DNA from: an uncultured Candidatus Poseidoniales archaeon
Lineage (GTDB): Archaea; Thermoplasmatota; Poseidoniia; Poseidoniales; Thalassarchaeaceae
DNA length: 64,000 nucleotides
Direction of reading: 5' to 3'
NCBI GenBank assembly: GCA_964386765.1
Contig: CAYLUC010000002.1
Span: forward strand, 2,202-66,201
In this document: positions 1-64,000 of the stretch, piece after piece
Layout of the letters: each line of letters opens with the position of its first letter
How positions within the stretch are numbered: the stretch's first letter is position 1
The notes under the pieces: model-generated
Told to the model about the DNA's origin: nothing
Seen by the model: the letters and a program-made list of their open reading frames with translations, nothing else
Database searches by the model: none
Translations under genes and position numbers: made by a program

Positions 1-49
1 ATGGATGAGGACGGCAGGCTAACTGGGGTCTTCGGTTAGGAGTGATGAA

Positions 50-1102
50 ATGCGCCGAATAAAGCGCCTAGAAGAGGGAGTTCGACTAAGGGTCGAGGAC
101 GAGGACGACCTCTGGGTAATTGCTCAGATGTGCAGGCCTTCTTCACTCGTTGGCATGCTCTCCCACCGCAGGGACTCAACCACCGGAACAAAGGAAGATG
201 GAAGGGCCAAGAGCGCAGAGAGAAAGCCGATGTGGATTGTACTGGAAGTTCAGGAGAACTCGTTCCAGTCTTTCACCGACAACCTGAGGGTGCACGGGGT
301 GATCACCGAGGCCAAGATCGACATAGGCAGTCATCACACTCATGTCATATCCCCCGGTGATGAGGTAGAGATTTCCCGAGAGGGCGGCCTACCAAGGGCC
401 GATATGAACCTGCTAAAGGAAGCACTGGCGGCAGGATCTAGGGCCAAGGCCGGGCTCATTGTGGTCGAATCCGATGAGGTCCTCATCTTCGAGGTAACAG
501 CTAGGGGAATTAGAGACGTATCGCAATTCTCGATGAGGGGGGGCGGGAAAAGGGCGGATGACTCCACGGGGGTCCGTCGCGGATTCTCCGAGGGAGTCGC
601 CAAGGAGGTCAAAATGGTCTTCCCCGAAAACATGCCCCTGGTAATATGCGGACCCGGAATGGCAAGGGAGGGATTCGAGAAGAACCTGAGGAGTCTCGGT
701 GCCAAGAACACCATCACCAACGCTCCAACTTCGATAGGCGGCAGAGCTGCAGCCAATGAGGTCCTGGCCGAGGGCGCTGCCGACTCGGTCCTCGGGGAAC
801 ACGCCCTCGTGAAGGAAGTCAGGGCGATAGAGGAGGCAATGACTAGGATGTCGACCGATGGGGCCGTCGCATTCGGGGAAGTTCCAATCTCAGAGGCAGC
901 CTCACAAGGCGCGATTGAGACGCTTGTCATCGTTGCTTCGATGCTGAGAGAGGGAGAAAGCAAATCTGACTGGGAGTCAATAGTGAGGGAAGTTGAGTCA
1001 TCCCGTGGCTCAGTCATACAGGCCTCAATTGACCACGATGCAGGTCAGCAACTCGTTGGAATGGGAGGGGCTATCGCCCTCCTTAGGTGGAAGTTGGACT
1101 AG
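50..1102 (+). CDS. pelA: Pelota (Dom34-like) translation/mRNA surveillance factor
   Basis: 350 aa. The N-terminal motif (VEDEDDLWVIAQM) and eRF1-like central and C-terminal domains match archaeal Pelota, and there is no GGQ motif. Consistent codon usage, with no competing frame. Confidence 0.85.
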   Translation: MRRIKRLEEGVRLRVEDEDDLWVIAQMCRPSSLVGMLSHRRDSTTGTKEDGRAKSAERKPMWIVLEVQENSFQSFTDNLRVHGVITEAKIDIGSHHTHVISPGDEVEISREGGLPRADMNLLKEALAAGSRAKAGLIVVESDEVLIFEVTARGIRDVSQFSMRGGGKRADDSTGVRRGFSEGVAKEVKMVFPENMPLVICGPGMAREGFEKNLRSLGAKNTITNAPTSIGGRAAANEVLAEGAADSVLGEHALVKEVRAIEEAMTRMSTDGAVAFGEVPISEAASQGAIETLVIVASMLREGESKSDWESIVREVESSRGSVIQASIDHDAGQQLVGMGGAIALLRWKLD

Positions 1103-1136
1103 GAACACTCATCACCGCGCTCCTCGGGCATCCGCC

Positions 1137-1787
1137 ATGGCACAAGGGGTCGGAATGGTTGCATTCGGCAGGCCAGACGGGGCCGACCCGGCATCAAGGG
1201 TGCTTGTACATGCAGTCCGTGCCGGTGCCGAGGGAAGGCACGTCTCATCATCTGGGGAGGAGGAATTCCACTCAATGGACCACGGTGCAATTGACTGGAG
1301 GGATGTACTTGACTCGACCCATTGGCTGGTAAACTCATCCGACATTGCCCTAGAGGGCGAGCCTCCGAGGTTGGCTTGGGCCGCTGCAATGACATTCGCC
1401 GAACTCGAGGGAAGCAAAACGGTGATGGTGGTATCAAATCCGCCCAACCCGGACTTGATTGACCAATCATGGGGCGCAGTGGTTGGAAAGATCAGGCAGA
1501 TTCACGTTATGTTCCTCGACTCGGAAGTCCTTGGGCCGATATCGGGGATTGAGGGCGTTGACAAGGATGGACTGCTAAGGGAAATTAGATTGAAGGGAAT
1601 GGTCCCCATCGTGTGCACATATGACCCCGTTACGGGTCTGGCAAGAGTGGAGCACTCCACGGGCTCCGTGAAAGAAAGCGTGGCTAGGGGGCTCAGTCCC
1701 GCAGAGTGGTTGTCGGGATTCCTGTGCAGACTTCCAGAAACTGGCCCCGGGGAAGAGGGCATCAGAAGAGCAACGGCGCCGGAGTAA
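1137..1787 (+). CDS. hypothetical protein, about 216 aa, with the start trimmed to the first ATG downstream of the pelota stop
   Basis: Long open frame 993..1787. Its 5' part overlaps the pelota 3' end, so the start is placed at ATG 1137 (MAQGVGMVAFGRPDG...). Coding-like composition but no recognisable family. Confidence 0.4.
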   Translation: MAQGVGMVAFGRPDGADPASRVLVHAVRAGAEGRHVSSSGEEEFHSMDHGAIDWRDVLDSTHWLVNSSDIALEGEPPRLAWAAAMTFAELEGSKTVMVVSNPPNPDLIDQSWGAVVGKIRQIHVMFLDSEVLGPISGIEGVDKDGLLREIRLKGMVPIVCTYDPVTGLARVEHSTGSVKESVARGLSPAEWLSGFLCRLPETGPGEEGIRRATAPE

Positions 1788-1802
1788 TTCCAGTTCGGGG
1801 GC

Positions 1803-1815
1803 GTTTTTTGCCTTA
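1803..1815 (+). terminator. oligo-T tract (GGGGGCGTTTTTTGCC) just after the stop of the 1137..1787 ORF; possible archaeal-type terminator
   Basis: A six-T run directly follows a G-rich stretch 15 bp after the stop codon. Archaeal intrinsic termination uses oligo-T tracts. Confidence 0.25.
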
Positions 1816-1874
1816 ATGGCAGAGACCCCTTTTGAAGGGGCACCCATTCGGCGCGACCCGCGGGGGACTAAGGG

Positions 1875-2981
1875 ATGCCACTCAGACTAGGTCCAGCGGG
1901 CGTTCCGCTGTCATGTAAGGGGAGAACTATCGTAGAGGGTATGGACGACATCACATCCCTCGGACTAGAGGCGATGGAGATTCAGACAGTGAGGCCTGTT
2001 CAGCCAAAGCACTTCGACCAATACTGGCAGGCAGGCATACTTTCGTGGGATTCCGGAATCGAGATGAACCTACACGGCCCTTACTATGCAGAGCTCCTAG
2101 GCAAGCGTAGGGAGAGAAATCGTTCTCTCGCTAAGATGGAAGCCTCCATGCAGGCAGGGAAGGTCATCAATGCCAGGCACCTTGTGTACCACGTCGGCCC
2201 ATACGGCGAGTACGATCCCGGGAAAGAGGCGAATGAGCAAGTCGCGAACGTCTTTGCGGGGATAGTCGACAGGGTCCAGAGCATTTGGGGCGATCAGGAT
2301 GAGGAGGCATATTCGGCATTCCCTTGGATTGAGAAGATGGAGCCATCACTGGTCGGGATAGAGACTTCTGGCCGTCAGGAGCTATGGGGCACCGTCGATG
2401 AGGTCCTCGAGGTGTGCAACCACGTAGAGGGGACCGTCCCTGTATTGAACATGGCCCACATTCACGCGAGGGGACATGGGAGCATGAGGACCAGCGAGGA
2501 CTATGCAGAGCTCTTCGACAAGGTAAGGGAGACATACGGGGGTAGCAAGTTCTACTGTCACTTTGCAGGGATAGAGCACAGAATGGGCAACGCACTCCAC
2601 TATACGCAGATCAAGAAGTCGGACCTGAAGTTCGAGCCATTTGCGGAATACCTTGCAGAGGAAGGGGACTGGATGGATATCACAATAATCTCTGACTCCC
2701 CACTTCTGGAACATGACGCCATGTACATGATGCAGCACTATGACAAGGCTAGGCAGCGACTCCTGGAGATCAGGGCCCGTGATGAGCGTAGAGTCAAACT
2801 AGCCCATGAACGAGGACTAACGCCAGAAGAGCTAGAGCTGTTGGAGGCAGAGGTCGCCGAGGCACGCAAGAATCTCGATGATTCGCCAGAGGCGGAAAAG
2901 AAGCAGGCGAAGACACCTACGAAGGCCACTGGCGGCATGATGTCATTCGACGACAAAGCGGACGAAGATGACGTATTTTGA
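1875..2981 (+). CDS. AP endonuclease family 2 / endonuclease IV-like TIM-barrel protein with a long charged C-terminal extension
   Basis: Several motifs align to Nfo/EndoIV from memory. These are GPAGVPLS (EndoIV: GAHVS), LVYHVGPY (EndoIV: LNFHPGSH), GIETSGRQ (EndoIV: IENTAGQG), and the His-rich MAHIHARGHG and CHFAGIEH. The last 90 aa or so are Lys/Glu/Asp-rich and end in ...DEDDVF. Confidence 0.55.
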   Translation: MPLRLGPAGVPLSCKGRTIVEGMDDITSLGLEAMEIQTVRPVQPKHFDQYWQAGILSWDSGIEMNLHGPYYAELLGKRRERNRSLAKMEASMQAGKVINARHLVYHVGPYGEYDPGKEANEQVANVFAGIVDRVQSIWGDQDEEAYSAFPWIEKMEPSLVGIETSGRQELWGTVDEVLEVCNHVEGTVPVLNMAHIHARGHGSMRTSEDYAELFDKVRETYGGSKFYCHFAGIEHRMGNALHYTQIKKSDLKFEPFAEYLAEEGDWMDITIISDSPLLEHDAMYMMQHYDKARQRLLEIRARDERRVKLAHERGLTPEELELLEAEVAEARKNLDDSPEAEKKQAKTPTKATGGMMSFDDKADEDDVF

Positions 2982-3037
2982 TTGCCATCTTCGCCTCAGA
3001 AGCCTTGAAGCCACAATCACACTCGCGAGAGTGCTAC

Positions 3038-3113
3038 GGGACTGTAGCTCAGCTGGGAGAGCGCCGCACTGAAGATGCGGAGGCCGCTGGTTCAAGTCCG
3101 GCCAGTCCCACCA
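3038..3113 (+). tRNA. tRNA-Phe (anticodon GAA) with genomically encoded 3' CCA
   Basis: Cloverleaf GGGACTG / TA / GCTC-AGCTGGGA-GAGC / G / CCGCA-CTGAAGA-TGCGG / AGGCC / GCTGG-TTCAAGT-CCGGC / CAGTCCC / A-CCA. Anticodon loop CTGAAGA. The 7-bp acceptor stem is perfectly paired. Confidence 0.9.
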
Positions 3114-3133
3114 TTTATCGATTGCCAGAGGTC

Positions 3134-3994
3134 TCAGTTTACCCCGTCAAGAGTCTCGGTTTGAATGCGGTGCAGCTTACCTATTCCAACCGTGGCTGCA
3201 TCGATAAGGGAGTCAAGCTCCGCTCTCGTGTAGGTTGCCTCCTCACCAGTCCCTTGGACCTCGACGAATCCCCCATCACTAGTCATGACTACGTTCATAT
3301 CGACGTCGGCATTGCTGTCGAGGATGTAGTCGAGATCAGTCATCACATTGCCACCAACCATCCCGACAGAGAGGGCGGCTACATCATTCGTCATCACTGA
3401 GCTCTCGTGACTTGCACGCTCATCGGGGGACAATTCTGGGGCAGTCCACCCGTTGGATATCTCCTCCTTAGTAGGGCGCATTTCTACGGGCAGGCACTCG
3501 CCCGAATCGATGAGCCTGCGTACTGCCAGCCGTAGGCCAATGTTAGCAGCCGTAATTGATGCGCACCTGGTTCCCCCGTCAGCGTTCAGTATGTCGCAAT
3601 CTACTGTCAGTGCTATGGGCCCGAGAGCCTCCAGGTCAACAGCCCCCCTTAGGGACCTAGCAACCAAGCGCTCGATTTCCATGGTCCTTCCCTTGGCGCC
3701 GCTTCTTTCTCTCCGGAATCTGGAATCGGTAGATCCTGGAAGCAGCGAGTACTCAGCGTGAACCCATCCTCTGTTGGAGTTCCGAGGAAACCACCGGGGG
3801 AGGGAGGGGGCCTTTGTTACACAAACGAGAACGATCGTATCTCCCTGGCGGTAGAGTAGCGATGCCAGAGCGTTGGGAGTGAAGTCCAATGTTACGTGTA
3901 TTTCTCTAAGCTCATCGTTCTCTCTCCCAGTGGAGACGTCCCCTGACTTCATCTTCGCCATGTACTCGCGACCATAGGCCCCTTGTTGAATCAT
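3134..3994 (-). CDS. rph: Ribonuclease PH (bacterial-type Rph)
   Basis: GWVHAEYSLLPGST, GRTMEIERLVARSLRGAVDL, TVDCDILNADGGTRCASITAA and VDMNVVMTSDGGFVEVQGTGE match E. coli Rph nearly motif for motif. The start at 3994 makes an ATGA overlap with the upstream mogA stop. Internal ATGs at 3961 and 3952 (MAKMKSG...) would give an N-terminus closer to Rph. Confidence 0.85.
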   Translation of the reverse strand: MIQQGAYGREYMAKMKSGDVSTGRENDELREIHVTLDFTPNALASLLYRQGDTIVLVCVTKAPSLPRWFPRNSNRGWVHAEYSLLPGSTDSRFRRERSGAKGRTMEIERLVARSLRGAVDLEALGPIALTVDCDILNADGGTRCASITAANIGLRLAVRRLIDSGECLPVEMRPTKEEISNGWTAPELSPDERASHESSVMTNDVAALSVGMVGGNVMTDLDYILDSNADVDMNVVMTSDGGFVEVQGTGEEATYTRAELDSLIDAATVGIGKLHRIQTETLDGVN

Positions 3995-4542
3995 TCGCGC
4001 CTAGCATGAGGGGGGCGGAAGGAGTCCACGACGTCTGTATTGGTCACAATGTATGGTCCTCCGATCAGGTCGACGCAGTATGGTACCGCAGCAAATACCT
4101 CATCCAGTATCTCCCTTATTGACCGAGGTGAGCCAGGGAGATTGATGACCAGTGAGGACCCCCTAACTCCTGCAATTTGCCTGGATAGGATGGCAGTTGG
4201 AACGTACCTCATTGAAATCGACCTCATGTGCTCCCCAAACCCCGGCAGAATCTTGTCACACACCGATTCAGTGGCATCAGGGGTGATGTCCCTAGGGGCC
4301 GGACCGGTCCCGCCAGTGGTAATTACGACTGAGCACCCCTCATTATCGACAAGATCCTTGATCGCTCCCTCCACCAGCATTTTCTCATCAGGCACTACTC
4401 TCCTGATGGACTCCCATGGTGAGGCGATTGCATCCTCCAGGAATCCCACTATCGCAGGCCCGCTCTTGTCTTCGTATTCCCCCGAACTAGCCCTATCTGA
4501 TGACGTGAGTATCCCGAACTTACACGGAACGCCTGTGGACAT
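3991..4542 (-). CDS. mogA: Molybdenum cofactor biosynthesis protein MogA/MoaB family (molybdopterin adenylyltransferase)
   Basis: 183 aa. GILTSSDRAS..GEYEDKSGP, VITTGGTGPAPRDITPDA, ILPGFGE and SLVINLPGSP are hallmark MogA/MoaB motifs. Confidence 0.85.
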   Translation of the reverse strand: MSTGVPCKFGILTSSDRASSGEYEDKSGPAIVGFLEDAIASPWESIRRVVPDEKMLVEGAIKDLVDNEGCSVVITTGGTGPAPRDITPDATESVCDKILPGFGEHMRSISMRYVPTAILSRQIAGVRGSSLVINLPGSPRSIREILDEVFAAVPYCVDLIGGPYIVTNTDVVDSFRPPHARRE

Positions 4543-4778
4543 GCCCTAGGACGGGGGGCCTCCACGATTAACGCCGCCGGTTGAAATTGTCATTATCGGG
4601 GACACCTTCAAGAACCGCCGAGATAAACCTACCCTGCTTGAGGTGATGAAGTGCTGAGTCTTCCCCAAACCGCACACAGGAAAAATCCCCGTGCATCGCC
4701 TAGCCCAGCCCCCTCAGGGGCTGACGCTACGTCGACTCGAGTTTACTCAGCATATCGTCAGTAGGCGGAGTTGAGAAA

Positions 4779-6503
4779 ATGAGTGATGATGGAAAATATG
4801 CTGCACAGGTAGCTATGGTGAAGGAAGAATGCAAGGATGCCGATGAAGGTGAAATAGCCAAGGAATTCAAGAGGTATGAGGAGGAGTTCCTGATACCTCC
4901 TGGGGACGCATTAAGGTCCGTTATGAGGAAATTCCAGACAGAGGCGGGAATTGAAGTTACAAGCTCATCCTCGCCATCCACGCAACAGGCGGTGGAGAAG
5001 AAGGTAGAACGTTTCTCGGATCTGAACTCCGACGACAGGAACGTCACCATCGAGGTCGCGGTAATTTCCTACACCCCAAGGATGCAGAAAATGAAATCCG
5101 GGGAGGAGAGAAGGATAGCCTTCGGATGGATTGAGGATAATCCTTGGGAATCTAGCGACAAGAGGGAGCGTTGGGACTACAAGGACTGGGGCGACAAGAG
5201 CAAGGATCTGACGCCAGGCTCAATAGTCAGGCTCGAGGGCGTCTCCGTGAATGAATGGAATGAAAAGCGCTCAATCAACGTAAATAGCACGTCTCGCGTT
5301 ACCACACTCAAAGAGGGTGGTTCAGCAGTCCATCAGCCATCAGACGAACCCCTGACCATAGAGAAAGCATCAGCGACTGAGGGTTTTGTCAACCTCGTGG
5401 CAAGGGTCGTTTCCACAAAGCCCGATGTGATTGTGAAGAGGGACGGATCTGGCCAACTAAATGTCGTCAGAGGGAGGCTTGCAGACTCCACGGGGAGCAT
5501 CAGTATGCTTTCATGGGCTGATTTTGATTATGAGCCCGGCTCTTTGGTTAGAATAGAGGGTGCAACGATAAGGAGGTTCAGGGAAACTCCAGAGGTAAAC
5601 ATCAGTGATTCAACCACCGTCGAGGTCTATCACGACAATTCCTTTGCGAGCCTAGATCAGCTTTCTTCGTCCGTGAAGAGTAACATTTCCGATCTTAGGA
5701 ACGGGATGAGGGACGTTGAGATAACCCTGCAGGTTGAGACATGGAATCAGAGGTCGTTCACATCCAAGGATGGTACTGAGAGGGTCGTCCGAAGCGGCGA
5801 TGTGATGGATCCAACTGGACGTTGCAGGCTTACTGCTTGGTGTGATTTCGACCCGAAGCCCGGCGATTTCATCCACCTGAAGGAGGCCCGTGTTCAATCG
5901 TGGCAAGGCTCCCCTGATCTAGTAATAGACGACATCACCCAAGCTACGAATCTGGAAAACCCTGCTTGGGAGCAGATTGATCCGGAGGATCACTGGGTCG
6001 ACGTCGAACTTACCGATTTAGTGAGTGGTGGAACTAGAAGGGGGATAAGGACCAGTGGGACGATAGTCTTCGTTACCAACGACTCCGGCATAATAGAAAG
6101 GTGCCCTGAAACACTGCCTGACGGAAATAGAAAATGCCGGAAGAGGCTCAGGGACGGAAGTTGCATCGATCATGGAGCACAGAGAGGAGAGGAGGACTTG
6201 AGGATTCGGCTCGTTCTCGACAATGGTGTTTCGAACGTTTCTCTGCTGCTGTCGAAAGAGCCAGCGGAAGCCTTCCTCAAGATGTCACAGGCCGACGTTA
6301 CAGAGAAGATTTCCAAGGACGGCCAGGAGTTGTTCTTGGCGTCCATCAGGGAAGAGTCCCTCGGGAGGAAGGTTAGAGTAAACGGCCTGGCCCTTATCGA
6401 TGACCAAGGCGCAATGATACTAGCCGACAGCGCCACCTTGGATCAGGCCTCTGCTTCAGAAGCAGCTAATCACGTAATGCAGAAGTGGGAGGTGGCACTA
6501 TGA
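4779..6503 (+). CDS. rpa1: Replication protein A large subunit (RPA1-like ssDNA-binding protein, multiple OB folds plus zinc ribbon)
   Basis: 574 aa. Three to four OB-fold repeats, for example VNLVARVVSTKPDVIVKRDGSGQLNVVRGRLADSTGSISMLSWADF. A C-terminal Cys cluster (CPETLPDGNRKCRKRLRDGSCIDHG) is typical of RPA70-like zinc OB domains. There is an extra N-terminal domain of about 90 aa. Confidence 0.85.
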   Translation: MSDDGKYAAQVAMVKEECKDADEGEIAKEFKRYEEEFLIPPGDALRSVMRKFQTEAGIEVTSSSSPSTQQAVEKKVERFSDLNSDDRNVTIEVAVISYTPRMQKMKSGEERRIAFGWIEDNPWESSDKRERWDYKDWGDKSKDLTPGSIVRLEGVSVNEWNEKRSINVNSTSRVTTLKEGGSAVHQPSDEPLTIEKASATEGFVNLVARVVSTKPDVIVKRDGSGQLNVVRGRLADSTGSISMLSWADFDYEPGSLVRIEGATIRRFRETPEVNISDSTTVEVYHDNSFASLDQLSSSVKSNISDLRNGMRDVEITLQVETWNQRSFTSKDGTERVVRSGDVMDPTGRCRLTAWCDFDPKPGDFIHLKEARVQSWQGSPDLVIDDITQATNLENPAWEQIDPEDHWVDVELTDLVSGGTRRGIRTSGTIVFVTNDSGIIERCPETLPDGNRKCRKRLRDGSCIDHGAQRGEEDLRIRLVLDNGVSNVSLLLSKEPAEAFLKMSQADVTEKISKDGQELFLASIREESLGRKVRVNGLALIDDQGAMILADSATLDQASASEAANHVMQKWEVAL

Positions 6504-7444
6504 TGGGGGGTCAGAGAAGAGTCAGGCAAAGCGCAATCAGGATGCTAGCAAGGGAATACTCAGACTCCTCCTTGACCGAGGTAGGGGCAGGGGAATTCGA
6601 CCCGTCCTTCGTAGTCACCAAGCTAGGGGCAAGAATCAACAGAGCGCTAGTCGGAGGGGTGATTGACAGGATGGAAAGGAGGGATGGAGACAACGGTCCA
6701 AGCTACTCCGGCACACTCAGAGACCCAACCGGAAGTCACGTATTCAACATCGCTCCTTTCCAGCCGGAGCTCCATTCAGATGCCGAGGAACTCCTTGCAA
6801 GGTTCGAGTCCGGTGATAGATTCTTGATGATACTAGTCGGGCGCTCTAGGTGGTTCGAACAAGAGGATGGGGGGGTCTTCATGTCCCTGAGGGCAGAGCA
6901 GTTCACTGTTTGTGACAAGGAGACCTACTCATTGTGGCTAGTCGATGCAGCAGACTCAACTCTCCGTAGACTGGATGCGTACGAGAAGTCCATTGGCATT
7001 GATCCAGATCACAATTCCATGGAGGCAGCAGGCGTCCCCTCTGACCTAATCAGGGGGCTAATCTCGGCTCGAGAACACTACCCAGAGTTCGATAGCGAAA
7101 ATTACCAGGTTGGAGTTCTTCAAGCACTATCCGCAGCTTCGGGGAGATCCAACCTAATTCAAGAAGCACCCGAACCACCCGGAGAATCCGGTAACGACAA
7201 GGATGATGCGGGAATCGGTGCAGTTCCTCCAATAGAGCCAACTGGAGACCTCCATGGAACCATAATCGCGACAATCAAAGCTAGAGACTCTGGAGAGGGC
7301 GTGGAGTACGACTCAATCATACTCTCATGCGTCGAATCCGGATTCTCGAGAGAAGATGCGGAAGACGCATTGGAGAGCCTTAGGGAGGTCGAGGGATCGA
7401 TAATTGAGCCGAGATTCGGCTTCTTCAGGATACTCCCATCCTAA
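6500..7444 (+). CDS. RPA-associated OB-fold protein (putative RPA second subunit)
   Basis: Translationally coupled to rpa1 by an ATGA overlap at 6500-6503. The N-terminal OB-like region is FVVTKLGARINRALVGGVIDRMERRDG...TLRDPTGSHVFNIAPF. This matches the rpa1 plus RPA-associated protein pair conserved in euryarchaea. Confidence 0.55.
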   Translation: MMGGQRRVRQSAIRMLAREYSDSSLTEVGAGEFDPSFVVTKLGARINRALVGGVIDRMERRDGDNGPSYSGTLRDPTGSHVFNIAPFQPELHSDAEELLARFESGDRFLMILVGRSRWFEQEDGGVFMSLRAEQFTVCDKETYSLWLVDAADSTLRRLDAYEKSIGIDPDHNSMEAAGVPSDLIRGLISAREHYPEFDSENYQVGVLQALSAASGRSNLIQEAPEPPGESGNDKDDAGIGAVPPIEPTGDLHGTIIATIKARDSGEGVEYDSIILSCVESGFSREDAEDALESLREVEGSIIEPRFGFFRILPS

Positions 7445-8424
7445 TTGGCATCGGGTTTCTCAAGGACTCTCTGGGCCCCTCGCATGGTTTCCTTTATCCT
7501 GGTCCTGGATACGCTGCTGCTCACCTCTTCACGAAGGATATTCCGGGACTGCTCTATTCCAAACTCCCCCAGTCTGGCCCCCTTTATTTCTGCCATGTCT
7601 GTGGCAACTCTTGACACTCTAGTTCTGACTGCTTCATCTTCTATTGGCCAACCTCTCCTAATCGCTAGCCTCAGGATCAATTCCTTCTGAGCTTCCCCCC
7701 ATCTTCCACCATGTCCCCTGAGGATTGTTCCGACCATTCTTTCTAGGTCGCCAATCTTAGATACCACGAATTTTAGGTCGGTTTGAACATCCTGCTCGAG
7801 CCTCTCAGAGCCCATGATGATCGCGTCAGCGGCATCCTCGAGAACTGCTTGAGGGGCCACCTCGTGAAAGTCGGAGTCGACCTCCAATGGAGCGTCTTCA
7901 ATTGAAACAGGGGCAACATCCAGACTCCCTTCCTCTCTCTTCTCCGCGGCATCTGGAATTCCGTTTCTCCTGAGGCTCCTCTTTATCCTGCCCCATCCAT
8001 TCAGCTGATTGGTCAGCACTCCAGCGACCCTCCCCATCAGAACAGTGCGGTTCCCGGTGAGTGGGCTCTCGAGCCTCACGCACATCTCATGCAGGTCGTC
8101 CCTGTCCATCTCAGCGAGTTTTTCTATCGTCATTCTCCTTGAGTCGAAGTTCAAGTGGAGCCATAGGCGCTGCCTCCTTTCCCTCTGTGATCCAGAAGAT
8201 TTGACTCCGAAAATCTTCAGCACTTCCCCCAGGTCTCTATGGGACATTGACTGGATTCCGTCCCACGAAAGATCAAGATCGGGGAGTACTAGGTGGTGAA
8301 TCAGCCTGGCCCTTAGGACTTCTACGGACCCACCCTTCGAGATGCCCAGCCCTTCGGCCCTCTCCCTGAGTTCAACCAGCCTGCCCCTGTAGAGGGCGTC
8401 CAGTACATACATGTCGTAATCCAT
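7441..8424 (-). CDS. hypothetical protein with N-terminal tandem SAP-like helix-extended-helix motifs
   Basis: 327 aa. LVELRERAEGLGISKGGSVEVLRARLIHHL resembles the SAP DNA-binding motif, and a second similar segment follows. The rest has no recognisable family. It is convergent with the RPA-associated gene, with a 4-bp overlap. Confidence 0.5.
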   Translation of the reverse strand: MDYDMYVLDALYRGRLVELRERAEGLGISKGGSVEVLRARLIHHLVLPDLDLSWDGIQSMSHRDLGEVLKIFGVKSSGSQRERRQRLWLHLNFDSRRMTIEKLAEMDRDDLHEMCVRLESPLTGNRTVLMGRVAGVLTNQLNGWGRIKRSLRRNGIPDAAEKREEGSLDVAPVSIEDAPLEVDSDFHEVAPQAVLEDAADAIIMGSERLEQDVQTDLKFVVSKIGDLERMVGTILRGHGGRWGEAQKELILRLAIRRGWPIEDEAVRTRVSRVATDMAEIKGARLGEFGIEQSRNILREEVSSSVSRTRIKETMRGAQRVLEKPDAN

Positions 8425-8509
8425 AGTGCCCTCAAACCTCCTCCGACATCACTACATGATATCGCTTCCGTGTCGCTAGGAGTCGGAATGCGTATTTTAC
8501 GGGCCACAT

Positions 8510-9634
8510 TCAATCTTCCAATGTGATGAATGAGGGAGTGTCGGGATCTGTGTGGAAGTCCTTGGGGACGTCCCTGGAAGTTTCTTTGAGCAGTATCTCC
8601 CAATCACGCAATGAGGCTATAGTGGCTCTCTCAAAGTCAGAGTACCTGATCACTCTGTGCAACCCCACCGTCTTCTTCCCATTCTTGGAAACGAACTCTA
8701 TCCTGAACTCGACGTGAACCTCATCCTCGATGACCTCGCCATCCGGATTCTGGCAGACCTGTTCAAGAACTAGATCACGAGTATTTTCTGCCTGTTTTAT
8801 CAAGGACCTCACTTGGCGATGCCTGACCAATATCCCGGTCTTATCCAGCATGTCCTCATCAAGAGATCCAATCAGATTGTCATGTACCCACCATGATGTC
8901 TCACCCTCCTTCTCAGAGATTTGTTCAGAGATGCTCACAGGGAACATCCTCCTTGCAATCAGGACTATCAGATCTGAGTAAGGGAGAGGTAGGAAACGGG
9001 GCTCCCCCGCATTCTGGGGGTCCGGAAGGAGGGAATGCCTCCTGCTGACCAAACCCGCCTCTTCGTAGATGCCTCTTAGCGTGACAAACCCATCGATCTC
9101 CCCCGAATCCCTGAGCCCCTCCATCCACCTAACCGAGGCAATCGGATCATCAGGCGGGGACTCCTTCCCGGATATCGCCGAGTACGCCTCCGGGTCAAGT
9201 ATCCTGATGCCCTTCCTCGCCCTCCTTAGTTGCCTCCTGACCAACTTCTGCCCACAGAGTATGATTGCAGATTTGGGCTGATACTGCAACTTGTTGTCCG
9301 AGACTAGAATGGAATAGGGCCTCTGGGGAGTCCTGGCTCCAACGATTTCCAGTCCCGCTTGCAGAATCGCCATCCTCTTTCCGTGAACGACAGAAGCTGG
9401 AACGGCCAAGACGTCAGCCTCACCAGTGTCCAACATCAAAAGTCCACTTTCAAGATCGCCAACCTCTAGGCACTGCACATCCATCTCAGGAGCACTGCCA
9501 GAATCTAGGAACTTTGCGAAATTATCGGATACGGAGCACCCAACTGTGTCCAACATAGCAAGGAGTAGTTGTTCCGTCATCGCATCCACCTCTAGGGAGG
9601 GAGCACACCCTGTGCCCGTACGGGCCGCGCGCAC
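8510..9634 (-). CDS. hypothetical protein (possible periplasmic-binding-protein type II-like fold)
   Basis: 374-aa ORF. Position 9634 would be a GTG start (plus-strand CAC); the first ATG is at 9572 (MTEQ...). Weak, motif-level resemblance to prephenate-dehydratase or HemC-type PBP-II folds (SGEADVLAVP, LEIVGA, PRFLPL). No confident family. Confidence 0.5.
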   Translation of the reverse strand: MRAARTGTGCAPSLEVDAMTEQLLLAMLDTVGCSVSDNFAKFLDSGSAPEMDVQCLEVGDLESGLLMLDTGEADVLAVPASVVHGKRMAILQAGLEIVGARTPQRPYSILVSDNKLQYQPKSAIILCGQKLVRRQLRRARKGIRILDPEAYSAISGKESPPDDPIASVRWMEGLRDSGEIDGFVTLRGIYEEAGLVSRRHSLLPDPQNAGEPRFLPLPYSDLIVLIARRMFPVSISEQISEKEGETSWWVHDNLIGSLDEDMLDKTGILVRHRQVRSLIKQAENTRDLVLEQVCQNPDGEVIEDEVHVEFRIEFVSKNGKKTVGLHRVIRYSDFERATIASLRDWEILLKETSRDVPKDFHTDPDTPSFITLED

Positions 9635-9640
9635 ACTTGT

Positions 9641-9649
9641 TGATATATG
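9641..9649 (+). promoter_or_regulatory. TATA-box-like element (TGATATATG) about 30 bp upstream of the idsA ATG at 9677
   Basis: This is the only AT-rich hexamer in a GC-rich spacer, and its distance fits an archaeal TATA at -26/-30 from a leaderless start. The ORF-track ATG at 9647 lies inside this element. Confidence 0.4.
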
Positions 9650-9676
9650 CGACCCTATTCGAGACGCCTGAGAGAC

Positions 9677-10657
9677 ATGGCATCGAAACTATCGATCAAG
9701 CGGGGCTTGGACAGTAGATTGAACCTCTTCGAAGAAGAATTGGAGGCACTGGTCCAAGAAGCATCACTGTCTACTGAGTCCCCAGCAATGTCCTTGGCTA
9801 GAGGGATTCTTCTCTCCGGAGGAAAGAGGATAAGGCCCCTTCTCGCCATTCTTTGTTACGAGGCCGCAGGGGGGAAGGACGTCAAAGAAGTGATGAACCT
9901 AGCTTTGTCGTCCGAATTGATTCACACTGCTACCCTCATCCACGATGACATCTATGACCAGTCTCGATTCAGGAGGGGGAGGCCGACCATCCATTCGTCT
10001 CACGGACTCCCTCACGCGATTATTGCTGGCGATTACCTATTCGCTCTGGGATTCGCGAAAGGGGGCACGTATGACATAGATGTAGTGGATCTAATCGCCA
10101 AGTCTTGCACCAATGTCGCCAGAGGGGAGTTGCAGCAGTTTGACCACATAGGCGACCTTTCCACCACCCCTGAGGACTACTACTCCATAATCGATGGAAA
10201 GACAGTGGCCCCTTTTGCTACAGGCGCGAAGTGCGCCGCCCTAGTCGCTGGGGCTTCCGCCGAAATAGCGGACTCGGTGTATGACTTTGGAATCGAGTTC
10301 GGTAGGGCCTTCCAGTTAGTTGATGACCTTCTCGATCTAACAGGGGATTCCAAGATGGGCAAGCCAAGGGGGACAGATGTTCACGAGGGAAAGATGACAC
10401 TGCCCTTGATCCACGCGCTGACTACCCTTAATGGCACTGAGAGGGAGCAGCTAGCCGATGTCCTGAACAACTTCAGTGACGATAGGTGGAATGAGTTGCA
10501 CTCTTTGCTGGAAATTTCCAACTCTATTGGATATGTAGAACAGCTTATTCAGAATCACGTAGACAGATCTCAGGAAATACTGACTTCCCTGCCCCAATCT
10601 GAGGCCAGAGACCTCGTTTCGGAAGTGGCTTCCTTATCCAAGAAAAGGAGAATCTAA
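9677..10657 (+). CDS. idsA: Short-chain (E)-prenyl diphosphate synthase (geranylgeranyl diphosphate synthase, IdsA-like)
   Basis: FARM LIHDDIYDQSRFRRGRPT and SARM FQLVDDLLDLTGD are present. The GKRIRP and KT..P motifs place it in the polyprenyl synthetase family. The start is set at ATG 9677 (MASKLS) downstream of the TATA-like element. Confidence 0.9.
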   Translation: MASKLSIKRGLDSRLNLFEEELEALVQEASLSTESPAMSLARGILLSGGKRIRPLLAILCYEAAGGKDVKEVMNLALSSELIHTATLIHDDIYDQSRFRRGRPTIHSSHGLPHAIIAGDYLFALGFAKGGTYDIDVVDLIAKSCTNVARGELQQFDHIGDLSTTPEDYYSIIDGKTVAPFATGAKCAALVAGASAEIADSVYDFGIEFGRAFQLVDDLLDLTGDSKMGKPRGTDVHEGKMTLPLIHALTTLNGTEREQLADVLNNFSDDRWNELHSLLEISNSIGYVEQLIQNHVDRSQEILTSLPQSEARDLVSEVASLSKKRRI

Positions 10658-10670
10658 TTTTGGAGATAAC

Positions 10671-11768
10671 ATGTCAGAAAACTCCTCTGATTGGGATGTA
10701 ATTGTTATCGGTGGTGGGCCTGCTGGGTCGACTGTAGCAAGATACGTGGCAGAAGGCGGCCAAAGGGTGTTAGTCATAGACAGCAGAGACCCGATCGGCT
10801 CCCCTCTGCAGTGCGGGGAACTCGTGCCCTCCAATGACGAGATGCGCAGGCTCTGTCCCGACGTACCAGATATAGACGACTTACTTCAGACACCGGAAGA
10901 TGCGATTTCGATTAGAACTAGGGAGATGCACATTGTCCCCCCTTCCGGGCGCCCCCTGAAGTATCCGTTTGAGGGGCTGATGCTCAATAGGGTGGCTCAC
11001 GACGAATGGTTAGTTGAACTGGCATCTTCCAAGGGGGCCAATTATCTGACCGGGGCACACGTCGAGTCTATTTCAGGAGAGTCAGTAACCCTGAGAGATG
11101 GCCGGAAATTCACAGGTAGAGTCATCGTTGGTGCAGGTGGTCACAATGACCCGCTAAGGAGAGACCATTGGAACGAGTCTGGCCTAAAGATACCAATCAA
11201 GTTCGTACTCATGGATGGCGATTTTGGGGAGGCAGTGGAGCTTCACTTCGGCTCGATGGCCCCTGGTGGCTATGCATGGGTATTTCCCAAGGAGGGAGGC
11301 GCTAACATAGGAGTCGGAATTCAGAATAAATTCTCCAAGGGCAAGTCCCTCAATATCTTCACCGAGGATTTCGTTAGAAGGTATGACGGGCAGGTCACGT
11401 TCCGTGGTGCTGGCTCTCTCCCAATGTCAGGCACAATAGACACTTTCGTGAAGGGCAACCACCTGCTAGTGGGAGATGCCGCCGGAATGGTCCTCCCGAG
11501 CAATGGGGCAGGCATCACAATCGCGATGATAGGCGGCAGGATCGCGGGTCAGGCGATTGCCAGGCACTTGGCCCACGGAACTCCACTAACAGAATATGAG
11601 CGTGAGTGGAAGCGTCAGATGGGCAAGGTGATGGGAAATTCGAAATTCTCTTTTCGGTTGGGAAGCCTAATTCTGAGACTTCCCGATTGGCTGATCAACT
11701 TAGTATTCAATCGCCTGACTAAGCCCCTAGTGTGGCGTTCTGTTACCTGCAGGAAACTACTGCTATAA
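10671..11768 (+). CDS. Geranylgeranyl reductase family (digeranylgeranylglycerophospholipid reductase), FAD-dependent
   Basis: N-terminal DVIVIGGGPAGSTVARYVAEGG dinucleotide-binding motif, about 365 aa, and geranylgeranyl reductase signatures (CGE, GDAAG). It sits immediately downstream of idsA. Confidence 0.9.
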   Translation: MSENSSDWDVIVIGGGPAGSTVARYVAEGGQRVLVIDSRDPIGSPLQCGELVPSNDEMRRLCPDVPDIDDLLQTPEDAISIRTREMHIVPPSGRPLKYPFEGLMLNRVAHDEWLVELASSKGANYLTGAHVESISGESVTLRDGRKFTGRVIVGAGGHNDPLRRDHWNESGLKIPIKFVLMDGDFGEAVELHFGSMAPGGYAWVFPKEGGANIGVGIQNKFSKGKSLNIFTEDFVRRYDGQVTFRGAGSLPMSGTIDTFVKGNHLLVGDAAGMVLPSNGAGITIAMIGGRIAGQAIARHLAHGTPLTEYEREWKRQMGKVMGNSKFSFRLGSLILRLPDWLINLVFNRLTKPLVWRSVTCRKLLL

Positions 11769-11775
11769 TGACCCA

Positions 11776-12552
11776 TTAGTCATGGTTTGGCTTAGTGCCT
11801 TCCCAGATCGTCGCCATCCCTGGGAATATCACCTTTGACTTGACATCCGAGAATCCCTCATCCTCGATCATCTTGACGTAATCCATAGTGGTGCCGAAGC
11901 TCGAGTATGTCTTGGTAAGCCACCTCCAGGGGTGGTCTGCAGATCTGTAAATCATCATGGCATAGGCACTGACGTATGTCCTCATCCAAAGCCAACCGAG
12001 AAATCCATGGAACCGATTCATCTTGGCTGGGTCAATAATCACCAACTTGCCACCCGGTCTGAGGACCCTGAGGGACTCAGAGAGCCCCTTTCTCTTGTCA
12101 TACCAGTCTCTGAATGAGAACAACGAGCAAACTGCATCGAAAGAGCCGTCTTCGAAGGGGAGGTCCTCCGCGGTCCCTTCGACGAAGGTCGCAGGGGAGT
12201 CACCCCTGGATGAGCGTGAGGAGTTTACTCTCGGCTCCGCGACCTTGATCATCTCTGGAATCGGGTCAAGGCAGAAGAGCTCACCCCCTTCGACATCTTC
12301 GGCGAAACTCCCCGGGCCACACCCTATCTCCAGTAGTCGGCAATTCTCTGGAAGACGGCTCCTGACCATACGGCGCCATCTAGAGACCTGCCCGAGAGTA
12401 GCAATTCGATTCACCCGGTCGTATACTGGGATGGTGGCCTCTAGGTTTCTCTGGAGCTCGGCCCAGTCCTCATCCCCTATCCTCTCGCTGTCCACGTACC
12501 GCCCGTCATGTGGCCTGTATTTGGAGGGTTCCCGGAGCGTCCCTCTTTGCAC
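11776..12552 (-). CDS. UbiE/MenG-family class I SAM-dependent C-methyltransferase (demethylmenaquinone methyltransferase-like)
   Basis: YDRVNRIATLGQVSRWRR (the UbiE YD.MN...S.G.HR.WK motif), the SAM-binding motif LEIGCGPG, and DAVCSLFSFRDW. Confidence 0.8.
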   Translation of the reverse strand: MQRGTLREPSKYRPHDGRYVDSERIGDEDWAELQRNLEATIPVYDRVNRIATLGQVSRWRRMVRSRLPENCRLLEIGCGPGSFAEDVEGGELFCLDPIPEMIKVAEPRVNSSRSSRGDSPATFVEGTAEDLPFEDGSFDAVCSLFSFRDWYDKRKGLSESLRVLRPGGKLVIIDPAKMNRFHGFLGWLWMRTYVSAYAMMIYRSADHPWRWLTKTYSSFGTTMDYVKMIEDEGFSDVKSKVIFPGMATIWEGTKPNHD

Positions 12553-12623
12553 CCCTATGTTGCTTCGGTGATAGTCACAAGGTTACCATCATAAACTCCA
12601 CAATGTTCGCCAATGCACCGTAG

Positions 12624-12947
12624 GTGCTGTTAATGGGCAGAGAAGACGTACTCCATGCCATAAGAAAGGCTGAGAATGATGCAAGGAACACTGTCTCAAA
12701 GGCAGAGTCAGAAGCCTCCGAGATTATCTCCAAGGCGAGGCTCGCCGCCACCGAGATCGTCCAGGAGGGACGCTCAGAATCAGAAGCAAGCAGCCAGGGC
12801 CTGATATCTGATGCCAGAGCCTCCGCAGAAGCAGAGGCAAAGAAGGTATCAGATCAGGGCGACACGTCGATCAAGTCGATACACAAGGGCAGTGATGGGA
12901 ACAGAGCAGCAGCAGTAAAGACGGTTCTGGATGCATTCAGGTCCTAG
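12624..12947 (+). CDS. atpH: A-type ATP synthase subunit H
   Basis: Small (107 aa) Ala/Glu/Lys-rich coiled-coil protein at the head of the A1Ao operon. An AGGAGG Shine-Dalgarno sequence follows its stop, ahead of atpI. Confidence 0.8.
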   Translation: MLLMGREDVLHAIRKAENDARNTVSKAESEASEIISKARLAATEIVQEGRSESEASSQGLISDARASAEAEAKKVSDQGDTSIKSIHKGSDGNRAAAVKTVLDAFRS

Positions 12948-12967
12948 AGTAGCAAGGAGGTCCCCAA

Positions 12968-15055
12968 ATGTCACAGGTCAATACCCAGCAGATGGGGAGG
13001 CTTGTTGCAGCCGGAAGCATCGACAATCTGGACGAGGCAGTCAACACTCTAGCAAGGCTTGAGGCACTCCACATCATTGACTACGACGGTTCTGAGGAGG
13101 GCTTCTCGTTGGGTTCCCCCAACCCTTCCTCTGAGGAGGTAGGTAAGGTATTGGTGAGGGCTCGTTCGGCCGCATCGATAATTTCCACAGATGGCCCCGA
13201 CAATCCAGTTCCACAAGCCCCAGTTAGGAAAAGCCTGTCAGATGAGCTGCCTTCCAAGATAGACGAACTCCTACAGGCCAGTTCGAGAATGGACGACTTG
13301 GAAAATGAGATATCTACTCTCGAAGAGGAGATGGAGGGGCTTTCAATGGTGGCTCCCCTCGGCATAGACATCGAACTACTCGGGGGATACGAATCCATTT
13401 CCTCGTTTGTTGGAACTGTTACAGATGCAGTTGCTGCAGCCTCAGCAGTGGGCCAGGGGGGTATACTATTCCAGGCAAAGAAGGGGAATCAGAATATTGT
13501 CGCTGCCTTCGTTCGTTCAGAAGACGCCCAGTCAACCGCTTCATCACTCGAATCCGCTGGATTCGAGTCATTGGCACTGCCAGAAGGAAGCGGCTCGGCT
13601 TCTGAGAGATTAGAGAGGATGGGGGAGTCTAGGGACTCCTTGATGAGTGAGAAAAATGCCCTGATGGAGAAAATCGCCGATTGGGAAGAATCCAACGGAG
13701 AGATGTTGGCTTGCGGCCTCGAGGTTTTGGAGAGGGATCACGATGTTCTCACAGCGCCCGTAAGAATCGCCGTTTCGGAACACGCCTTCGTGTTGGATGG
13801 ATGGCTAGTCATGGGCCGTGCCGAAGAGGTCCAGAAGGAACTCAGGGATTCCTGCCTCTTTACAGAAGTAACTCCATTTGAGATGGAAGCGGGCGGAGGG
13901 GGGCACGGACATTCAGATCATGCCCACCACCAAGAAATGCCACCAATAGCATTCCAGGACAGGAGTACTAGCAAGCCAATGGAACTGCTAACCGATGCAG
14001 TTGGAAGGCCTGCCTATGGGAGGATAGACCCCACAGTTTTCATGTTGGTAACCTATCCAATATTCTTCGGAATCATGCTGGGCGACATGGCGTATGGGAT
14101 GATTACAATGGGATTGGGCGTCATGCTCATCCAAAGGTCGGGGACCAATGAGATGCTCAACCTGGGGGGCAAGTTCCTGATGTACATAGGGATCGGAACC
14201 GTTGTCTTTGGCTACTTGTATGCCGAATTCGCGGGTTGGGAGATTTTCCCTCACCATGGCAGCAACCCGGCTGAAGCCTTGCAGTTCCTCTATCCAGCTA
14301 TCGACCAAGGGGCCTATCATGTCTGGAGCGGCTCATTCCCACTGGGAATAGAGTTGGCCTTCCCATTCCACAGAGTGGTCATGGTCAGCGATCATGGAAA
14401 TCTAGAGCACCTCATCCTCCTCACGATATACCTCGGCGTAATACACGTCTTCCTCGGGCTAATTATTGGATTCCGAGACATCATGCTATACGGCAATGGG
14501 CATGGTGGAATAGGATTCGTCTGCGCATTCTTCGAGAAGGGAGTGTGGATGGTCCTCCTCGTAGGGGGCTTCCTCTTCGCATACGGTTTCCTAGGTCCCT
14601 CTGACGCGGAGTGGATGCTAACCCCAGGAGCGGTGATTTGCGCCTCAGCAACTGCTATGCTAATGTGGACACTGTACAACTACCATGGGGTCCCCTTCCC
14701 GATAAACATAGGATTGGCACCCATAGAGGCTGTCGGCATGATGCCAACAGTAATCTCCTACGTCCGACTATTCGCTGTGGGAGTCGTAGGCGTCAAGATA
14801 GCCGAGACTGGCAACGAGAAACTATTCTCGCCCATGATGGATATCATTTCCGATGGGGGCCAGGCATGGCTAGTTCCAGTCCTATTCCTAGGTTGGCTTG
14901 CAGTGCAGTTCTTTGCATGGGGCCTAGGAGTTTTCAGTCCCAACATCCACGCAGCAAGGCTACACTTCGTAGAGTGGATGAGGCAATATTACGATTCAAG
15001 CGGAGAGGAGTTCAGACCGTTCGGCCTGCGCTCTAGATTCGTGGAGGTAGATTAG
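12968..15055 (+). CDS. atpI: A-type ATP synthase subunit I (membrane a-subunit)
   Basis: 695 aa, with a hydrophilic N-terminal half and a polytopic C-terminal half containing a conserved Arg in a TM helix. AGGAGG lies 9 nt upstream. Confidence 0.9.
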   Translation: MSQVNTQQMGRLVAAGSIDNLDEAVNTLARLEALHIIDYDGSEEGFSLGSPNPSSEEVGKVLVRARSAASIISTDGPDNPVPQAPVRKSLSDELPSKIDELLQASSRMDDLENEISTLEEEMEGLSMVAPLGIDIELLGGYESISSFVGTVTDAVAAASAVGQGGILFQAKKGNQNIVAAFVRSEDAQSTASSLESAGFESLALPEGSGSASERLERMGESRDSLMSEKNALMEKIADWEESNGEMLACGLEVLERDHDVLTAPVRIAVSEHAFVLDGWLVMGRAEEVQKELRDSCLFTEVTPFEMEAGGGGHGHSDHAHHQEMPPIAFQDRSTSKPMELLTDAVGRPAYGRIDPTVFMLVTYPIFFGIMLGDMAYGMITMGLGVMLIQRSGTNEMLNLGGKFLMYIGIGTVVFGYLYAEFAGWEIFPHHGSNPAEALQFLYPAIDQGAYHVWSGSFPLGIELAFPFHRVVMVSDHGNLEHLILLTIYLGVIHVFLGLIIGFRDIMLYGNGHGGIGFVCAFFEKGVWMVLLVGGFLFAYGFLGPSDAEWMLTPGAVICASATAMLMWTLYNYHGVPFPINIGLAPIEAVGMMPTVISYVRLFAVGVVGVKIAETGNEKLFSPMMDIISDGGQAWLVPVLFLGWLAVQFFAWGLGVFSPNIHAARLHFVEWMRQYYDSSGEEFRPFGLRSRFVEVD

Positions 15056-15101
15056 ATCAGATTCCAAGCCTAGGCTTGAAAGAAAAATGGAGGAAAAAAG
15101 A

Positions 15102-15410
15102 ATGAACAACAGAAACACAATGAAAGGAATGAGCGCTCTGATGGCCCTATTCTCGTTTGCAATGATTGCATCCGTGGTATCGGCAGCAGAGGGGGACACG
15201 ACCACCGCACACTGGGACGCAGCGAAGCTCGGAGCTGGAATAGCTCTCGGCCTGGCGGGCGTCGGTACTGGATTGAGCCAGGGACCTATCGGAGCAGCAG
15301 CTGTGGGAATGATTGCTGAGGACTCCAGTAAGTTCGTTACTGGTCTGATCTTCACAGCTCTACCTGAGACTATCGTTCTGTTCGGATTCCTTGCACTATT
15401 CCTGCTCTAA
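15102..15410 (+). CDS. atpK: A-type ATP synthase subunit K (proteolipid c-subunit)
   Basis: Hydrophobic hairpin protein with a Gly-rich helix (GAGIALGLAGVGTGLSQGPIGAA) and the conserved carboxylate in LPETIVLFGF. The start is set at ATG 15102 because the upstream ATG at 15087 is part of the ATGGAGG Shine-Dalgarno sequence. Confidence 0.9.
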   Translation: MNNRNTMKGMSALMALFSFAMIASVVSAAEGDTTTAHWDAAKLGAGIALGLAGVGTGLSQGPIGAAAVGMIAEDSSKFVTGLIFTALPETIVLFGFLALFLL

Positions 15411-15457
15411 GCAGGTTTGCAAGGCCGAGAGACGAATTATTGACGTGAGGTTAGAAG

Positions 15458-16015
15458 ATGACATTGGACGCTTTAGCGGCTGAAATCGCCAGTCAGGCGA
15501 AGGCCGAAGCAAAGTCAATCATCGAGGCTGCCAAGGCAGAGGCCAAGCGCATCGAAGGCGATGCCAAGGCAGAGGCCGCCACAGCTGCTTCTGAGGCGGA
15601 AATGCGAGCATCACGAGACAGTGAGCAGCTTTCCGTCGAGGTAGTGGCATCGGCAAGGCAGGCAAATCAGAAGAAGGCGCTAATCGCAAGAAGGGAAGAA
15701 CTAGACTTGACATGGGGGTCAGTAAGGGAACAAGTGGCATCACCGGACTTCAAGGGACGTTCTGAGATTATTGCAAGTTTACTGAAGGAGGCTGAGGGAG
15801 CCGACTCGGACATGGTTCTCAGGCCCGTTTCCACAGACCGCAAAGCCCTTTCATCATCCAATTTCCAAATGGGCGACGACATTGACGGGCTTGGCGGATT
15901 CGTCCTAGAGTCGAAGGATGGATCAATGGTCCTAGATTACCGCTTTGACAGTCGTTTGGAGGATGCCTGGAGGGCAAGCCTCGGAGCGGTTAATGCAGCA
16001 CTTTTCGGAGAGTAA
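15458..16015 (+). CDS. atpE: A-type ATP synthase subunit E
   Basis: 185 aa with an Ala/Lys/Glu-rich N-terminal helix (AKAEAKSIIEAAKAEAKRIEGDAKAEA) and a globular C-terminus. Its position in the operon also fits. Confidence 0.85.
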   Translation: MTLDALAAEIASQAKAEAKSIIEAAKAEAKRIEGDAKAEAATAASEAEMRASRDSEQLSVEVVASARQANQKKALIARREELDLTWGSVREQVASPDFKGRSEIIASLLKEAEGADSDMVLRPVSTDRKALSSSNFQMGDDIDGLGGFVLESKDGSMVLDYRFDSRLEDAWRASLGAVNAALFGE

Positions 16016-16028
16016 TTGAGGCGATATA

Positions 16029-17081
16029 ATGGCAAGCATGGCGAATGGTCGTTCGAATCTGTACAATGCCGCAGCCCGGGCTAAGGCCCGAAAGGCAGCA
16101 TTGATCGATACGACCAGAATGCGCCAGCTTCTCCAACAGGGGCCAGAATCAATAGGGGTCAGCATAGGGGAGTTGGGATACAGGACAGAAATGGATCTGT
16201 ACGCCTCCAGGATGAGTGGGGCGGATGCCGTCGAGGCAGCCCTGTTCCACAACATGGACAATGACCTTTCACAGGTATTGCGATTCTGCCAGGGCCATCT
16301 CCGTTCACTCGTTGCCATCTACGTCGAGAGATTCGACTATGAGAAGGCGAAGACCGTGCTACGTGCGGTTAACGGGGGTGCTTCAGACGAGTTGATAGAG
16401 ACCCAGATTCTCCCTTCAGAGAACCCAAGAAACGCCCCGTGGCTGCAAATCGTCAGAACCACGGAGGGACTCAATGAGGCCGTGGAAGCAATGTCTGGCA
16501 CCTCATGGGGAAGAGTACTCTCCAAATTGGACGGCGAACCAAAATTGGAGGATTACGAGAATGCACTCGATATGCAATATTTCTCAGATGCTCTGAAGGC
16601 AGTGAAAGGAAGGGATGGCAGCCCCAGGTTACTCAGATACCTGAGAATGGAAATTGACCACAGGAATGTGATAAACCAATTCCGAGGGATCCGTCAAGCA
16701 ATGTCCCAGGAAAAACGATCCTCCATCGTTATCCCGGGCGGCAAGATTGATCCAGCAACTATGAGGCAAGCATCACAAGCAGAGACGGATGAGGAGCTAA
16801 TAGAGTCACTCCGAAGAAATGGGTCATTCGATGACACTGGCTTCGAAGAGGCCATGGCTGAATCCAAGAAAATCGGTTCACTGGATCCCTATGCGGAACT
16901 TATGTCGCATCAAAGGCACGCCATGCTGAAGAGATTCTCTCACCTCAGCCCGGTCTCCCCTTTCCCCGTGATACATTACATCGAGTGCAAGGCACTTGAA
17001 GTTAGAAACCTAAGACTGCTCGTGCGCGGCAAGTCAGTGGGCCTCCCAGATGAGGTAATAGAGGCGCATTTGGATTACTGA
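16029..17081 (+). CDS. atpC: A-type ATP synthase subunit C
   Basis: 350 aa helical protein between subunits E and F in the operon. Confidence 0.85.
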   Translation: MASMANGRSNLYNAAARAKARKAALIDTTRMRQLLQQGPESIGVSIGELGYRTEMDLYASRMSGADAVEAALFHNMDNDLSQVLRFCQGHLRSLVAIYVERFDYEKAKTVLRAVNGGASDELIETQILPSENPRNAPWLQIVRTTEGLNEAVEAMSGTSWGRVLSKLDGEPKLEDYENALDMQYFSDALKAVKGRDGSPRLLRYLRMEIDHRNVINQFRGIRQAMSQEKRSSIVIPGGKIDPATMRQASQAETDEELIESLRRNGSFDDTGFEEAMAESKKIGSLDPYAELMSHQRHAMLKRFSHLSPVSPFPVIHYIECKALEVRNLRLLVRGKSVGLPDEVIEAHLDY

Positions 17082-17090
17082 GGTGAGTAT

Positions 17091-17390
17091 ATGGAAATAG
17101 CAGTTGTAGGACCGCTTGAATTCACACTCGGGTTCCAGCTAGCAGGGGTGAAGAATCTTCACAACCCAGCTGATCACGAGGAGATGGCTGAGATTATTCG
17201 GTCTCTGCTCGGCCAGACAGAGATAGGCGTAGTCGTAGTAGACAACTCCGATCTAATCATTCTCCCGGAAAGATTGAGGATACAGATCGCCGAGAGTGTA
17301 ACTCCCACAGTTCTGGGAATAGGGACAGAGGAGGATAATACCCTCCGTGAATCAATCAAGTCGGCTCTAGGAGTGGACCTTTGGAAGTAG
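17091..17390 (+). CDS. atpF: A-type ATP synthase subunit F
   Basis: 99 aa. [20 protein letters not shown] is typical of V/A-ATPase subunit F. Confidence 0.85.
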
Positions 17391-17418
17391 AAAACAAGAA
17401 AATAATGGAAGTGAAAAA

Positions 17419-19161
17419 ATGAGTGAAGAGAATGGAGTAATTTACCGGATATCCGGACCAGTGGTAACAGCAATTGGAATATCGCCTAGAATGTACGAGG
17501 TCGTGCGAGTGGGTCATGAGGGACTGATGGGCGAGGTAATCGAGCTACACGGGGAGCAGTCAGTCATACAGGTCTACGAGGAGACGTCTGGCATCAAGCC
17601 AGGCGAACCCGTCGTTAGAACCGGTCAGACCCTGTCCGTGCAACTGGGACCGGGGCTCTTGACTCAGATATACGACGGAATCCAACGCCCTCTTCCAAAG
17701 TTGGAGGAGACCATGGGCGTCTTCATCACCAGAGGTGTTGATGCGGATGGTCTTGATCTAGAGAAGAAATGGGACTTCAAAGCCACCGTAAAGAAAGGCG
17801 ACGAGGTCCACTCTGGACAGGTAATCGGAACAGTCCAGGAAACTGAGACCATTGAACACCGAGTGATGGTCCCACCTAACGTCTCTGGCAATGTGAAGAG
17901 CATCAAATCAGGCACATTCAACATCACCCAGCCCGTCTGCACTCTTGACGACGGAACTGAGATAGCAATGATGCAGGAGTGGCCGGTTCGCTCTCCAAGA
18001 CCATTCGTTCAGAAGTACGCTCCCGACGTGCCCCTAATTACGGGTCAGAGAATACTCGACTTCCTTTTCCCACTAGCCAAGGGCGGTACCGCGGGAATCC
18101 CCGGTCCGTTCGGATCAGGAAAAACCGTCACCCAGCAGCAATTGGCGAAGTGGTCAGACGCACAGATCGTGGTTTACATCGGATGTGGCGAGAGGGGCAA
18201 TGAGATGACCGAGGTTCTCGACGAGTTCCCTCATCTAATTGATCCAAATACAAACAAGCCCCTGATGAACAGGACTGTGATGATAGCCAACACCTCCAAC
18301 ATGCCAGTGGCTGCTAGAGAGGCATCAGTTTACACTGGAATAACGATAGCAGAGTACTTCAGAGATATGGGGTATAACGTGGCTCTCATGGCAGACTCCA
18401 CCAGCAGGTGGGCCGAAGCCATGAGGGAGATTTCTTCCAGGCTCGAGGAGATGCCAGGCGAGGAAGGATACCCGGCTTACCTATCAAGCAGGCTCGCTGA
18501 GTTCTACGAGCGTGCTGGAAGGGTCAGAACACTTGCAGGGGACGATGGATCGGTCTCCGTTATCGGAGCAGTTTCCCCTCCTGGAGGGGACATTTCTGAA
18601 CCCGTAAGCCAAGGAACCCTGAGGATTGTCAAGGTTTTCTGGGGCCTAGACGCTGGATTGGCCAGACAGAGGCACTTCCCTGCCATAAACTGGCTGAGTT
18701 CGTACAGCCTGTATCCTCAGGCACTCGATCAGTGGTATAGGGACAACATCGCATCGGACTTCCCCGAAGTCAGAACTGACATCAGTACCCTTCTCCAGGT
18801 CGAAGCGGAGCTTCAGGAGATCGTTCAACTGGTAGGTTCCGACGCACTGCCCGTCGATCAGCAACTCACTTTGGAAGTCGCGAGGATGATCAGAGAGTTC
18901 TTCCTCCAGCAGAACGCTTTCCACGATGTCGACACGTTCAGCGACTTAGATCTCCAGTATCACATGGCAAGAGCAATCCTCTCCTTCCAGGAGGAGGCGA
19001 AGAAGGCCATAGCAGGAGGTGCACAATTGGAAGATGTCGTCAACGTTCCAGCTAGGACCGACCTGATGAGGGGGCGTTTCGAGAAGGGTTACGACAAGAG
19101 GATAGGAGAACTCGTTACTGAAATGGGGCAGCAGATTGCTGCTAGTATGGAGGCCAACTGA
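17419..19161 (+). CDS. atpA: A-type ATP synthase catalytic subunit A
   Basis: 580 aa. Walker [10 protein letters not shown], an N-terminal beta-barrel and the non-homologous insert region. Strong overall match to V/A-type A subunits. Confidence 0.95.
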
Positions 19162-19172
19162 GGGGTGATATC

Positions 19173-20570
19173 ATGAGCGGAAAAGAATACAGAACAATAA
19201 CTGACGTAAAGGGTCCACTAGTGTTCCTAAACAAGACAGAACCAGTTTCATTCGGTGAGATAGTCCAACTTCGACTTAGTGATGGGTCAATGAAGAATGG
19301 ACAGGTTCTAGACACCTCAGATGACCAAGTAATCGTGCAGGTATTCGAAGGAACATCCTCGGTCGACAGACAGACAGGCGTAAAGTTCCTCGGAGACGTC
19401 TTCAAGCTCCCTGTTAGCAAGGGTTTGATTGGTAGAATCCTGGATGGTGCAGGGAGGCCGAGGGACGGCGGCCCGGAAATTGTCGCCGATGAGATGGCCG
19501 ACATTATCGGTGCAGCAATTAACCCATACTCCAGACAGAGCCCAGAGTCTTTCATACAGACAGGAATCTCGGCCATAGACGCATGTACTTCCCTTGTTAG
19601 GGGGCAGAAACTGCCTATCTTCAGTGCGAGTGGGTTGCCTCACAATGACATAGCCCTACAGATCGCAAGACAAGCAAAGTTGGTTGGCAGCGATGACGAT
19701 TTCGTGGTGGTGTTCTGCGCGATGGGAATCACAGCAGAAGAGTACAACTTCTTCGTCCACGATTTGGAGAGGACTGGCGCATTGGAGAATGCGGCCCTCT
19801 TCGTAAATCTGGCTGACGACCCAGCGGTTGAGAGGCTTATCACCCCAAGGCTCGCACTAACTGCAGCCGAGTACCTAGCTTTCGAGCATGACTACCACGT
19901 GCTGGTCATTTACACTGACATGACGAACTACTGTGAGTCATTAAGGCAGATTGGTGCAGCAAGAGAAGAGGTCCCAGGACGTAGGGGATATCCGGGTTAC
20001 ATGTACACAGACCTAGCAATGCTTTACGAAAGGGCCGGACTTGTCAAGGGTAAGAAGGGGTCGATCACCCAGTTCCCGATCTTAACAATGCCGGGTGACG
20101 ACATTACTCACCCGATTCCAGACCTTTCCGGGTATATCACAGAGGGACAGATAGTTATCTCTCGTGAGCTTCATCAGAAGGGAATCTACCCCCCAATCAA
20201 CGTACTTCCTTCCCTATCCAGGCTAATGAACGCGGGCATAGGACCAGGAAAAACGAGAGAGGACCACAAGTCGGTTTCCGACCAACTATACGCCGCATAC
20301 GCGCAAGGCCGGGAGTTGAGGGGTCTCGTTGCGATTGTGGGAGAGGACGCCCTCAATGAGAGAGATTTGCAACTGCTAAAGTTCTCCGACATCTTCGAGG
20401 ACCAGTTCCTGAGACAAAGCAGAGACGAGGATCGTTCGATAAACGAGGGAACCCTAGATTTGGCTTGGGATCTACTTTCAAACATCGACACCAAGTATCT
20501 GGTGAGACTCGATCAGAAGTGGATCGACAAGTACCACCCAACGGACCGAAAGGACTCGGAAGAGGAATAA
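19173..20570 (+). CDS. atpB: A-type ATP synthase subunit B
   Basis: 465 aa regulatory subunit with the characteristic GERTREG-like region ([15 protein letters not shown]). Confidence 0.95.
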
Positions 20571-20592
20571 TTACTCAGGAGGTGATTGAAAC

Positions 20593-21210
20593 ATGGCTCT
20601 AGACATCAAGCCCACCCGGTCAGAGCTGATCAATCTGAAGAGGAGAATCAAGCAGACATCCAGTGGGTACAACCTGCTCAAGATGAAGAGGGACGGCCTT
20701 TTTCACGAATTCAGAACACTTCTTTCTGAGATGATAGCTGCTAGAGAGGAATTGGTCGGGACTTACAGAGAGGCCCTTCAGGCAATCAGTCTGGCTTCCT
20801 CCATAGAGGGCGGGCTATCGGTGAAGAGTGCTGCCATCGCGGCATCCAAAAGACCCGAGGTAACCGTTTCCAGGAGGAACATAATGGGAGTAGTAGTCCC
20901 GAAAGTGGATGGGGAGAACCTGAAACTTTCAATGGAAGACAGGGGACTCGGACTAGTCGGGGGCTCTCCGTACATAGACGAGGCGGCGGACTCATACTCG
21001 CTACTGATTGAGAAAGTGGTCAAGGCAGCTGAGATGGAGGCGACTTTGAAGAGGCTACTCGAGGAAATAGAGGCCACTAAGAGGAGGGTCAACGCTCTGG
21101 AATTCAAGGTCATCCCGGAGATGAAAGAGGCACAGGCCTTCATCCAACTGCGCCTCGAAGAGATGGAAAGGGAAGAAACCTTCAGACTCAAGAGATTCAA
21201 GAATAAGTGA
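20593..21210 (+). CDS. atpD: A-type ATP synthase subunit D
   Basis: 205 aa coiled-coil central-stalk subunit, last gene of the operon. Confidence 0.9.
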   Translation: MALDIKPTRSELINLKRRIKQTSSGYNLLKMKRDGLFHEFRTLLSEMIAAREELVGTYREALQAISLASSIEGGLSVKSAAIAASKRPEVTVSRRNIMGVVVPKVDGENLKLSMEDRGLGLVGGSPYIDEAADSYSLLIEKVVKAAEMEATLKRLLEEIEATKRRVNALEFKVIPEMKEAQAFIQLRLEEMEREETFRLKRFKNK

Positions 21211-21219
21211 GGGCTAATT

Positions 21220-21236
21220 CGCTCTCGTAGAGAGCG
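21220..21236 (+). terminator. perfect stem-loop CGCTCTC-GTA-GAGAGCG, 10 bp after the atpD stop (possible operon-end hairpin)
   Basis: 7-bp GC-rich perfect inverted repeat with a 3-nt loop immediately downstream of the last ATP synthase gene. No T-tract follows, so its function is uncertain. Confidence 0.3.
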
Positions 21237-21269
21237 AGGGGTCAAAACACAGCACTTCTGGCACTAACT

Positions 21270-23774
21270 GTGACCGAGGCGCAGCCGACCCCCGAAAGAC
21301 TCGTCTTGGACAACGAGACCTGGAGTCACAGGGACCTTGCCGAAGTTATCTCATCGAGGTATTTCGTTCTCGGCGATGATGAGATGGGCGCCGCTTCATG
21401 GAGGGTAAGGGGCCACGATGGAAAGGACGAGGGCGACTGCCTCGTGGAGCTGAACCGGCATCTGTCCCCACTTGGGATGATAGGGGTACTGGATTTGGGA
21501 AACCCCCCCGTCCTCTCAATATCCGAGCTTCCCAGTGGGATCCCGGTGCTGCCGAAATGGCAACAGTTCGCCGTTTGGATGGCCATGTTCTCGTTCATGA
21601 CAATCGCCGGTATCGGCCTGATTTCGAGAAATGATCCAGACGCCCAATTTGGAATGGAAGCCATCTCCCAGGCAACATTGTCATTCTCCATCCCCCTCAT
21701 TTTGGCAGTAGCGCTGTCTAGCGAGATTAGGAGGGCAGTCGCAAAGAGGCATGGTGTCGCATTGAGGGGTTTGGTCCCCCTGGGATTCCCCCTTGCAGAT
21801 GCCATTTGGCCATTCGGCGTGGCTGGGTTGCTGCCTCAGAACCGCCCGGATCAAGTCCCATATCCCAACAGGAGGGCATTGGCTCAAGTCGAGTTGTCCG
21901 CTCCATTGGTGACATTCTCATGCGGTGTTTTGCTGTCAATAGTCGGTCTGAGCATGACCTCAACCAGCCCACCCGGTATCAACTCCGCTCCACTGGTCGT
22001 TTCTGCTAATCCCCTGTTGGAACACCTTTCAAACCCATGGCTCGGTGATGATCTGGCTACAAGGCTACAGTGGCTACACCCGACGGGAGTTGCCGGTATC
22101 GGACTCTGCGCCGTCTCATGGATCATGATGATGCCAATTCCAGGCTTCCCCGGGGATCACCTCTTGCACGCAATTTTCGGACCCGACAGCATCCTGGCTG
22201 AAGACAAGCAGACGTACATCTTCGCACTGACTCTGATAATGATGGTCATCGCATTCTCCAGCAACACATGGCTACCATGGCTTTTCCTTGCCGCCCTTGC
22301 TACCTGGAGGAGGTTTAGCCCCAATCCCCTGCTGGACCCTTTCGTGGTGGATGAGCATTCGGGGCTCGACGACATCTCTCGAAACAGGACGATAGCAGCC
22401 GTCATGGTGATCCTGGTCGCAGGATTCCCCGGGATCAACGGGGCATACCATCTGCAAGACTGGGATGAGGGCCTCTCGACCGAGTCATGGCCTGAGTACG
22501 CCTCCTTCGAGGATGGGCACGCTGAGATCGACCTGCTCCTGGAGCCGACCGGAGTATTGCCCGTGTCCGGCTGGCTGCAGATGAGGGTAGAGGGCGCGAG
22601 TAGTGTCGACTGGCAGATCAATTCCAAGTGTCTAGACGAACGAGGAGTATGCAGATTCGACGACATCACCCAAGCGTCACAGGGCAGCATAGAAATTGAA
22701 CTTTCGATAGTCCCTCCCCATTCCCCCGAGATGACATCAGTCATCTCAGAGAATATGACTTTCAGACTAGTAGTCTTAATTGATGTCGATGGTCATGTTT
22801 CCGAGCACTCAGTACTGTTCGAATCGGCCGACTCAACCTCGTCTATAGCTCCTCTTTGGGAATTGGTCGAGGATACATCGACCCCTAGGATATGTGTAAA
22901 GATGAGGGTCTCTGAAGGGGACTATGTCAATCTGAGTCTTCATTCTCATTGGGCGGCATTCTGGTCCTTCGAGAACGAGACTTCACTCGCAGAAGGAACA
23001 CACGACTTGTGCCTGAGGGGAAAGTTCGGAGCCTTCCACTATTCGTCCCATCATCTGTTCCGAGATGAGCAACACCTCCTCCTCGGACCACCGATTATCC
23101 TAGGACGAGATGGCCAACAAGATGAGTGGCTCTCCATGCCAATCGAGGGCACTATGCCAAAACTGCATGTCTCAGGCGAGGAGTGGAAGTTACCCGAAGA
23201 CATGGTGAGTTGGATGGTTTCGAAACAGTATTCCCTTTCTTATGTCGAATCAGGCCCCGTTTTCTGCCCTTCTACCGATGTGATACCGGAGGTAAATGCT
23301 ACGGGCGATTGGGTTCGCGAACTGGCCGACCGCTCCTCTATTCTATTCGCCCCTCCATATGAGAATCCCTCGGAGACTGGCACCATCAGGATAGATAATT
23401 ATGGCTGGCTTCTGGTCTGTAATGGGACGCACATCGTAAAGCTGTGGGAAGTAACCGAAGGGCCGGAGGTGCTGATCAATGGATTTCCAAGTGGCTCCAC
23501 ATTCCCGGGCAGCTCCCAGAATCCTAACCTTGGATTTATTGGTTTCACAATAGAGAACAGGGAGAACTACTCGATGCCCCTGTCAATGGAACTTTCAGGT
23601 GATGCGGGCATCTGGTCCATGCCCTCCTCGGACATTTCTGCTGTCGGACCGATGGAGACCTTGCAAATCGAGCCTGCCACTACTAGCGGATGTTGCTCTG
23701 CATTCTGGGTGACGGCCGACGAGGACGGCATAACGATCCACTACGCAGCCCGCTCCGAAGGGGTTGTGCCATGA
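21270..23774 (+). CDS. Large polytopic membrane protein; site-2-protease (M50)-like core with degenerate metal-binding motifs plus a roughly 450-aa C-terminal extracytoplasmic domain
   Basis: 834 aa. The annotated start is GTG 21270; the first ATG is 21384. Multiple TM helices. LAVALSSEIRRAVAKRHGVALRGLVPLGF aligns to the M50 HExxH helix (consensus LLHELGHALVARRYGV...LPFGG) with both His replaced. MMPIPGFPGDHLLHA aligns to the M50 NxxPxxxLDGG motif. The hydrophilic C-terminal half is Cys-containing. Confidence 0.7.
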   Translation: MTEAQPTPERLVLDNETWSHRDLAEVISSRYFVLGDDEMGAASWRVRGHDGKDEGDCLVELNRHLSPLGMIGVLDLGNPPVLSISELPSGIPVLPKWQQFAVWMAMFSFMTIAGIGLISRNDPDAQFGMEAISQATLSFSIPLILAVALSSEIRRAVAKRHGVALRGLVPLGFPLADAIWPFGVAGLLPQNRPDQVPYPNRRALAQVELSAPLVTFSCGVLLSIVGLSMTSTSPPGINSAPLVVSANPLLEHLSNPWLGDDLATRLQWLHPTGVAGIGLCAVSWIMMMPIPGFPGDHLLHAIFGPDSILAEDKQTYIFALTLIMMVIAFSSNTWLPWLFLAALATWRRFSPNPLLDPFVVDEHSGLDDISRNRTIAAVMVILVAGFPGINGAYHLQDWDEGLSTESWPEYASFEDGHAEIDLLLEPTGVLPVSGWLQMRVEGASSVDWQINSKCLDERGVCRFDDITQASQGSIEIELSIVPPHSPEMTSVISENMTFRLVVLIDVDGHVSEHSVLFESADSTSSIAPLWELVEDTSTPRICVKMRVSEGDYVNLSLHSHWAAFWSFENETSLAEGTHDLCLRGKFGAFHYSSHHLFRDEQHLLLGPPIILGRDGQQDEWLSMPIEGTMPKLHVSGEEWKLPEDMVSWMVSKQYSLSYVESGPVFCPSTDVIPEVNATGDWVRELADRSSILFAPPYENPSETGTIRIDNYGWLLVCNGTHIVKLWEVTEGPEVLINGFPSGSTFPGSSQNPNLGFIGFTIENRENYSMPLSMELSGDAGIWSMPSSDISAVGPMETLQIEPATTSGCCSAFWVTADEDGITIHYAARSEGVVP

Positions 23775-24721
23775 GGATAGCGATTCTCGGTGTCGGATCG
23801 ATAGGCACCGTGATTCTCGGAAGCCTGTCCGACACTGACGCCGAGATTGTGGCAGTCTCAAGGGGACAGAGGTTCGACGAGCTGGCCAATGAGGGAGTCA
23901 TCCTGCACTCTCCCGAGGGGTCCATTGAAGTGATACCTCCTGAGAGGTATGAGGCCGTTGACAGCGAGTCAGGACCGATTCCTCCGAGTTTGAGGAAGTC
24001 GTGCGACGCTATCGTCATCTCGGGCAAGTCCTCATCCACCCCAATCCTGTCTCAGATCGCGGAGGAGCTCCTGAGCGAGGGCGGAGTCGTGATGAGCATC
24101 CAGAACGGCATGGGGCACGCTGAGGTGATCTCCAGCAGGGTCGGAAGGGGCTCTGTGCTGGGAGGGACGACCACACATGGTGCTTGGACGGGGGAGTCTG
24201 GCAGTCATTGGGTGGGAAGGGGCTCGATCAGAATGGGGAATCTCGGTGGTGGACCTGCGAACGGGAGTGCTGAGTTGCTGTACCAATACCTGTCAGAGGC
24301 ATCTCTCAATCCAGAGTGGGACTTGGACATCCAAAGGTCAATCTGGACCAAACTCTTGGTCAACGTGGCAATAAACCCAATCTGTTCCATAGCAGGGGTG
24401 AGGAACGGGGCGCTTCTGGAATCTACATACTTGTGGGACCAAGCCCTGTCCGCTATGTCAGAGGCATCAGCGGTTGCTCAGGCATGCGGCGTGGATCTGG
24501 GCGATACCGACTTAGAAGACCTTCTCAGAGGGGTGGCCAAGTCAACTGCCGACAATAGGTGCTCGATGCTGCAGGATCTGATGTCGGGACGTAAGACCGA
24601 GATAGAGTCAATCTGCGGGGCTATTGTGAGCAAGGGCGAGGATGTCGGAATCCCAACGCCCCGGAACTCAATGCTGCTTGCTCTTGTGAAGGGAATCGAG
24701 TCGTCATCACACTTGGACTGA
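23771..24721 (+). CDS. panE: 2-dehydropantoate 2-reductase (ketopantoate reductase, PanE/ApbA family)
   Basis: The start ATG at 23771 overlaps the upstream stop (ATGA). N-terminal Rossmann fold MRIAILGVGSIGTVILG, and the conserved KLLVNVAINP and NRCSMLQDL..GRKTEIESICG motifs. Confidence 0.8.
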   Translation: MRIAILGVGSIGTVILGSLSDTDAEIVAVSRGQRFDELANEGVILHSPEGSIEVIPPERYEAVDSESGPIPPSLRKSCDAIVISGKSSSTPILSQIAEELLSEGGVVMSIQNGMGHAEVISSRVGRGSVLGGTTTHGAWTGESGSHWVGRGSIRMGNLGGGPANGSAELLYQYLSEASLNPEWDLDIQRSIWTKLLVNVAINPICSIAGVRNGALLESTYLWDQALSAMSEASAVAQACGVDLGDTDLEDLLRGVAKSTADNRCSMLQDLMSGRKTEIESICGAIVSKGEDVGIPTPRNSMLLALVKGIESSSHLD

Positions 24722-26380
24722 TTGAACAAGGTCTAGGTTGTAGTGGAGGCCCACGTTCTCTCTCCTTTTTTTCGAAGCGTCCACCACCATCTGGGAAACC
24801 ATAACTAGATTTCTTAACTCCACAAGGTCCTGAGTGGGCTTGCAATTCTTCCATGTCAGAGAGACTTCTTTCTCGATGTGTGCCAGCCTTCTTTCAGCCC
24901 TCTCCAGCCGTGAGTCGCTCTTCACAATTCCAACATCCTGCGTCATCGTTGTTCTGAGCGCCTCTAGGTCGGTCCTCAGTGGGGCGTGCTCTACTAGGGT
25001 GTCAAGGTCATCAGCCCTCCAGTCGGGCAGACCCACGGGGGCATCTCCAAGCTCACCCTTGTGCCAGCCATCAATTATCTGTCCTGCCGCTCTTTCTGAG
25101 AAAACCACAGCCTCTAGGAGGCTATTCGATGCAAGGCGATTGGCCCCGTGTAGCCCCGTGCATGCAACCTCCCCAATCGCATATAGCCCTGGCATTGGAG
25201 AGCCATTGTGAGTCGCCCTTCCCAAACTATCAACCCCTATGCCTCCAACCATATAGTGAGCTGCAGGAGTCACGGGAATCGGATCCTCCCCTAGGGATAA
25301 CCCAATTTCTGCAAGCCTACCGGATATCGTGGGAAAAGCCTCCCTTAGATCACTCGCATCAAGGTGCTCAGTAACCAGTAGGACATGGGGGTCCCCACTC
25401 ATCTTCAACTCATGGTCAATTGCTCTGGCTACCACATCTCTTGTTCCGAGACTCCCAAGTTCTGAGTGCCTCATCATGAACGACTCTTCATTGGGGTCCG
25501 AATGCGAACCTGAGGACGCCCATCCCTCATGCTCACTAATTGTCATCAAGACTGCTCCATGCCCCCTCATCGCTTCACTAATCAGGAATGGCCTAGGGCT
25601 GTTAACAGACAGGGAAGTTGGATGGAATTGTATGAATTCCATATCCCTGATATCCGCCCCCGCTCTGTGGGCCATGGCCACACCATCACCAGTTGCTATG
25701 GAGGGATTTGTAGTCACCTTGTGCATCATGCCCGAACCTCCTGTGGCGAGAACGACCACCTTAGCTGGAAGAGTACGAACCTTGCCATCTGGATTTAGGC
25801 ACCAGACTCCGGAAACCCCCTCTTCAGGATTTCCATGACTCCTCTGGATGAGGTCGACCGCCATCCAATTCTCCATTATCCGGAAGTCTGAATCAGACTC
25901 AGCAGAGGCGACGTCGGTCAAGGCTCGCTCAATCTCTTGTCCTGTCCGATCCCTTGAATGGAGAATTCTGGCACCACTATGACCGCCCTCCTTGGCCATG
26001 TCAAAAGTCCCGTCATCCCCCCGATCGAACCTCACTCCATGTTCAATTAGATCCCTTATTCTCAGTGCAGCCTCGCCTATGACGCTTCGAACCACCTCCT
26101 CGTCACAGATCCCACCGCCAGCCGACAAGGTGTCTTTGACATGGGCCTCTATTGCATCGACATCATCTATGTCCAACACTCCGGCGATGCCACCTTGTGC
26201 CCAGTTTGTCGATGAGGTCCTGACGCCCTTCTTCGTTACCACAGCGACACTCATGCCATCTCTGGCGCATCTCACAGCTAGGAATAATCCTGCGATTCCG
26301 GATCCAACTACGGCCACATCAACCGACTCCAGAGATGCGGCGGAGCTCTCAATTTCCACAAACGTCCCAAGGCGAGCCAC
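24707..26380 (-). CDS. nadB: L-aspartate oxidase (NadB); fumarate-reductase/succinate-dehydrogenase flavoprotein family
   Basis: 557 aa. FAD motifs VAVVGSGIAGL and TNWAQGGIAGV, with no His at the SdhA covalent-FAD position, which favours NadB. Also HSRDRTGQEIERAL and FHPTSL. Confidence 0.75.
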   Translation of the reverse strand: MARLGTFVEIESSAASLESVDVAVVGSGIAGLFLAVRCARDGMSVAVVTKKGVRTSSTNWAQGGIAGVLDIDDVDAIEAHVKDTLSAGGGICDEEVVRSVIGEAALRIRDLIEHGVRFDRGDDGTFDMAKEGGHSGARILHSRDRTGQEIERALTDVASAESDSDFRIMENWMAVDLIQRSHGNPEEGVSGVWCLNPDGKVRTLPAKVVVLATGGSGMMHKVTTNPSIATGDGVAMAHRAGADIRDMEFIQFHPTSLSVNSPRPFLISEAMRGHGAVLMTISEHEGWASSGSHSDPNEESFMMRHSELGSLGTRDVVARAIDHELKMSGDPHVLLVTEHLDASDLREAFPTISGRLAEIGLSLGEDPIPVTPAAHYMVGGIGVDSLGRATHNGSPMPGLYAIGEVACTGLHGANRLASNSLLEAVVFSERAAGQIIDGWHKGELGDAPVGLPDWRADDLDTLVEHAPLRTDLEALRTTMTQDVGIVKSDSRLERAERRLAHIEKEVSLTWKNCKPTQDLVELRNLVMVSQMVVDASKKRRENVGLHYNLDLVQSVQV

Positions 26381-26492
26381 CCTAGAATCTTCGCAATGTT
26401 ACACTCTCCTTCGGCGTTTCGAAACGAGCAGGAGAAACGTTGTGCCGTGCTTTCGTATGCCTCAACATTCATAGGATAAAAGGCATGGAGCC

Positions 26493-26514
26493 GGCGATTA
26501 GCGTCGGCGAAAAT
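26493..26514 (+). promoter_or_regulatory. near-perfect 22-bp palindrome GTCGGCGAAAATTTTTGCCGAC, about 25 bp upstream of the smc start codon
   Basis: Dyad symmetry with one mismatch, centred on AAAATTTTT. It lies at a typical distance for a BRE/TATA or an operator of the smc-scpA-scpB operon. Confidence 0.35.
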
Positions 26515-26538
26515 TTTTGCCGACTCTTAGGTGATGGG

Positions 26539-29500
26539 ATGCATCTTATTCGAATTGAACTCGAGAACTTCAAGTCATTCGGAGGAGAGGTTGTCATTCC
26601 ATTTGACATGGGATTCACCGCTATCACTGGCCCGAATGGAAGCGGGAAATCAAATTGTGGGGACGCCATTCAGTTCGTTCTCGGACCCAAATCTACCAAG
26701 GCCCTCAGAGCATCAAATGTCTCAGAACTAATCTTCAATGGTGGAGGCAGGGGCAAGGCAGCCAAGCAGATGTCCGTAACTCTAGTTTTCGCAAATGTAC
26801 CAGAACACGATGGACAAAGAAGGCTAAGGGTTCAGGAGGACGAGGTCTCATTCACCAGGTCAGTAAGGCTGAATCGAAAGGGCGATCCAGTTTCATCGTT
26901 CAGGATAGGGGACAAACCGTCTACTGCCACAGAGATGCGGAGGGTCCTAGCTGAAGCAGGGCTTAGGGGAGATGGATACAATATCGTTCTGCAGGGTGAC
27001 GTCACTAATCTAGCCACCATGACCCCTCACAAGAGGAGAGGGGTGCTCGAAGAAGTCGCTGGAGTAACGGCTTATGACGATGAGATTCGAAGGGCGAACA
27101 ATCAGAGGAAGCATGTCGAGAATAGCATAGAGACAATAGATCTGCTAGAGGTCGACAAGAAGAAACAGCTCAAACAACTTGGGAAAGAAAGAGAGCAGGC
27201 TCTCAAATTCAGGGAGTTGAAGGAAGAGAGAGACAAGTCGAAGGTCACCCTTTACCAGTCTAGATACAGGAATAAAATTGACGAGGTCAAGTTGCTCGGA
27301 AATGAGAGATCGGACTACACGGATAGGGTGCGGGAACTCGACTCCTCAATAACAGAGGGAAATTCGAATCTTGTGAACTACGACGAAGAGCTCGTGAGAA
27401 TTGAGGCGGAAATTAGGGAAGTGCTAGCGGGAGACGCACAGAAGCTGATTCAAGAAATCCGTCAACATGAAATTGACATAGAGACGGGCTCCGATAGAAT
27501 CGGGGACCAGCGCAAGGTAATTTCCGAGTCAAAGGAAGAGGTCAATGTTCTGACGACTGAAGTGGAAAGGGCACACAGCGCGAGGAAGCAAGCAAGCGAC
27601 TCTCTGGATGAGGCTAACAACGCTCTTTCACTTGCTGACGAATCACTCATTCAGGCGTCCGAAGAAGAGAAGGAAGCTAGGAGGGCCATCGAGTCCGGCG
27701 ATAAGCATGCAAGAGACCTAAATCGAGCTCTAGGAAAGGCCGCCGATACAGTTTCTGCCGCTCAGGATAAGAACTCACAAGCTCAACTAGAGGCGGATAG
27801 GGCTTCTCAAGCATCCCAAATCGCCTCGGAGAATTTGGCAGATTTGGAGGAGAAATACGAGGAGGCCACAATGGTCAGAGACGATCTCGAACTTATCGGT
27901 GAAGACCTACGGGGCTCAGAAGGAGAATCTGACAGAGGGTCTCTGGCGGACGACTTCCGTAGGCTCCAGAAGCAGGAAAGCGAACTTAGGGCCGATAGAG
28001 ATAGATCTGAGACGAGACTAAGGGACGCAGAGAGAAACCTCAGCAAGGCCAAGGCGAGACAAGAGGCGAGATCCTCAGCACCCGGGTCAGCCCTAACTCT
28101 AGCAGCACTATCCAGACTAAGGGAGAGTGGACAGATCTCAGGTATTCTGGGCTCTCTAGGTGAGTTGACCTCACCGAAGGACCCCGCTCATGAGGAAGCA
28201 CTCGCAACAGCTCTCGGCAATGGACTAAGGAGCATAGTGGTGAGGGATGACGAGGTCGCCGCAAAGTGCATAGCATGGCTTCGCAAGAATAGTGGGGGAA
28301 GGGCTACTTTCTTGCCCCTCTCAAAACTAAAGTCATCAAGACCCCAAGGAAGAACGCTCCTTGTTGCTAGGAATCCAGGGATGATCGGTTTTGCCCATGA
28401 GCTACTCGACTATGACCAGGAGGTGGAGACAGCAGTTCTGTATGCCAGTCGAAACACGCTCTTGGTTGAGTCGATGGAAGTGGCAAGGAGGAATATGGGT
28501 GGAGTCAGGATGGTTACCCCTGACGGCTCTCTAATCGAGAGCTCCGGAGCAATGACAGGAGGATCTTCATCCAGGGGCAACAGGCCTTCATTTGGTGGTG
28601 GCCCAATTAGGAACTCAAGTCTGGAAAGGCTAGAAAGTGCAGTTCAGGAAGCGGATCTCCTCTATTCAACAGTGGATGCTGCACTGAGGGAGACCATGAC
28701 AAACATGCAATTACTCCGTGACAGGATTAATAATGTCGACGGAAGCGACCACTCTGTCAAGGTGAGGAATTGGAAAGCAGATATGGATAGGGCAACTAAG
28801 TCGGTAGCTGAGGCCGAGTCTAGGGTCATATCTGCAAAGTCCGAACTCGACTCCTCTGAGAAAACCAGGAAGGAGAAAGAATCCAATGCACTATCCGCTG
28901 AAGGCGAATTGAATGCAGCAATTGAGACTAGGTCACTGGCTGCAGAAGCGCTACAAGACAACACCCCTGATCACCTATCGGAGATCCTCAGGAAGGCCGA
29001 GCAGACAAGAACCAATGCTGAGAGAACCCGACTGGCGTCGGAGTCCTCCATCTCAATCAATCAAGAAAAACTCTCACTAATGGAAAGTAGGATTTCCGAG
29101 CTCGAGAGACAGCTCGACAAGCACAACACCGCCATAGAAAACGCAGAATCATCTATTACTACTCTCGAGAAATCCATCGAGAATTCCCGAAATGACCTTG
29201 AGGAACTTAAGACACAGTCCTCACAGTTCGATGAAGAGGAGAAAATACTGACAGACAAGAGGGACACTCTCTTCGAAGAGCGCGCAAGCCTCAGGGCATC
29301 ACTTGACAGCCTATCGAAGGAGAGGCAGACAATCAGGAGTAGAATCGATGAACTCAATGCACAGATTCAGCAGAAGAGGGAAGCTGTGGGCGAAACAGAA
29401 TCCGAGCTACTAGAGGCTGGTGTGGATATACCCTCTGAAGATGTACAACTACCAACAATTGCCGAGGCGGAAAGAGTGTTGCAGGGACTCGAACGCCGCC

Positions 29501-30465
29501 TCGGCAACCTAGGAGATGTCAACATGCTCGCCATTGAGCAGTACGATTCAACGGCAGAGAGAATTTCAGACCTGATGGAAGATGGCAAGACCCTAAGATC
29601 CCGCAGGGACCACTTAGTGTCCATAGCCGAGCAACTTGAGTCGGAGCGAAAGATGAGATTTATGACAGTCTTTGAGCATGTGAATAGTAACTTTAGCAGA
29701 GTCTACGAGATTCTTCAGCCATCAGGAAGTGGGAAACTCAGACTTGAGAACAAGAAGAATCCCTTCGACGGTGGATTGGACATGGCTTGCGTACCTCCCG
29801 GTAAGAGCAGAAACACAAGGAGATCCGCGCTTTCAGGAGGCGAGAAGTCAATGGCGGCATTGGCACTAATTTTCGCAATACAGGACTATGAGCCGAGTCC
29901 ATTCTACTATTTCGACGAAGTCGACCAGAATCTGGATCCATTCAACTCGGGTAGAATAGCCACCCTATGCAGAATAAGAAGTGAGAGGGCCCAATTTATC
30001 ATGGTGACATTGAGGAAGGTGAGCCTTTCTCTAGCTGACCATCACATCGGAATTACACATGCAGGGGACGGCTGCAGTAGAAGAATCACTGACTTCGATA
30101 GGGCTGCAGCAATAGAGCTCAGTGAAGAGCTAGAGGCAGAGGAGAAAGCCCAAGCCGAGTCCAAGGCAGAACTCGAAGCCATGCCTGAACTCCCGAAGCC
30201 CGAAGATATGCCGAAAGTCCCCGAACCTCTTGCCTCCCCGAAGAGCCTTGGTGGACTTGCTGACAGGGCTGGAGTCGAGGTCAATGGGGATGGGGAAGTT
30301 ACAGAATCGGAAAATAATGAGAGCAGTATAGAATCACTTAGGGAGAGGACCGAGGACTGGTCTGAGGACATCGAGGAAAGAAACCAGGTGGAGTTCCCTG
30401 ATGAGCCCCCCTCTTCAGAATCCGAGGTAGAAGAACTCCCGGAGGCCGAAGTAGAATCAGATTGA
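26539..30465 (+). CDS. smc: Chromosome segregation protein SMC
   Basis: The start is set at MHLIRIELENFKSF (ATG 26539), because the upstream part of the long ORF has no homology. Walker A GPNGSGKSN, long coiled coils, a hinge, and a C-terminal LSGGEKS signature with a Walker B DE. An acidic C-terminal tail of about 150 aa. Confidence 0.9.
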   Translation: MHLIRIELENFKSFGGEVVIPFDMGFTAITGPNGSGKSNCGDAIQFVLGPKSTKALRASNVSELIFNGGGRGKAAKQMSVTLVFANVPEHDGQRRLRVQEDEVSFTRSVRLNRKGDPVSSFRIGDKPSTATEMRRVLAEAGLRGDGYNIVLQGDVTNLATMTPHKRRGVLEEVAGVTAYDDEIRRANNQRKHVENSIETIDLLEVDKKKQLKQLGKEREQALKFRELKEERDKSKVTLYQSRYRNKIDEVKLLGNERSDYTDRVRELDSSITEGNSNLVNYDEELVRIEAEIREVLAGDAQKLIQEIRQHEIDIETGSDRIGDQRKVISESKEEVNVLTTEVERAHSARKQASDSLDEANNALSLADESLIQASEEEKEARRAIESGDKHARDLNRALGKAADTVSAAQDKNSQAQLEADRASQASQIASENLADLEEKYEEATMVRDDLELIGEDLRGSEGESDRGSLADDFRRLQKQESELRADRDRSETRLRDAERNLSKAKARQEARSSAPGSALTLAALSRLRESGQISGILGSLGELTSPKDPAHEEALATALGNGLRSIVVRDDEVAAKCIAWLRKNSGGRATFLPLSKLKSSRPQGRTLLVARNPGMIGFAHELLDYDQEVETAVLYASRNTLLVESMEVARRNMGGVRMVTPDGSLIESSGAMTGGSSSRGNRPSFGGGPIRNSSLERLESAVQEADLLYSTVDAALRETMTNMQLLRDRINNVDGSDHSVKVRNWKADMDRATKSVAEAESRVISAKSELDSSEKTRKEKESNALSAEGELNAAIETRSLAAEALQDNTPDHLSEILRKAEQTRTNAERTRLASESSISINQEKLSLMESRISELERQLDKHNTAIENAESSITTLEKSIENSRNDLEELKTQSSQFDEEEKILTDKRDTLFEERASLRASLDSLSKERQTIRSRIDELNAQIQQKREAVGETESELLEAGVDIPSEDVQLPTIAEAERVLQGLERRLGNLGDVNMLAIEQYDSTAERISDLMEDGKTLRSRRDHLVSIAEQLESERKMRFMTVFEHVNSNFSRVYEILQPSGSGKLRLENKKNPFDGGLDMACVPPGKSRNTRRSALSGGEKSMAALALIFAIQDYEPSPFYYFDEVDQNLDPFNSGRIATLCRIRSERAQFIMVTLRKVSLSLADHHIGITHAGDGCSRRITDFDRAAAIELSEELEAEEKAQAESKAELEAMPELPKPEDMPKVPEPLASPKSLGGLADRAGVEVNGDGEVTESENNESSIESLRERTEDWSEDIEERNQVEFPDEPPSSESEVEELPEAEVESD

Positions 30466-30474
30466 GGTGACAAT

Positions 30475-31476
30475 GTGGCAGTACTAGACGGTCAAGCAAT
30501 GAGGGATGACATAGTTTCCAGGCTCCTGGGGGGAGAGGCAGATTTGGCCACTAGCAAGTATCTGGATAGGATTTCAGAGTTAGCTTGCATGGAGGAGGCA
30601 GAACACCAATTCCTAATTGATCCATTTGACAGATCAGTGGCTCTGGTTTTTCAGATGTTCCAGTCAAGTGATTTGGATCCATGGGATGTCGACTTATCCT
30701 GCTTCCTCGAGATGTTTTCCAGCAGGATAGAAAATTCTGAAAACATCGATCTACCAACCTGTGGTCGTTTGATAAGGATGGCATGGTCAATACTCAAGGG
30801 ACAGGCATCGGACCTAATTGAGAGACAAGAAAGAGCACTCGACTTTGCAGATGAGGATGATAATTGGGAATTCGAGGGAGGGTGGGAGACTGACTTCGAT
30901 GATGCTGACTACAATTTCTCAGTCGGGGTCTTGTCAGGTGCCGCTGACGAGGTACTCCCATCAATGTTCGAAGGAAGAATCCACAGAGACGAGGGCCGCC
31001 CTGTAACTCTCGGCGAATTAATTCTCGGACTACAAGAAGCCGGGAGGCTTGCGGAGGAGCAGAGAATCAGAGAGAAGATTGCTGAGGAGAGGAGGGACGC
31101 ACTGTCCGTTGCAAGAAAGAGATTCAGTGGGAGTCTGCATGTCGAGGATTTAGAAGGGGACTTGGAAAGGACATGGGAGGCACTCATATCCAGGGCCAGG
31201 GGCAATGGAAGCAATATTTCCCTCGAGGATATCTCAAGTGAGTTGATGGACAGGTCGATGAATTCTGGAGTACAGGTCGAAGAGGCCCAAGCAGAAGCTC
31301 AGGTAACAGCACTGGTTTCCGCACTTTTCCTCACGAACAGGGGTTACACCGAACTGTCCCAGGAGCCTGGAAAAGATGGGACTATCACCCTAAAACCACT
31401 CTGGGAGGGCGATGAGACCTTCTCAGAATTAACAAACAGACTACACCCGAATGAAGGATCACTGGGGGGCCAATAA
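30475..31476 (+). CDS. scpA: Segregation and condensation protein A (ScpA kleisin)
   Basis: The DPWDVDL motif, an acidic central region and a C-terminal winged helix. It sits between smc and scpB. Confidence 0.85.
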   Translation: MAVLDGQAMRDDIVSRLLGGEADLATSKYLDRISELACMEEAEHQFLIDPFDRSVALVFQMFQSSDLDPWDVDLSCFLEMFSSRIENSENIDLPTCGRLIRMAWSILKGQASDLIERQERALDFADEDDNWEFEGGWETDFDDADYNFSVGVLSGAADEVLPSMFEGRIHRDEGRPVTLGELILGLQEAGRLAEEQRIREKIAEERRDALSVARKRFSGSLHVEDLEGDLERTWEALISRARGNGSNISLEDISSELMDRSMNSGVQVEEAQAEAQVTALVSALFLTNRGYTELSQEPGKDGTITLKPLWEGDETFSELTNRLHPNEGSLGGQ

Positions 31477-32102
31477 TGACTGAAGGACCACCCCTCTCTT
31501 CTCTACTGGAAGCCATACTCTTCGGGGCCGGACGTTCGATGTCAGTCGATGAATTGGCCAAACTCCTTGGAAAGAGAAACTTTCAGGTCTCTGAATCACT
31601 AGCTGAATTAAAGAAAGAGATGGAGGAGAGGGAGAAATCCGCTCTTCAACTATCGGAGGTAACTGGCAGGTGGATAATTGAGGTCAACCCGTCACTGTCA
31701 CAGTTCCTTCCCGACTCATTCAAACCCGAGATCCCACAAAGGCTCCTCCCTGCCGCCGCCCTGATTGCCTACCATCAGCCAATGCCTCAGGCACAACTAG
31801 TCGACATGCTCGGACAAAAAGCATACGACCATGTCAGGGATCTGGCTAACTTGGGGCTTATTGACAAAAGGAGGGAAGGCCTAACTCGGAGACTCACCAC
31901 AACCAGAAGGTTCGCCGAGTACTTTGGTTGCCCCGAAGTGGAATATCGAAAGGTCAAGGCATGGTTCAGGGGGGAGGCAGCCAAGTTGGGGCTAACTAGC
32001 GCCCAATTAGCCGCCTCACTAGCTCCTGAAGAGCAGATGACGATTGCCGAGTTCTCTGGCAATGAAGAAGTATCTGAGATCGAAGCTCAGGCCGAAGAGT
32101 GA
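31476..32102 (+). CDS. scpB: Segregation and condensation protein B (ScpB)
   Basis: LEAILFGAGRSMSVDELAKLL is the hallmark ScpB N-terminal winged helix. It overlaps the scpA stop. Confidence 0.85.
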   Translation: MTEGPPLSSLLEAILFGAGRSMSVDELAKLLGKRNFQVSESLAELKKEMEEREKSALQLSEVTGRWIIEVNPSLSQFLPDSFKPEIPQRLLPAAALIAYHQPMPQAQLVDMLGQKAYDHVRDLANLGLIDKRREGLTRRLTTTRRFAEYFGCPEVEYRKVKAWFRGEAAKLGLTSAQLAASLAPEEQMTIAEFSGNEEVSEIEAQAEE

Positions 32103-33440
32103 CTATTCCCCTCTTATTTCCGACAATGTCTTCTCCACTAATGCCATTGTTATCCTCTCACCGCCCTCCCTCACCTTTCTGGCCACGGCTTCTATTTCGT
32201 CGCCCTGTGCCCCGGAAGCAGCAACCATGTTCATGAGGTGCAATTTCATATGGCCTGCTTGAATTCCAACTGTGGCCAATGCTCTCAGAGCACCCAAATT
32301 TTGAGCTAATCCCGCCGCAGCCATGACCTTGGCAAGGTCATTCGCAGTTCTGAGCCCCAGGAGAGCCACGTTCGCCTGTGCACCAGGGTGAATTCTAACT
32401 GCTCCTCCCACTAATCCAACAGCCATTGGAATTTCTATAGAGCCGATAAGATTCCCATCTCCGTCCTTTTCCCAATGGGTCATTGAACCATATTCACGAC
32501 CATAGGCAGCATAGGAATGCGCTCCAGACTCTATCGCCCTCCAGTCCTGGCCGCACGCTATGGCGACTGGAGAAATGGCATTCATGATGCCTTTGTTATG
32601 GGTGGTCGCCCTGAATGGATCAGCTGCTGCGAAGTGATAAGCCTGAATCACCCCATCAATCACATCCGAGCCTCTTTTCGGGTCATCTCCTGAGTCAGAC
32701 ATCTCTTCGGGGGTGAATGTGGCACTCACCCTGGCCAGCCTGTGTACGGCTAGATTGCTGATGATTCTTAGAATAACAGTTCCTGATGACAACTCTTCAA
32801 TTCTGGGAGCTATTGTTTCAGCCATTGTATTGACAGCATTTGCCCCCATTGCGTCCCTGCAATCGACAAGGATGTGGACAATCACCATTGATCCAGAACC
32901 AGTTTCAATAATTCGAGCCTCTATGTCCCTACAGCCGCCTCCAAATTTAACTAGAATCGGGTCGACATCATTGCATGCGGCAATCAACTCCTCAGATGCA
33001 GACAATATGGAAGCTTTCGCAGCCTCAACATCTTCGCACCCTACGACTTGTATCTGGCCAATCATAACTGGCTCGTCGTTGTCCGACCTAAATCCTCCAC
33101 TAGCTTGGCATCTCTTGGCCATATTGGAAGCGGCCGCAACCACGCTCGCCTCTTCAACTACGAAAGGTATTAGGTAGTGCTCCCCATCAATGATGAAGTT
33201 CGTAGCAACACCTATCGGCAGCGAGTAAGTACCAATCACATTCTCAATCATTCTGTCCGCTGTCTCTTCATCAAGCTCTCCATTGGAAGCCCATGCGTCA
33301 ACCATGTCACTGTCCAGTCCGGCTATGCTAGCTAGCATATCCCTCCTCTCTGAAACGGATAGTTTGTAGAAACCCTTCAATCTGCTGTTGTCAACTGGCA
33401 TTGCTATCATTCCCTGTCGGCAGGAGGCGCCTTCTAACAT
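32103..33440 (-). CDS. hmgA: 3-hydroxy-3-methylglutaryl-CoA reductase, class II (bacterial type)
   Basis: DAMGANAVNTMAE, ENVIGTYSLPIGVATNF and GTVGG-like motifs, about 430 aa, like P. mevalonii MvaA. The start may instead be the internal MIAMP at 33410. Confidence 0.9.
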   Translation of the reverse strand: MLEGASCRQGMIAMPVDNSRLKGFYKLSVSERRDMLASIAGLDSDMVDAWASNGELDEETADRMIENVIGTYSLPIGVATNFIIDGEHYLIPFVVEEASVVAAASNMAKRCQASGGFRSDNDEPVMIGQIQVVGCEDVEAAKASILSASEELIAACNDVDPILVKFGGGCRDIEARIIETGSGSMVIVHILVDCRDAMGANAVNTMAETIAPRIEELSSGTVILRIISNLAVHRLARVSATFTPEEMSDSGDDPKRGSDVIDGVIQAYHFAAADPFRATTHNKGIMNAISPVAIACGQDWRAIESGAHSYAAYGREYGSMTHWEKDGDGNLIGSIEIPMAVGLVGGAVRIHPGAQANVALLGLRTANDLAKVMAAAGLAQNLGALRALATVGIQAGHMKLHLMNMVAASGAQGDEIEAVARKVREGGERITMALVEKTLSEIRGE

Positions 33441-33540
33441 TTTGCGGAAAGGCCTCTTCCAGATGCCCTTAGTTGAACCATCTCGAATTCTTCAAATGAC
33501 AGTGAATATTGGATCATTTCTCAAATTACCATGCTCTTTG

Positions 33541-33735
33541 GTTGCATTTTTCTCAAAATAAAGCGTTAATTTAGTCGTTAACGCTTTGTTAACGCATCTA
33601 TAAAGCGTTAGAAATACGTTAATGAATGATATTTGAAAACGATATACTGAATGAAAAATGTCTAATAATAATCCTTAGAAAAACGAAATAATACGTTAAT
33701 TCATTGTCTACTAAGCGTAAGTAAGCGTGAATGTT
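33541..33735. repeat. AT-rich intergenic repeat cluster (core GCGTTAA / ACGTTAAT in both orientations); candidate origin-recognition or regulatory repeats
   Basis: Copies are TAAAGCGTTAAT (33559-33570), CGTTAACGCTTT (33576-33587, reverse complement of the first), GTTAACGC (33588-33595), TAAAGCGTTAG (33601-33611), ATACGTTAATGAATGA (33614-33629), ATACGTTAATTCATTG (33691-33706), and tandem AAGCGT(A/G)A at 33713-33730. Confidence 0.45.
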
Positions 33736-33763
33736 ATGTACTCAACCACTAGACGGGTGGACG

Positions 33764-35623
33764 ATGGACCAGAGGGACATAGATCTTCTCGGCCTGCCTC
33801 CTTTGAGGGGAAACCCATTCGATTTGAGACCAATAGAAATTGAAAGAGCAGGAGACCTGGTTGGTAGAGATTATCTTCTTGCGAAATGGAGGGAGCACAT
33901 TGTCTCGAAGTCTCCGAGGATGGCGATACTCGTTGGAGACAGAGGATCAGGAAGGACTTCATTGATTCGAGCACTGGCATCCCAAACCAGCAGGAGCTTT
34001 GTTGGACAGTATTGGCCTGAGGAAGATCCCGTTGATTCAGTAATCAATGAGTTGACAATCCACTTCGGGGATTTTAACCCCCCCAAGTCAACTCAACTGA
34101 AGATAGATCGACTAGTGGGAAATCTAGGGCGTGAGTCCGAATCCCTCCCCTTGATAGTATTCGACTATCCCTCAGAAGTGGACATTTCACCGTTCCTCTC
34201 TCTTATTGCACCTGTCTTGCAGAGACTGAGGGCGTTCACGGTCGTTGTGTTGACTCCCTCCCAACTCTCATCCATCACTGAAGAAACATTGGGCATGTTT
34301 GACGATCCGGAGTTCCTCGAGGGGTTGACAACACAACAAATTCAGCAACTATCGGATAATCTGGTCTCACGCAGGGCCAAGGAGAAGTGGAAAATTAATG
34401 CAAGGTTGCTAGATGCAATTCGTGAGACTACGGGGGGAACTCCTCGTGACGTCATTAGGCTGCTAAGGGATCTCACGGATGAGAGGAGAGATGTGGGGTC
34501 ACATGGAACTCTGAAGAGGGTAATGAATTGGAGGGGCGATATTGTTGAGAATGAGGGTAGAACTAGTTTTGAGGACACTCCACAAATTGACGATACTTCA
34601 CTGCCCGAGATACTGCCAGAGGTCGCCAACCCTGATGTCACAGAATACAACGTAGATGTCGATAATCTCGCGAATAATGACGAAATAGTTGACGATTCTA
34701 CGACAGATTCCCCCGATTCCCCTGATTCATTCGAATATCTAGTGACGCCAGAAGAAGTGGCCAAAGAACCAGATCTAGAATTTTCTGAGGATATTTCTGA
34801 TGATCCAGAGGACCTCTGGGATGAAGTGGAAGATCATAGTGAACACAAACAAGAAAATATTCAGGCCCCAGAAAAACAAGGAACTCTCGAGGACTTCGTC
34901 TACGAACCCGGCACAGAGCCGCCAATGTTTGAAACTGGATTCGGTTTCAATCGCTTGGCGGCTAGATCAAGGAGCGCTCCCTCAAAGCCCACAACTTCAG
35001 ATGGAACTGAGATTATTGACGCCTCAAACTACCAATATCCCGAACCACGTAAAGCAGAACCACCGCCATTCCCCGAACCAACCGAAAATATCGTAGAGGA
35101 CGTTATTGAAGATTCATCAGCACCCATAGACACCACAGTAAGGTCAAATTCTGAATCAGGGGTCATGTCAACGGATTCGGCATATTGGTCAGTCGATGAA
35201 TCCTCGGCCTCAACTCTGCCCGATTTATCTCAAAATCCAATTCCAGAACCGCCCGGGGCAGTTTTTGGAATAGAAGAGGCCCCCCTCGAGGAATATTTGC
35301 CGGAAGAAGAAATTTCAGAACCAGTTGCCCCAAGGATAGCCCCCAGAATTTCAGTCTCTCCCAAGTGGGACTCAGATAATCCCCTTGACGAATCCAAATT
35401 AGGTTCATTGAATGAGGCAGAGATAATGATTCTAGAGGCATCAGCATCGAGGGAAATTTCTCCCTCTGACGCGGAACTTCAGGCCAGATTGGAGGTCGGA
35501 AGGCCAAGGCTGTCTCAGATATACAACGAACTATTCAGATCCGGTCTTCTTTCTGTTAGGAAACAGGGGAGAAAGAGACTTTTCAGGATTAGTGAAGCAG
35601 CGAACAGTCATTTTGGAGGGTAA
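33764..35623 (+). CDS. Divergent Orc1/Cdc6-like AAA+ protein with degenerate ATPase motifs, a long acidic disordered insertion and a C-terminal winged helix
   Basis: LVGRDYLLAKW...RMAILVGDRGSGRTSLIRAL aligns with LVGRDSELSEL...RAVIMGQVGTGKTVL of the canonical Cdc6 at 38116..39384, with the Walker A Lys replaced by Arg. PLIVFDYPSEVD is the Walker B equivalent and lacks the Glu. GGTPRDVIRLLRDL matches the Cdc6 sensor-2 motif G.AR.A..LL. Roughly 300 Asp/Glu/Pro/Ser-rich residues follow. The C-terminus (LSQIYNELFRSGLLSVRKQGRKRLFRI) is a winged-helix domain. Confidence 0.65.
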   Translation: MDQRDIDLLGLPPLRGNPFDLRPIEIERAGDLVGRDYLLAKWREHIVSKSPRMAILVGDRGSGRTSLIRALASQTSRSFVGQYWPEEDPVDSVINELTIHFGDFNPPKSTQLKIDRLVGNLGRESESLPLIVFDYPSEVDISPFLSLIAPVLQRLRAFTVVVLTPSQLSSITEETLGMFDDPEFLEGLTTQQIQQLSDNLVSRRAKEKWKINARLLDAIRETTGGTPRDVIRLLRDLTDERRDVGSHGTLKRVMNWRGDIVENEGRTSFEDTPQIDDTSLPEILPEVANPDVTEYNVDVDNLANNDEIVDDSTTDSPDSPDSFEYLVTPEEVAKEPDLEFSEDISDDPEDLWDEVEDHSEHKQENIQAPEKQGTLEDFVYEPGTEPPMFETGFGFNRLAARSRSAPSKPTTSDGTEIIDASNYQYPEPRKAEPPPFPEPTENIVEDVIEDSSAPIDTTVRSNSESGVMSTDSAYWSVDESSASTLPDLSQNPIPEPPGAVFGIEEAPLEEYLPEEEISEPVAPRIAPRISVSPKWDSDNPLDESKLGSLNEAEIMILEASASREISPSDAELQARLEVGRPRLSQIYNELFRSGLLSVRKQGRKRLFRISEAANSHFGG

Positions 35624-35628
35624 TAGGC

Positions 35629-35922
35629 GTGAATGATGGAGAATTAGTGACCAGGGAATTGGTTGAGAAATACTTGGCAATTACACGAGAGGCTAGAAAG
35701 AAGGCAACACCGTTAGTCAAAGAGGGAGATGAGCGTAAAAATCTTGATTCAATGCTGGAGATGTGCGACAACTATCACTCGGATGCCACTCATTTCATGG
35801 AGAAAGGCGACCTAGTCAGGGCCTTTGGAGCAATCAACTATGCCCATGCGTGGCTGGATGCAGCTGTGAGGATAGGACTGCTCGATGGGCATGGGGACGA
35901 TGTTCTATTCACCCTTCCCTAA
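35629..35922 (+). CDS. DUF357-family archaeal protein
   Basis: 97 aa. ...KGDLVRAFGAINYAHAWLDAAVRIGLL... matches the conserved core of the archaeal DUF357 family, from memory. Confidence 0.5.
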   Translation: MNDGELVTRELVEKYLAITREARKKATPLVKEGDERKNLDSMLEMCDNYHSDATHFMEKGDLVRAFGAINYAHAWLDAAVRIGLLDGHGDDVLFTLP

Positions 35923-36287
35923 GGCCCAATAAATCGAAGCATCCTTCCTGAGACAACTTCGATATAACCGCACCCCGACATCGCCAACCTTTCCTTGAGT
36001 CCGGTGTCAACGGTTAGTACTGGCCACCTATTTTCTTTGGATAGGTGTACTAGCATGTCGTCAGTGTGACTGTGCCCTTCTGGGTTTTCAATCATCGTTG
36101 ACCTAGCTTCAAGGAGTTTGAGCAGTAGCCCCCTTTTCTCCATTGCCAACTCATTCAACTCTTCCAGTACCTTCTCCAGTAGCATGAACTCGGGGTTTCC
36201 GACTACGTCCCTCATTGCGGTGTCTATGTTCAGGCCTGAGTCCATTAGTGCGGCCCAACCACATGAATCGACGAGCACGCCCGCCAT
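35919..36287 (-). CDS. PIN-domain protein
   Basis: 122 aa. N-terminal VLVDSCGWAALMD and C-terminal VLTVDTGLKERLAMSGCGYIEV are PIN-like acidic motifs. It lies directly upstream (same strand) of aIF2-gamma, a conserved archaeal arrangement. Confidence 0.55.
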   Translation of the reverse strand: MAGVLVDSCGWAALMDSGLNIDTAMRDVVGNPEFMLLEKVLEELNELAMEKRGLLLKLLEARSTMIENPEGHSHTDDMLVHLSKENRWPVLTVDTGLKERLAMSGCGYIEVVSGRMLRFIGP

Positions 36288-36291
36288 TGTA

Positions 36292-37542
36292 TCACCCTAT
36301 TATGGTCCCATGGCCAATCAATCGCCACCGGGAACCAACTCTTCTGGAAAGGGTAATCCTACTCCCGCTCTTTGCACATATTGGCAGCCTCAGATTAAGA
36401 GTCGCTCCCCCCTTCTTCGAAGATGACACGGTCCCCACGCTAGTTGCAGTTGCGGAGTTTACCATCAGCATCTCGTTGGTCTGAAGTGGCTTTACACTGC
36501 CCTCTTCCCCGTCTCCTCCCGAGACCATCCTCTCAAGTAGCTCCAACTTGAGCTCAAGAGCCTCCCAGATTGGGGGAAGCTCTCCCTCTCTGGCCATGAC
36601 TTGCCCGGAAAGATCGTCCGCCTTGGTTGACATTGGGTCCATGGGCGTGGCTATGCCACATAGGCCACCTGCGTGAGCAGACTCAAGGTCAAGGCCACCT
36701 GCCTGTATGTTCTCTATTTTTGTCTTTAGTGGCTCCCAGCGAGTTTTCCCGCCTGAAGAAACACGCCTTCCCGGAGCAATTAGCACTGAGTCTCCCACGT
36801 TGAATGAGCCCTCTACAATACTCCCTCCGATTATACCCCCTTTCAGCTTACCAGGTCTGGAACCAGGCCTGTTGATGTCGAAAGAACGAGCCACGTACAT
36901 CAGCCCCTCGTCCTCAGCCTTCCTTTCCGGGCTTGGTATCGTTTCCTCAATTGCCTGGATTAGGATATCCAAGTTAACATCATGGTGGGAAGAGACAGGA
37001 ACAATCGGCGCACCTTCTGCTATTGTACCCTTGACAAATGACTTAATCTCCTCAAAAGACTCAATGGCTCTTTCTCTGCTAACTATGTCTATCTTGTTCT
37101 GAACTACTACGATGTTCTCTATGCCAGCGATCTGGAGGGCTGCTAGATGCTCTCTAGTTTGTGCCTGCGGACACGTTTCGTTCGCAGCGACCATGAGGAG
37201 CGCCCCATCCATTATCGCGGCACCTGATATCATCACGGCCATCAAGGTCTCGTGTCCCGGGGCATCGACAAATGAGACGACTCGCAGAAGCTCATTATCT
37301 GGGTCCTCCTTTCCATCGGGATGTTTTCCACGTGCATAGAATTCCCCTCCCTTCGTTTGGTAGAATGCTGTATCGGCATATCCTAGCTTGATGCTTATGC
37401 CTCTCTTTCTTTCCTCTGAGTGAGTATCTGTCCAAGTTCCAGAGAGAGCTTGGGTGAGGGTAGTCTTCCCATGGTCAACGTGTCCGACCATTCCGATGTT
37501 TACTTCGGGCTGACTAGGTAGTTCTCCAGTCAGCTGAATCAT
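36292..37542 (-). CDS. eif2g: Translation initiation factor 2 subunit gamma (aIF2-gamma)
   Basis: GHVDHGKTTL, TWTDTHSEERKRGISIKLGYA, DAPGHE and NKID GTPase motifs. The start is set at MIQLTGEL (37542), which gives an 11-bp gap from rps6e. The longer ORF would overlap S6e by 65 bp. Confidence 0.9.
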   Translation of the reverse strand: MIQLTGELPSQPEVNIGMVGHVDHGKTTLTQALSGTWTDTHSEERKRGISIKLGYADTAFYQTKGGEFYARGKHPDGKEDPDNELLRVVSFVDAPGHETLMAVMISGAAIMDGALLMVAANETCPQAQTREHLAALQIAGIENIVVVQNKIDIVSRERAIESFEEIKSFVKGTIAEGAPIVPVSSHHDVNLDILIQAIEETIPSPERKAEDEGLMYVARSFDINRPGSRPGKLKGGIIGGSIVEGSFNVGDSVLIAPGRRVSSGGKTRWEPLKTKIENIQAGGLDLESAHAGGLCGIATPMDPMSTKADDLSGQVMAREGELPPIWEALELKLELLERMVSGGDGEEGSVKPLQTNEMLMVNSATATSVGTVSSSKKGGATLNLRLPICAKSGSRITLSRRVGSRWRLIGHGTIIG

Positions 37543-37552
37543 CTCCTGCCGG

Positions 37553-38050
37553 TCACTCCTCTTCACCAGAGGACTGTTCGACAGTTGCGACCTCTTCTTC
37601 GAGGCCGAAGATGACACCTATGGGCCTCTTTCCGGCCTCCACAATCTTCAGGTTAATTTGCCTTGTATCCTGGCTTATGACATTTCCACGGAGGTTTCTC
37701 CTTCTCCTAAGCCCATCGTACTTGTAACGGTAGGTCTTGCCCTTTTTCTTCACGTACTTCTTTCCCTTGTAACCAATTCCAGCGGTAATCAGCACCGATT
37801 TGACGCCACCGCCATCTAGGTCAGGACGCATGGGCCTTCCTGTGAGGTCAGACCCTCCCGTGATCTCTAGTTTGTATCCTGTAAGGGCTTGGTCGCCCTC
37901 CCCGACGAACATGCCATCGACACCATCGCCTATCTTCTTGCCCAGGAAGTGGTTGTAGTTTGAACCAGTTATGTCGACTGAGAAAGCACGGCCTCCGGCC
38001 TTTGGGTTTGTGTCATTAACAACCGCCTTGAAGGACTGCTCACCCGCCAT
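37553..38050 (-). CDS. rps6e: 30S ribosomal protein S6e
   Basis: KAVVNDTNPKAGGRAF..., GDQALTGYKLEITGGSD..GRPMRPDLDGG and GYKGKKYVKKKGK are typical S6e. The start is at ATG 38050, with AGGTG 8 nt upstream. Confidence 0.85.
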   Translation of the reverse strand: MAGEQSFKAVVNDTNPKAGGRAFSVDITGSNYNHFLGKKIGDGVDGMFVGEGDQALTGYKLEITGGSDLTGRPMRPDLDGGGVKSVLITAGIGYKGKKYVKKKGKTYRYKYDGLRRRRNLRGNVISQDTRQINLKIVEAGKRPIGVIFGLEEEVATVEQSSGEEE

Positions 38051-38115
38051 AATTACACCTCGGACGGCATCCCGACATAAGGCCCCTATAAGAGCGGTTC
38101 GGCATAGGTCCCGAT

Positions 38116-39384
38116 TCACTTCTGCCGCTTGGCAAACTCTTTCTCGATTCGACTCGCTATTCCTGCTGGTACTATGTTGGTCATAGTGATGTACTGTGTC
38201 CTGCCCCTCCCCACCGTAGAGTTGGCCGATCTCGTCTCAACCAGCCCCTGCTTCTCGAGGGTCTTCAGATGCTTCCAGAAAGTAGTATAACTTCTGGTTT
38301 TGAATTCGAACTCTTCACACACTAACTCATACAGCTTTCTAGCGTCGCCACTGGATACCTCTTCTTCCTTGCGCAGTCTCCTGCATATCCCCAGTAGGAC
38401 AAGTTTCTGATGGTCGCTTAACATGTCTATCTGACTTGGTTCGAGGGATGCCGTCCTTATCGTGCTAGGCGTCACGTCTTCAAGAAGAACCTCGCCTCTT
38501 CCAGCTTCCTCAGCCTTCCTAACCGCAGCTTCCAGGAGCTCTATGGCAAGCCTTGCGTCTCCTGTTTCCGCAGAGAATCTACCAATTTTTTCTAGAACCT
38601 CTATGCTAAACGAACCAGTCCTGCAGGATGCTTCGTAGCGCTGCCTTGCTATTCCAACAAGGGCCTCTGCGGAATATGGCTTGAGTCGAAGGACGCTGCT
38701 TTCTCCCAGCCTAGATATTATCGCCGGTTCCATTTGATCTAGCAAGTTATCGTCCTGGCTTACCAGGACTAGCGACAAAGAGCCATGTCCATCCTGACTC
38801 TCATCAATCCTCAGAAGTTTGTATATCAAATCATGACTATCTCGTCTGATCAGGACATCTACTTCGTCCAGTACTAGGAGAAGATGCCCCCCTCTGGATC
38901 TGATGTTCCTCCTTATCGATTGTATTATTTCTCCCGAACTGAAACCACGTTCTGGGTGTCTGGAGTCAAGTGAAATTGCAATCTGCTGAAGTACTTGTGA
39001 AGTTGATGGATGATTTCTGCAGTTAACATGGGAAACCACAATCCTCCTCTTGCCGTCTAGGGCCCTCATCAGGTCTTCCCCGAATCTTTTCGTGAGTACA
39101 GTTTTGCCGGTTCCCACTTGCCCCATTATTACAGCACGTCCACTCACTCCTTCGTTACCAATTCCAAGGAACATCGAAGCGAGCTCAGACAATTCCGAGT
39201 CTCTTCCCACTAATGTCGGAGGAGTCCAGTCGAATGACAACGGGACACGGTCTAGGAGGACCTTGCCCGCGCCAATCCTGTCTACTATGTAGTCCGCCAT
39301 CACACTAGTCGTACTAACGTCGTTCTTAGACATATTCTGAACGATGCCCTCGATGGTGCCAATTGCCTCATGGAACGAAGGCAA
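38116..39384 (-). CDS. cdc6: Orc1/Cdc6 replication initiation protein (canonical)
   Basis: Walker A GQVGTGKTV, Walker B LLLVLDEVD, sensor-2 ETGDARLAIELLEAA, and a C-terminal winged helix (QGLVETRSANSTVGRGRTQYI). Confidence 0.9.
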   Translation of the reverse strand: MPSFHEAIGTIEGIVQNMSKNDVSTTSVMADYIVDRIGAGKVLLDRVPLSFDWTPPTLVGRDSELSELASMFLGIGNEGVSGRAVIMGQVGTGKTVLTKRFGEDLMRALDGKRRIVVSHVNCRNHPSTSQVLQQIAISLDSRHPERGFSSGEIIQSIRRNIRSRGGHLLLVLDEVDVLIRRDSHDLIYKLLRIDESQDGHGSLSLVLVSQDDNLLDQMEPAIISRLGESSVLRLKPYSAEALVGIARQRYEASCRTGSFSIEVLEKIGRFSAETGDARLAIELLEAAVRKAEEAGRGEVLLEDVTPSTIRTASLEPSQIDMLSDHQKLVLLGICRRLRKEEEVSSGDARKLYELVCEEFEFKTRSYTTFWKHLKTLEKQGLVETRSANSTVGRGRTQYITMTNIVPAGIASRIEKEFAKRQK

Positions 39385-39387
39385 CCA

Positions 39388-40494
39388 TCATGGGATTTCA
39401 TCGAATTGGTAGCCATGTTCCCAACTCTTTTCGCCAAGGGCGACTTCTAGTTCGTAGGGAGTAACAAGTGGCTTCTCGTATCTCACAGAATCATCTATTG
39501 CTATGCGAGGGCAAGCAGTGTTTACGAAAGCGTCCACAGGGTAGAAATCAATCAAATCGGGACTAACGTGATCCAGCGCAAGCAAATACCCCTTCTTTCC
39601 ATGCATCTCCAGCATTCTCTTCATCCGTATTGCCAAGTTCCTTCTCATTTGACCAGGCTTTTCACCAATCAGTATTCCGAATGTCTTTGACTCTCCAATC
39701 TTCATAATCAATCCAAATCTCTGACGTAGAATCCTCTCAATCCTGGAGAATGACATCTCACTAGCATCTCCCGTATATGGGTCTAGTAGTGCTAGGGGTT
39801 TGCCAGTGTGTAGTACCATACCTATTGGGTGGAAATCGCCTGAACCAAGGAATAGGTAGTGCCCTATGGTCGAGTCGTCACCTGAATAGTTGCATCCTAG
39901 GACTTGCCCTGGAAATGTCAAGCGATCCCCTCCCGTTGGTATCGTGACCTCGAATCCCGATTCCTCGAGCATCTCTTTGTATCTGGGGAGTAAGTGCAGG
40001 TGCTGTATTGAACCAACAAGACCCAATCTGGTATCGCTCAGGGGGGAAATCCTCCCCACAGCATCAAGAAACCTGTCTTGCGCCTCCTCCTCACTTAGTT
40101 GGGAAGGCGCGCTACCCTCGAGTTTCTCCATGGACATGCTCCTATGTCTGCTGAGAATCTCCAATACGGGTTCAATCTCCGGCTCTCCCTCGTATGTCAC
40201 TGGGATGAACTGGGTCGGCATTCCCGAGTCTATGTTCATCTGGCTATGTCCCATGTGAGCAACTAATTCTACTCCCATGGCCATCATCTTGTCATGCACT
40301 AGGTCACACGCCCCGTAACATGGATCGGCCGCAAGAACCACTTTGGCGCCCGATCCCTCCTCTATCTGATCCATCATTTCAAGAGCCTGCATCTTCAGTC
40401 CTTCAGGAACCTGGAGGGCAACCAATCTGTGATCATTCGATTTGATTCTGCCAACTAACTCATCTAGCTGGAAATCATGCCTATCAAGATCCAT
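39388..40494 (-). CDS. dph2: 2-(3-amino-3-carboxypropyl)histidine synthase (diphthamide biosynthesis, Dph2)
   Basis: Three conserved Cys-containing segments (CYGACD, GCNYS, NTACPR) and overall collinearity with P. horikoshii Dph2. The start is at MDLDRH (40494). Confidence 0.85.
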   Translation of the reverse strand: MDLDRHDFQLDELVGRIKSNDHRLVALQVPEGLKMQALEMMDQIEEGSGAKVVLAADPCYGACDLVHDKMMAMGVELVAHMGHSQMNIDSGMPTQFIPVTYEGEPEIEPVLEILSRHRSMSMEKLEGSAPSQLSEEEAQDRFLDAVGRISPLSDTRLGLVGSIQHLHLLPRYKEMLEESGFEVTIPTGGDRLTFPGQVLGCNYSGDDSTIGHYLFLGSGDFHPIGMVLHTGKPLALLDPYTGDASEMSFSRIERILRQRFGLIMKIGESKTFGILIGEKPGQMRRNLAIRMKRMLEMHGKKGYLLALDHVSPDLIDFYPVDAFVNTACPRIAIDDSVRYEKPLVTPYELEVALGEKSWEHGYQFDEIP

Positions 40495-40498
40495 AATA

Positions 40499-41077
40499 TC
40501 ACTCGACAATCTCGACCTTTCCATCAATGATATCAATTCTGGCTAGAGTCCTAATCGGCCAGTTCGGCTTCTCCGTTGCAAGGCGCTCACGGCCTTCCCC
40601 CTTCTCAATAGCAATGATGATTTCCTGCAGGGTCGCGCCCATCCCCTCTATGGCCTCTAGAATTGGCTCTAGGGTCCCTCCCGTTGAGATTACATCGTCA
40701 ACGATGAGGACACGCTCTCCCGGTTTGATGTCGTTAATGTAGGTCGTAGAATGGGAATAACCAGTTGACACGTCAACTTGGACCTCGCCTTCCATTCCGT
40801 AGGATCTCTTTCTAATTACGACAGTCGGTTTCCCAGATGCATCACCAACCGCTGCAAGAAGGGGCAGTCCCATGGCCTCCACACTTACTATCAGATCTAT
40901 CTTGGACCAGTCAACCATCGAGACAATAAGATCCCTAGTTGCTCTGAGTACCTTCGCCTCCATTCGTGGTATCCCATCTGAAATTGGGTGAATGAAGTAG
41001 GGATATTCCCCCTTCCAGATTATTGGTGCTCCCCTGAGGGAATCGTGTAGTACAGATAGAGGGTCGTCGGGCTCCAT
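40499..41077 (-). CDS. Purine phosphoribosyltransferase-family protein (PRPP-binding, type I PRTase fold)
   Basis: PRPP-binding motif VLIVDDVISTGGTL, and IDLIVSVEAMGLPLLAAV. The start at 41077 is preceded by the Shine-Dalgarno-like GAGGTTGGGGGG. Confidence 0.7.
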   Translation of the reverse strand: MEPDDPLSVLHDSLRGAPIIWKGEYPYFIHPISDGIPRMEAKVLRATRDLIVSMVDWSKIDLIVSVEAMGLPLLAAVGDASGKPTVVIRKRSYGMEGEVQVDVSTGYSHSTTYINDIKPGERVLIVDDVISTGGTLEPILEAIEGMGATLQEIIIAIEKGEGRERLATEKPNWPIRTLARIDIIDGKVEIVE

Positions 41078-41088
41078 GCCCCCCAACC

Positions 41089-41628
41089 TCACACTTTGCC
41101 CTTCAATTGCTCGGCTCCCTTGACTACCTTCACGGTACAGGGCGTTGGGAACTTGCAACTCGCCTTTCTCAGAGATTCTCTAGCAGCGTCATAGTGTTCT
41201 GGAAGGGTGTGAATGGAAATCACCCTCTGACCTCTCAGGACTCTGGCAGCTGTGCCCACGTTCTTTCCGTAGGCCTGCCTCATTCCCTGTGAAACACGAT
41301 CGGCCCCCGCTCCAGTGGCCTGCTTGTTCTCCCTTAGGATCTGATGGGGGTACACATGAATTCTGAGGGCATATCCCTCGGTTCCAGCTGACTCCCTAAT
41401 TGTTGCATTCGAAACCTGCCTGGCTGCCTCAAGAGCCGTATCCCTGATTTGGCAGGTGTTGTCTGAAGTCAATTCCAGAGTGACCGGGAACTCCCCTGCC
41501 TCGGCAACCTTCCTATTCCCCATGAAGTACCTCAGGATTCTATTGTTGGGGACTCCTCCAGAGTACTCCCGGCGCGTGAAAGATTGACCCTTCACCTGAC
41601 GATACATCTTTGCGGGCTTGCGTGCCAT
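41089..41628 (-). CDS. rpl10e: 50S ribosomal protein L10e (uL16)
   Basis: The N-terminus MARKPAKMYRQVKGQSFTRREYSGGVP is the canonical L10e start. 179 aa. Confidence 0.9.
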   Translation of the reverse strand: MARKPAKMYRQVKGQSFTRREYSGGVPNNRILRYFMGNRKVAEAGEFPVTLELTSDNTCQIRDTALEAARQVSNATIRESAGTEGYALRIHVYPHQILRENKQATGAGADRVSQGMRQAYGKNVGTAARVLRGQRVISIHTLPEHYDAARESLRKASCKFPTPCTVKVVKGAEQLKGKV

Positions 41629-41701
41629 ATTACCTGCCTCTCTCGCGGGCGACCGACCCCCTCTATTTAATCGTGAGTACGCATCAAAAGTTGCATTTTC
41701 A

Positions 41702-42649
41702 CTAGCCCTCTAACTTCTCGCTTTCTTTCTGGACCTCACGTACTCCGAGAACGATTAGTATGAAGCCCACCCCCATAGAGGCCCCAATATTCTCTCCGAG
41801 TAATGCCCAACCACTCAACACTCCGAAAACAGGAACTAGGAAAACGTAAGAAGCCGCAGCAGTAGGGCCGATTCTATCAATTCCCCTTACAAACCAAACA
41901 TACGACAATACAGTCGAGAATATTCCCAGATATGCTATGGAGAGCAATTCAATATCGTTAGGGGCAGGGATTCCGGTCTGAGCTATTTCCACTATCATCC
42001 AGGGAGTTAACATCAACCATCCGACTATCGAGTACCAAACAACGATTTCAATAACCGTTCCTTTGTTCTCTCCGAGCAATATCTTTGTCAGATTGCTAGT
42101 GGCGGCCCACGACAAAGCCGCCCCAATAATCATCAGATCCCCAATCAACCTATGTTCGAATGGAATTCCGGAATTCGGACTCCAACCAACAACAGTCACA
42201 ACTCCAGACATCCCAATGAGTAAACCCAACGCCATTCTTCTCGAGATTCTCTGGCCAAGCATCGGTGCTGCCAGAAGGACGGTGAATACCGGATTAATTG
42301 GAATAATTAACGAGGCATCTCCAGCTGCGGTCCACCTCATACCGTGCATGAAAAGAAGCTGGTAAACCATTGTCCCAAGGAGCCCTAGCCAGATGGTATA
42401 TTTCCAGGAAAGAGAATCCGGGGGAAGCATCCTGGTCTTATTTTCCCCCTTGCTAAAGTAACACCATGCATAGAACACAATCACTACCACTGCGTACCTA
42501 AGCCATGCCGCGGTAGCCGGCTCAAGTGAGGCCCTACTGTTTTCATCCAGGCCATAACTAAGGAACCTGCCCACTGCCCAAGTCGAACCCCAGATTATCG
42601 CCACAAGTAGCAATAGTGCGTGGGTACCGATGTTTTTCGTCCAGGCCAC
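41702..42649 (-). CDS. DMT-superfamily (EamA-type) membrane transporter
   Basis: 315 aa with about 10 TM helices in two repeated halves, typical of EamA domains. Confidence 0.75.
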   Translation of the reverse strand: MAWTKNIGTHALLLLVAIIWGSTWAVGRFLSYGLDENSRASLEPATAAWLRYAVVVIVFYAWCYFSKGENKTRMLPPDSLSWKYTIWLGLLGTMVYQLLFMHGMRWTAAGDASLIIPINPVFTVLLAAPMLGQRISRRMALGLLIGMSGVVTVVGWSPNSGIPFEHRLIGDLMIIGAALSWAATSNLTKILLGENKGTVIEIVVWYSIVGWLMLTPWMIVEIAQTGIPAPNDIELLSIAYLGIFSTVLSYVWFVRGIDRIGPTAAASYVFLVPVFGVLSGWALLGENIGASMGVGFILIVLGVREVQKESEKLEG

Positions 42650-42694
42650 ACTAAACCCCTCGTTATTCCGAGTGCCTAGTGCTCTTGAATATGC

Positions 42695-43903
42695 CTAGAA
42701 GGGCCGGACCAGAGAAATAATCTTGTCAATGAAAGAAGGGTCGGTTACCGCTGAACATTCAGGCTCCAATATGGTCCCTCCAGTTTTACTCGCGAGTGCC
42801 ATCGCAGTCATTGCTAATCTATGGTCTCCATGAGTTTCCACTGGTTCCTCGGGTCTTACTGGATGTTGACTCCCGCGGATCAATAGTCCATCATCCGTTT
42901 CCTTCGAGTACAATCCGAATGACTCCAGTAGCTCGACAGTTTTCGAAATTCTGTCAGACTCCTTTCCCCTTGCATGTGCCGCACCACTAATGCGACCACC
43001 ATCGCCAATGGCCATTATCGCTGCTAGGGGGGTAATGATGTCACTTGCCTCGCCAAGAAATACCTCATTTTCGCCTTCCTCGATGGATTTAATAGTTCCA
43101 GAAATGCCAATTCCGGAGTCTTCCACACCAGTTACAAAATTGACCCCATGAAGATGTGACAGTAGAATTGCCACGGGACGAAGACTTTCCTCATGCGGAA
43201 TCTGAATACTCCCTGGAATGTCAATTTCCCATGGGGGCAGGATGGCCACGCCTCCCTCGACAGTCATCTTTGAGCCACAAGAAATGCAAACCTCTTGTGT
43301 GAGCATCCAGTATCCGCTGCTGACAGATTCCCCAGAGAGCGATATTCGGAGTTCTTCTTCGAATCCGTGGGACGCTATCATCAGTGAGCTCAGGCCCTGG
43401 CTAGTTCTGCTCCAATCGTGAAGAACATCATAATTCTCAATTCCCCCGGAAATTGTTCTTGGTACACTGTCCGAGTCAATGGCGCATCCCATTTGTCTTA
43501 GCGTTGAGCAGAGTTCCTTGGAGCTCCTAGATCTTAGTGTTTGGTCACCATCCAAGGAAACAGTACCGGCATTGCAAGCGGAAATGGCAGTTAGGAAATT
43601 CGCCGTCGTGCCAGAGTTCCCGCAATCAAGAAACAATGAGTCAAGAGCATTATTGGATGATCCCCTTACTAGCCATCCAGAGTCTCGTTCCTCTATGAAA
43701 GAACCCATTTTCTCAATACATTTCGACATAGAAACAGCATCATTTCCAGGAGCTCCCTTGAATGTAAGAAACACCTCTTGCTCTGTCTGGGAAACCAGTG
43801 CAAGCCACCTAATCAGATGGCTCTTCGAAGGGGGCAGACTCCACTCGACAGGAGAGCTCAGTGAGGCCGGCTCAATGGTGAGCATGTTGTTTGGAGTAGA
43901 CAT
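42695..43903 (-). CDS. aroA: 3-phosphoshikimate 1-carboxyvinyltransferase (EPSP synthase, AroA)
   Basis: LPPSKSH, DCGNSGTTANFL and GDHRLAMTAMALA motifs. The start is set at MSTPNNMLTIEP (43903). The ORF-track start at 43987 would overlap the upstream gene. Confidence 0.85.
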   Translation of the reverse strand: MSTPNNMLTIEPASLSSPVEWSLPPSKSHLIRWLALVSQTEQEVFLTFKGAPGNDAVSMSKCIEKMGSFIEERDSGWLVRGSSNNALDSLFLDCGNSGTTANFLTAISACNAGTVSLDGDQTLRSRSSKELCSTLRQMGCAIDSDSVPRTISGGIENYDVLHDWSRTSQGLSSLMIASHGFEEELRISLSGESVSSGYWMLTQEVCISCGSKMTVEGGVAILPPWEIDIPGSIQIPHEESLRPVAILLSHLHGVNFVTGVEDSGIGISGTIKSIEEGENEVFLGEASDIITPLAAIMAIGDGGRISGAAHARGKESDRISKTVELLESFGLYSKETDDGLLIRGSQHPVRPEEPVETHGDHRLAMTAMALASKTGGTILEPECSAVTDPSFIDKIISLVRPF

Positions 43904-43925
43904 TTCATGTTCAATCCTCGCATTA

Positions 43926-44748
43926 TCAGGACCTAATCCAATCTCCAAAATCACACTCTTCATCCCATTCCAGGGACTTCTGATCAATGAGGCTATCTTC
44001 CATGGTTCGTTCCAGAGTATCTTCGATGACTACCAAGTTGTTTCTCTCGAGTAGCTTGGGACTCAGGCCCGGCATCAATATGGCCACTGCCCGAGGGACT
44101 CTCCCAGGATAAACTTCGTTCACATGTCCAACAATGTTGGTAGTGCACGTGTTGGTAATTGTGTTGTACCATTCAGGCTCGTCAATTAATTTGTTAGTTC
44201 TCCTCAAGTATGACTCAAACATTCTTCTTTCGTTACCCGGGCCCAGAACCACTCCTTCGAATAGGTGGGTGTTGGATTTCTTCCTGCAACGCCCCCTCAC
44301 CCCGATCACATCCCTCTCTGTGCCCCAGACGTAAATTAGCTCGTAGGACCTGAATAATCCCTTTACTGGGTGATATCTAGCGCCTTCTTTCTTACGGACC
44401 TCAATTGAACAAGCCAACCTTGTACCATCTGCAAACTCGTAACTAAGGATGGTGTGAGCCATCTCCTTCCTATCCGGCTCGAAGTATTCCAGAATGAACC
44501 AAATCTTAGTGACTTCGTCGAGATCAACTTTGACGTCGATCCACCTCTCGTCAAAGTCCCTGGTTGTCCTCCAATTGAAGTCCCTAACATTCCTAATTGT
44601 GACAGTATTGCCTTCAAATTCTGCTTTAGCTAGCCTCTGATTGTCGTTAACCCATGATCTGTCATTGGAGGGGGACATGGCAAAATGCCTTCTTATTACG
44701 AGTGCCAAAAGTAGCAATATGAGCCCTAGGAAAAGACTCGCGAAGGTG
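43926..44748 (-). CDS. membrane-anchored protein, DUF4105 (Lnb N-terminal domain)-like
   Basis: N-terminal TM anchor, and a conserved YNTITNTCTTNIV segment resembling the NCTT motif of DUF4105, from memory. The first 36 codons of the ORF-track model are antisense to tRNA-Ser, so the start is moved to the in-frame GTG at 44748. ATG 44678 is also possible. Confidence 0.45.
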
Positions 44749-44801
44749 ATGGCCACAACACTCGTGAGGGCAGGTATTGGATGAATACTACCCCATTTTG
44801 A

Positions 44802-44888
44802 TGGCGCGGCAGGGGAGATTCGAACTCCCGAGGTGAAACACCACTGGATTAGCAATCCAGCGCAATGGCCAGGCTATGCGACTGCCGC
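44802..44888 (-). tRNA. tRNA-Ser (anticodon GCU), class II with long variable arm, encoded 3' CCA
   Basis: The reverse complement reads GCGGCAG-TC-...-CTGGA-TTGCTAA-TCCAG-(GGTGTTTCACC)-GGGAG-TTCGAAT-CTCCC-CTGCCGC-G-CCA. Perfect 7-bp acceptor stem, GTTCGAAT T-loop, and anticodon loop TTGCTAA. Confidence 0.85.
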
Positions 44889-44933
44889 AGTGTTCCCGCG
44901 AGCCAAGTCATTCGCTTAAGGCGAGCGGTGCCT

Positions 44934-49633
<4,700 letters not shown>

Positions 49634-49785
49634 TCACGCTTATCCCTGAAGGTCGGTGGTTATTCAACCCTACTAGTGGAAGGATGAAAAATCGCTATTT
49701 TCAACCATTATTGGTATATTTCGATATAATTGCAGAGTTGAGTCACACGACATGGTTAAACAGAATCCTAGGGTCGAGCGGTTGG

Positions 49786-50589
49786 ATGGAACTGCCGCTC
49801 GTGTGTGTTGTCCTGAGCGGCTGTACTGTAGACGAGATGCTCAAAGACGCGGCAATGGCCACGGCTTCCGGTGCGGACTTGGTAGAGGTTCGACTGGATC
49901 GCCTCTGGGTCAGGCAAGTATTTCCCGAGCCGGAGGAGACTTCTGAGGAGACGAGGGGACGAAGAAATGAGAGGCAGGAGCCAGACTATGTTCCACAGCC
50001 ACTTGACTCAGTTGACTTGAATTCTGTCCTCGACTCATTCAAGCAGGGAGTCGAATTGCCTGTAATATTGACTTGCAGGCCGATGTCCCAAGGGGGGTAC
50101 TTCCCTGGTAATGAGGAAGAGAGATTGAATGTTCTAAGCGAGGGCATCAAGAGTAGGCCAAGCTGGGTTGATCTAGAAATCGACATTGCTGAGAAGTCAC
50201 GGAAGAAACTCATGAAATTGGCATCGGGTAAGACGAAGGTGATATGCTCTCACCATTCATCCGAGAATCCGCCTCCAACTAGTGAAATTGTGGCCGATGT
50301 CGAAGAGATGTCTACATTGGGTGACATGGTGAAGATTTGTTATCCAACTGGGGGGATAGAGGGCTCATTGAGATTATTCGAAGCCGCATGGGAGTTGAAG
50401 GGCTCCAAAGTTAGCAACTCAATAATGGGACTCGGCTCAGGAGGGGACTGGACAAGGATTCACGCACCCCTTCTCGGACAATACATGGTTTACTCAACCA
50501 TGGAAGTGGGATGGCATTTGGCGTACAAAGGGAAAATCAACAGGTCCGATCTTTCCACGGCCTGGGGACTCCTTGGCTATACTAACTAA
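49786..50589 (+). CDS. aroD: 3-dehydroquinate dehydratase, type I (AroD)
   Basis: LVEVRLD, ILTCRP..QGG, DLEI, ICSHH and MGLGSGG..R align with the E. coli AroD catalytic His and Lys regions. The start is set at MELPLV (49786). There is an acidic insertion of about 45 aa after the LVEVRLD motif. Confidence 0.8.
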   Translation: MELPLVCVVLSGCTVDEMLKDAAMATASGADLVEVRLDRLWVRQVFPEPEETSEETRGRRNERQEPDYVPQPLDSVDLNSVLDSFKQGVELPVILTCRPMSQGGYFPGNEEERLNVLSEGIKSRPSWVDLEIDIAEKSRKKLMKLASGKTKVICSHHSSENPPPTSEIVADVEEMSTLGDMVKICYPTGGIEGSLRLFEAAWELKGSKVSNSIMGLGSGGDWTRIHAPLLGQYMVYSTMEVGWHLAYKGKINRSDLSTAWGLLGYTN

Positions 50590-51520
50590 CTCCCGTATCT
50601 TTCCCCTCAGAATCGAGGTATGGGAGTTCACTTTCTTCATTTGAGACTTCGTCCTTTCCTTCTTGCATGTATTTGGAATGCAAGACGAATGGTACAATCA
50701 GGCATGCCAGGGGCATTGAGGCCACTAGAATGGTCGCAGTAAATTTCGGTATGTTCACCCGTTCTTCCACATCAATGAGGACCTCCACATCAATTGCGCC
50801 CCCTGCGGCCTTGTTGTCGGTGTGCCTCCCATTGTCCCATCCGTCAATTACTAGGAAGTACTCCATGCCTGCGTCTCCAAGTGATGATGACCAAACAGAA
50901 CCCATGGAGTCAATAGCTACTGAGAACTCCTCTTCGGAAACACGCTCATATGCGTGTGAATCGCGGAAAGGCAACCAGTCCACAGTGTCCCTCCATTCGA
51001 CTGGCAAGAAGTCATCTTCCCACAGGTTCTCCATTCTTAGCTCATATTCCCATCCGTAACGGTCCCAGTCCCCTCCTGTCATCAGGTACACGTCTCCCAC
51101 TGGCTCCAGAGGGGTATCGTCCAAGTTGGGGGTCATTTTGATGCAGAATGTGTATCTGTAACCTGGGACCAGTTGCATTTTCAGGGCTGCTGAACTGTCA
51201 TTTTCTATTGTGGTCTCCCAGTATACATCCAAATCGAGTGGCCGCAGGGAATCCTCTCCGTACCCCCAGTTCCAGTAAGTCTCTACGCCGTGTTCTTCGA
51301 CATACTTATCCACGTCAGGAGGATTTGTCGCCGAAACCTCGCATGAATTCGCAGCAACTGCCGAGGGTGATGATAGTATTACAATCATCAAAAGGACGGA
51401 TGGCGAGATGAAACTCAGATTGACGATAGATGCGATGGACTTGTTTGAAATCAGTGCCAATCTAACGCCTCCTTGTTCTGATGGGCCGTACGTACCCCGA
51501 CTCCCTTGTCCTGCGCTCAT
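50582..51520 (-). CDS. secreted or surface protein with a signal peptide and a C-terminal TM anchor plus acidic tail
   Basis: 312 aa. N-terminal hydrophobic signal (SVLLMIVILSSPSAVAANS), a Trp/Asp/Glu-rich ectodomain, a C-terminal TM (FTATILVASMPLACLIVPFVL) and a charged tail. The start is uncertain: the ORF start overlaps the end of the upstream gene by 59 bp, and the internal ATG at 51391 is an alternative. Confidence 0.55.
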   Translation of the reverse strand: MSAGQGSRGTYGPSEQGGVRLALISNKSIASIVNLSFISPSVLLMIVILSSPSAVAANSCEVSATNPPDVDKYVEEHGVETYWNWGYGEDSLRPLDLDVYWETTIENDSSAALKMQLVPGYRYTFCIKMTPNLDDTPLEPVGDVYLMTGGDWDRYGWEYELRMENLWEDDFLPVEWRDTVDWLPFRDSHAYERVSEEEFSVAIDSMGSVWSSSLGDAGMEYFLVIDGWDNGRHTDNKAAGGAIDVEVLIDVEERVNIPKFTATILVASMPLACLIVPFVLHSKYMQEGKDEVSNEESELPYLDSEGKDTGVS

Positions 51521-54500
51521 CCACTGTCAGATATTTCGGTTGTGGTGGTGGCTTGTGCTGATCCATTCCGGGGAGCCCCCCATCACTTTCGACCTCATCG
51601 ACCTCGTAAGTTTCCAGCATGTCCTCTGCATCCAACTCCTCCTCGTCCTTCTGGCGCATTATGACCCATCCCAGGACCATGACCAATGCAACTAATGTGA
51701 GAAGCCCTGCACTTTCCTTGTTCGGAACCAGGTCGGACCAAGTCAGGTCAGATAGGGAAAGAGGGGCTAAATCCTCTTCCTCCGTGAGGACAATTACGAC
51801 GAATTCCATCTCTGAGCAAACTTCAACGCCGTCACAAACCTGCATGAGTATTCGAACCTCGCCCATGCTGTTCCAAGACTGCGAACTCCAGCCCCAATCG
51901 TTTCTTGGGTCTCCATCACCATCGAAGTCCAGAGCGACATTTAGGTCCCATCTGACAACTAGGTCGCCCGTTAAATCACGGTCCATGTCATTGGTAGGGT
52001 CTCCATCTTCATCACTGTCTATTGAAGAATCAGAATCCAACCATGCGGAAATCCCCTCTTCTAAATCGGAATCGAACACCGAATAGTTGAGAATCACGGC
52101 ATCGCCGATATTAACATAGTCGGATCCAATGGGATTCATCTCCTCTATCACAGGTGCCCTGGAAACATGTACTAACATAGTGGTGGAATTAGTCTCTCCA
52201 CCTTCAAATCCATCTACGACTGTCAGAGTCACAACGTATGTCCCTGGGAGGTCATAGTCATGCCAAACTACAGCTCCCTCGACAATTGGCGTGGCATCAC
52301 CGAAGTCCCAAATCCAATGCGTAATGCCATTCCACTCTGGATCTTCTTGATCCGTAGAAGTCCTCCCCACGAAGAGTGGGTCGGAGTCGTAACTCCCAGA
52401 ACCGTCGAATCTAATTGGGGTCTCGGGGGCGACGAATGCGTCCCCATCGCCCGTCTGGGGAATCTGCCAGATTACTGCCTCACCATCCACTGGTTCCCTG
52501 TCAAGAAGACTCCCATTCACACTCGGACACGAGTATGTAAGTTCTGGAACTGGTGCCGGATTCTGTATCCTTAGGGAGTAGGACTTGGTCGCTGATGACA
52601 GTCCTCGTTCGTCTGTTACTGTCAGACTTACGGTGTAGAGGCCGGGGCTTAGGAATGTGTGACTAACAGAACTCGCATTCATTATTGGCGCATCTAAATC
52701 AGAGATATTCCAAGATGTGGATAGTAGGGAAGTGTCTCCGTCTGGATCAAATGAAAGGCTAGTGAATGTGTATGTTGTCTCCACAGTCCCATCAGAAGGC
52801 CTAGAGAAAACAGCTACCGGCCTTTGATTTAGGACGTTAACCACTATTGTTGTGAATGAGGAGTTTCCATCGTCATCAGTTACCTCCAGAGTCACAGTTT
52901 TCGCACCTGGTTCTCTCCAACCGACTACTGGATTACTGAGACTCGACTCAGTGGATGAGAAGTCTGATGTCAGTGACATGCCCCCTCCCTCTAGGTTAAC
53001 GCCGCCCTCAAATTGCCAGTTGTACTCTACAATCATGCCGTCGCTGTCTGTGAATACCTCGGGCATTTCCAGTGGAGTGAGGGTGAATGTCTCCAGAGGC
53101 TCATCGAAAATAAGCTTGGGAAGTCTGTTCAGAACTCTAATGAAAATCGAGTGCTCAACCTCATGAATTCCATCATTAACTGTGAGTGTCAGTGTGTAGA
53201 CGATCCCATCCGCACTACCATCTACCCATGAATGACTCGATTCCGCCAGCCCGACTCCTGAAACCCCTTCTCCATCCCCCCAGTCCCAGCTGAATTGCAA
53301 TTCATCAATGGGGAGGTTGTCCGTAGTTCCCCTGGCTGAGAATTCAACCTGTTGGTTTGTTAGGAGTACTAATTCGTCCGTGACTACCACACCGTCAACT
53401 GAAATCTCGGGAATCGGGTCAGATGTGTCTTGAACTACCACTTCCCAGGACTGGCTCTCTGAGAAGTAACCGCCCTGATCCATCACAGTCAGGACAATAG
53501 TGTACTCCCCCGGGTTGACGTATGGGTGTACAGGATTTTTCAGTCCTGAGGAAATGTTGTCTCCAAGGTCCCAGAAGTATCCGACTGGGGTTTCATTATG
53601 GGAGAAAGTGCCATTCAACTGTCCGAACCCCCATTCGTCATAACCTGAACCAAACATATTGACAGGTAGCCATGTCTGGGTTAGATTCGTCGAAATGGAT
53701 CCAGAGGCAACCGGCTCCATATTGGCCAACTCAACTGGAAGGGCGAAGGCTTGGTCGACCATCGCTCCAGTCACGTCGCTGATGCTAACTCCAAATGTCC
53801 AGTCTCCGGTGTGAGGTGGAGTGAACCAGACGGTTTTTTCAGTTGGAATACTGTTCCCCGCAGTCGCAGAGAAAACTAGGTTGTCGACTAGGGTGTTATT
53901 CACAAACGCGTCAACCGAAACTTCCAGGACTTCGAAGAACGCATTAGAAACTATGTCCAAATTCAACTCGACACTATCATCGACGCCATTGCCATCCCTG
54001 TCGAATGAGTCAATGGTATTTATCGAAACTTCGGCGGGATCGGTTATCAATCCAGCTTGTACCACTACGGATGCGGAGGGATAACTTCCAGTGGTGATGC
54101 CACAGGTCATGTAGTTGTAGTCACAGTCGTCTACCGCCGACTCGAACCAAGTAGTGAGCCAAACTTCGTCAGTAGTGTTCCCGAATCCATGAACTAGTCC
54201 CGTTGCTGCACCCGTTGCTGGATCTATCCTGAGCCTGCTCATCGACCAACTCCCCGTTGCAGAGTCACGGGAGAGGACCGCTCCTTCGAAGCCGAATTGT
54301 GTTGGTTGAACCATCAGGTTAAGAGGGGCTCCAGAACCCTGGTTGAACTTGTATGCCCTGATTCCCCAGCCCTCCACAGATTGGCTAGGGCTAGACCACG
54401 AGTTGACCCACTGGTCGTTGAATCCACTCATCTGAACCCTGCAGATAGAAGCAGCAATACACCCAGCAGTCAAGTCTAGATTGGAGAATCCAAAGGCGCC

Positions 54501-55565
54501 TTGTGCGCTATCAATCGAAACTGCCATGGAAAAGTTGGCGAATATGTCGCTCATGGTGGTCCCTATTGACGTGGACCCCGGCTCGGGGTTGCTGGCTAAG
54601 TTCTCGATTCCCGTTCCACCAGTTGCAGTGTCTGCAATCAGGGCCCTTATTGCGGCACCACCACCTAGTTTGTCAGCCAGGTACATCATGAACATGAATC
54701 CGGCTCCATAATCAGCAATTCTCTGGTTCCACCACCTTACACTCAAGTTCGAATTCTGCGACCATTCGTTAGCATGTCCTGTCAGTGTACTGGTAACGCC
54801 AAAGCAGAGGTAGGCAGCCATATCGGCGGCCCCCTCATCTATCCAGATGAATTCATACGGGTCCCTGGCGTTATGGAGGAGGTGTTGGAACTCGTGTGCT
54901 AGGATGGTGTTCCTCCAACTGAGGTCATCAACATCTACGAAAACCGCTTCCCTCGTTGATGCAAGTCCTGGAACGAAATAGCCGCCTACTGATGCAGCAC
55001 CGTCTATGGAGAGGAGAACAATCTCTATCTGGCAATTATTGTCTACATCGGGAGGCGTTCCGAAGTAGTTCGTATCGGTGGGGAAAATAGTTGACTCCCA
55101 TGTTGAGGTAATGTCGTTCAGGGTGGTCGACGGCACAATCTCACCATCCTCGACGAAAACTACAGAGTTCGTCGAAACTTTCTGTACGGTGGCGGAAATA
55201 GTTCCACTTGCTGTGGAGATGGTGTCAGTATCCCCCTGGCTCCATGCAGCTTCGCAATTTCTGACTGAGTGCCTGGAATTCTGGTATGACTGGGAGAATG
55301 GTAGCACTACTCCGGGGTATCCCTCCTCAACCCACTGCCTCTTCAGGAATCCCGTAGCTGAGAATATCGGTTCTTCGTCACCAGCAAACATGTATTGCTT
55401 GCCCTCAATAGGGGGGACGAAATCCGACAGATCACCCGTGATTTCAATGCTTACTGGGACCTCATCTGCAGGAATCGCGCCGACGACTGGAGAAAGGCTG
55501 GCTAGAAGCATCACTGAAACAATCATGACCGCCGAAGAGGATGAGTTGCTGTGTTTCCGGCCCAT
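51462..55565 (-). CDS. Large secreted zinc metalloprotease with at least five PKD repeats and a C-terminal TM anchor
   Basis: The start is at the signal-peptide Met (MGRKHSNSSSSAVMIVSVMLLASL, 55565). The zinc motif is ILAHEFQHLLHN...EGAAD. PKD-type repeats include FWDLGDNISSGLKNPVHPYVNPGEYTIVLTVMDQGG, FSWDWGDGEG...YTLTLTVNDG, WIWDFGDATP...GTYVVTLTVVDG and two others. C-terminal TM GLLTLVALVMVLGWVIM plus an acidic-then-basic tail ending RTRRR. Confidence 0.8.
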   Translation of the reverse strand: MGRKHSNSSSSAVMIVSVMLLASLSPVVGAIPADEVPVSIEITGDLSDFVPPIEGKQYMFAGDEEPIFSATGFLKRQWVEEGYPGVVLPFSQSYQNSRHSVRNCEAAWSQGDTDTISTASGTISATVQKVSTNSVVFVEDGEIVPSTTLNDITSTWESTIFPTDTNYFGTPPDVDNNCQIEIVLLSIDGAASVGGYFVPGLASTREAVFVDVDDLSWRNTILAHEFQHLLHNARDPYEFIWIDEGAADMAAYLCFGVTSTLTGHANEWSQNSNLSVRWWNQRIADYGAGFMFMMYLADKLGGGAAIRALIADTATGGTGIENLASNPEPGSTSIGTTMSDIFANFSMAVSIDSAQGAFGFSNLDLTAGCIAASICRVQMSGFNDQWVNSWSSPSQSVEGWGIRAYKFNQGSGAPLNLMVQPTQFGFEGAVLSRDSATGSWSMSRLRIDPATGAATGLVHGFGNTTDEVWLTTWFESAVDDCDYNYMTCGITTGSYPSASVVVQAGLITDPAEVSINTIDSFDRDGNGVDDSVELNLDIVSNAFFEVLEVSVDAFVNNTLVDNLVFSATAGNSIPTEKTVWFTPPHTGDWTFGVSISDVTGAMVDQAFALPVELANMEPVASGSISTNLTQTWLPVNMFGSGYDEWGFGQLNGTFSHNETPVGYFWDLGDNISSGLKNPVHPYVNPGEYTIVLTVMDQGGYFSESQSWEVVVQDTSDPIPEISVDGVVVTDELVLLTNQQVEFSARGTTDNLPIDELQFSWDWGDGEGVSGVGLAESSHSWVDGSADGIVYTLTLTVNDGIHEVEHSIFIRVLNRLPKLIFDEPLETFTLTPLEMPEVFTDSDGMIVEYNWQFEGGVNLEGGGMSLTSDFSSTESSLSNPVVGWREPGAKTVTLEVTDDDGNSSFTTIVVNVLNQRPVAVFSRPSDGTVETTYTFTSLSFDPDGDTSLLSTSWNISDLDAPIMNASSVSHTFLSPGLYTVSLTVTDERGLSSATKSYSLRIQNPAPVPELTYSCPSVNGSLLDREPVDGEAVIWQIPQTGDGDAFVAPETPIRFDGSGSYDSDPLFVGRTSTDQEDPEWNGITHWIWDFGDATPIVEGAVVWHDYDLPGTYVVTLTVVDGFEGGETNSTTMLVHVSRAPVIEEMNPIGSDYVNIGDAVILNYSVFDSDLEEGISAWLDSDSSIDSDEDGDPTNDMDRDLTGDLVVRWDLNVALDFDGDGDPRNDWGWSSQSWNSMGEVRILMQVCDGVEVCSEMEFVVIVLTEEEDLAPLSLSDLTWSDLVPNKESAGLLTLVALVMVLGWVIMRQKDEEELDAEDMLETYEVDEVESDGGLPGMDQHKPPPQPKYLTVDERRTRESGYVRPIRTRRR

Positions 55566-55644
55566 ATCGCTCAACACTCCGTGTTGTATCCAGTATCTAT
55601 CGGTCCTAAGACGTATTTTAACATCGATGGAGCATCGTTCGTAC

Positions 55645-56664
55645 ATGAGTCACGCGGGCCGACCTCGCATCCGCCCCCTCATGCTCGTAATTGTGCTCAT
55701 CTTGTCTTTATCCAGCTCATCATTTGGATCTGCAGCAGAGGATGAAGAATTTGAGTTAGAAGTTGTTGTTATTGATGAAATACCACATGACCCGGGAGCT
55801 TTCACACAGGGGCTTGAGATGTATGAAGGAAGGATGTTCGAGAGTACGGGCTTGTTCGGAGAATCAACTCTGAGGGAAGTGGACCCATTTTCGGGAGATG
55901 TCTTGAGGTTTGCAAGTTTAGAAGCGTCTCTTTTCGGAGAAGGGATAGCTGTGGTGGGAGACAAAATTTTCATGCTCACATGGCAAAATAATACGGCCCT
56001 AGTTTTTGATAAAGAGACGTTCAGCATCATTCGTAATTTGTCATATGAGGGGGAAGGATGGGGCCTCTGTTTTGACGGGTCAAGTTTGGTCATGTCCAAT
56101 GGGTCCTCTTCACTTTCCTTCAGGGATCCCGAAACATTCGAAATTTCCCGCACAGTTACCATCACTGATAACCATGGAAATCAGGTGGAAATGATAAACG
56201 AGCTAGAGTGCGTAACAACGCCATCCGGGCAGAGTATTTTCGCGAATGTTTGGCAGGAAGACAGAATCCTGATGATAGATCCAATTTCAGGCAATGTGTT
56301 GAGGGAGTATGATGCGTCATTCCTTTCTTCAGAGAATGGGGTTGAACACAACAATGTCTTGAATGGAATCGCCCATAGGGGGTCCTCAGAATTCTGGATT
56401 ACTGGTAAGAACTGGACTTCGATGTACTTGGTGGATTTGCCCATGTCTATTGAGATGGATGAAAACTCCTGCCATTCGTCCTGCTTGATTGAAAGAGAAA
56501 TTTTGGAAAATTGGCCACTTCTACTATTTGCATTGGCGGGAATTACAATTTTCAAGTTCGCTACCTCGAAGGATGGTGAGGAGGAAGGGTCCAATAATCG
56601 GCATGATGAACAGCCTAGCACCACACCGACTATGCAACGAAGGGGGGTGGACGACAATGAGTGA
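55645..56664 (+). CDS. Glutaminyl-peptide cyclotransferase (plant/bacterial-type glutamine cyclase, beta-propeller) with signal peptide and C-terminal TM anchor
   Basis: HDPGAFTQGLEMYEGRMFESTGLFGESTLREVDPFSGDVL...LFGEGIAVVGDKIFMLTWQNNTALVFDKETF matches the Glu_cyclase_2 family. N-terminal signal MSHAGRPRIRPLMLVIVLILSL. C-terminal TM WPLLLFALAGITIFKF plus an acidic tail. The N-terminal part of the 55078 ORF-track model is antisense to the protease gene and is excluded. Confidence 0.8.
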   Translation: MSHAGRPRIRPLMLVIVLILSLSSSSFGSAAEDEEFELEVVVIDEIPHDPGAFTQGLEMYEGRMFESTGLFGESTLREVDPFSGDVLRFASLEASLFGEGIAVVGDKIFMLTWQNNTALVFDKETFSIIRNLSYEGEGWGLCFDGSSLVMSNGSSSLSFRDPETFEISRTVTITDNHGNQVEMINELECVTTPSGQSIFANVWQEDRILMIDPISGNVLREYDASFLSSENGVEHNNVLNGIAHRGSSEFWITGKNWTSMYLVDLPMSIEMDENSCHSSCLIEREILENWPLLLFALAGITIFKFATSKDGEEEGSNNRHDEQPSTTPTMQRRGVDDNE

Positions 56665-57412
56665 CGAATATGAGGAAGAAATCGATAGAAGATCCGGTAT
56701 GGAATTATGGCTTTCCGATCTTTCAACCGACTCGGCCACTCGGAATCTTGGCGCCTTTCTTATTGCATTAGGGAGCCTCCTTGGTGTAATCGTCGGAATT
56801 ATGCTAATTTCTGGTAATGTAAGCGATATTCTATCGGGTGAGATAGACGACTCTGGGGCACAAGCAGATGTGAATGGCATAGTTATTGCCGCTTTAGTGG
56901 ATAATACTACGGGTGCAGATCCAGTAGATGGTGTCAACGTGATCATTTATGACGATCTGGGAATAGAAATTGGAAGTGATTTGACCGACTCTGGTGGGAG
57001 GTTTTCTATCACCGATTTGCCTCGCAGATCTTCCATGCTGGAAGTCGCGCACCCGGGAAATGTAACAATTCACATATTGCTGATTCCAGGGGACTACTCG
57101 CAAATTTCAGTTACACTTACCCAGGGGGATGGGATTGAAACTTCTGATATTAGGGGTGATAGCCATTTGGGGGAGTCAGTCCTAATAGGGACCATAGTAG
57201 CCCTCTTGACTCTATTTTCCGGATTGGCTGGATTGGCCGGGTCCGTCGAGGCGAGAAAGGGACTCAGTTACAGGAGAACATGGTGGCTTTCCTTCATTGG
57301 ACTATGGAGCAGGGGGCTGATGTTTATCGGTCCACTATTCATATTGTCTGGAATGGGTCTCGCCAGTCTTTCCAAAAGTCAGTTCTACGACGTTTATTCG
57401 AAGGAAGAGTGA
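56657..57412 (+). CDS. membrane protein with a carboxypeptidase-regulatory-like beta-sandwich domain flanked by TM helices
   Basis: 8-bp overlap with the cyclase gene stop. TM1 LGAFLIALGSLLGVIVGIMLI, the domain segment GIVIAALVDNTTGADPVDGVNVIIYDDLGIEIGSDLTDSGGRFSITDL, and two more C-terminal TM segments. Confidence 0.55.
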   Translation: MSDEYEEEIDRRSGMELWLSDLSTDSATRNLGAFLIALGSLLGVIVGIMLISGNVSDILSGEIDDSGAQADVNGIVIAALVDNTTGADPVDGVNVIIYDDLGIEIGSDLTDSGGRFSITDLPRRSSMLEVAHPGNVTIHILLIPGDYSQISVTLTQGDGIETSDIRGDSHLGESVLIGTIVALLTLFSGLAGLAGSVEARKGLSYRRTWWLSFIGLWSRGLMFIGPLFILSGMGLASLSKSQFYDVYSKEE

Positions 57413-57418
57413 TTCCGC

Positions 57419-58759
57419 ATGTATCTGATCACTATAGAGGGTGGTGATGGCAGCGGAAAGGGTCTTGCAACCCGTGTTGTTTCCGATGTAATGGGGAAGG
57501 AATTCCCCTTTGTTTCAGTTGAGGTGACTGGGGAGCCAAGAAGGGAGCACCCACTTGGGAGACTCGCAATCGATGCGGTCAGAGAGAAGAAAATGTCCCC
57601 TGACGAGGAGGCCGGGTTATTCGCTGCAGACAGGGTGGACCATTCACATGGCTGGATACTGCCCCGTCTCGAGCAAGGCAAGGCAGTTGTTAGCGAGAGA
57701 AACATCCACTCTTCACTCGTCTACCAGGGGCTCGTTGGGGGGGCCGGGGTGGATCGAGTTGCCCACATGAACTCAGCCGCCCTTATTCCGGATCTATGCA
57801 TCTGGGTGGATTGTGATCCAGATGTGGCGTTAAAACGCATAAAGAGTGGAACTCTGAGGGCGCACTCCAACAAAGAAGAATACTTCGAGACCACCGAATT
57901 ACAAAGAAAAATCAGAGATGGATACAGAAAACTTCTCTCAGGAGAAATAGAAATGCCCGTGCCATTTGACATGGGGGGGATTATTGGCCCCATCCTTAAT
58001 GAGGGAACTGAGGACGAATTCAAGAGTCAACTCAAGGCAGCAATAAGGAGGTTCCTTCATTCTCGACCACTTCCCGTAAACGTAGATGTTGAGATAGTCG
58101 ATAGGAACCTATTGAGGGCCCTGATTAGGAGTTCCAGGGGGCAGTCCACACTCGAGGGGCTCGGAGTTGAACCAACGAGCTCGGGGAAAAATTGGTTGGC
58201 TGGGAAAGCCCCTTGGAGAATGATCAATGAGTGCCAGAAGGAGCACAAGTCAGTAATAGAGTCTGTTGCAGAGGGAGAAAGGGTATACGTTCCTAACCAC
58301 GTTCTTTCACATTCAATTTCATCAGTTCTTGGCACGCTATCGCTAATGGGATCCGCCGACGTCAGAGAGCTGCGCCGCTCCTTGGGCCCAGTTAGGACAG
58401 TTTCTGAGAGGCACACGCAGACGATTGTCAAGTATCTACATGAGGGTCTGGGCTGGATTCATCAGCACCGTTCCCTGATTGGTAGGGAGGCCCCTAGGTC
58501 CCAATTGAGGGACGAATTTAGGCCGATGGGAGTGCTTTCGATAGCGATTTGGCCACTAAGGGACGAATTAATCAGGTGGAAGAGGGAAAACCCAACAACC
58601 CATATGCGCTTTTTCATGGGTCAGATTATCAAGTCAGGGAGGTGCCCAGATGCGGTAAATTCGGTTGTAGAAAGGCTAAAGATTCTGGGGAGTGGAAGTG
58701 ATTCATGCGAGGTCCCAGATAACCCGGGAGAACTAGTAAAGTGGTGGATGAATGCCTAG
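57419..58759 (+). CDS. Thymidylate kinase-like N-terminal domain fused to an unknown C-terminal domain of about 240 aa
   Basis: N-terminal ITIEGGDGSGKG (Tmk P-loop EG.DG.GK(S/T), but Gly follows the Lys) and LFAADRVDH (the Tmk DR(Y/H) motif). Residues from about 205 to 446 (NLLRALIRSS...ERLKILGSGSD) have no recognisable family. Confidence 0.7.
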   Translation: MYLITIEGGDGSGKGLATRVVSDVMGKEFPFVSVEVTGEPRREHPLGRLAIDAVREKKMSPDEEAGLFAADRVDHSHGWILPRLEQGKAVVSERNIHSSLVYQGLVGGAGVDRVAHMNSAALIPDLCIWVDCDPDVALKRIKSGTLRAHSNKEEYFETTELQRKIRDGYRKLLSGEIEMPVPFDMGGIIGPILNEGTEDEFKSQLKAAIRRFLHSRPLPVNVDVEIVDRNLLRALIRSSRGQSTLEGLGVEPTSSGKNWLAGKAPWRMINECQKEHKSVIESVAEGERVYVPNHVLSHSISSVLGTLSLMGSADVRELRRSLGPVRTVSERHTQTIVKYLHEGLGWIHQHRSLIGREAPRSQLRDEFRPMGVLSIAIWPLRDELIRWKRENPTTHMRFFMGQIIKSGRCPDAVNSVVERLKILGSGSDSCEVPDNPGELVKWWMNA

Positions 58760-58763
58760 GGAT

Positions 58764-59543
58764 TCACTTCTGTATTAGCTTAGTTCCACCTGGAAGGACT
58801 ACAGTTGATGCCCCTCCTTCAAAACCGCTTGCTCTAGCGCAAAGTGAGGCACTAACAAACCACCCAATGACCAGGCCCGATAATATCCCGGTAACTAGCC
58901 TCACTGGATTCGTGGATTCGTAATCAGTGCCCAGCTGTGTGAAACCATCTATCGCCATTGGAATAATGCCCAATCCAAGAATTATCGCCATATTCCTCAT
59001 TCTGTAGTCGTTTGCATATGTCGATTCCAGGGCATCATCTGGAAAAACAGATAGGAAGGTGTCCCTAATAGTCCATCTGTTTAGCCCCCTCGAGCCAAAT
59101 AATGCAACACCAATTACGAAACCAAAGAATATCCCAACGTCCCTGACACAGACTGGCATCTGATTGCCATTTATCGCCCACGACCTCTCATGCTTCTGAT
59201 GGCAATTTAGATCGCCGAAGGCGTAGGTAAATGCGAATATCGGATTTAGTTCCGACCATGCAAAAATCCCTCCATGTTCAGCTTGGTCGTGCCCTACCTC
59301 GTCATTCTCTCCACCATTCGTATTGCCCCAGCTATTTTCCGTGGAATAGTCCAATGCATTGGCCCGTCCAGAGAGTTCGGGCACCGTACCCTCGGGCAAC
59401 GCCATTGGGGAGAGGAAGCAAAGTAGTAGGTAAGTACCGCCAATGCCGGCCATGATCTTAGAAATTTTGACCTCTCTGAGTCTATCGCCCCTGCCGTTTC
59501 TCTCGAGGCCCATGCTTGCCAGACATGGCAATCCAAAGTTCAA
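58764..59543 (-). CDS. DUF2085-like polytopic membrane protein
   Basis: Conserved Cys/His segment (DLNCHQKHERSWAINGNQMPVCVRDVGIFFG) between TM helices, as in DUF2085 (from memory). The start is uncertain; an internal ATG at 59453 is possible. Confidence 0.5.
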   Translation of the reverse strand: MNFGLPCLASMGLERNGRGDRLREVKISKIMAGIGGTYLLLCFLSPMALPEGTVPELSGRANALDYSTENSWGNTNGGENDEVGHDQAEHGGIFAWSELNPIFAFTYAFGDLNCHQKHERSWAINGNQMPVCVRDVGIFFGFVIGVALFGSRGLNRWTIRDTFLSVFPDDALESTYANDYRMRNMAIILGLGIIPMAIDGFTQLGTDYESTNPVRLVTGILSGLVIGWFVSASLCARASGFEGGASTVVLPGGTKLIQK

Positions 59544-59594
59544 TCTTGCCCTTGGGACCCTCTCCCTCTTGAGTGGAGTCCGTTTGGGAGTAAC

Positions 59595-60374
59595 ATGGCA
59601 GAGGCCAGTATTCGCGATGTCATCTCCATCTCCATAGTTGCGGGATTGATGGTTTCAACGATGGTAACTTTCATTGCAATTTTTGCTAGTGGATTGGATG
59701 ATCCAGACGTCATTTCATCATTAAGGGCCGGTTTTGTAATTGGTTCCTCGGCCGGCGTAATGATAGCAATTTTTGGATTCTATAGGGTGAATGAGATGGC
59801 GAGCACCGCCAAGGATAGGGAAGTTGAGAGGGCGGAGGAATTGCATAGGCTGAGGGCAATACTATCTCCGATCGAAGAAAGGGCCCCACAAGAAATGGGG
59901 GGATGGTCGGTTTCTGAAAAAATTAGAAGGGACCGTGGATTATTAGTCGTAGATCTCCATGGATTGGATGCCCCATCTGCCGCTGCCGTGGCCGAGAGGC
60001 TAATTGAAAGGCGTCAGGACTTGAAGAGAGTCAAGGTAATTACAGGAAAATCTGACCAGAACTCAAACAACTCTTCCGATCCCGGGGTCAGGCCGGCTGT
60101 GTTGCAGAGATTAAGAATAGATGCGGAAAGGGTCAATTGGCAAGTAATTCAGAAATCTAGCTCAGTAACACTGAGGCCAATGGGAGTCGCACCAACGCCG
60201 CGAATTTGGGCCACCAGATTCGCAATTTTTGTTATCCCGATGACTACAGTAATGACCCTTGCATTCAGGGATTTGGCAGGTAGTGGACTTGAGTCCCAAG
60301 GAATGGCATTCGGAGCTGCCTCAGGGATATTGGTCACGTCACTGGTTTCGTCGTACAGGGACAGATCCGGCTAG
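59595..60374 (+). CDS. Smr-domain protein with flanking transmembrane segments
   Basis: The central segment LLVVDLHGLDAPSAAAVAERLIERRQDLKRVKVITGKS matches the Smr signature (DLHG...G......V..GKG). N-terminal TMs (ISIVAGLMVSTMVTFIAIFA; VIGSSAGVMIAIFGF) and C-terminal TMs. Confidence 0.6.
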   Translation: MAEASIRDVISISIVAGLMVSTMVTFIAIFASGLDDPDVISSLRAGFVIGSSAGVMIAIFGFYRVNEMASTAKDREVERAEELHRLRAILSPIEERAPQEMGGWSVSEKIRRDRGLLVVDLHGLDAPSAAAVAERLIERRQDLKRVKVITGKSDQNSNNSSDPGVRPAVLQRLRIDAERVNWQVIQKSSSVTLRPMGVAPTPRIWATRFAIFVIPMTTVMTLAFRDLAGSGLESQGMAFGAASGILVTSLVSSYRDRSG

Positions 60375-61474
60375 ATTCCTAAGGCATCTAAGTCGTCAGA
60401 TAGTATTCCCACTAGCCAATTGTGCATTTCTATACTCCCCATCTCAGAGAGAGTGGAATTTAGGAAAGCCGCGACCAGCACGCTCTTTGCCTGTTCAGAG
60501 GACAACCCCCTAGTCCCTAGGTAGAATAACTGGTCTTCATCTACGGGCCCACTAGCCGTCCCGTGACCACAACCAACCACTTCATTCTCCGTGACCTCAA
60601 GCTCTGGGATTGAATCAGCTTGTGCATTTTCTGAAAGGAGTAAGTTTTGGAACAGCTGTGCAGCATCAGCACCCCTGGAGCCTTCCGACACTCTGAGCAT
60701 CCCAGTACCTACAGTCTTGCTCCGTCCACCACAAGCAGAGTGCCAATCAAGCCTGCTGAATGTCTCTGGAGCATCGTGATGAATCTCTATGTGGTGATCT
60801 AGTGACATCTCTTCAGCCGAAAGTATCGACCCTAGGACGTTCAGATTCCCTCCCGGTTGGCCCATTCTGTATCTGAGATCAGATTTGGTAATTTCAGAAC
60901 CCGAAGAAATAGTTCCAGCAACTACCTGTGAGTCCCTGCCGATGTGGATTGAATCCAATCGCAGGAGAGTGCCTCTTTCAAGCATGTTAACTACCACATC
61001 ATTCGTGTTTGAACCATCTCCCGTGGCTCCGGTTCTTAGTAGCCCCAACCATTCACAATCGCCCTTGATTAGAGTCACTATCTCGAAATCTGAGTGCACT
61101 CCCCCCTTCATGCAAATGTGAACCGCAGAAATTGGGGACTCCGCAATTACCTCCAATATCACAGTCTTGCCCGGATTAAATCCGGGGTCCACTTCCACTG
61201 TCCACGTGGAATCCTCTGTTATAGCATTCATGAAGCTAGAGGTGGTAGCATCAGAGTCTGGAAGCCCCTCTACGCTCTCTGAGCCTCGTATGAGCCTAAC
61301 TCCTTCTGGAGCTTCTCCGCTGATGCTGGTCAGACTCAAACGTGGTGGACTGACTTCTTCCGGAATTTCTGAGATATTTCCGGTCGGGTGAACCTTTTTC
61401 CAAGGGGTGTATCTCCAAAGATGCACAGCCCTATCGGGCTTCTCTAAGGACAAATATTCGGAAATTGGATCCAT
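60371..61474 (-). CDS. sufD: Fe-S cluster assembly protein SufD
   Basis: SufB/D-family beta-helix. 367 aa, shorter than the adjacent SufB paralog, and lacking the SufB N-terminal region. Last gene of the sufCBD unit. Confidence 0.8.
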   Translation of the reverse strand: MDPISEYLSLEKPDRAVHLWRYTPWKKVHPTGNISEIPEEVSPPRLSLTSISGEAPEGVRLIRGSESVEGLPDSDATTSSFMNAITEDSTWTVEVDPGFNPGKTVILEVIAESPISAVHICMKGGVHSDFEIVTLIKGDCEWLGLLRTGATGDGSNTNDVVVNMLERGTLLRLDSIHIGRDSQVVAGTISSGSEITKSDLRYRMGQPGGNLNVLGSILSAEEMSLDHHIEIHHDAPETFSRLDWHSACGGRSKTVGTGMLRVSEGSRGADAAQLFQNLLLSENAQADSIPELEVTENEVVGCGHGTASGPVDEDQLFYLGTRGLSSEQAKSVLVAAFLNSTLSEMGSIEMHNWLVGILSDDLDALGI

Positions 61475-61482
61475 GGAACCAC

Positions 61483-62895
61483 TCAGCCTATGCTTCCTTC
61501 CATCTCAAGTGCCATGAGTTTATTCAACTCCACAGCGTACTCCATTGGAAGCTCCTTCGTGAAAGGCTCAAAGAAACCATTCACTATCATCCCCAGGGCT
61601 TCTGCCTCTGTATGGCCCCTACTCATCAGATAGAATAGCTGTTCATCACCGACTTTAGACACACTGGCCTCATGCTCACAATGTGCACTTGCATTCCCCA
61701 CTTCCATAGTCGGATAGGTATCGGATCTACTTCCCTCATCCAGAATCAGTGCATCGCAAACAATGTTCATCCTGCAGTTCTCAGCCTTTGGCATTACTTT
61801 CGCCATTCCCCTGTAGGAGCCCCTGCCTCCGTCCTTGCTGATGCTCTTGGAAAGTATGTTGCTTGTTGTGTTGGATGCGATGTGATGGACCTTCGCCCCC
61901 GCATCTTGATGTTGCCCTTCTCCAGCATATGCAACAGAAATCACCTCTGCATGAGCTCCTTCTCCCTTCAGAATAACTGCCGGGTACTTCATGGTCAACT
62001 TACTGCCAATATTCCCGTCCACCCATTCGATTTTGGAGTTCTCGTGGGCGACGCCCCTCTTGGTAACAAGGTTGTATACATTCGTGCTCCAGTTTTGCAC
62101 TGTCGTGTAACGAATATGTGCACCAGGGAGTGCAATCAACTCAACTACGGCAGAGTGCAGGGAGTCCGTTGAGTAGGTTGGTGCCGTGCACCCCTCGACA
62201 TAGTGGATGCTGCTCCCTTCGTCGGCAATTATCAGGGTCCTCTCAAATTGCCCCATGTTCTTTGCATTAATTCTGAAGTATGCCTGAACTGGCATTTCCA
62301 CGCTAACCCCCTTTGGAACATAAATGAAAGAACCGCCCGACCAAACCGCCGTATTAAGAGCGGAGAACTTATTGTCACTATGGGGAACTACAGTTCCAAA
62401 GTACTGTTTTACTATGTCCTCATGCTCTCTTAGGCCAGAGTCCATGTCGAGGAATATAACACCTTGATTTTCCAAGTCCTCCCTAATGCTGTGATAAACT
62501 GTCTCGGATTCATATTGCGCAGTCACTCCGGAAAGCCACTTCTGCTCCGCCTCCGGGATTCCAAGACGTTCGAAGGTGTTCCTGATGTCCTCTGGAACAT
62601 CTTCCCACGACTCCCCTGTTTCATCTGAAGATCTTAGGAAGTAGCAGACGTCATCAAAGTCAATACCCTCCAGAATTTCCGTGTTGCCCCATGTGGGCAT
62701 CGGCCTCTCTGTGAAATGCCGATATGCCTTCAATCTCAGTTCGGTCATCCACTCCGGCTCATTCTTTAGCTCAGATATATCCCTTACAACCTTCTCTGAG
62801 AGGCCAAAGTCAAACCTTATTGTGGAGTTCTCAGGATCGTGCCAGCCCGCCTTGTAGTCGCCCACTGCATCTCTGGCTTCGTTTGATTGGCTCAT
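61483..62895 (-). CDS. sufB: Fe-S cluster assembly protein SufB
   Basis: 470 aa. The conserved C-terminal region [20 protein letters not shown]...[23 protein letters not shown]. Confidence 0.9.
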
Positions 62896-63722
62896 TCGAA
62901 CTCCTCTCCTTCGGCTACCCTTTGTTCTAACCAGTCATAACCGTTCTCCTCCAGTATGGTGGCTAATCTGGGACCTCCACTGGCAATTATCTTACCATCA
63001 ATCATTACGTGAACCCTGTCTGGTTGGACATGCTCTAGTATCCTAGAGTAGTGAGTGATGATTAGTGCCCCATTGTCAGTTCCCCTCACTACTTCGTTGA
63101 TACCTTCTGCTACGGTTCTAATGCCATCGATGTCTAACCCGCTATCGGTCTCGTCCAATACTGCTAGACGGGGCTTTAGAAGCATTAGTTGCAGGACCTC
63201 GAAGCGCTTTTTCTCCCCTCCGCTGAAACCATCATTCACATATCTAGATAGGAATGATGATGGTATGTTCAGTTTTTTCATGGCGCTCTTCAACTCCTCT
63301 CTGAAGGTTGAACCCTTGGCCGCATCCTCACCTCTGACACTGCTAACCGACTTTCTGAGGAAGTTTCCAACCTGCAAACCCGGTACCGCTTGAGGATATT
63401 GGAAGGATAGGAAAATACCCGACCTCGATCTTTCCCACGGCTCTAGTTCGAGGACACTTTCCCCCTCTAGTAACACGTCGCCTCCTTCAACTTCGTAGGA
63501 TGGATGTCCCATGATTACGTTTGCAGTAGTGGTTTTTCCACTCCCATTGCGACCCATAATGGCATGTATCTCGCCAGATGGTATTGTGATGTCTATTCCC
63601 TTCAATATTGGATTTCCATCAATACCCACATGTAGGTCAACTATGTTTAGAATGGGATTTTCATTACTCAAATTCACTCCCCGTTTTCCGCCCGGTGTTG
63701 GACCCTTTTGAATACTACCCAA
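62892..63722 (-). CDS. sufC: Fe-S cluster assembly ATPase SufC
   Basis: ABC ATPase with Walker [10 protein letters not shown], signature FSGGEKKR, Walker [13 protein letters not shown], and H-loop ITHY. An in-frame GTG at 63675 ([15 protein letters not shown]) would give the usual SufC N-terminus. 4-bp overlap with sufB. Confidence 0.9.
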
Positions 63723-63839
63723 CTCGTTTTTCTAATTTTATGGTCATAGTAAAAAATCAGGACCCACCTCTAAGGTCGTGGGCGACACTGACTCCGATGA
63801 CAGACTTGCGGAGGCTTACCGAACTCAGATTGAGGAGAT

Positions 63840-64000
63840 AATGAGGAAAGAAGCCGAAAGAAGGAACACTGAAGCCCATGATCCAATTGAGATTGCTAGA
63901 TTGCGTGAATTATCACTTTACGCCCTCTTGGAGGGAGGGCATCCAGACACCATCCCTGCATTGATGGCCAGATTGGGCCCCGTAAGGGCTGCATTGGATG
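63840..64000 (+). CDS. possible 5' fragment of a gene running off the window end (hypothetical)
   Basis: ATG 63840 opens MRKEAERRNTEAHDPIEIARLRELSLYALLEGG..., which continues to the window edge with no stop. An in-frame GTG at 63778 is also possible. Short and unverifiable. Confidence 0.2.

Follow-up and report, generated by a model that had tools for sequence, protein, structure and literature searches.

Gene X, which lies between the A-type ATP synthase operon and panE in a 64,000-nucleotide stretch of DNA from an uncultured Candidatus Poseidoniales archaeon (hereafter the window, meaning the whole stretch that was analysed), probably encodes a catalytically dead archaeal descendant of the site-2 proteases (S2P, family M50), which carries an Ig-like surface stalk and would act as a non-enzymatic anchor, scaffold or receptor. 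We give this reading a probability of roughly 0.8. An original prediction, made from the DNA letters and a list of open reading frames, had proposed a pseudo-protease scaffold or receptor, and it is supported here by fold homology, by catalytic loss and by purifying selection, the role of scaffold or receptor being what we infer from them.

The GTG of gene X is the earliest start codon past the in-frame upstream stop (the stop-to-stop frame runs from 21231), and the predicted N-terminus, MTEAQPTPERLVLDNETW / MSEAQPTPERLVLDNETW, agrees with the N-termini of homologous proteins. Both peptide segments quoted in the original prediction are present in the reading frame. Hydropathy divides the protein into a soluble N-terminal part of about 95 residues and a series of hydrophobic segments within residues 99-393. 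A search of 5.8 billion proteins returned 283 homologues, all unnamed; the 120 listed originate from metagenome-assembled genomes of marine Thermoplasmatota/Euryarchaeota, almost all are 797-848 aa long, none has a precomputed Pfam domain, and the single one with a source name is called 'hypothetical protein'. In species-representative genomes we located 67 gene X loci, with titles of Poseidoniales, Thalassarchaeaceae, Thalassarchaeum or Marine Group II, and the reading frames in these 67 species genomes are intact at about 800-860 aa. The family is an unannotated one that extends across the order Poseidoniales (Marine Group II archaea). The features discussed below are collected in Table 1.

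Table 1. Features of gene X and its immediate surroundings, in window positions; residue numbers are those of the gene X protein.
Feature	Positions	Strand	Basis
Gene X, complete, 834 aa (GTG start, TGA stop)	21270..23774	+	ORF list; start fits homologue N-termini
N-terminal alpha/beta domain, residues 1-95, probably cytoplasmic, common to active archaeal M50 relatives	21270..21554	+	AF2, HHalign
M50/S2P-fold membrane domain, residues 96-384, about seven helices and a re-entrant beta-hairpin, catalytically dead	21555..22421	+	
HExxH position, residues 150-154 (S-S-E-I-R)	21717..21731	+	hmmsearch and MAFFT alignments
Predicted beta-hairpin, residues 168-189, after the ex-HExxH helix	21771..21836	+	AF2 strands E168-172, E184-189
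P-N-R-R-A-L, residues 199-204, motif also in active M50 relatives	21864..21881	+	P199, R201 and L204 kept in both groups
H-P-T-G, residues 270-273, compare HPTAFAG of active M50 relatives	22077..22088	+	alignment columns
M-M-M-P-I-P-G-F-P-G-D-H, residues 286-297, at the N-x-x-P-x-x-x-x-D-G-G-H position	22125..22160	+	alignments
Acidic ectodomain, residues 385-834, three to four Ig-like beta-sandwich modules, probably extracellular	22422..23771	+	
atpD, which closes the A-type ATP synthase operon, directly 5' of gene X	20593..21210	+	Pfam ATP-synt_D 2e-55
atpD-X spacer, 59 nt, with hairpin (21220-21236) and box GCGAGGGGTCAAAAC (21234-21248) that stops 21 nt short of the start codon	21211..21269	+	
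panE/apbA (ketopantoate reductase)	23771..24721	+	Pfam ApbA and ApbA_C; sequence

The relationship to M50 escapes direct searches. By hmmscan against Pfam-A and NCBIfam the gene X protein has no match even at E<=10, PF02163 matches neither it nor 16 homologues at E<=10, phmmer and hmmsearch against PDB sequences find nothing for it, and the family profile has a sole match among PDB sequences, HKT1, at a chance-level E of 0.33. The original prediction had named PF02163 as the check on its M50 assignment, and the null result, read literally, goes against it; more sensitive profile and structure methods nevertheless overturn that null, and for this reason we accept the homology. Run exhaustively with HMMER over 1.84 billion representatives, the family profile found 192 matches, about 50 of which are full-length family members (to E 1e-37), followed by a tail (E 1e-13 to 1e-4) confined to profile positions about 90-350. 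All 20 tail proteins scanned proved to be Peptidase_M50 (PF02163, E 1e-18 to 1e-25). A regular-expression survey found HE(M/L)GH and P-x-G-Q-L-D-G in essentially every M50 tail protein, and HExxH in the membrane region of no full-length family member. Reciprocally, an HMM built from 35 active relatives alone recovers the gene X protein with 59.8 bits over residues 112-342, and HHalign pairs family residues 1-405 with the same 35 relatives at 99.65% probability (E 5e-25, 275 columns), the alignment beginning at residue 22, inside the N-terminal soluble domain. Because profile search, reciprocal HMM and HHalign agree, the membrane domain is, with good support, homologous to S2P/M50.

The structural picture is in keeping with this. 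AF2 secondary structure of the N-terminal domain (H20-29, E32-37, E43-48, H54-68, E70-75, E81-86) has pLDDT >90, and the S2P core fold, with its conserved helices and membrane re-entrant beta-hairpin, is found in the gene X protein. The model comes from a full-length run on 78 sequences, used instead of a 10-sequence alignment of residues 1-405 that gave pLDDT 47; the 78 included active M50 relatives, which may bias the membrane-core model towards the S2P fold. The hairpin at residues 168-189 is predicted to correspond to the membrane-re-entrant beta-sheet of S2P, at its edge strand, which in RseP binds substrate (PMC9401612). Its W180-P181-F182-G183 sequence is a family invariant (W180 and P181 in 43/43, F182 in 42/43), and W180-P181-F182, together with W268, P291 and Q314, makes up a family-specific set of invariants around the hairpin and the kinked helix. 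Other non-catalytic residues are common to the family and to active M50 proteins, namely P142, P170, P174, R192, P199, R201, L204, H270-P271, A275-G276, P289, G295, G304 and W337; the family has H270 in 36/43 and P271 in 41/43, the M50 relatives in 33/35 and 35/35.

Could the likeness to M50 be spurious or convergent, the membrane domain having come from an unrelated polytopic family? The lack of any direct PF02163, NCBIfam or PDB sequence match, for the gene X protein or for 16 homologues, would fit such an origin. Against it, profile-to-sequence, reciprocal profile, profile-profile and structural comparisons give one register, and the two groups have in common the non-catalytic motifs P142, P170, PNR+AL, HPTxxAG, P289, G295 and W337, so that we consider a spurious resemblance very improbable. 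The claim of the original prediction that the transmembrane core aligns to M50/S2P at the two signature helices stood up, with the same register in the hmmsearch, MAFFT and HHalign alignments. A GxGD-type aspartyl protease (presenilin/FlaK), prompted by the string 'FPGD', was also considered and ruled out, as the motif is in the wrong register and all homology leads to M50.

The catalytic columns were tabulated from hmmsearch-guided and MAFFT alignments for 43 family members and 35 active relatives, and the reciprocal-HMM and HHalign pairings place the motifs in an identical register. In the gene X protein, S150-S151-E152-I153-R154 lies opposite H-E-x-x-H, and M286..P289..P294-G295-D296 opposite N..P..D-G-G. 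Position 150 is His in 35/35 active relatives and never His in the family (Ala 31, Ser 7); position 151 is Glu in 35/35 and Ser in 37 family members; position 154, again His in 35/35, is Arg in 25, Gln in 15, His in 2 and Glu in 1. On the second motif, position 286 (Asn in 32/35 active relatives) is occupied in the family by Leu, Ser or Met, with Asn in only 2 members, position 294 (Asp in 35/35) by Pro in 40, Ala in 2 and Ser in 1, and position 296 (Gly in 35/35) by Asp in 23, Gly in 15 and Asn in 3. The complete HExxH motif is accordingly present in 0/43 family members, as against 35/35 active relatives.

In RseP, zinc is bound by a pair of His residues from the first helix and a single Asp from the kinked helix, and the conserved Asn (N394) of NxxP clamps the substrate backbone (PMC9401612). 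Judged by the alignment, the whole catalytic set is replaced in the gene X protein: both His and the Glu of HExxH, the ligand Asp of the LDG motif and the Asn. That both His had gone was foreseen in the original prediction, and the loss of Glu and Asn can be added to it. The same prediction described the Asp-Gly-Gly as altered, which is right and needs sharpening, since the ligand column itself holds Pro294, and the Asp, D296, stands two residues downstream in place of the second Gly, occurring in the MGIIb clade only and invariant there. Positions 154 and 296 covary, with R/D in 23 members and Q/G in 12, and Asp never without Arg. This pattern is compatible with an old metal site that might be filled by an Arg-Asp pair, and it is statistically weak because it mostly tracks the single MGIIa/MGIIb split. 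From these columns the gene X protein would appear unable to cleave peptide bonds.

Gene X might still encode an intramembrane protease or other hydrolase with a relocated, non-canonical site built from H270, D296, H297/H300, E208 and S151. These residues are invariant across the 17 closest homologues, only two positions separate D296 from the old ligand column, and active M50 proteins also have H270; moreover, the MGIIb clade has invariant polar residues near the old active site (S151, R154, E208, H270, D296 and H300), from which a clade-specific site could in principle be formed. Across the family the counts fall away, however, to 23/43 for D296, 18/43 each for H300 and E208, 9/43 for H297 and 36/43 for H270. 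The 33 positions in residues 1-395 that are at least 90% conserved among the 43 members are W, P, G, R, L, F, T, Q or A, and the membrane region has no His, Asp, Glu, Ser or Cys at that level, which makes a family-wide relocated catalytic centre unlikely. The MGIIa orthologues, which sit in the same genomic slot, carry Gln154 and Gly296. Taken together, these observations leave a relocated active site with only a small chance of being correct.

Selection was estimated as dN/dS by the Nei-Gojobori method with our own script. Between the window and locus L001, the membrane domain has a value of 0.07, comparable to those of PanE (0.06) and NadB (0.10). In 23 ortholog pairs with unsaturated dS, the membrane domain spans 0.055-0.17, the N-terminal domain 0.03-0.22 and the ectodomain 0.10-0.22. 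Because dN/dS is well below 1 throughout, purifying selection acts on all three domains, the ectodomain being only moderately more relaxed. A decaying pseudogene or an artefact of gene calling, for which nothing speaks except the loss of catalytic residues, is hardly credible in view of these ratios, of the intact reading frames in 67 species genomes and of more than 150 residues invariant across the 17 closest homologues. The gene X family combines a retained fold, missing catalytic residues and purifying selection, as a pseudoprotease does.

The original prediction had placed gene X right after the ATP synthase operon, and in the window the A-type ATP synthase genes I, E, C, A, B and D are indeed found upstream; its ATGA overlap with panE was likewise borne out, the TGA stop of gene X overlapping the panE ATG at 23771-23774. 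Gene X is directly preceded by atpD in 65/65 MGIIb loci and directly followed by panE in 58/58, the MGIIa loci having both neighbours as well, and past panE come nadB (minus strand) and smc. The order atpK-E-C-F-A-B-D / X / panE / nadB / smc recurs in MGIIa (Poseidoniaceae), where X is about 20% identical, and the MGIIa and MGIIb copies are positional orthologues across the order. The catalytic set is missing from these order-wide orthologues, and the loss of catalysis predates the MGIIa/MGIIb split. Active M50 relatives were not found in the atpD-panE slot of other archaea, where they have unrelated contexts away from atp genes, and the window contains no second M50 gene.

The box GCGAGGGGTCAAAAC in the spacer between atpD and gene X is kept in most MGIIb orthologous spacers despite their varying length, and together with the hairpin it suggests that gene X is transcribed separately from the atp operon. 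As a recurrent promoter motif the spacer box (GAGGGGTCAAA) was rejected, since it does not recur in the window above a chance-level count and its second copy does not lie ahead of an in-frame start.

These surroundings raise the idea, compatible with our main reading, that gene X functions in connection with the A-type ATP synthase, for example as a factor for assembly or stability of the membrane sector whose groove holds the transmembrane helix of a subunit. It would be favoured by the adjacent, same-strand atpD, seen in 65/65 MGIIb loci and again beside the MGIIa version of X, which is only ~20% identical. Adjacency to atpD alone says little, though, because the gene order of the whole region is conserved, including panE, nadB and smc. 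Separate transcription, as suggested by the spacer hairpin and box, also weighs against such a role, as do the far faster evolution of X (62% identity to L001, versus 99-100% for the ATPase subunits), the lack of an obvious assembly role for a 450-aa extracellular Ig-like array, and the active M50 relatives, which are not adjacent to atp genes. We regard such an ATP synthase function as unlikely.

Returning to the dead S2P with a surface stalk, the C-terminal portion of about 440-450 aa is acidic (21 K/R versus 67 D/E) and has 8 Cys, in line with the roughly 450-aa hydrophilic, Cys-containing domain originally described. Six Cys of the ectodomain are conserved in 41-43 of 43 members, its mean net charge is about -45, and N-x-S/T sequons average 9.7 there versus 1.3 in the remainder of the protein. 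The Ig-like stalk probably carries glycans and disulfide bonds and is probably exposed at the cell surface. A loop-by-loop positive-inside analysis gave a weak charge bias, and the topology, presumably N-in/C-out, is argued from homology and composition: the orientation taken from homologues, combined with the seven membrane passes of the AF2 model, puts the N-terminus inside and the C-terminus outside. The end of the ex-HExxH helix and the hairpin would then be on the cytoplasmic side, as in S2Ps. Among the active relatives, 27/35 continue for at least 150 residues past the core, in some cases with Pfam matches of the Ig-like, NPCBM_assoc or CARDB type; the gene X ectodomain has no significant sequence match to these C-terminal extensions, the best being a marginal 19 bits to P0194.

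Active archaeal Peptidase_M50 proteins (PF02163; e.g., P0194, P0203 and P0237), with the motifs HE(M/L)GH ... PNRKAL ... HPTAFAG ... NLLPAGQLDGGH, are like the gene X protein in their N-terminal domain, membrane-core fold and non-catalytic motifs (HHalign 99.65%), and differ in keeping H-E-H-D-N in 32-35 of 35 and in their genomic context. Compared with MjS2P (PDB 3b4r), SpoIVFB (8vjl) and RseP (PMC9401612), to which sequence identity is 12-16%, the gene X protein is without zinc ligands, catalytic Glu and clamp Asn, and has an Ig-like ectodomain rather than PDZ or CBS domains. A parallel in kind is EGY3 of Arabidopsis and other plants, a thylakoid S2P homologue and non-proteolytic pseudoprotease that is conserved and physiologically relevant, and that is stated to be the only S2P-family pseudoenzyme, confined to plants (PMC9355673). 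By its description in the literature, EGY3 differs from gene X in being eukaryotic, plastid-located and free of an Ig-like ectodomain. Since active archaeal relatives exist, independent loss of catalysis in EGY3 and gene X is much more likely than a shared inactive ancestor.

Pseudoenzymes on intramembrane-protease folds, among them iRhoms, Derlins and EGY3, are important regulators in eukaryotes, and iRhoms and Derlins use such folds without catalysis as client-binding scaffolds or chaperones. The rhomboid fold of iRhoms and Derlins is of the serine class and unrelated to that of gene X, so that the analogy is one of principle only. Derlin pseudoproteases are mentioned in PMC13602068.

On the mechanism we propose, gene X would reuse an intramembrane-protease fold much as iRhoms, Derlins and plant EGY3 do. 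It retains the HExxH-type helix, the re-entrant beta-hairpin and the kinked helix with its conserved prolines, His-Glu-x-x-His having become Ala/Ser-Ser-x-x-Arg/Gln, the ligand Asp Pro, and the clamp Asn Ser or a hydrophobic residue. A small alpha/beta domain in the cytoplasm would form the N-terminus and a ~450-aa stalk of three to four Ig-like sandwiches the C-terminus. The vestigial substrate groove may be plugged by the basic or polar side chain 154, paired in the MGIIb clade with D296; via the retained hairpin, an extended peptide or a transmembrane segment of a partner may still be able to dock there, and the fast-evolving Ig-like array could make the extracellular contacts. A more specific version, suggested by analogy, is that the dead groove captures a transmembrane segment or signal-peptide-like client uncut and couples the Ig-like array to the cytoplasmic N-terminal domain; this is a tentative proposal, which we think has perhaps some merit and would not yet favour. 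Given the conserved neighbourhood, gene X could also serve the membrane sector of the A-type ATP synthase, or double as a cell-surface or virus-contact protein.

Catalysis loss is common in enzyme families, and in that respect the finding is solid yet incremental. It gives the family a concrete annotation and a set of testable residues (150, 151, 154, 286, 294 and 296). Next to the plant-only EGY3 (PMC9355673), gene X would represent a second, independent family of S2P pseudoproteases, one that Pfam and NCBIfam have missed. It also provides a naturally occurring case in which to ask what an S2P fold is used for once it has stopped cutting, and its Ig-like ectodomain is a candidate surface protein in an uncultured group. 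If the receptor or scaffold reading is true, archaea would have arrived independently at the principle embodied by iRhoms, Derlins and EGY3.

The predicted pseudoprotease (834 aa, S2P/M50-derived) begins with an alpha/beta domain for which no Pfam model was found, but which it has in common with active archaeal M50 relatives (HHalign, aligned from residue 22). In the family alignment A3, positions 154 and 296, namely the second His column of the old HExxH motif and the residue two past the old ligand-Asp column, split the family into two sub-clades following taxonomy. Thalassarchaeaceae (MGIIb) carry Arg154 and Asp296, with the motif PGD[HR], and Poseidoniaceae (MGIIa) carry Gln154 and Gly296, with the motif PGGR; the pairs R/N, R/Y and H/G occur in intermediate lineages.

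Coordinates of features in and around the pseudoprotease gene (window positions)
Feature	Position	Strand	Remark
N-terminal alpha/beta domain, residues 1-95	21270-21554	+	alpha-beta-beta-alpha-beta-beta, pLDDT above 90
atpD-pseudoprotease spacer	21211-21269	+	orthologous spacers compared in L001-L064 (other Poseidoniales loci)
Spacer hairpin CGCTCTC-GTA-GAGAGCG	21220-21236		overlaps conserved box
Spacer box GCGAGGGGTCAAA(A/T)C	21234-21248		3' end 21 nt upstream of GTG start
333-aa ORF	30475-31476	+	immediately downstream of smc

Among the orthologous spacers, the box is kept in most MGIIb loci despite spacer lengths that range from 48 to 102 nt, with a single outlier of 286 nt. A search for its recurrence across the window returned 2 hits, a chance-level count rather than a recurrent motif, and the second copy (59466-59476, minus strand) is followed by no in-frame start. 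The box could represent a BRE/TATA-like promoter giving a leaderless transcript or, alternatively, a terminator of the atp operon plus a promoter.

The 333-aa ORF has no Pfam match at E<=1e-5, and an SMC-partnering kleisin (ScpA-like) would fit its location. MGIIa loci possess an additional gene of ~260 aa between nadB and smc, likewise with no Pfam match, which is missing from the window. One contig, L054 (PANV01000002.1), bears the record title 'Candidatus Neomarinimicrobiota bacterium'. It holds an archaeal block of A-type atpA/B/D, the pseudoprotease gene, panE, nadB and smc, its AtpA/B/D being 93-97% identical to those of the window, and is probably a mis-binned Poseidoniales contig.

The window's pseudoprotease is unusually isolated, its closest non-identical homologue among 5.8 billion proteins searched being 66% identical. 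When window 21270-23774 was compared with L001 (6001-8511) and L002, it proved equally distant from both, while the flanks are far nearer L001 (AtpA/B/D 99-100% identical, SMC 95%). Synonymous divergence (dS) is 0.6-0.7 in the flanks but higher, at 1.0-2.2, in the pseudoprotease gene, where it reaches saturation in the ectodomain. Because of this isolation, elevated dS and equidistance, the sequences suggest either that the allele was swapped by recombination or that this surface protein has evolved faster locally.

What the first reader, a model, noticed from the sequence alone, without database searches (positions are those of the whole stretch)
33441..33763. Candidate replication origin: lone AT-rich repeat-laden spacer next to an orc1/cdc6-like gene
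This roughly 320-bp spacer is the only long, strongly AT-rich non-coding stretch in 64 kb of otherwise tightly packed GC-rich sequence. It contains at least seven copies of a short motif (core GCGTTAA / ACGTTAAT) in both orientations. One copy pair is an exact 10-bp inverted repeat, AAAGCGTTAA (33559-33568) and TTAACGCTTT (33578-33587). Two copies of ATACGTTAAT are followed by mutually complementary hexamers (GAATGA / TCATTG), and a tandem AAGCGT(A/G)A pair abuts the downstream start codon. Archaeal oriCs are classically an AT-rich unwinding element plus origin-recognition-box repeats beside an orc1/cdc6 gene. Here the spacer directly precedes a divergent orc1/cdc6 paralog (33764..35623), and a canonical orc1/cdc6 (38116..39384) lies 4.5 kb away. 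Alternatively the repeats could be operator sites for a transcription factor controlling the divergent HMG-CoA reductase and orc-like genes.
Basis: partly seen in the sequence, partly recalled or inferred. Interest (0 to 1): 0.8.

Follow-up and report, generated by a model that had tools for sequence, protein, structure and literature searches.

The report
Conserved GCGTTAA box array, Poseidoniales
The AT-rich spacer holds eight rigidly spaced GCGTTAA boxes that recur in front of the same Orc/Cdc6-like gene in about 70 Marine Group II archaeal genomes, which makes it the best candidate for their unmapped replication origin, though origin activity is not shown.

Summary
The spacer is the only stretch below 38% GC in 64 kb. 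It carries eight RCGTDA boxes within 175 nt, against at most two in any other 175-nt stretch. The organism is a Marine Group II archaeon (Poseidoniales). In 66 of 73 related loci the same array precedes the same gene with fixed gaps of 10, 5, 9 and 5 nt, then a 62-67 nt linker, then three boxes ending against a TATA-like element. The downstream protein (here "X619") has an initiator-clade AAA+ fold whose best matches are Cdc6 and Orc. Its Walker A and Walker B motifs are degenerate, and its winged helix is of the ArsR/MarR type. By sequence it is not an Orc1/Cdc6 member. The boxes are not canonical ORBs, and none occur in the window or near orc1 in the related loci. Local skew is uninformative, flanking genes converge on the spacer, and AT-richness is lost in a deeper-branching relative clade. 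The best reading is a cognate, autoregulatory docking array for X619. It is probably a non-canonical origin (about 0.4; about 0.5 including an Orc1-bound origin) and could be purely regulatory (about 0.3).

The parts
33402..33763 (.). Whole divergent intergenic spacer (33441-33763 if the longest HMGR ORF is used)
   Evidence: Only sub-38% GC stretch in 64 kb. In most of about 68 Poseidoniales loci the GC minimum lies at the homologous place.
32103..33401 (-). Class II HMG-CoA reductase gene. The start is probably 33401 (MPVDN), while the longest ORF starts at 33440.
   Evidence: PF00368 at 350 bits and TIGR00532 at 424 bits. Conserved N-terminus in the loci. The distance from its ATG to box 1 varies from 101 to 230 nt.
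33560..33570 (+). Box 1, AAAGCGTTAAT (core GCGTTA 33563-68)
33579..33584 (-). Box 2 (TAACGC), 10 nt after box 1. It overlaps a weak TCGTTA at 33575-80 on the + strand.
33590..33595 (-). Box 3 (TAACGC), 11 bp from box 2
33605..33610 (+). Box 4 (GCGTTA), 9 nt after box 3
33616..33621 (+). Box 5 (ACGTTA), 11 bp from box 4; end of module A
33622..33692 (.). AT-rich linker between the modules (about 23% GC here). It contains a weak box ACGATA at 33639-44 and a semi-conserved ACTG at 33646-49. This is the candidate unwinding or looping segment.
   Evidence: Length fixed at 62-67 nt, while GC tracks genome GC from 0.12 to 0.52. Consensus.
33693..33698 (+). Box 6 (ACGTTA)
33715..33720 (+). Box 7 (GCGTAA)
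33725..33730 (+). Box 8 (GCGTGA), 10 bp from box 7, abutting the TATA-like element
33731..33740 (+). TATA-like element ATGTTATGTA of the downstream gene. This is an inference. It lies about 27 nt before the ATG, which implies a leaderless or near-leaderless mRNA.
   Evidence: Consensus GCGTGAAtaTTAtGaACT in 64 loci. ATGTTA recurs at two other divergent promoter regions of the window.
33764..35623 (+). Gene X619 (619 aa). It has an AAA+ domain (residues 1-255), an acidic disordered linker (about 260-545) and a C-terminal winged helix (about 548-619).
38116..39384 (-). Genuine Orc1/Cdc6, always syntenic with the array. It has no sizeable upstream spacer of its own.

Best explanation
The spacer is a lineage-specific nucleoprotein assembly site. 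It carries eight 11-bp boxes with consensus AAAGCGTTAAT.

**Layout.** Module A has five boxes in the order > < < > >, with gaps of 10, 5, 9 and 5 nt. A linker of fixed length (62-67 nt) follows and is AT-rich in this genome. Module B has box 6, then about 16 nt, then boxes 7-8 in 10-bp phase.

**Proposed mechanism.** The boxes are the cognate sites of the ArsR/MarR-type winged helix of the protein encoded immediately downstream (X619). The 10-11 bp phasing puts neighbouring winged helices on one face of the DNA. This would let the ATPase-degenerate, initiator-clade AAA+ domains, tethered by a long acidic linker, oligomerise over the array. Boxes 7-8 touch the gene's TATA-like element, so occupancy would feed back on its own promoter.

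**Proposed role.** I take the complex most likely to be the Poseidoniales chromosomal replication origin, or its recognition module. It would be an ORB-less, non-canonical origin. X619 would supply sequence recognition, and the syntenic Orc1/Cdc6 4.4 kb away would supply MCM loading.

**Shown.** The array, its order-wide conservation and geometry, the protein's folds and degenerate motifs, the synteny, and the absence of canonical ORBs in the window and loci.

**Inferred.** That X619 is the binder, the autoregulation, the oligomerisation, and all origin activity.

The binding-platform part I hold at about 0.75. The origin part I hold at about 0.4, or about 0.5 if an Orc1-bound origin is included.
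For: - **Enrichment.** Eight boxes lie in 175 nt against at most two elsewhere. GCGTTAA occurs at 12.2 per kb in the spacer against 0.020 per kb in 1.18 Mb of flanks from 76 loci, and there is no second cluster.
- **Conservation.** CGTTAAT is present at least twice in 74 of 74 upstream regions. Box gaps are identical in 66 of 73 loci, and the distance between modules is 88-94 nt. This holds across locus GC from 38 to 63% and protein identity down to 36%.
- **Persistence.** The boxes persist upstream of distant homologues. They also persist in a clade that rebuilt module A as direct 11-bp repeats.
- **Promoter link.** The array is in fixed register with the X619 TATA-like element. It is not in fixed register with HMG-CoA reductase.
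- **Protein.**
  - Two helices lie between beta2 and beta3, as expected for an initiator-specific motif.
- **Origin context.**
  - This is the sole AT-rich spacer.
  - The order-wide synteny block includes orc1.
  - orc1 has no spacer of its own.
  - No canonical ORBs occur anywhere in the window or loci.
  - RPA1, SMC-ScpAB, gyrAB and the A-type ATP synthase lie in the same 64 kb.
  - In the related order Methanomassiliicoccales the ATP synthase genes lie close to the predicted ORB-bearing origin, which flanks orc1/cdc6.1 (PMC4153887).
  - cdc6 is usually adjacent to the origin in archaea (PMC2643942).
- **Argument.** A single-copy DNA-binding protein conserved across the order, whose only detectable sites are at its own gene, implies that the complex itself is the functional product.
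Against: - The boxes bear no resemblance to ORB or mini-ORB.
- I infer that 10-11 bp spacing is too tight for Orc1 monomers.
- Boxes flanking the AT-rich linker have the same orientation rather than being inverted.
- X619 has Walker A GSGR[TS] (K->R) and Walker B D-Y in at least 90% of members. It is therefore unlikely to be a conventional ATP-driven initiator.
- The GC of the linker follows genome GC, reaching 46-52% in GC-rich members.
- In a deeper-branching relative clade the spacer is not AT-rich at all (0.52 against 0.52 in L203), yet it keeps the boxes. The boxes, not a melting element, are therefore the ancestral feature.
- Skew at fourfold-degenerate sites shows no significant left/right change (+0.027 +/- 0.017). 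The cumulative-skew peak near 32 kb reflects gene orientation.
- Genes on both sides, including the ATP synthase and ribosomal or aIF2-gamma operons, point toward the spacer. This is head-on for forks leaving it.
- Only 64 kb of this genome could be searched for other sites.
- No binding data exist.
Confidence: 0.42

Rival explanations
1. The array is purely transcriptional. It is a multi-site operator through which X619, an Orc-like AAA+/winged-helix protein that has become a transcription factor, tightly autoregulates its gene. Modules A and B would be bridged by a DNA loop. X619 has other targets elsewhere in the genome, and replication starts somewhere else.
For: - Boxes 7-8 abut the TATA-like element.
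- The fixed 88-94 nt distance between modules fits helical-phase-dependent looping.
- The winged helix is closest to ArsR/MarR/RosR transcription factors.
- The ATPase motifs are degenerate.
- The boxes persist where AT-richness is lost.
- The convergent gene orientation and flat skew give no origin signal.
- There is precedent. Sulfolobus Orc1-2 is a non-initiator Orc1 paralogue that binds a short motif in its own and other promoters (PMC9738581).
Against: - There is no second site in the 64-kb window or in 1.18 Mb of flanks.
- The one intergenic single box, at 4568, is not conserved in three orthologous spacers.
- Eight sites with invariant geometry over 170 bp is far more than self-repression needs.
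- A regulator seen only at its own gene explains nothing about why it is a core gene of the order.
Confidence: 0.3
2. This is the first reader's version: a classical archaeal oriC. The repeats are origin-recognition boxes bound by the canonical Orc1/Cdc6 (38116-39384), with an AT-rich unwinding element.
For: - The spacer is AT-rich and repeat-laden and is the nearest sizeable non-coding region to orc1.
- orc1 itself lacks an adjacent spacer.
- The Orc1 winged helix is as conserved as the boxes.
- cdc6 is usually next to the origin (PMC2643942).
Against: - The boxes do not match the ORB consensus CTTCCAGTGGAAACGAAAGGGGT, which the related Methanomassiliicoccales retain (PMC4153887).
- Orc1 here has the usual GRGRT wing sequence.
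- The 10-11 bp box spacing leaves no room for the roughly 20-30 bp footprint of Orc1. This footprint figure is from my own knowledge.
- No inverted ORBs flank the AT-rich stretch.
- The array travels with X619 and its promoter. It is not adjacent to orc1.
Confidence: 0.1
3. The array is another kind of chromosome-organising site. It could be a centromere-like or SMC-loading site, or a replication fork trap or terminus. X619 would coat the phased repeats, as in the arrangements where ParR binds parC or RTP binds the IR-I terminator upstream of its own autoregulated gene.
For: - Arrays in 11-bp phase in two clusters next to an autoregulated promoter resemble R1 parC. This comparison is from my own knowledge.
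- Genes converge on the spacer from both sides, as at a terminus.
- smc-scpA-scpB lies immediately left of HMG-CoA reductase in most loci.
Against: - SMC-ScpAB is absent from that position in one whole MGIIa group, loci L007-L017 and L069.
- There is no partition ATPase nearby.
- No fork trap is known in archaea.
- I infer that synteny of core genes across the whole order is more typical of origin-proximal than of terminus regions.
- The AAA+ fold belongs to the initiator clade.
Confidence: 0.1

Closest known systems
Archaeal oriC with ORB or mini-ORB repeats beside orc1/cdc6 (Pyrococcus, Sulfolobus oriC1/2; predicted in Methanomassiliicoccales, PMC4153887)
   Same: Repeat-laden, AT-rich intergenic region flanked by divergent genes. 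It lies in a conserved neighbourhood containing orc1/cdc6, and the repeats reach into the promoter of an initiator-like AAA+/winged-helix gene.
   Different: The repeat sequence is unrelated to ORB. The boxes are 11 bp long and phased at 10-11 bp. No inverted pair brackets the AT-rich stretch. The adjacent gene is not Orc1/Cdc6 by sequence, and the real orc1 is 4.4 kb away inside an operon-like run of genes.
Sulfolobus Orc1-2, a non-initiator Orc1 paralogue acting as a DNA-damage transcription factor (PMC9738581)
   Same: The architecture is AAA+ with an initiator-specific motif plus a winged helix. The protein binds a short asymmetric motif in its own promoter, and its winged helix has diverged from that of the initiators.
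   Different: Orc1-2 is a clear Orc1/Cdc6 family member with intact Walker A and B motifs, and its ATP state controls its activity. It binds single 6-bp elements at many promoters. X619 has degenerate Walker motifs, a linker of about 285 aa, an ArsR/MarR-type winged helix and an eight-box array seen only at its own gene.
Bacterial oriC DnaA-box arrays with dnaA autoregulation (own knowledge)
   Same: An initiator-clade AAA+ domain is joined to a helix-turn-helix domain. Short boxes are arrayed in helical phase in opposed orientations with rigid spacing, next to an AT-rich segment. The same boxes repress the initiator's promoter.
   Different: There is no sequence relationship. DnaA is an active ATPase and its DNA-binding domain is directly attached. 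This comparison is an analogy of logic only.
Sulfolobus oriC3 with WhiP (own knowledge; mentioned in PMC3914693)
   Same: It is a precedent for an archaeal origin specified by a lineage-specific winged-helix protein encoded next to it, rather than by Orc1 alone.
   Different: WhiP is Cdt1-like with no AAA+ domain. oriC3 came from an integrated element, whereas this locus is inherited vertically across the whole order.
Plasmid R1 parC/ParR and Bacillus subtilis RTP/IR-I (own knowledge)
   Same: Clusters of short repeats in 11-bp phase, or opposed repeats, lie just upstream of and autoregulate the gene of the protein that binds them.
   Different: The protein folds differ (ribbon-helix-helix, or a small winged-helix dimer). 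No AAA+ domain is involved, and the systems are bacterial or plasmid-borne.

Membership tests
Archaeal ORB-type replication origin | Repeats matching the ORB or mini-ORB consensus (TTCCAGTGGAAA core, G-rich tail) | tested here: not met
   No match in the spacer. Hits in the window and in 1.23 Mb of loci are at chance level and show no positional clustering. Consensus taken from PMC4153887.
Archaeal ORB-type replication origin | AT-rich unwinding element | tested here: inconclusive
   Met in this window, where the linker is 23% GC and the 200-nt minimum is 27%. However, linker GC tracks genome GC up to 52%, and the spacer is not AT-rich in the deeper-branching locus L203.
Archaeal ORB-type replication origin | Recognition repeats in inverted orientation on either side of the unwinding element | tested here: not met
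   Boxes 4-5 and 6-8, which flank the linker, all point the same way. Inverted pairs exist only inside module A and are lost in the L048 clade.
Archaeal ORB-type replication origin | Immediately adjacent orc1/cdc6 gene | tested here: inconclusive
   The genuine orc1 is 4.4 kb away in all loci. The adjacent gene is Orc/Cdc6-like only at fold level.
Archaeal ORB-type replication origin | Strand-composition switch or replication-profile peak at the site | tested here: inconclusive
   The side effect on skew at fourfold-degenerate sites is +0.027 +/- 0.017 over 64 kb, which is not significant. Whole-chromosome skew and read-depth profiles were not available.
Archaeal ORB-type replication origin | Initiator binding and origin firing | not testable with these tools
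   Requires EMSA, ChIP or marker-frequency analysis.
Orc1/Cdc6 protein family (for the 33764-35623 gene) | Initiator-clade AAA+ fold with lid domain and initiator-specific motif | tested here: met
Orc1/Cdc6 protein family (for the 33764-35623 gene) | Significant match to family models (TIGR02928, Cdc6_lid, Cdc6_C) or to a profile of genuine Orc1 | tested here: not met
   Only AAA_16 at 24.5 bits (cutoff 32.6) and AAA_22 at 20 bits (cutoff 27). No Orc1 NCBIfam match. The PDB profile search finds no Orc. hhalign against 56 co-resident Orc1 sequences gives 25% probability over 36 columns. A profile search of 1.84 billion proteins returns only 188 hits.
Orc1/Cdc6 protein family (for the 33764-35623 gene) | Intact Walker A (GxxGxGK[ST]) and Walker B (hhhhDE) | tested here: not met
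   Walker A reads G-x-x-G-S-G-R-[TS] and Walker B reads L-D-Y-P, each conserved in at least 90% of 56 members. A sensor-2-like GxPR motif is retained.
Orc1/Cdc6 protein family (for the 33764-35623 gene) | C-terminal Cdc6-type winged-helix domain directly after the lid | tested here: not met
Autoregulatory operator of a winged-helix transcription factor | Binding sites overlapping or abutting the core promoter of the regulator's own gene | tested here: met
   Box 8 is contiguous with the conserved TATA-like element about 27 nt before the ATG in 64 loci. The assignment of this element as the promoter is inferred.
Autoregulatory operator of a winged-helix transcription factor | The same motif at promoters of other genes (a regulon) | tested here: not met
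   No other cluster occurs in 64 kb plus 1.18 Mb of flanks. The single intergenic box at 4568 is not conserved. Only about 3% of a genome could be searched.

The most novel reading that the evidence does not exclude
Poseidoniales start chromosome replication at an ORB-less origin defined by a new initiator-type pair. One partner is an array of eight GCGTTAA boxes in 11-bp phase. The other is a lineage-specific, ATPase-dead, Orc/Cdc6-fold AAA+ protein that reads the boxes through a transcription-factor-type winged helix on a long acidic tether. The canonical Orc1, encoded 4.4 kb away without any ORB, would be recruited secondarily. This logic is closer to that of bacterial DnaA and oriC than to that of any described archaeal origin.
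Probability: 0.3. Interest if true: 0.85.

Novelty: new variant of a known kind. Interest (0 to 1): 0.66.

Why it matters
Marine Group II archaea are among the most abundant planktonic archaea and remain uncultured.

- **No origin is described.** My literature searches found no described origin, origin motif or initiator site for this group.
- **A sequence-defined marker.** A conserved origin marker would let growth rates be read from metagenomic coverage. It would also anchor genome assemblies.
- **A test case for origin recognition.** It would give a case in which origin recognition has moved away from the near-universal Orc1-ORB pair.
- **Value even without origin function.** The locus defines a new, narrowly distributed family of Orc-fold, ATPase-degenerate DNA-binding proteins. 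Their cognate site is known to the base pair, which makes the system directly testable in vitro.

Tried and rejected
- **Structured RNA in the spacer.** Rejected. All Rfam hits are far below the gathering scores.
- **Canonical ORBs in the window or loci.** Found only at chance level.
- **GC-skew peak near 32 kb as origin evidence.** Rejected. After separating gene strand from side, the side effect is not significant.
- **Link to viruses or mobile elements.** The viral-contig scan for TTAACGC-N5-TTAACGC gave only chance matches and coding repeats.
- **Metagenome scan for three direct boxes.** 13 of the 120 loci returned are X619 spacers with the usual synteny. Most of the rest that I inspected are unrelated iteron-like tandem arrays with an 11-bp period, which are not informative.
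- **Regulon candidate.** The single GCGTTAA between the MogA-like and RPA1 genes (4568) is not conserved in three orthologous spacers.
- **Telling X619 and Orc1 apart by winged-helix conservation or co-variation with box variants.** Both winged helices are highly conserved and both carry clade-specific changes, so the test does not discriminate.
- **PCNA-binding motif in the linker (QGTLDDFVY).** It is present in only part of the family, so the lead is weak.
- **SMC-loading idea.** Weakened because smc-scpAB is not at this position in one MGIIa group.
- **Apparent 932-nt gene-free gap at 23775-24706.** This was an artefact of my gene picking. A 343-aa ORF fills it.
- **AFDB fold search.** The library was not available.
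Full report
**Observation**

Region 33441-33763 is 34% GC in a window of 51% GC. It is the only place where a 200-nt window drops below 38% GC, with a minimum of 27%. A rough gene map gives 94.6% coding density, and this is the only AT-rich gap.

Written as RCGTDA, it occurs eight times between 33563 and 33730, while no other 175-nt stretch of the window has more than two copies. The Poisson probability is about 1e-12. Shuffles of the spacer give a mean of 0.85 copies and a maximum of 7 in 20,000 trials.

There are minor slips:
- One repeat arm is off by one base.
- One "complementary hexamer" pair matches at 5 of 6 positions.
- The ATG at 33731 that the tandem pair abuts is not the start codon. 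Homologues and public gene calls start at 33764.
- The HMG-CoA reductase start is probably 33401.

**Organism and conservation**

The downstream protein, which I call X619 (619 aa), has hundreds of homologues in marine metagenomes. A scan of species-representative genomes returned 80 loci, all Poseidoniales (Marine Group II, both IIa and IIb), with protein identity from 84% down to 36%.

- In most of about 68 long loci, the GC minimum of the 18-kb locus sits directly upstream of the X619 homologue.
- CGTTAAT occurs at least twice in 74 of 74 upstream regions, and GCGTTAA in 71 of 74.
- Across 76 loci, GCGTTAA occurs at 12.2 per kb in the spacer against 0.020 per kb in 1.18 Mb of flanking DNA. 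There is no second cluster.

**Architecture**

The array has a fixed architecture.

- Module A reads AAAGCGTTAAT-N7-TTAACGC-N5-TTAACGCAT-N6-AAAGCGTTAG-N4-GCGTTAAT. The gaps between box cores are 10, 5, 9 and 5 nt in 66 of 73 loci.
- A linker of 62-67 nt follows.
- Module B has box 6, about 16 nt, then GCGTAA-N4-GCGTGAA. This runs straight into a conserved TATTATGAACT-like element about 27 nt before the ATG.
- One clade (L048, L050, L051, L055, L068, plus 13 metagenome contigs) has rebuilt module A as four or five direct ACGTTAAT repeats at exactly 11 bp.
- Distant homologues, with profile E-values of 1e-33 to 1e-55 and an extra 348-aa gene downstream, still carry three to five boxes. Their spacer is no longer AT-rich, for example 0.52 against a locus GC of 0.52 in L203.

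The boxes and their helical phasing are therefore the selected features. AT-richness is secondary. Linker GC tracks genome GC (r = 0.83, range 0.12-0.52) and averages 18 points below the locus.

**Relation to the flanking promoters**

The array is locked to the X619 promoter. Its distance to the HMG-CoA reductase ATG varies from 101 to 230 nt. ATGTTA-type elements also occur at the HMG-CoA reductase promoter and at the promoter region upstream of smc in this window. This supports reading 33731-33740 as a TATA-like box, and hence a leaderless or near-leaderless mRNA. That reading is an inference.

**The protein**

- **Family models.** Pfam gives only sub-threshold AAA_16 and AAA_22 hits. NCBIfam gives a weak ArsR-type helix-turn-helix at the C-terminus.
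- **Sequence features.** Alignment shows a conserved N-terminal domain of about 255 aa and an acidic, poorly conserved linker of about 285 aa with a few short conserved motifs. The last 70 residues are nearly invariant (ELQARLEVGRPRLSQIYN...LSVRKQGRKRLF).
- **ATPase motifs.** Walker A is GSGR[TS] (lysine replaced by arginine) and Walker B is D-Y-P, in at least 90% of members. A sensor-2-like GxPR is retained.
- **C-terminal fold.** The model (pLDDT 81) is an ArsR/MarR/RosR-type winged helix. No Cdc6 winged helix appears among the top 60 matches.
- **Sequence-profile tests.** A profile-profile comparison with the Orc1 of the same genomes aligns only the P-loop stretch, at 25% probability. A profile search of 1.84 billion representative proteins returns 188 hits and does not reach the Orc1/Cdc6 family.

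X619 therefore has Orc/Cdc6-like architecture and fold but is not a demonstrable Orc1/Cdc6 paralogue. It is unlikely to be an active ATPase.

**Genomic context**

The block of HMG-CoA reductase (leftward), then X619 and DUF357 (rightward), then PIN, aIF2-gamma, S6e, Orc1, Dph2 and a phosphoribosyltransferase (all leftward) is conserved in essentially every locus. smc-scpA-scpB lies to the left in most loci but not in one MGIIa group.

The genuine Orc1 exceeds the TIGR02928 cutoff and has Cdc6_lid and Cdc6_C domains. It has at most about 50-290 nt upstream, with no repeats of ORB type.

The window also holds RPA1, the A-type ATP synthase operon and gyrA/gyrB. In the related order Methanomassiliicoccales, canonical ORBs flank orc1/cdc6.1 and the ATP synthase genes lie nearby (PMC4153887). 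Here no canonical ORB is found in the window or in any locus.

**Tests bearing on an origin**

- **Skew.** The cumulative GC skew of the window peaks near 32 kb. A regression at fourfold-degenerate sites attributes this to gene strand (-0.114 +/- 0.017). The left/right effect is +0.027 +/- 0.017.
- **Gene orientation.** Genes on both sides mostly point toward the spacer, 19 of 28 on the left and 19 of 24 on the right. This is opposite to the co-orientation expected around an origin, although only a few operons account for it.
- **Other elements.** No Rfam family and no viral association were found.
- **Stray box.** The single intergenic box elsewhere in the window is not conserved.

**Interpretation**

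What is secure is that this is a strongly selected protein-binding array tied to the X619 gene and its promoter. The most economical binder is X619's own invariant winged helix. The phasing suggests side-by-side binding on one DNA face, and boxes 7-8 should repress the promoter.

A core, single-copy DNA-binding protein whose only visible sites are at its own gene suggests that the complex itself is the product.

For an origin:
- The orc1 synteny, the lack of any ORB and the initiator-clade fold.
- The concentration of chromosome-maintenance genes.
- The general rule that archaeal origins sit by cdc6 (PMC2643942).

Against an origin:
- The non-ORB boxes, their tight spacing and the same-direction boxes flanking the linker.
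- The degenerate ATPase motifs.
- The loss of AT-richness in relatives.
- The convergent gene orientation.
- The precedent of Orc1-2 as a pure transcription factor (PMC9738581).

My estimates are:

| Reading | Probability |
|---|---|
| Binding platform for X619 | about 0.75 |
| Origin with X619 as recogniser | about 0.4 |
| Classical Orc1-bound origin | about 0.1 |
| Purely regulatory | about 0.3 |
| Other chromosome-organising role | about 0.1 |

**Novelty**

I found no description of this array, this protein family, or any Marine Group II origin in the searchable literature. It is best filed as a new variant of a known kind: either an origin or an Orc-like regulator with its site. Whole-chromosome skew, metagenomic read-depth profiles and a simple EMSA would settle which.

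Noticed in passing
L073:16718-16814, L061:15888-15982, L078:17174-17464, L032, L039 and L064 (upstream of orc1 in MGIIb loci): A conserved GC-rich imperfect palindrome (CGCGCGCGTCACAgacGCGTGTATGCGCGCGCG) lies just upstream of orc1. It is followed by GCAGCAAATATCTCTAAGAACG. It is probably an orc1 promoter with an operator. It is absent from this window's MGIIa lineage, where the homologous stretch is read as the N-terminus of the ORF.
   Followed up: partly
window 4640-4677: A 38-nt element, GAGGTGATGAAGTGCTGAGTCTTCCCCAAACCGCAC, lies in the spacer between the MogA-like and RPA1 genes. It is nearly invariant across MGIIa and MGIIb orthologous spacers, while its flanks diverge. It contains sequences resembling C-box (GTGATGA) and D-box (CTGA) motifs. 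There is no Rfam match.
   Followed up: partly
window 4779-6503, 26440-32102, 38116-39384 and 44934-49630: Chromosome-maintenance genes are concentrated within one 64-kb window: RPA1, SMC-ScpA-ScpB, Orc1, and bacterial-type gyrA/gyrB. The A-type ATP synthase operon lies at 12.9-21.2 kb.
   Followed up: partly
window 33401-33440: The longest HMG-CoA reductase ORF starts at 33440. Homologous loci conserve only the sequence from MPVDN onward, so the true start is probably 33401. A conserved TTAGAA/ATGTTA element at about 33430-33438 (minus strand) is probably its TATA-like box.
   Followed up: partly
L061:10304-12518, L073:10391-13347 and L078:10486-13804: Some MGIIb genomes carry 2-3 kb insertions between DUF357 and the PIN gene. 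These contain their own AT-rich minima (for example at about 11089 in L073 and about 11783 in L078). They hold no GCGTTAA clusters. I did not examine their content.
   Followed up: no
L081:2026-3057, L203:9896-10945, L204:6640-7686 and L202:1932-2972: The deeper-branching homologues of X619 are followed by an extra gene of about 345 aa with no Pfam match. It is inserted before DUF357 and appears translationally coupled to X619.
   Followed up: no
L225, L226, L227, L251, L252, L293, L296 and L300 (metagenome contigs): Unrelated contigs carry long tandem arrays with an 11-bp period built on a CGTTAA core, with up to about 22 copies in L225. They resemble plasmid or phage iterons. No X619 or its syntenic genes are nearby.
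   Followed up: partly
window 34870-34900 (X619 residues about 370-380): The linker motif QGTLDDFVY resembles an archaeal PCNA-interacting peptide. It is conserved only in MGIIa and part of MGIIb. Other clades have ETELF or DGYFW followed by EPGTEPP.
   Followed up: partly

What the first reader, a model, noticed from the sequence alone, without database searches (positions are those of the whole stretch)
33764..35623. ATPase-dead Orc1/Cdc6 paralog with a 300-residue acidic disordered insertion
The N-terminal 250 aa align motif by motif with the canonical Cdc6 in the same window. Shared elements are LVGRD, the P-loop position, a sensor-1-like VVVLTPSQ, and the sensor-2 GGTPRDVIRLLRDL (canonical: ETGDARLAIELLEAA). 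The Walker A lysine is Arg (GDRGSGRTS) and the Walker B DE is DY (LIVFDYPSEVD), so ATP hydrolysis is probably lost. Between the AAA+ core and the C-terminal winged helix (LSQIYNELFRSGLLSVRKQGRKRLFRI) there is a region of about 300 aa that is extremely Asp/Glu/Pro/Ser-rich and predicted disordered. It resembles a DNA-mimic or protein-recruitment tail. A catalytically inactive Orc that still has its DNA-binding winged helix, beside a repeat-bearing AT-rich spacer, suggests a regulatory or architectural origin factor rather than a canonical initiator.
Basis: partly seen in the sequence, partly recalled or inferred. Interest (0 to 1): 0.75.

Follow-up and report, generated by a model that had tools for sequence, protein, structure and literature searches.

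The report
Inactive AAA+ DNA-binder plus box array
A gene conserved in the abundant marine archaea Poseidoniales encodes a catalytically dead relative of replication-initiator-type ATPases, joined by a long acidic flexible linker to a DNA-binding domain; it always lies behind a rigid array of eight GCGTTAA boxes that it probably binds, but the cellular process served is still unknown.

Summary
Window 33764-35623 (+) encodes a 619-aa protein with three parts: an N-terminal AAA+ core and lid (res ~32-255), a 277-aa acidic, low-confidence linker (net charge -56), and a C-terminal winged helix. Walker A Lys is Arg, and the Walker B Glu and the arginine finger are missing. These changes run through the whole family, so they are not sequencing errors. 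The "Orc1/Cdc6 paralog" label holds only at superfamily level. ORC/Cdc6 structures are the best fold matches, and a profile comparison with the genome's own Orc1 gives 90% probability. No Orc1/Cdc6 family model matches, and the winged helix is not of Cdc6 type. Both domains are far closer to small intact ExeA-like AAA_22+wHTH proteins, so this is such a protein with a linker inserted and catalysis lost. The new result is the upstream spacer. It carries eight GCGTTAA-type boxes with indel-free spacing, ending at the gene's TATA-like element. Box and recognition helix are conserved even in orthologs whose N-terminal domains are far more diverged. Most likely the protein binds this array as a static oligomer and autoregulates. 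An origin role is untested; no canonical ORBs occur nearby.

The parts
33561..33740 (+). Conserved ~180-bp upstream element: eight GCGTTAA-type boxes plus a TATA-like element, with fixed geometry
   Evidence: 5 of the window's 9 RCGTTAA hits lie within 137 bp here. There are 377 boxes in ~26 kb of spacers against 35 in ~800 kb of flanks. The consensus is indel-free across 68 (distal) and 54 (proximal) dereplicated spacers. Distances are fixed.
33563..33622 (.). Distal block, boxes 1-5: 33563-69 (+), 33578-84 (-), 33589-95 (-), 33605-11 (+, GCGTTAG), 33616-22 (+). Box centres are 15, 11, 16 and 11 bp apart.
   Evidence: The order and orientation are the same in L001 and L002. Distant orthologs have a symmetric version around TTAACGCGTTAA.
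33623..33692 (.). Inter-block stretch. Its sequence varies but its length is conserved (box 5 to box 6 is 77-78 bp in 48 of 53 spacers). It is always more AT-rich than the flanks and contains a semi-conserved CG-N5-ACTG.
   Evidence: mean -18 GC points, 53 of 53
33693..33731 (+). Proximal block, boxes 6-8: ACGTTAA 33693-99, GCGTAAG 33715-21, GCGTGAA 33725-31. Box 6 to box 8 is 32 bp.
33734..33740 (+). TATA-like TTATGTA centred ~27 nt before the ATG. It implies a leaderless or near-leaderless mRNA (inferred).
   Evidence: The conserved GTGAAyrTTA(T/A)G segment sits at a fixed distance from the gene. The promoter assignment is inference from archaeal promoter geometry.
33764..35623 (+). Gene for the 619-aa pseudo-ATPase / acidic linker / wHTH protein (stop codon included)
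33788..33838 (+). N-terminal motif LGLPPLRGNPFDLRPIE (res 9-25), the most conserved stretch of the N-terminus. The 'GNPF' is shared with ExeA-like relatives.
33857..34528 (+). AAA+ core and helical lid (res 32-255)
33935..33961 (+). Deviant P-loop GDRGSGRTS (res 58-66), with Arg64 in place of the Walker A Lys
34028..34126 (+). Two helices (res 89-100 and 110-121) between strand 2 and strand 3, an initiator-specific-motif-like insertion
   Evidence: secondary structure. It aligns with the corresponding Cdc6 segment.
34151..34171 (+). Walker B remnant LIVFDYP (res 130-136). Asp134 is kept and the catalytic Glu is replaced by Tyr135.
34433..34489 (+). Sensor-2 / lid helix GGTPRDVIRLLRDLTDERR (res 224-242). 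Arg228 is invariant.
34532..35362 (+). Acidic, low-confidence linker (res 257-533, net charge -56) with conserved short islands: DDPEDLWDE (346-354), QGTLEDFVY (372-380), GFGFNRLAARSR (392-403), V-STDSAYWSV (467-477), FGI (501-503) and W535-x-x-D-x-P.
   Evidence: Linker acidity is conserved in 60 members (-38 to -82). Islands are shared with distant orthologs.
35396..35614 (+). C-terminal winged helix-turn-helix (res 545-617). The recognition helix RPRLSQIYNELFR (580-592, nt 35501-35539) is nearly invariant across the family.
35629..35922 (+). DUF357 gene, 5 nt downstream on the same strand. It is probably co-transcribed, and the linkage holds in all lineages.

Best explanation
This is a Poseidoniales-specific, site-specific DNA-binding pseudo-ATPase. 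It descends from a small ExeA-like AAA_22+wHTH protein, itself a distant relative of Orc1/Cdc6. It has lost the Walker A Lys, the Walker B Glu and the arginine finger, and has gained a ~280-aa acidic flexible linker between the lid and the winged helix.

Proposed mechanism:
1. The winged helix reads the GCGTTAA boxes (inferred).
2. The non-hydrolysing AAA+ modules act as a static oligomerisation scaffold. They may still hold nucleotide, because the P-loop glycines, the Ser/Thr, the Walker B Asp and the sensor-2 Arg are invariant. The scaffold places protomers on the phased boxes, with 10-11, 15-16 and 22 bp between neighbours and a fixed 77-78 bp between the two blocks. This implies a looped or wrapped complex (inferred).
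3. Boxes 7 and 8 abut the TATA-like element, so occupancy autoregulates the leaderless target-DUF357 operon (inferred).
4. The acidic linker, with its conserved W/F-containing islands, projects as a platform for partner proteins or as an intramolecular DNA mimic that tunes binding (speculative).

Shown here: the domain architecture, the loss of catalytic residues, the family relationships, the rigid conserved DNA element and its strict linkage to the gene. Which cellular process the complex serves is not shown.
For: - Architecture and dead motifs.
- Homology: family N-terminal domain vs intact ExeA-like+wHTH proteins 99.5%, E 1.9e-22. C-terminal wHTH vs theirs 97.9%, E 5e-13. N-terminal domain vs Orc1 90%, E 1.6e-6. 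ORC/Cdc6 are the top structural matches.
- DNA element: ~330-fold box enrichment in the spacer. Indel-free consensus and fixed distances. The last boxes lie next to the TATA-like element ~27 nt before the ATG.
- Protein-box link: the gene and the array are adjacent in all 71 Poseidoniales genome loci. They are also adjacent in three distant orthologs whose N-terminal domains score only 99-178 bits against the family profile. In those orthologs both the CGTTAA box and the recognition helix R-x-R-L-S-Q-I/L-x-N stay conserved.
- The array stays with the gene where the upstream neighbour differs.
- No other box cluster occurs in the 64-kb window.
- Precedent for a non-initiator Orc1-type protein acting as a site-specific regulator: Orc1-2 of Sulfolobales (PMC6061795, PMC9738581).
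Against: - There is no direct evidence that this protein, rather than another factor, binds the boxes.
- The wHTH model has only moderate confidence (pLDDT 58-69), and its ArsR-type matches are far below curated cut-offs.
- No base-by-base covariation between helix and box could be shown, because both are nearly invariant.
- Oligomerisation of a module that lacks its arginine finger is assumed, not shown.
- Whole genomes could not be searched for further arrays. The single metagenome scan was dominated by chance hits.
Confidence: 0.5

Rival explanations
1. The spacer is the chromosomal replication origin (or one origin) of Poseidoniales, of a non-ORB type. The protein is an origin-specific recognition or architectural factor that works with the canonical Orc1/Cdc6 encoded ~2.5 kb downstream. 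The AT-rich, length-conserved inter-block stretch is the unwinding element.
For: - Synteny with the single orc1/cdc6 gene holds across the whole clade.
- cdc6 has no intergenic spacer of its own.
- No canonical ORB occurs in the 64-kb window, and the mini-ORB core occurs nowhere in 791 kb of Poseidoniales loci around this locus and cdc6. The related Methanomassiliicoccales do have canonical ORBs next to orc1 (PMC4153887).
- The repeated boxes lie in both orientations beside an AT-rich stretch of constant length.
- The AAA+/wHTH gene adjacent to its box array resembles the orc1-oriC and dnaA-oriC arrangements (own knowledge).
- Some intact relatives sit among replication and repair genes: PCNA and Topo VI-A, or RadA and RPA.
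Against: - In the window the flanking gene blocks converge on the locus, and cumulative GC skew has a maximum there, not a minimum. This is weak evidence, because the skew follows gene orientation.
- Boxes on the two sides of the AT-rich stretch point the same way, unlike inverted ORBs.
- In GC-rich genomes the stretch is ~46-50% GC.
- Any intergenic region is expected to be more AT-rich than genes.
- Boxes 7-8 overlap the promoter, as operator sites do.
- The protein cannot hydrolyse ATP.
Confidence: 0.2
2. The boxes are bound by a different factor, for example another transcription factor. The protein's winged helix then has other DNA targets or mediates protein contacts, and the adjacency of gene and array reflects only regulation of this operon by that factor.
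For: - No direct binding evidence exists.
- The wHTH matches to DNA-binding families are weak.
- Winged helices can serve as protein-interaction modules (own knowledge).
Against: - Box and recognition helix stay conserved together over a divergence at which the rest of the protein has largely changed.
- The array follows the gene when the upstream neighbour changes.
- Eight phased sites fit an oligomerising binder better than a simple regulator.
Confidence: 0.12
3. The array is a centromere-like or SMC-loading site, and the protein is a ParB-like adaptor. It nucleates on the boxes and uses its linker motifs to recruit SMC-ScpAB or a segregation machine.
For: - The smc-scpA-scpB operon lies immediately upstream in the window and in several lineages, including the distant ortholog L202.
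- There is a single box cluster per sampled region.
- A site-binding protein encoded next to its own sites resembles parB-parS (own knowledge).
Against: - The SMC linkage is not universal. L001 has citrate synthase upstream, and many MGIIb loci have another neighbour.
- There is no similarity to ParB or other known partition proteins.
- The idea rests on gene neighbourhood only.
Confidence: 0.08
4. It is a recent, decaying duplicate of the neighbouring canonical Orc1/Cdc6, that is, a degenerate paralog in the strict sense.
For: - Same order of domains, with ORC/Cdc6 as the best fold matches.
- It lies 2.5 kb from orc1.
Against: - No BLASTP similarity to the window's Cdc6.
- No match to TIGR02928, Cdc6_lid or Cdc6_C.
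- The C-terminal domain is unrelated to the Cdc6 WHD at profile level.
- It is much closer to ExeA-like proteins.
- The deviant motifs and the protein as a whole are under strong conservation across an order, so it is not decaying.
Confidence: 0.05

Closest known systems
Small archaeal ExeA-like AAA_22 + winged-helix proteins (e.g. P0223 and P0227; one cluster member is named 'predicted ATPase ExeA/predicted transcriptional regulator'; partial match to TIGR03015)
   Same: Both domains are homologous: N-terminal 99.5%, E 1.9e-22, and C-terminal wHTH 97.9%, E 5e-13. They share the N-terminal 'GNPF' motif and the sensor-2 'G-x-P-R-x-x-I-R'.
   Different: These proteins keep GKT, DE and an Arg at the finger position, are ~360-380 aa, and have no acidic linker. 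Their function is unknown, and no box array was seen next to P0223.
Archaeal Orc1/Cdc6 initiators (TIGR02928; AAA+ with ISM, Cdc6_lid PF22703, Cdc6_C PF09079), including the window's own copy at 38116-39384
   Different: No family model matches. Walker A Lys, Walker B Glu and the arginine finger are lost. A 277-aa acidic linker is inserted. The winged helix is not of Cdc6 type. The cognate DNA boxes (GCGTTAA) are unlike ORBs.
Orc1-2 of Sulfolobales, a non-initiator Orc1 paralog that acts as a global DNA-damage-response transcription regulator (PMC6061795, PMC9738581)
   Same: It is an Orc-type AAA+/ISM/wH protein used as a site-specific regulator rather than as an initiator.
   Different: Orc1-2 is a true Orc1/Cdc6 family member without an inserted linker (as described in PMC9738581). 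It regulates many promoters. Here only one array, upstream of the protein's own gene, is known.
Catalytically inactive AAA+ scaffolds derived from initiators or clamp loaders: Sir3 (Orc1 paralog), Orc2/3/5, clamp-loader delta'
   Different: There is no evidence of common descent beyond the AAA+ superfamily. None of them combines a sequence-specific wHTH with a long acidic linker.
DnaA-oriC and ParB-parS arrangements
   Same: A DNA-binding protein is encoded next to a phased array of short boxes that it binds, with autoregulation (own knowledge). This is an analogy of layout only.
   Different: There is no homology beyond the AAA+ fold (DnaA) or none at all (ParB). DnaA needs ATP binding and hydrolysis, and this protein cannot hydrolyse.

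Membership tests
Archaeal Orc1/Cdc6 (TIGR02928 / PRK00411) | Score above the curated cut-off of the family model | tested here: not met
   There is no TIGR02928 or PRK00411 match at E<=1 for the target. The window's Cdc6 scores 218 bits against a cut-off of 181.
Archaeal Orc1/Cdc6 (TIGR02928 / PRK00411) | AAA+ fold of the initiator type, with a helical insertion (ISM) between strands 2 and 3 and a lid | tested here: met
Archaeal Orc1/Cdc6 (TIGR02928 / PRK00411) | Intact Walker A GxxGxGK[ST] | tested here: not met
   The motif is GDRGSGR64TS. The position is R in 239 of 246 family sequences.
Archaeal Orc1/Cdc6 (TIGR02928 / PRK00411) | Walker B hhhhDE with catalytic Glu | tested here: not met
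   The motif is LIVFD134-Y135. Glu never occurs at this position in the family.
Archaeal Orc1/Cdc6 (TIGR02928 / PRK00411) | Arginine finger (box VII) | tested here: not met
   Cdc6 'ISRL' aligns to G-M178-F, and no conserved Arg occurs in that segment.
Archaeal Orc1/Cdc6 (TIGR02928 / PRK00411) | Sensor-2 arginine in the lid | tested here: met
   R228 is invariant in G-x-P-R and aligns with the G-D-A-R of Cdc6.
Archaeal Orc1/Cdc6 (TIGR02928 / PRK00411) | Cdc6-type C-terminal winged helix (PF09079) directly after the lid | tested here: not met
   There is no PF09079 or PF22703 match. hhalign of the C-terminal domain vs the Cdc6 WHD gives 2.3%. A 277-aa linker separates lid and wHTH.
Archaeal Orc1/Cdc6 (TIGR02928 / PRK00411) | Binds ORB elements at an origin and loads MCM | not testable with these tools
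   No ORB-like sites occur near the gene. The adjacent boxes are GCGTTAA.
ExeA-like AAA_22 + wHTH proteins (COG3267-type, archaeal) | Homologous AAA_22-type N-terminal domain with an N-terminal 'NPF' motif | tested here: met
   hhalign gives 99.5%, E 1.9e-22 over 220 columns. Sub-threshold AAA_22/AAA_16 matches occur in all 18 members scanned.
ExeA-like AAA_22 + wHTH proteins (COG3267-type, archaeal) | Homologous C-terminal winged helix | tested here: met
   hhalign gives 97.9%, E 5.2e-13 over 71 columns.
ExeA-like AAA_22 + wHTH proteins (COG3267-type, archaeal) | Catalytically competent ATPase and compact ~360-aa architecture | tested here: not met
   Relatives have GKT and DE and no linker. 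The target has R64, Y135 and M178 plus a 277-aa linker.
ArsR/SmtB-type winged-helix regulators | wHTH matching the family model above its cut-off, in a small dimeric sensor | tested here: not met
   The NF033788 match is 18.3 bits against a cut-off of 55. HlyU 4k2e scores E 0.019. The fold is a wHTH, but the protein is not a small ArsR-type sensor. Some databases nevertheless label members 'ArsR family regulator'.
PCNA-interacting proteins (PIP box) | Q-x-x-[LIM]-x-x-[FY]-[FY] in a flexible region, conserved among orthologs | tested here: inconclusive
   QGTLEDFVY (res 372-380) fits except at position 8 and is conserved in MGII. Distant orthologs have GGAEIIEM-PGT-PP at the equivalent place, with no Gln or Phe. 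Binding could not be modelled.

The most novel reading that the evidence does not exclude
The eight-box element and its dedicated pseudo-ATPase could form the chromosome's organising centre in Poseidoniales. That would be a replication origin recognised through GCGTTAA boxes instead of ORBs, or a centromere-like or SMC-loading site next to smc-scpAB and orc1. In that reading a non-hydrolysing, ExeA/Orc-like AAA+ scaffold marks the site, and its acidic linker motifs recruit the replication or condensin machinery.
Probability: 0.2. Interest if true: 0.85.

Novelty: new variant of a known kind. Interest (0 to 1): 0.6.

Why it matters
Poseidoniales (Marine Group II) are among the most abundant archaea of the surface ocean and remain uncultured. 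Nothing about their replication origin or chromosome organisation turned up in the searchable literature.

This locus offers a well-defined, order-wide protein-DNA pair with three features:
- A catalytically dead initiator-like AAA+ protein under strong purifying selection.
- A rigid eight-box DNA element.
- Conserved proximity to orc1 and, in several lineages including the window, to smc-scpAB.

If the element is an origin or a centromere-like site, it would be a recognition system unlike the ORB/Orc1 pairing used by other archaea. It would also give a marker for growth-rate estimates from metagenome coverage.

Even in the modest reading (an autoregulated scaffold), it is a clear natural case of an AAA+ module re-used without hydrolysis and combined with a long acidic linker that carries short conserved motifs. 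It can be tested with recombinant protein and a 190-bp DNA fragment.

Tried and rejected
- BLASTP of the target against the window's Cdc6 found nothing, so profile methods were needed.
- A profile search of PDB sequences found no N-terminal match and only weak ArsR/HlyU/NanR wHTH hits.
- A separate AF2 model of the N-terminal domain alone was worse than the same region in the full-length model (mean pLDDT 65.6) and was not used.
- Rfam on the spacer gave only far-sub-threshold matches (mir-1256, RsaE). The spacer is not a known RNA.
- Canonical ORB searches in the window and in 791 kb of loci gave chance-level or zero matches.
- The viral scan for the box palindrome returned chance hits only, and no viral homolog of the protein exists.
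- The metagenome scan for tandem boxes returned mostly chance hits. The array-like hits without the gene are unrelated repeats from other organisms, so there is no evidence of a second site.
- The AFDB fold library was unavailable.
- The PIP-box reading of QGTLEDFVY was considered and down-weighted, because distant orthologs lack the Gln and Phe.
- The 'sequencing error' explanation for R64/Y135 was rejected on the family census.
- The 'decaying recent Orc1 duplicate' explanation was rejected.
- GC skew in the 64-kb window follows gene orientation and cannot locate an origin.
- The ~350-aa gene next to the distant orthologs has no family match and no copy in the window.
Full report
**The observation**

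The window holds an ORF at 33731..35623 (+). Identical database proteins are 619 aa, homologs begin at the equivalent Met, and the upstream ATG at 33731 lies inside a conserved promoter-like element.

The protein has three parts (AlphaFold2 on an 18-sequence alignment):
- A confident alpha/beta P-loop domain with a helical lid (res ~32-255, pLDDT 75-90).
- A stretch modelled at pLDDT below 50 almost throughout (res 257-533).
- A winged helix-turn-helix (res 545-617, pLDDT 58-69).

The middle part is 277 aa, with 25.3% D+E, 5.1% K+R, 12.3% P and 17% S+T, and a net charge of -56.

- GDRGSGR64TS, with Arg at the Walker A Lys position.
- LIVFD134-Y135-P, with Tyr at the catalytic Glu position.
- LT164PSQ at the end of strand 4.
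- The sensor-2 segment GTPR228DVIRLLRDL.

**Not errors, and not decay**

The protein has more than 550 homologs in marine metagenomes, matching over essentially its full length. In 246 distinct family sequences the Walker A position is Arg in 239 and Lys in 7. The residue after the Walker B Asp is Y, F, V, L, A, H, M or C, and never Glu.

The P-loop glycines, the Ser/Thr, the Walker B Asp and the sensor-2 Arg are invariant. The aligned position of the Cdc6 arginine finger is Met178.

The module has therefore lost every residue needed for hydrolysis while keeping those that hold a nucleotide. It is under purifying selection. Whether it still binds ATP cannot be decided here.

**Family placement**

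BLASTP against the window's canonical Orc1/Cdc6 (38116-39384, TIGR02928 at 218 bits) finds nothing. Pfam and NCBIfam give only sub-threshold generic P-loop matches (AAA_16 at 24.5 bits, AAA_22 at 20 bits). Nothing matches TIGR02928, Cdc6_lid or Cdc6_C.

Structure comparison puts ORC/Cdc6 first in both programs:
- Foldseek: Drosophila Orc1/Cdc6 and Pyrobaculum Cdc6 at E 2e-7.
- MuB and TnsC (13.6), NLR NB-ARC domains and RFC follow closely.

The model has two helices between strands 2 and 3, as in the initiator-specific motif.

A profile of the N-terminal domain was searched against 1.84 billion representatives and gave 120 hits. The stronger full-length hits that were read are family members. 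The weakest significant hits are proteins of ~356-397 aa with intact GKT and DE, AAA_22/ATPase_2 domains and a C-terminal wHTH. They are not Cdc6. One cluster member is named 'predicted ATPase ExeA/predicted transcriptional regulator'.

Profile-profile comparison settles the order of relatedness:

| Comparison | Probability | E-value |
|---|---|---|
| Family N-terminal domain vs small ExeA-like+wHTH proteins | 99.5% | 1.9e-22 |
| Family N-terminal domain vs Poseidoniales Orc1 | 90.1% | 1.6e-6 |
| Small proteins vs Orc1 | 97.3% | 2.8e-11 |
| Family wHTH vs wHTH of the small proteins | 97.9% | 5e-13 |
| Family wHTH vs Cdc6 winged helix | 2.3% | 0.02 |

So the protein is an ExeA-like AAA_22+wHTH protein, a sister group of Orc1/Cdc6. 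It has acquired a linker and lost catalysis. It is not a decayed copy of the neighbouring initiator.

**Distribution and synteny**

All 71 loci found in one-genome-per-species GTDB assemblies are Poseidoniales, covering both MGIIa and MGIIb. One is labelled Acidimicrobiaceae, presumably a binning error.

The neighbourhood is HMG-CoA reductase (-) | spacer | target (+) | DUF357 (+) | PIN_9 (-) | aIF2-gamma (-) | S6e (-) | Orc1/Cdc6 (-), often preceded by smc-scpA-scpB.

A distant ortholog (P0161, 130 bits against the N-terminal profile) shows the same synteny, with one extra ~350-aa gene after the target. Two other distant orthologs keep the DUF357 linkage, and one of them also keeps PIN.

These distant members keep the full architecture:
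- A GSGR[TS]S P-loop.
- No Walker B Glu.
- An acidic linker.
- A near-identical recognition helix.

Linker net charge is -38 to -82 (median -56) in all 60 members measured, at lengths of 249-675 aa, although the sequence is poorly conserved.

Short islands survive in the linker:
- An acidic stretch ending in Trp.
- G-[FM]-[FG]-x-L-x-x-R-[SN]-[RK].
- [LYFW]-W-[VI].
- F-G-[IF]-[ED].
- A W/P motif before the wHTH.

QGTLEDFVY resembles a PIP box. The Gln and Phe are absent in distant orthologs, so that reading is weak.

**The upstream DNA element (the main new result)**

The 323-bp spacer (33441-33763) carries eight boxes of core GCGTTAA. Boxes 1-5 run in the orientation -> <- <- -> -> at 33563-33622. 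Box 6 is at 33693, and two GCGT[GA]A[AG] boxes are at 33715 and 33725. A TATA-like TTATGTA follows immediately, centred ~27 nt before the ATG.

- Five of the window's nine RCGTTAA matches fall within 137 bp here.
- Over 78 loci there are 377 boxes in ~26 kb of spacer against 35 in ~800 kb of flanks, about 330-fold enrichment. None clusters near cdc6.
- Across 68 (distal) and 54 (proximal) dereplicated spacers the two blocks align without a single indel.
- Box centres are 15, 11, 16 and 11 bp apart in the distal block, and 22 and 10 bp apart in the proximal block.
- Box 5 to box 6 is 77-78 bp in 48 of 53 spacers, although the intervening sequence varies.
- Box 6 to box 8 is 32 bp, and box 8 to the gene is also fixed.
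- The intervening stretch is always more AT-rich than the flanks, as any intergenic DNA tends to be.
- The array stays with the gene where the upstream neighbour differs.
- The three distant orthologs carry the same boxes, two of them as a symmetric array around TTAACGCGTTAA.
- The spacer matches no Rfam family.

**Interpretation**

Three things point to this protein's winged helix as the box reader, with autoregulation of a leaderless target-DUF357 operon:
- The strict co-occurrence of gene and array.
- The joint conservation of the box and of the recognition helix R-x-R-L-S-Q-I-x-N, over a divergence that has changed most of the protein.
- The overlap of the last boxes with the gene's own promoter.

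The rigid phasing over ~170 bp suggests a defined multi-protomer complex, for which the dead AAA+ module is the obvious scaffold. These steps are inferred, not shown.

A non-initiator Orc1 paralog acting as a site-specific regulator has a precedent in Orc1-2 of Sulfolobales (PMC6061795, PMC9738581). Catalytically inactive AAA+ scaffolds such as Sir3, Orc5 and delta' appear among the fold matches.

**Origin or not**

In favour:
- The element is the only repeat-bearing non-coding DNA near the single orc1 gene.
- orc1 has no spacer of its own.
- Canonical ORBs, which the related Methanomassiliicoccales do have next to orc1 (PMC4153887), are absent from the window. The mini-ORB core is absent from 791 kb of Poseidoniales sequence around this locus and cdc6.

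Against:
- Gene blocks converge on the locus, and cumulative GC skew peaks there, though this follows gene orientation.
- The boxes flanking the AT-rich stretch are not inverted.
- The stretch is ~46-50% GC in GC-rich genomes.
- The proximal boxes look like operators.

I found no literature on Poseidoniales origins. I rate the origin reading at about 0.2 and a centromere-like or SMC-loading reading at about 0.08. Both are compatible with the protein binding the boxes.

**What led nowhere**

- Viral scans.
- The metagenome scan for tandem boxes, which gave chance hits and unrelated repeats.
- The PDB sequence search.
- The N-terminal-only model.
- The AFDB library, which was unavailable.
- The ~350-aa partner gene, which has no family match.

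**Verdict**

The protein is a new variant of a known kind: an inactivated ExeA/Orc-like AAA+ protein with a winged helix and an inserted acidic linker. It comes with a newly recognised cognate DNA element that is conserved across an abundant, uncultured archaeal order. Family members carry only the labels 'hypothetical protein' or 'ArsR family regulator'.

Noticed in passing
L079:3042-4100; L080:2092-3129; L202:9812-10861: In the distant orthologous lineages a conserved ~345-352-aa gene sits between the target and DUF357. It has W/G-rich repeats and a helical C-terminal tail. It matches no Pfam or NCBIfam family and has no copy in this window, and may be a partner of the target protein.
   Followed up: partly
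window 33731-33763: The longest ORF starts at an ATG (33731) that lies inside the conserved promoter element (box 8 and the TATA-like segment). Gene callers could over-extend the protein by 11 residues. The conserved start is 33764.
   Followed up: yes
window 33640-33651, and the same position in other spacers: A semi-conserved CG-N5-ACTG motif (cgatatactg) lies ~20 nt after box 5, inside the otherwise variable inter-block stretch. Its role is unknown.
   Followed up: no
window 26440-32102: An smc (1341 aa) - scpA - scpB operon lies immediately upstream, separated from the target only by HMG-CoA reductase. The same arrangement occurs in L002 and in the distant ortholog locus L202, but not in all lineages.
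   Followed up: partly
window ~12900-49600: Long same-strand gene blocks (+ up to ~32.1 kb, - from ~35.9 kb) converge on the locus, and cumulative GC skew peaks at 32-36 kb. The immediate neighbours (HMGR and the target) diverge from the spacer.
   Followed up: partly
L058 (PAQG01000020.1): A contig labelled 'Acidimicrobiaceae bacterium' carries the complete archaeal locus, including the box array. This is probably a binning error in that MAG.
   Followed up: no
L281:296-400; L322:3-105; also L204, L217, L308: Unrelated metagenome contigs carry dense CGTTAA/TTAACG repeat arrays. L281 and L322 even include the CGTTAACGCGTTAA palindrome. None encodes a family member, so they may be iteron-like elements of other organisms.
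   Followed up: partly
L201:136-4952; L323:1349-5607: The catalytically intact small relatives P0223 and P0227 both lie divergently next to a LigT-type 2'-5' RNA ligase gene and among DNA-metabolism genes: PCNA and Topo VI-A for P0223; RadA, RPA and a histone for P0227. Another relative, P0225, sits beside a HerA-like ATPase and PIN/MazE toxin genes.
   Followed up: partly
window 35919-36287 and 35629-35922: The PIN_9 gene (-) overlaps the 3' end of the DUF357 gene (+) by 4 nt. The DUF357 / PIN_9 / aIF2-gamma / S6e block is conserved next to the target in all lineages examined.
   Followed up: no

What the first reader, a model, noticed from the sequence alone, without database searches (positions are those of the whole stretch)
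50582..57412. Cluster of four surface proteins sharing a signal peptide plus C-terminal TM and charged-tail anchor
Four adjacent genes encode proteins with cleavable-looking N-terminal signals and a single C-terminal TM helix followed by a short acidic or basic cytoplasmic tail. The genes are 50582..51520, 51462..55565, 55645..56664 and 56657..57412. None has a PGF-CTERM or LPXTG motif. The first two overlap, and the last two overlap by 8 bp, which suggests co-expression. The arrangement is an M-protease with PKD repeats, a divergently transcribed glutaminyl cyclase, and a CarboxypepD_reg-like membrane protein. It may be a coordinated extracellular protein-processing or nutrient-acquisition module typical of surface-active marine archaea.
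Basis: partly seen in the sequence, partly recalled or inferred. Interest (0 to 1): 0.55.

Follow-up and report, generated by a model that had tools for sequence, protein, structure and literature searches.

The report
Archaeal surface protease and cyclase locus
Two back-to-back operons, present in every Marine Group II archaeon examined, encode a membrane-tethered zinc protease and a membrane-tethered glutaminyl cyclase with their partner proteins; related lineages carry an unrelated enzyme of the same predicted activity in the cyclase's exact position, which suggests that capping exported proteins with pyroglutamate matters to these abundant ocean archaea.

Summary
The gene cluster is real, but the description needs correcting. 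Three of the four proteins (g1, g2, g3) have a signal peptide, an ectodomain, one C-terminal TM helix and an acidic tail. The fourth (g4) is a multi-pass membrane protein. The reported g1/g2 overlap comes from a miscalled start. g2 is a 1367-aa distant M30 (lugdulysin-like) zinc protease with a PKD array and a 64-aa cytoplasmic tail that is as conserved as its catalytic core. g1 is a translationally coupled partner with a GOLD/PPC-like beta-sandwich. g3 is a type I glutaminyl cyclase (QC) with all four active-site residues invariant and a C-terminal anchor found only in the archaeal versions. g4 carries a transthyretin-like ectodomain and always overlaps or abuts the QC gene. The order gyrAB-aroD-g1-g2<>QC-g4-tmk holds in 20 Poseidoniales loci and in five loci from deeper lineages. 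The QC slot alternates between the unrelated type I (propeller) and type II (M28-like) enzymes, with at least two switches. A near-invariant ~37-nt promoter element lies between the operons. My best reading is a core surface-protein processing locus, with the QC acting like the Bacteroidetes Q-rule enzyme. In this genome the QC's neighbours do not start with Gln, and a link between protease and QC is inferred, not shown.

The parts
50582..51460 (-). g1: a 292-aa type I membrane protein. It has a signal peptide, a GOLD/PPC-like beta-sandwich ectodomain with a helical insert, a TM helix with conserved P/C/P/H residues, and a 31-aa acidic tail carrying a conserved P[YF]L motif. It is translationally coupled to g2.
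51462..55565 (-). g2: a 1367-aa membrane-tethered zinc metalloprotease. It consists of a signal peptide, an M30-like catalytic domain, a conserved middle region, a PKD array, an acidic Asp-rich region, a TM helix and a conserved cytoplasmic tail.
   Evidence: Length is 1367-1375 aa in MGII orthologues with 56-94% identity.
54480..55289 (-). g2 catalytic domain (aa 93-362). The HEFQH motif is at 54882..54896 (aa 224-228), with E244 as the likely third zinc ligand and Y286.
   Evidence: Profile search against PDB hits lugdulysin 7bb8 at E 1.7e-12; the single sequence gives 1.3e-07. Among 18 orthologues: H224 17/18, E225 18/18, H228 18/18, E244 18/18, Y286 14/18 with His in the other 4.
52161..53603 (-). 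g2 PKD-domain array (approximately aa 655-1135).
   Evidence: PF18911 E 3.3e-47 with 5 stretches, and PF00801 E 3.4e-28. A further PKD domain in the C-terminal fragment.
51465..51713 (-). g2 TM helix (aa 1285-1303) and 64-aa cytoplasmic tail. The tail consensus is TY[DE]V.EV...GGLPGMDQH.PPPQPKYLT..ER....SGY[VI]RPIRTRR[RK]. The last AGG AGG codons double as the Shine-Dalgarno sequence for g1.
   Evidence: The tail is among the most conserved segments of the protein (0.83-0.89, against 0.86 for the catalytic core). It is recognisable in all deeper lineages. It is found only at the extreme C-terminus of g2-family proteins among 1.84 billion representatives. Embedded Shine-Dalgarno.
55611..55647 (.). 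Near-invariant element in the 79-bp divergent intergenic region: ACGTATTTTAACATCGATGGAGCATCGTTCGTACATG. It contains a TATA-like TATTTTAA at 55614..55621. I infer that this is a shared bidirectional promoter/operator, giving a leaderless g3 mRNA and a g2 leader of about 26 nt that carries a GGAGTG Shine-Dalgarno.
   Evidence: one copy per locus in 24 archaeal loci (L003/L004 have a 2-mismatch variant), including the type II QC loci L087-L089, while the flanking DNA has diverged. Synonymous sites are conserved. There is a single copy in the window where 0 are expected by chance. No Rfam family reaches its threshold; the one sub-threshold match is elsewhere. The predicted transcription start sites are inferred from spacing only.
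55645..56664 (+). g3: a 339-aa type I (five-bladed propeller) glutaminyl cyclase. It has a signal peptide, a propeller at aa 40-267 (55762..56445), a C-terminal TM at aa 292-308 (56518..56568) and an acidic tail. An alternative start lies at 55627 (MEHRSYM...).
   Evidence: PF05096 E 3.5e-82. PDB 3nol 2.4e-43, 3mbr, 2faw. Papaya QC residues Q24/E69/N155/K225 correspond to Q55/E99/N185/K255 here and are invariant in 20/20 orthologues (residue roles from PMC5837995). A C-terminal TM is present in 20/20 archaeal proteins and absent in 62/63 of the closest bacterial homologues.
56657..57412 (+). g4: a 251-aa multi-pass membrane protein. It has an acidic cytoplasmic N-terminus, TM1, an extracellular transthyretin-like/CarboxypepD_reg beta-sandwich, TM2 and two short helices. 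It overlaps g3 by 8 bp.
57419..58759 (+). tmk: a 446-aa thymidylate kinase with an unexplained C-terminal extension of about 270 aa. It starts 6 nt after g4 and is probably co-transcribed with g3-g4.
   Evidence: PF02223 covers aa 6-174 only. The extension has no Pfam or PDB match. The g4-tmk gap is 2-25 nt in every locus measured.

Best explanation
The locus is a core cell-surface protein-processing unit of Marine Group II archaea (Poseidoniales) and their deeper relatives. It is built from two divergent operons that share one promoter region.

Operon 1 (g2-g1) produces a zinc endopeptidase of the lugdulysin/hyicolysin (M30) type. A PKD stalk holds it away from the membrane, one TM helix anchors it, and a strongly conserved cytoplasmic tail probably contacts a partner inside the cell. 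It is made together with a small single-pass partner (g1) whose ectodomain is a GOLD/PPC-like beta-sandwich.

Operon 2 (QC-g4-tmk) produces a glutaminyl cyclase tethered to the outer face of the membrane by a C-terminal TM helix, together with a multi-pass membrane protein that carries a transthyretin-like ectodomain. The cyclase most likely converts N-terminal Gln (and more slowly Glu) of freshly exported proteins into pyroglutamate. That would shield the cell's own surface proteins from aminopeptidases, as the membrane-anchored QC does in the Bacteroidetes Q-rule pathway.

Shown: the identities of the genes, their predicted topology, active-site conservation, translational coupling, synteny, the in-place alternation of QC types, and the conserved promoter element.

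Inferred: enzymatic activity, the substrates, co-regulation of the two operons, any physical complex, and any functional hand-off between protease and cyclase.
For: 1. Identity of the parts. g3 is a type I QC (Pfam E 3.5e-82; PDB 2.4e-43), and its four catalytic residues are invariant in 20 orthologues. The g2 catalytic domain matches lugdulysin (E 1.7e-12), and HExxH plus E244 are conserved.

2. In-place exchange of analogous enzymes. In L087, L088, L089 and L117 the QC slot holds an M28-fold protein. Its best solved relatives are the Bacteroidetes type II QCs PgQC and TfQC (E 1e-22 to 3e-28, against 2e-08 to 2e-09 for true aminopeptidases). It carries the bacteroidal Glu-Asp zinc-ligand signature (PMC7948796). 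MGII and L116 hold the unrelated propeller type. Neighbour-joining trees of g2 and tmk place the types as ((I, II), (I, II)), which requires at least two switches.

3. The two unrelated QC types have the same predicted topology: a signal peptide, a C-terminal TM and a tail. The closest bacterial type I QCs lack this anchor in 62 of 63 cases.

4. QC and g4 overlap or abut in all but one locus (L117 has a 68-nt gap). g1 starts -4 to +46 nt from the g2 stop (at most 14 nt within MGII), and in the MGIIa loci an AGGAGG sits inside the last g2 codons.

5. The ~37-nt intergenic element is near-invariant across MGIIa, MGIIb and L087-L089, although the downstream QC gene differs in type.

6. In the g1 family, 45 of 93 cluster representatives have Gln and about 15 more have Glu at a site compatible with the -3/-1 cleavage rule, just before the invariant Cys. 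Overall Gln content in the family is 1.7%. By the crude predictor, Gln also follows the signal peptide in 4 of 20 QC orthologues and Glu in 5 of 19 g2 orthologues.

7. Precedent. In Bacteroidetes, QCs of both types are membrane-anchored and clade-specific, and pyroglutamate stabilises exported proteins (PMC5837995, PMC10653852).
Against: - In this genome the three neighbouring exported proteins begin with Ala, Ile and Ala after the predicted cleavage, so they cannot be QC substrates here.
- No proteome-wide test of Gln at position +1 was possible.
- The entire block from gyrA to sufD is syntenic, so adjacency of the protease and QC operons could simply be inherited gene order.
- tmk, a housekeeping gene, sits in the QC operon. 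Operon membership here therefore does not guarantee a shared function.
- Type II QCs cannot be told apart from aminopeptidases by active-site residues alone (PMC5837995).
- The cleavage sites come from a crude -3/-1 rule, not from SignalP.
- The promoter and start-site assignments rest on spacing only.
- The cluster representatives counted are related to one another, not independent.
Confidence: 0.5

Rival explanations
1. The two operons have unrelated jobs and the gene order is simply frozen. On this view g2-g1 is the universal surface endopeptidase that MGII use to break down high-molecular-weight protein for food. The QC-g4-tmk operon only happens to lie next to it in a highly syntenic, compact genome.
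For: - MGII are described as degraders of extracellular protein (PMC6336850).
- M30 enzymes are secreted neutral proteases (my own background knowledge).
- Housekeeping neighbours (gyrAB, aroD, tmk, DUF2085, sufBD) are just as syntenic as the four genes.
- No Gln follows the signal peptides of g1, g2 or g3 in this genome.
Against: - No peptide transporter or other catabolic gene lies nearby.
- The divergent promoter region is far more conserved than its flanks and is kept across a change of QC type.
- The core tmk-g4-QC<>g2-g1-aroD-gyrB arrangement persists in L116 and L117, where the outer flanks differ.
- A 64-aa cytoplasmic tail as conserved as the catalytic core is unexpected for a purely digestive enzyme.
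Confidence: 0.3
2. g2 is mainly a structural or adhesive surface protein, such as a stalk or an envelope or S-layer-associated component. Its tail would tie the surface to a cytoplasmic scaffold, and the protease domain would serve self-processing or envelope remodelling. g1 and g4 would be envelope partners.
For: - Length is almost fixed (1367-1375 aa) and identity is 56-94% across the order, which is unusual for a secreted hydrolase.
- It has a PKD array, Asp-rich Ca-binding-like stretches and a conserved cytoplasmic tail.
Against: - The zinc site is fully conserved, so catalysis is under selection.
- There is no evidence of abundance or lattice-forming domains.
- The SlaB hit reflects a generic beta-sandwich.
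Confidence: 0.1
3. The M28-fold proteins in L087, L088, L089 and L117 are aminopeptidases, not cyclases. The slot would then hold 'some exopeptidase-like enzyme', and the cluster would be an endo- plus exo-peptidase degradation cascade in those lineages. There would be no isofunctional replacement.
For: - The type II QC and M28 aminopeptidase superfamily shares its active-site residues, so residues alone cannot assign activity (PMC5837995).
- NCBIfam gives only weak aminopeptidase-type hits.
Against: - The best solved relatives, over the full length, are characterised bacteroidal QCs, 14-19 orders of magnitude better in E-value than real aminopeptidases.
- The proteins have the bacteroidal QC Glu-Asp signature (PMC7948796).
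- They occupy exactly the position, promoter, topology and g4 coupling of a bona fide type I QC. Isofunctional displacement explains this most simply.
Confidence: 0.1

Closest known systems
Bacteroidetes Q-rule pathway (signal peptidase I plus the membrane-anchored QC, e.g. PgQC 6qql and TfQC 6qro)
   Same: The QC faces outward and is tethered to the cytoplasmic membrane. Either the plant-type or the animal-type QC is used, depending on the clade. The archaeal type II proteins share the bacteroidal Glu-Asp zinc-ligand signature. Gln is frequent at +1 in at least one exported family, g1 (PMC5837995, PMC7948796, PMC10653852).
   Different: This is an archaeal, single-membrane cell. The anchor is a C-terminal TM helix with an acidic tail, not an N-terminal lipid. 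The QC is translationally coupled to a multi-pass transthyretin-like protein and to tmk. A proteome-wide Q-rule has not been demonstrated, and in this genome the neighbours lack Gln at +1.
Bacterial and plant type I glutaminyl cyclases (Zymomonas 3nol, Xanthomonas 3mbr, papaya 2faw)
   Same: Same five-bladed propeller domain, about 45% identity, and all four proposed catalytic residues conserved.
   Different: The archaeal proteins add a C-terminal TM helix and an 18-40 aa tail, absent from 62 of the 63 closest bacterial homologues. L116 also has an extra domain of about 170 aa. The physiological role of type I QCs is itself largely unknown (PMC7948796).
Lugdulysin/hyicolysin, staphylococcal neutral metalloproteases (PDB 7bb8). 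The MEROPS M30 assignment is from my own background knowledge.
   Same: The catalytic domain aligns over about 270 residues, with HExxH, the downstream Glu and the Tyr.
   Different: Similarity is distant, and no Pfam peptidase model reports a match. The archaeal protein is 1367 aa, with a conserved middle region, a PKD array, a TM anchor, a conserved cytoplasmic tail and an obligatory co-translated partner.
p24/TMED GOLD-domain cargo receptors, and the collagen-binding and pre-peptidase C-terminal (PPC) domains of secreted proteases (compared with g1)
   Different: Identity is only 9-12% and no sequence-level homology is detectable. g1 has a helical insert and is an archaeal protein encoded beside a protease. 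The fold is common, so homology is not established.
Carboxypeptidase regulatory-like / transthyretin-like domains (carboxypeptidase D 5aq0, SusC N-terminal extension 9hfj) (compared with g4)
   Different: Here the domain is inserted between TM1 and TM2 of a small four-helix membrane protein. None of the PDB matches found combines this domain with such a membrane core.

Membership tests
Type I (plant/bacterial) glutaminyl cyclase, Pfam PF05096 | Match to the family model above the curated cutoff | tested here: met
   276 bits against a cutoff of 22.3, E 3.5e-82, covering model positions 5-248 of 249.
Type I (plant/bacterial) glutaminyl cyclase, Pfam PF05096 | Proposed catalytic residues of papaya QC (Q24, E69, N155, K225) | tested here: met
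   The alignment to 2faw maps them to Q55, E99, N185 and K255. All four are invariant in 20/20 archaeal orthologues. Residue roles are taken from PMC5837995.
Type I (plant/bacterial) glutaminyl cyclase, Pfam PF05096 | Cyclase activity on N-terminal Gln | not testable with these tools
   Needs a recombinant enzyme assay.
Type II (animal/bacteroidal) glutaminyl cyclase (proteins in L087, L088, L089, L117; not in the window) | M28-type alpha/beta fold, with closest relatives among characterised QCs | tested here: met
   PF04389 E 1.8e-24 and 6e-22. Best PDB hits are 6qro, 6qql, 7cje and 4fuu at 1e-22 to 3e-28, against aminopeptidase 2ek8 at 2e-08 to 2e-09.
Type II (animal/bacteroidal) glutaminyl cyclase (proteins in L087, L088, L089, L117; not in the window) | Bacteroidal signature: the zinc ligand Glu202 (human numbering) replaced by Asp, giving a Glu-Asp pair | tested here: met
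   VEDHG in L087 and L088, AEDQD in L117. The signature is described in PMC7948796.
Type II (animal/bacteroidal) glutaminyl cyclase (proteins in L087, L088, L089, L117; not in the window) | Discrimination from M28 aminopeptidase activity | tested here: inconclusive
   Active-site residues are shared across the superfamily (PMC5837995). The argument rests on the ranking of relatives and on the protein occupying a QC slot.
Lugdulysin/hyicolysin-type metalloprotease (MEROPS M30) | HExxH with a downstream Glu ligand and a catalytic Tyr, plus alignable similarity to a family member | tested here: met
   HEFQH at 224-228, E244 and Y286. Profile search against 7bb8 gives E 1.7e-12 over about 270 residues.
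Lugdulysin/hyicolysin-type metalloprotease (MEROPS M30) | Recognition by a curated family model | tested here: not met
   No peptidase family is reported by Pfam, even at E up to 10. NCBIfam gives only a weak flagellinolysin HExxH hit, 20.8 bits against a cutoff of 205. g2 is best described as a distant, new subfamily.
Bacteroidetes-type Q-rule system | Outward-facing QC anchored to the cytoplasmic membrane | tested here: met
   A signal peptide plus a C-terminal TM are predicted in 20/20 type I and all four type II archaeal QCs. This is prediction only.
Bacteroidetes-type Q-rule system | Gln immediately after the signal-peptide cleavage site in most exported proteins | tested here: inconclusive
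   In the window, +1 is Ala (g1), Ile (g2) and Ala (g3). In the g1 family 45/93 have Gln and about 15 have Glu. Gln occurs in 4/20 QC orthologues. A proteome-wide count was not possible with the sequences available.
Sortase/archaeosortase-type C-terminal sorting signals (LPXTG, PGF-CTERM) | Signature motif, then a TM, then a very short basic tail at the extreme C-terminus | tested here: not met
   No PGF or LPXTG motif is present. The tails are 31, 64 and 36 aa long and net acidic. The g2 tail is a family-specific conserved domain.
GOLD domain / p24 (TMED) family (g1) | GOLD beta-sandwich fold in a type I membrane protein | tested here: met
GOLD domain / p24 (TMED) family (g1) | Detectable sequence homology to the family | tested here: not met
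   No Pfam hit. Identity in the structural alignments is 9-12%. Collagen-binding, PPC and other beta-sandwich domains score nearly as well.
CarboxypepD_reg-like domain, PF13620 (g4) | Family model match, or the transthyretin-like fold | tested here: met

The most novel reading that the evidence does not exclude
Marine Group II archaea and their relatives may run an archaeal counterpart of the Q-rule. On this reading a large share of their exported proteins start with Gln or Glu and are pyroglutamylated by a membrane-anchored QC-g4 complex. That complex would be indispensable: it has been replaced by an analogue at least twice but was missing from none of the 25 loci examined. It would be co-regulated, and perhaps physically associated, with the universal tethered M30 protease, its GOLD-like partner and an unknown cytoplasmic binder of the protease tail. 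The whole would form a transmembrane machine for surface-protein maturation.
Probability: 0.2. Interest if true: 0.8.

Novelty: new variant of a known kind. Interest (0 to 1): 0.6.

Why it matters
Marine Group II archaea are among the most abundant heterotrophs in the surface ocean and have never been cultured, so their cell-surface biology is known only from genomes.

- **A missed core protease.** This locus is a core feature present in every MGII locus examined. Its protease carries no match to any Pfam peptidase model, so a published peptidase survey that relied on Pfam models (PMC6336850) would presumably miss it.
- **QCs in archaea.** The papers I found describe glutaminyl cyclases in plants, fungi, bacteria and animals. 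They describe systematic pyroglutamate capping of exported proteins as exclusive to Bacteroidetes (PMC10653852), and I found no report of an archaeal QC.
- **A selective argument.** Two unrelated QC folds alternate at one fixed chromosomal slot, each with the same added membrane anchor and the same partner gene. That is a clean natural experiment indicating that the activity itself is under selection.
- **Testable predictions.** The finding predicts a measurable frequency of Gln at +1 in MGII genomes and pyroglutamyl N-termini in ocean metaproteomes.
- **New leads.** The conserved cytoplasmic tail of the protease and the near-invariant promoter element are further handles on regulation in an uncultured lineage.

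Tried and rejected
- **Pfam and NCBIfam on g1.** No meaningful family was found; a 'PsbM' hit is just the TM helix.
- **Is the g2 tail a shared sorting signal?** I asked whether other surface proteins carry it. A word-indexed search returned only fragments of g2 orthologues. An exhaustive HMMER search of 1.84 billion representatives found it only at the C-terminus of g2-family proteins. The idea is rejected.
- **A PGF-CTERM or LPXTG-like signal.** Rejected.
- **Rfam on the intergenic region.** Nothing above noise.
- **An RNA hairpin in the conserved element.** The CGATG/CATCG stem is not conserved in L087-L089 (read from the sequences), so I rejected it in favour of a DNA-level promoter/operator.
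- **Bacterial-type promoter and terminator scan.** Results were at background level and the scan is not applicable to archaea.
- **NCBIfam on the M28 proteins.** Uninformative.
- **AFDB50 fold search.** The library was unavailable.
- **Literature searches.** MGII plus glutaminyl cyclase: none. Archaea plus glutaminyl cyclase: nothing relevant except pyroglutamate on bacteriorhodopsin. Lugdulysin/M30: none. One badly chosen search was wasted.
- **The Poseidoniales-specific 'peptidase M6' family of PMC9258230.** I could not link it to g2.
- **Organism names from cluster look-ups.** None were given.
- **Metagenome scan with the type II QC.** It found one further archaeal locus (L089); the remaining hits, at about 30% identity, carry none of the other cluster genes.

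Full report
**1. What is in the sequence**

The region holds four genes in two divergent pairs.

On the minus strand, g2 (51462..55565, 1367 aa) is followed by g1.
- The sequence shows a TTG at 51460, one nucleotide after the g2 stop, with AAGGAGG 7 nt upstream inside the last g2 codons.
- The resulting 292-aa protein is exactly the form present in public collections (P0001, 100% identity).

On the plus strand, g3 (55645..56664) overlaps g4 (56657..57412) by 8 bp, as reported. tmk follows 6 nt later.

**2. Topology**

I used Kyte-Doolittle hydropathy scans and ortholog alignments.
- g1, g2 and g3 each have an N-terminal signal-like segment, one C-terminal TM helix and a tail of 31, 64 or 36 aa. 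All three tails are net acidic.
- g4 is different. It has a 32-aa acidic cytoplasmic N-terminus, a conserved glycine-rich TM1, an ectodomain, TM2 and two short helices. An AlphaFold model with pLDDT 81.7 agrees.
- None of the four carries a PGF-CTERM or LPXTG-type signal.
- Among the 53 ORFs in the window, g1 and g2 (and g3) are the only proteins with the signal-peptide plus C-terminal-TM layout.
- An unrelated protein of about 1061-1115 aa beside gyrA in L087/L088 has the same layout. It therefore looks like the usual anchoring style in these archaea, not a hallmark of this cluster.

**3. The parts**

*g3 (glutaminyl cyclase)*
- It is a type I, five-bladed-propeller QC: PF05096 E 3.5e-82 and PDB 3nol 2.4e-43.
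- Alignment to papaya QC maps the proposed catalytic residues Q24, E69, N155 and K225 (PMC5837995) to Q55, E99, N185 and K255. All four are invariant in 20 archaeal orthologues.

*g2 (protease)*
- The N-terminal domain is a distant relative of lugdulysin (7bb8): E 1.3e-07 with the single sequence and 1.7e-12 with an ortholog profile.
- HExxH and E244 are conserved.
- No curated peptidase model recognises it.
- It continues with a conserved middle region, a PKD array (PF18911 E 3.3e-47), Asp-rich stretches, the TM helix and the tail.

*g1*
- No family is detectable by sequence.

*g4*

**4. Conservation**

Named homologues and locus titles point to Candidatus Poseidoniales, that is Marine Group II.

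The order gyrA-gyrB-aroD-g1-g2<>g3-g4-tmk-DUF2085-(smr)-sufD is present in all 20 Poseidoniales loci examined. These include loci titled Thalassarchaeaceae as well as the window's own clade. Because the housekeeping flanks are just as syntenic, this alone says little about function.

Three further observations are more specific:
- **g2 is unusually constrained.** Length is 1367-1375 aa and identity 56-94%. The cytoplasmic tail is among the most conserved segments (0.83-0.89 against 0.86 for the catalytic core). Among 1.84 billion representative proteins, the tail occurs only at the extreme C-terminus of g2-family proteins.
- **Translational coupling is conserved.** g1 begins -4 to +14 nt from the g2 stop in MGII. 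AGG AGG codons are kept in the last g2 codons of the MGIIa loci while the other Arg codons vary. The QC gene and g4 overlap or abut in all but one locus.
- **The intergenic region holds a near-invariant element.** The 79-bp divergent region contains a ~37-nt element (55611..55647) with a TATA-like box. It is present once per locus in 24 archaeal loci, while the surrounding DNA has diverged. Synonymous positions are conserved. Spacing suggests a single bidirectional TATA box giving a leaderless g3 mRNA and a short Shine-Dalgarno-bearing g2 leader. That is an inference.

**5. The key result**

The key result comes from more distant members of the g1 and g2 families. Five loci keep the core tmk-g4-[slot]<>g2-g1-aroD-gyrB even where the outer flanks differ: L087, L088, L089, L116 and L117, with g2 identity of 38-53% to the window protein.

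In L087, L088, L089 and L117 the slot is filled by an M28-fold protein, not a propeller QC.
- Its best solved relatives, over the full length, are the characterised Bacteroidetes type II glutaminyl cyclases PgQC and TfQC (E 1e-22 to 3e-28). True aminopeptidases score 2e-08 to 2e-09.
- It has the Glu-Asp zinc-ligand pair that distinguishes bacteroidal QCs (PMC7948796).
- It carries a signal peptide and a C-terminal TM helix with a tail. In L087 and L088 it overlaps g4 by 4 bp.
- In L087-L089 it starts at the same conserved ATG of the promoter element.

L116 has a type I QC.

Neighbour-joining trees of g2 and tmk give ((MGII: type I; L087/L088: type II), (L116: type I; L117: type II)). At least two switches of QC type therefore occurred at one fixed position.

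The two type II enzymes are 39% identical. The MGII and L116 type I enzymes are only 37% identical, which is less than MGII shares with bacterial QCs (43-51%). This hints at independent acquisitions of type I.

The C-terminal anchor is an archaeal addition: 62 of the 63 closest bacterial type I QCs end right after the propeller.

**6. Interpretation**

Repeated replacement by an unrelated enzyme of the same predicted activity, with the same anchor, partner gene and promoter, is strong comparative evidence that cyclase activity at the outer membrane face is selected for at this locus.

The closest known system is the Bacteroidetes Q-rule. There, a membrane-anchored QC of either type, depending on clade, converts the Gln exposed by signal peptidase I into pyroglutamate, which stabilises exported proteins (PMC5837995, PMC10653852).

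- In this genome g1, g2 and g3 begin with Ala, Ile and Ala after the predicted cleavage.
- In the g1 family, 45 of 93 cluster representatives have Gln and about 15 have Glu at a cleavage-compatible site just before the invariant Cys. Gln content in the family is 1.7%.
- By the crude predictor, Gln follows the signal peptide in 4 of 20 QC orthologues, and Glu in 5 of 19 g2 orthologues.

These counts use a crude -3/-1 rule and related sequences.

**7. What remains uncertain**

- Whether the protease operon and the QC operon work together is inferred only from the shared conserved promoter and from the persistence of the core in lineages with different flanks.
- tmk sits in the QC operon, which shows that operon membership here need not mean a shared function.
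- g2 could be primarily a nutritional endopeptidase. MGII are known protein degraders (PMC6336850).
- g2 could instead be a structural surface protein.
- The function of its tail is unknown.
- The GOLD-like fold of g1 does not establish homology.

**8. Verdict**

The cluster is real and is a core feature of the Poseidoniales loci examined.

The interesting content is different from what was flagged:
- QCs in archaea, where I found none reported;
- an in-place alternation between the two unrelated QC classes;
- a protease with a conserved cytoplasmic tail;
- a near-invariant divergent promoter element.

I class it as a new variant of a known kind (a Q-rule-like, membrane-anchored QC system), with interest 0.6.

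Noticed in passing
window 57419..58759 (tmk): The thymidylate kinase is 446 aa, but the kinase domain covers only aa 6-174. The C-terminal extension of about 270 aa is present in every relative examined (445-455 aa proteins). It has no Pfam or PDB match. The gene follows g4 by 2-25 nt in every locus.
   Followed up: partly
window 44934..49630 (gyrA, gyrB), compared with L001 and L003: Gyrase identities do not track the other genes. The window's GyrB/GyrA are 83-88% identical to those of L005, L014, L018 and L023, but only 65-69% (GyrB) and 61-74% (GyrA) to L001 and L003. Yet L001 is closer than L005 in g2 and tmk. This suggests that the gyrase genes were replaced or recombined in some lineages.
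   Followed up: no
window 59595..60374: A 259-aa membrane protein with a weak Smr-domain hit lies between DUF2085 and sufD. It is present in the window's clade and in L087/L088, but tblastn finds no match in L003, L005, L018, L019 and L021-L023.
   Followed up: no
L087:16956-20141 and L088:16644-19991 (minus strand): A protein of about 1061-1115 aa with no Pfam domain lies beside gyrA. It has a signal peptide, one C-terminal TM and a charged tail. This shows that the anchor architecture is used by other surface proteins in these lineages.
   Followed up: partly
L116:8100-9521 (minus strand): The type I QC of this deep lineage is 473 aa. It has an extra region of about 170 aa, of unknown nature, between the propeller and the C-terminal TM.
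   Followed up: no
L003, at the conserved element upstream of its QC gene: In L003 the usual QC start ATG reads ATT. Translation there must begin at the upstream ATG of the conserved element (MEHCSYI...). The short MEHRSYM extension may therefore be translated in some lineages, and the true start in the window (55627 or 55645) is not settled.
   Followed up: partly
P0159 (84 aa, on a 622-bp metagenome contig): This is a short ORF with an N-terminal hydrophobic segment joined directly to the g2-type cytoplasmic tail. It is probably a truncated or chimeric assembly, but it could be a stand-alone tail protein.
   Followed up: no
L024-L086 (bacterial loci found with the g3 query): Outside Poseidoniales, the closest relatives of the archaeal type I QC are bacterial (Pseudonocardiaceae and other actinomycetes, Myxococcota, Trueperaceae, Thermoanaerobaculia) at 42-51% identity. 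That is as close as QCs from different MGII lineages are to one another, and is consistent with acquisition from bacteria.
   Followed up: partly
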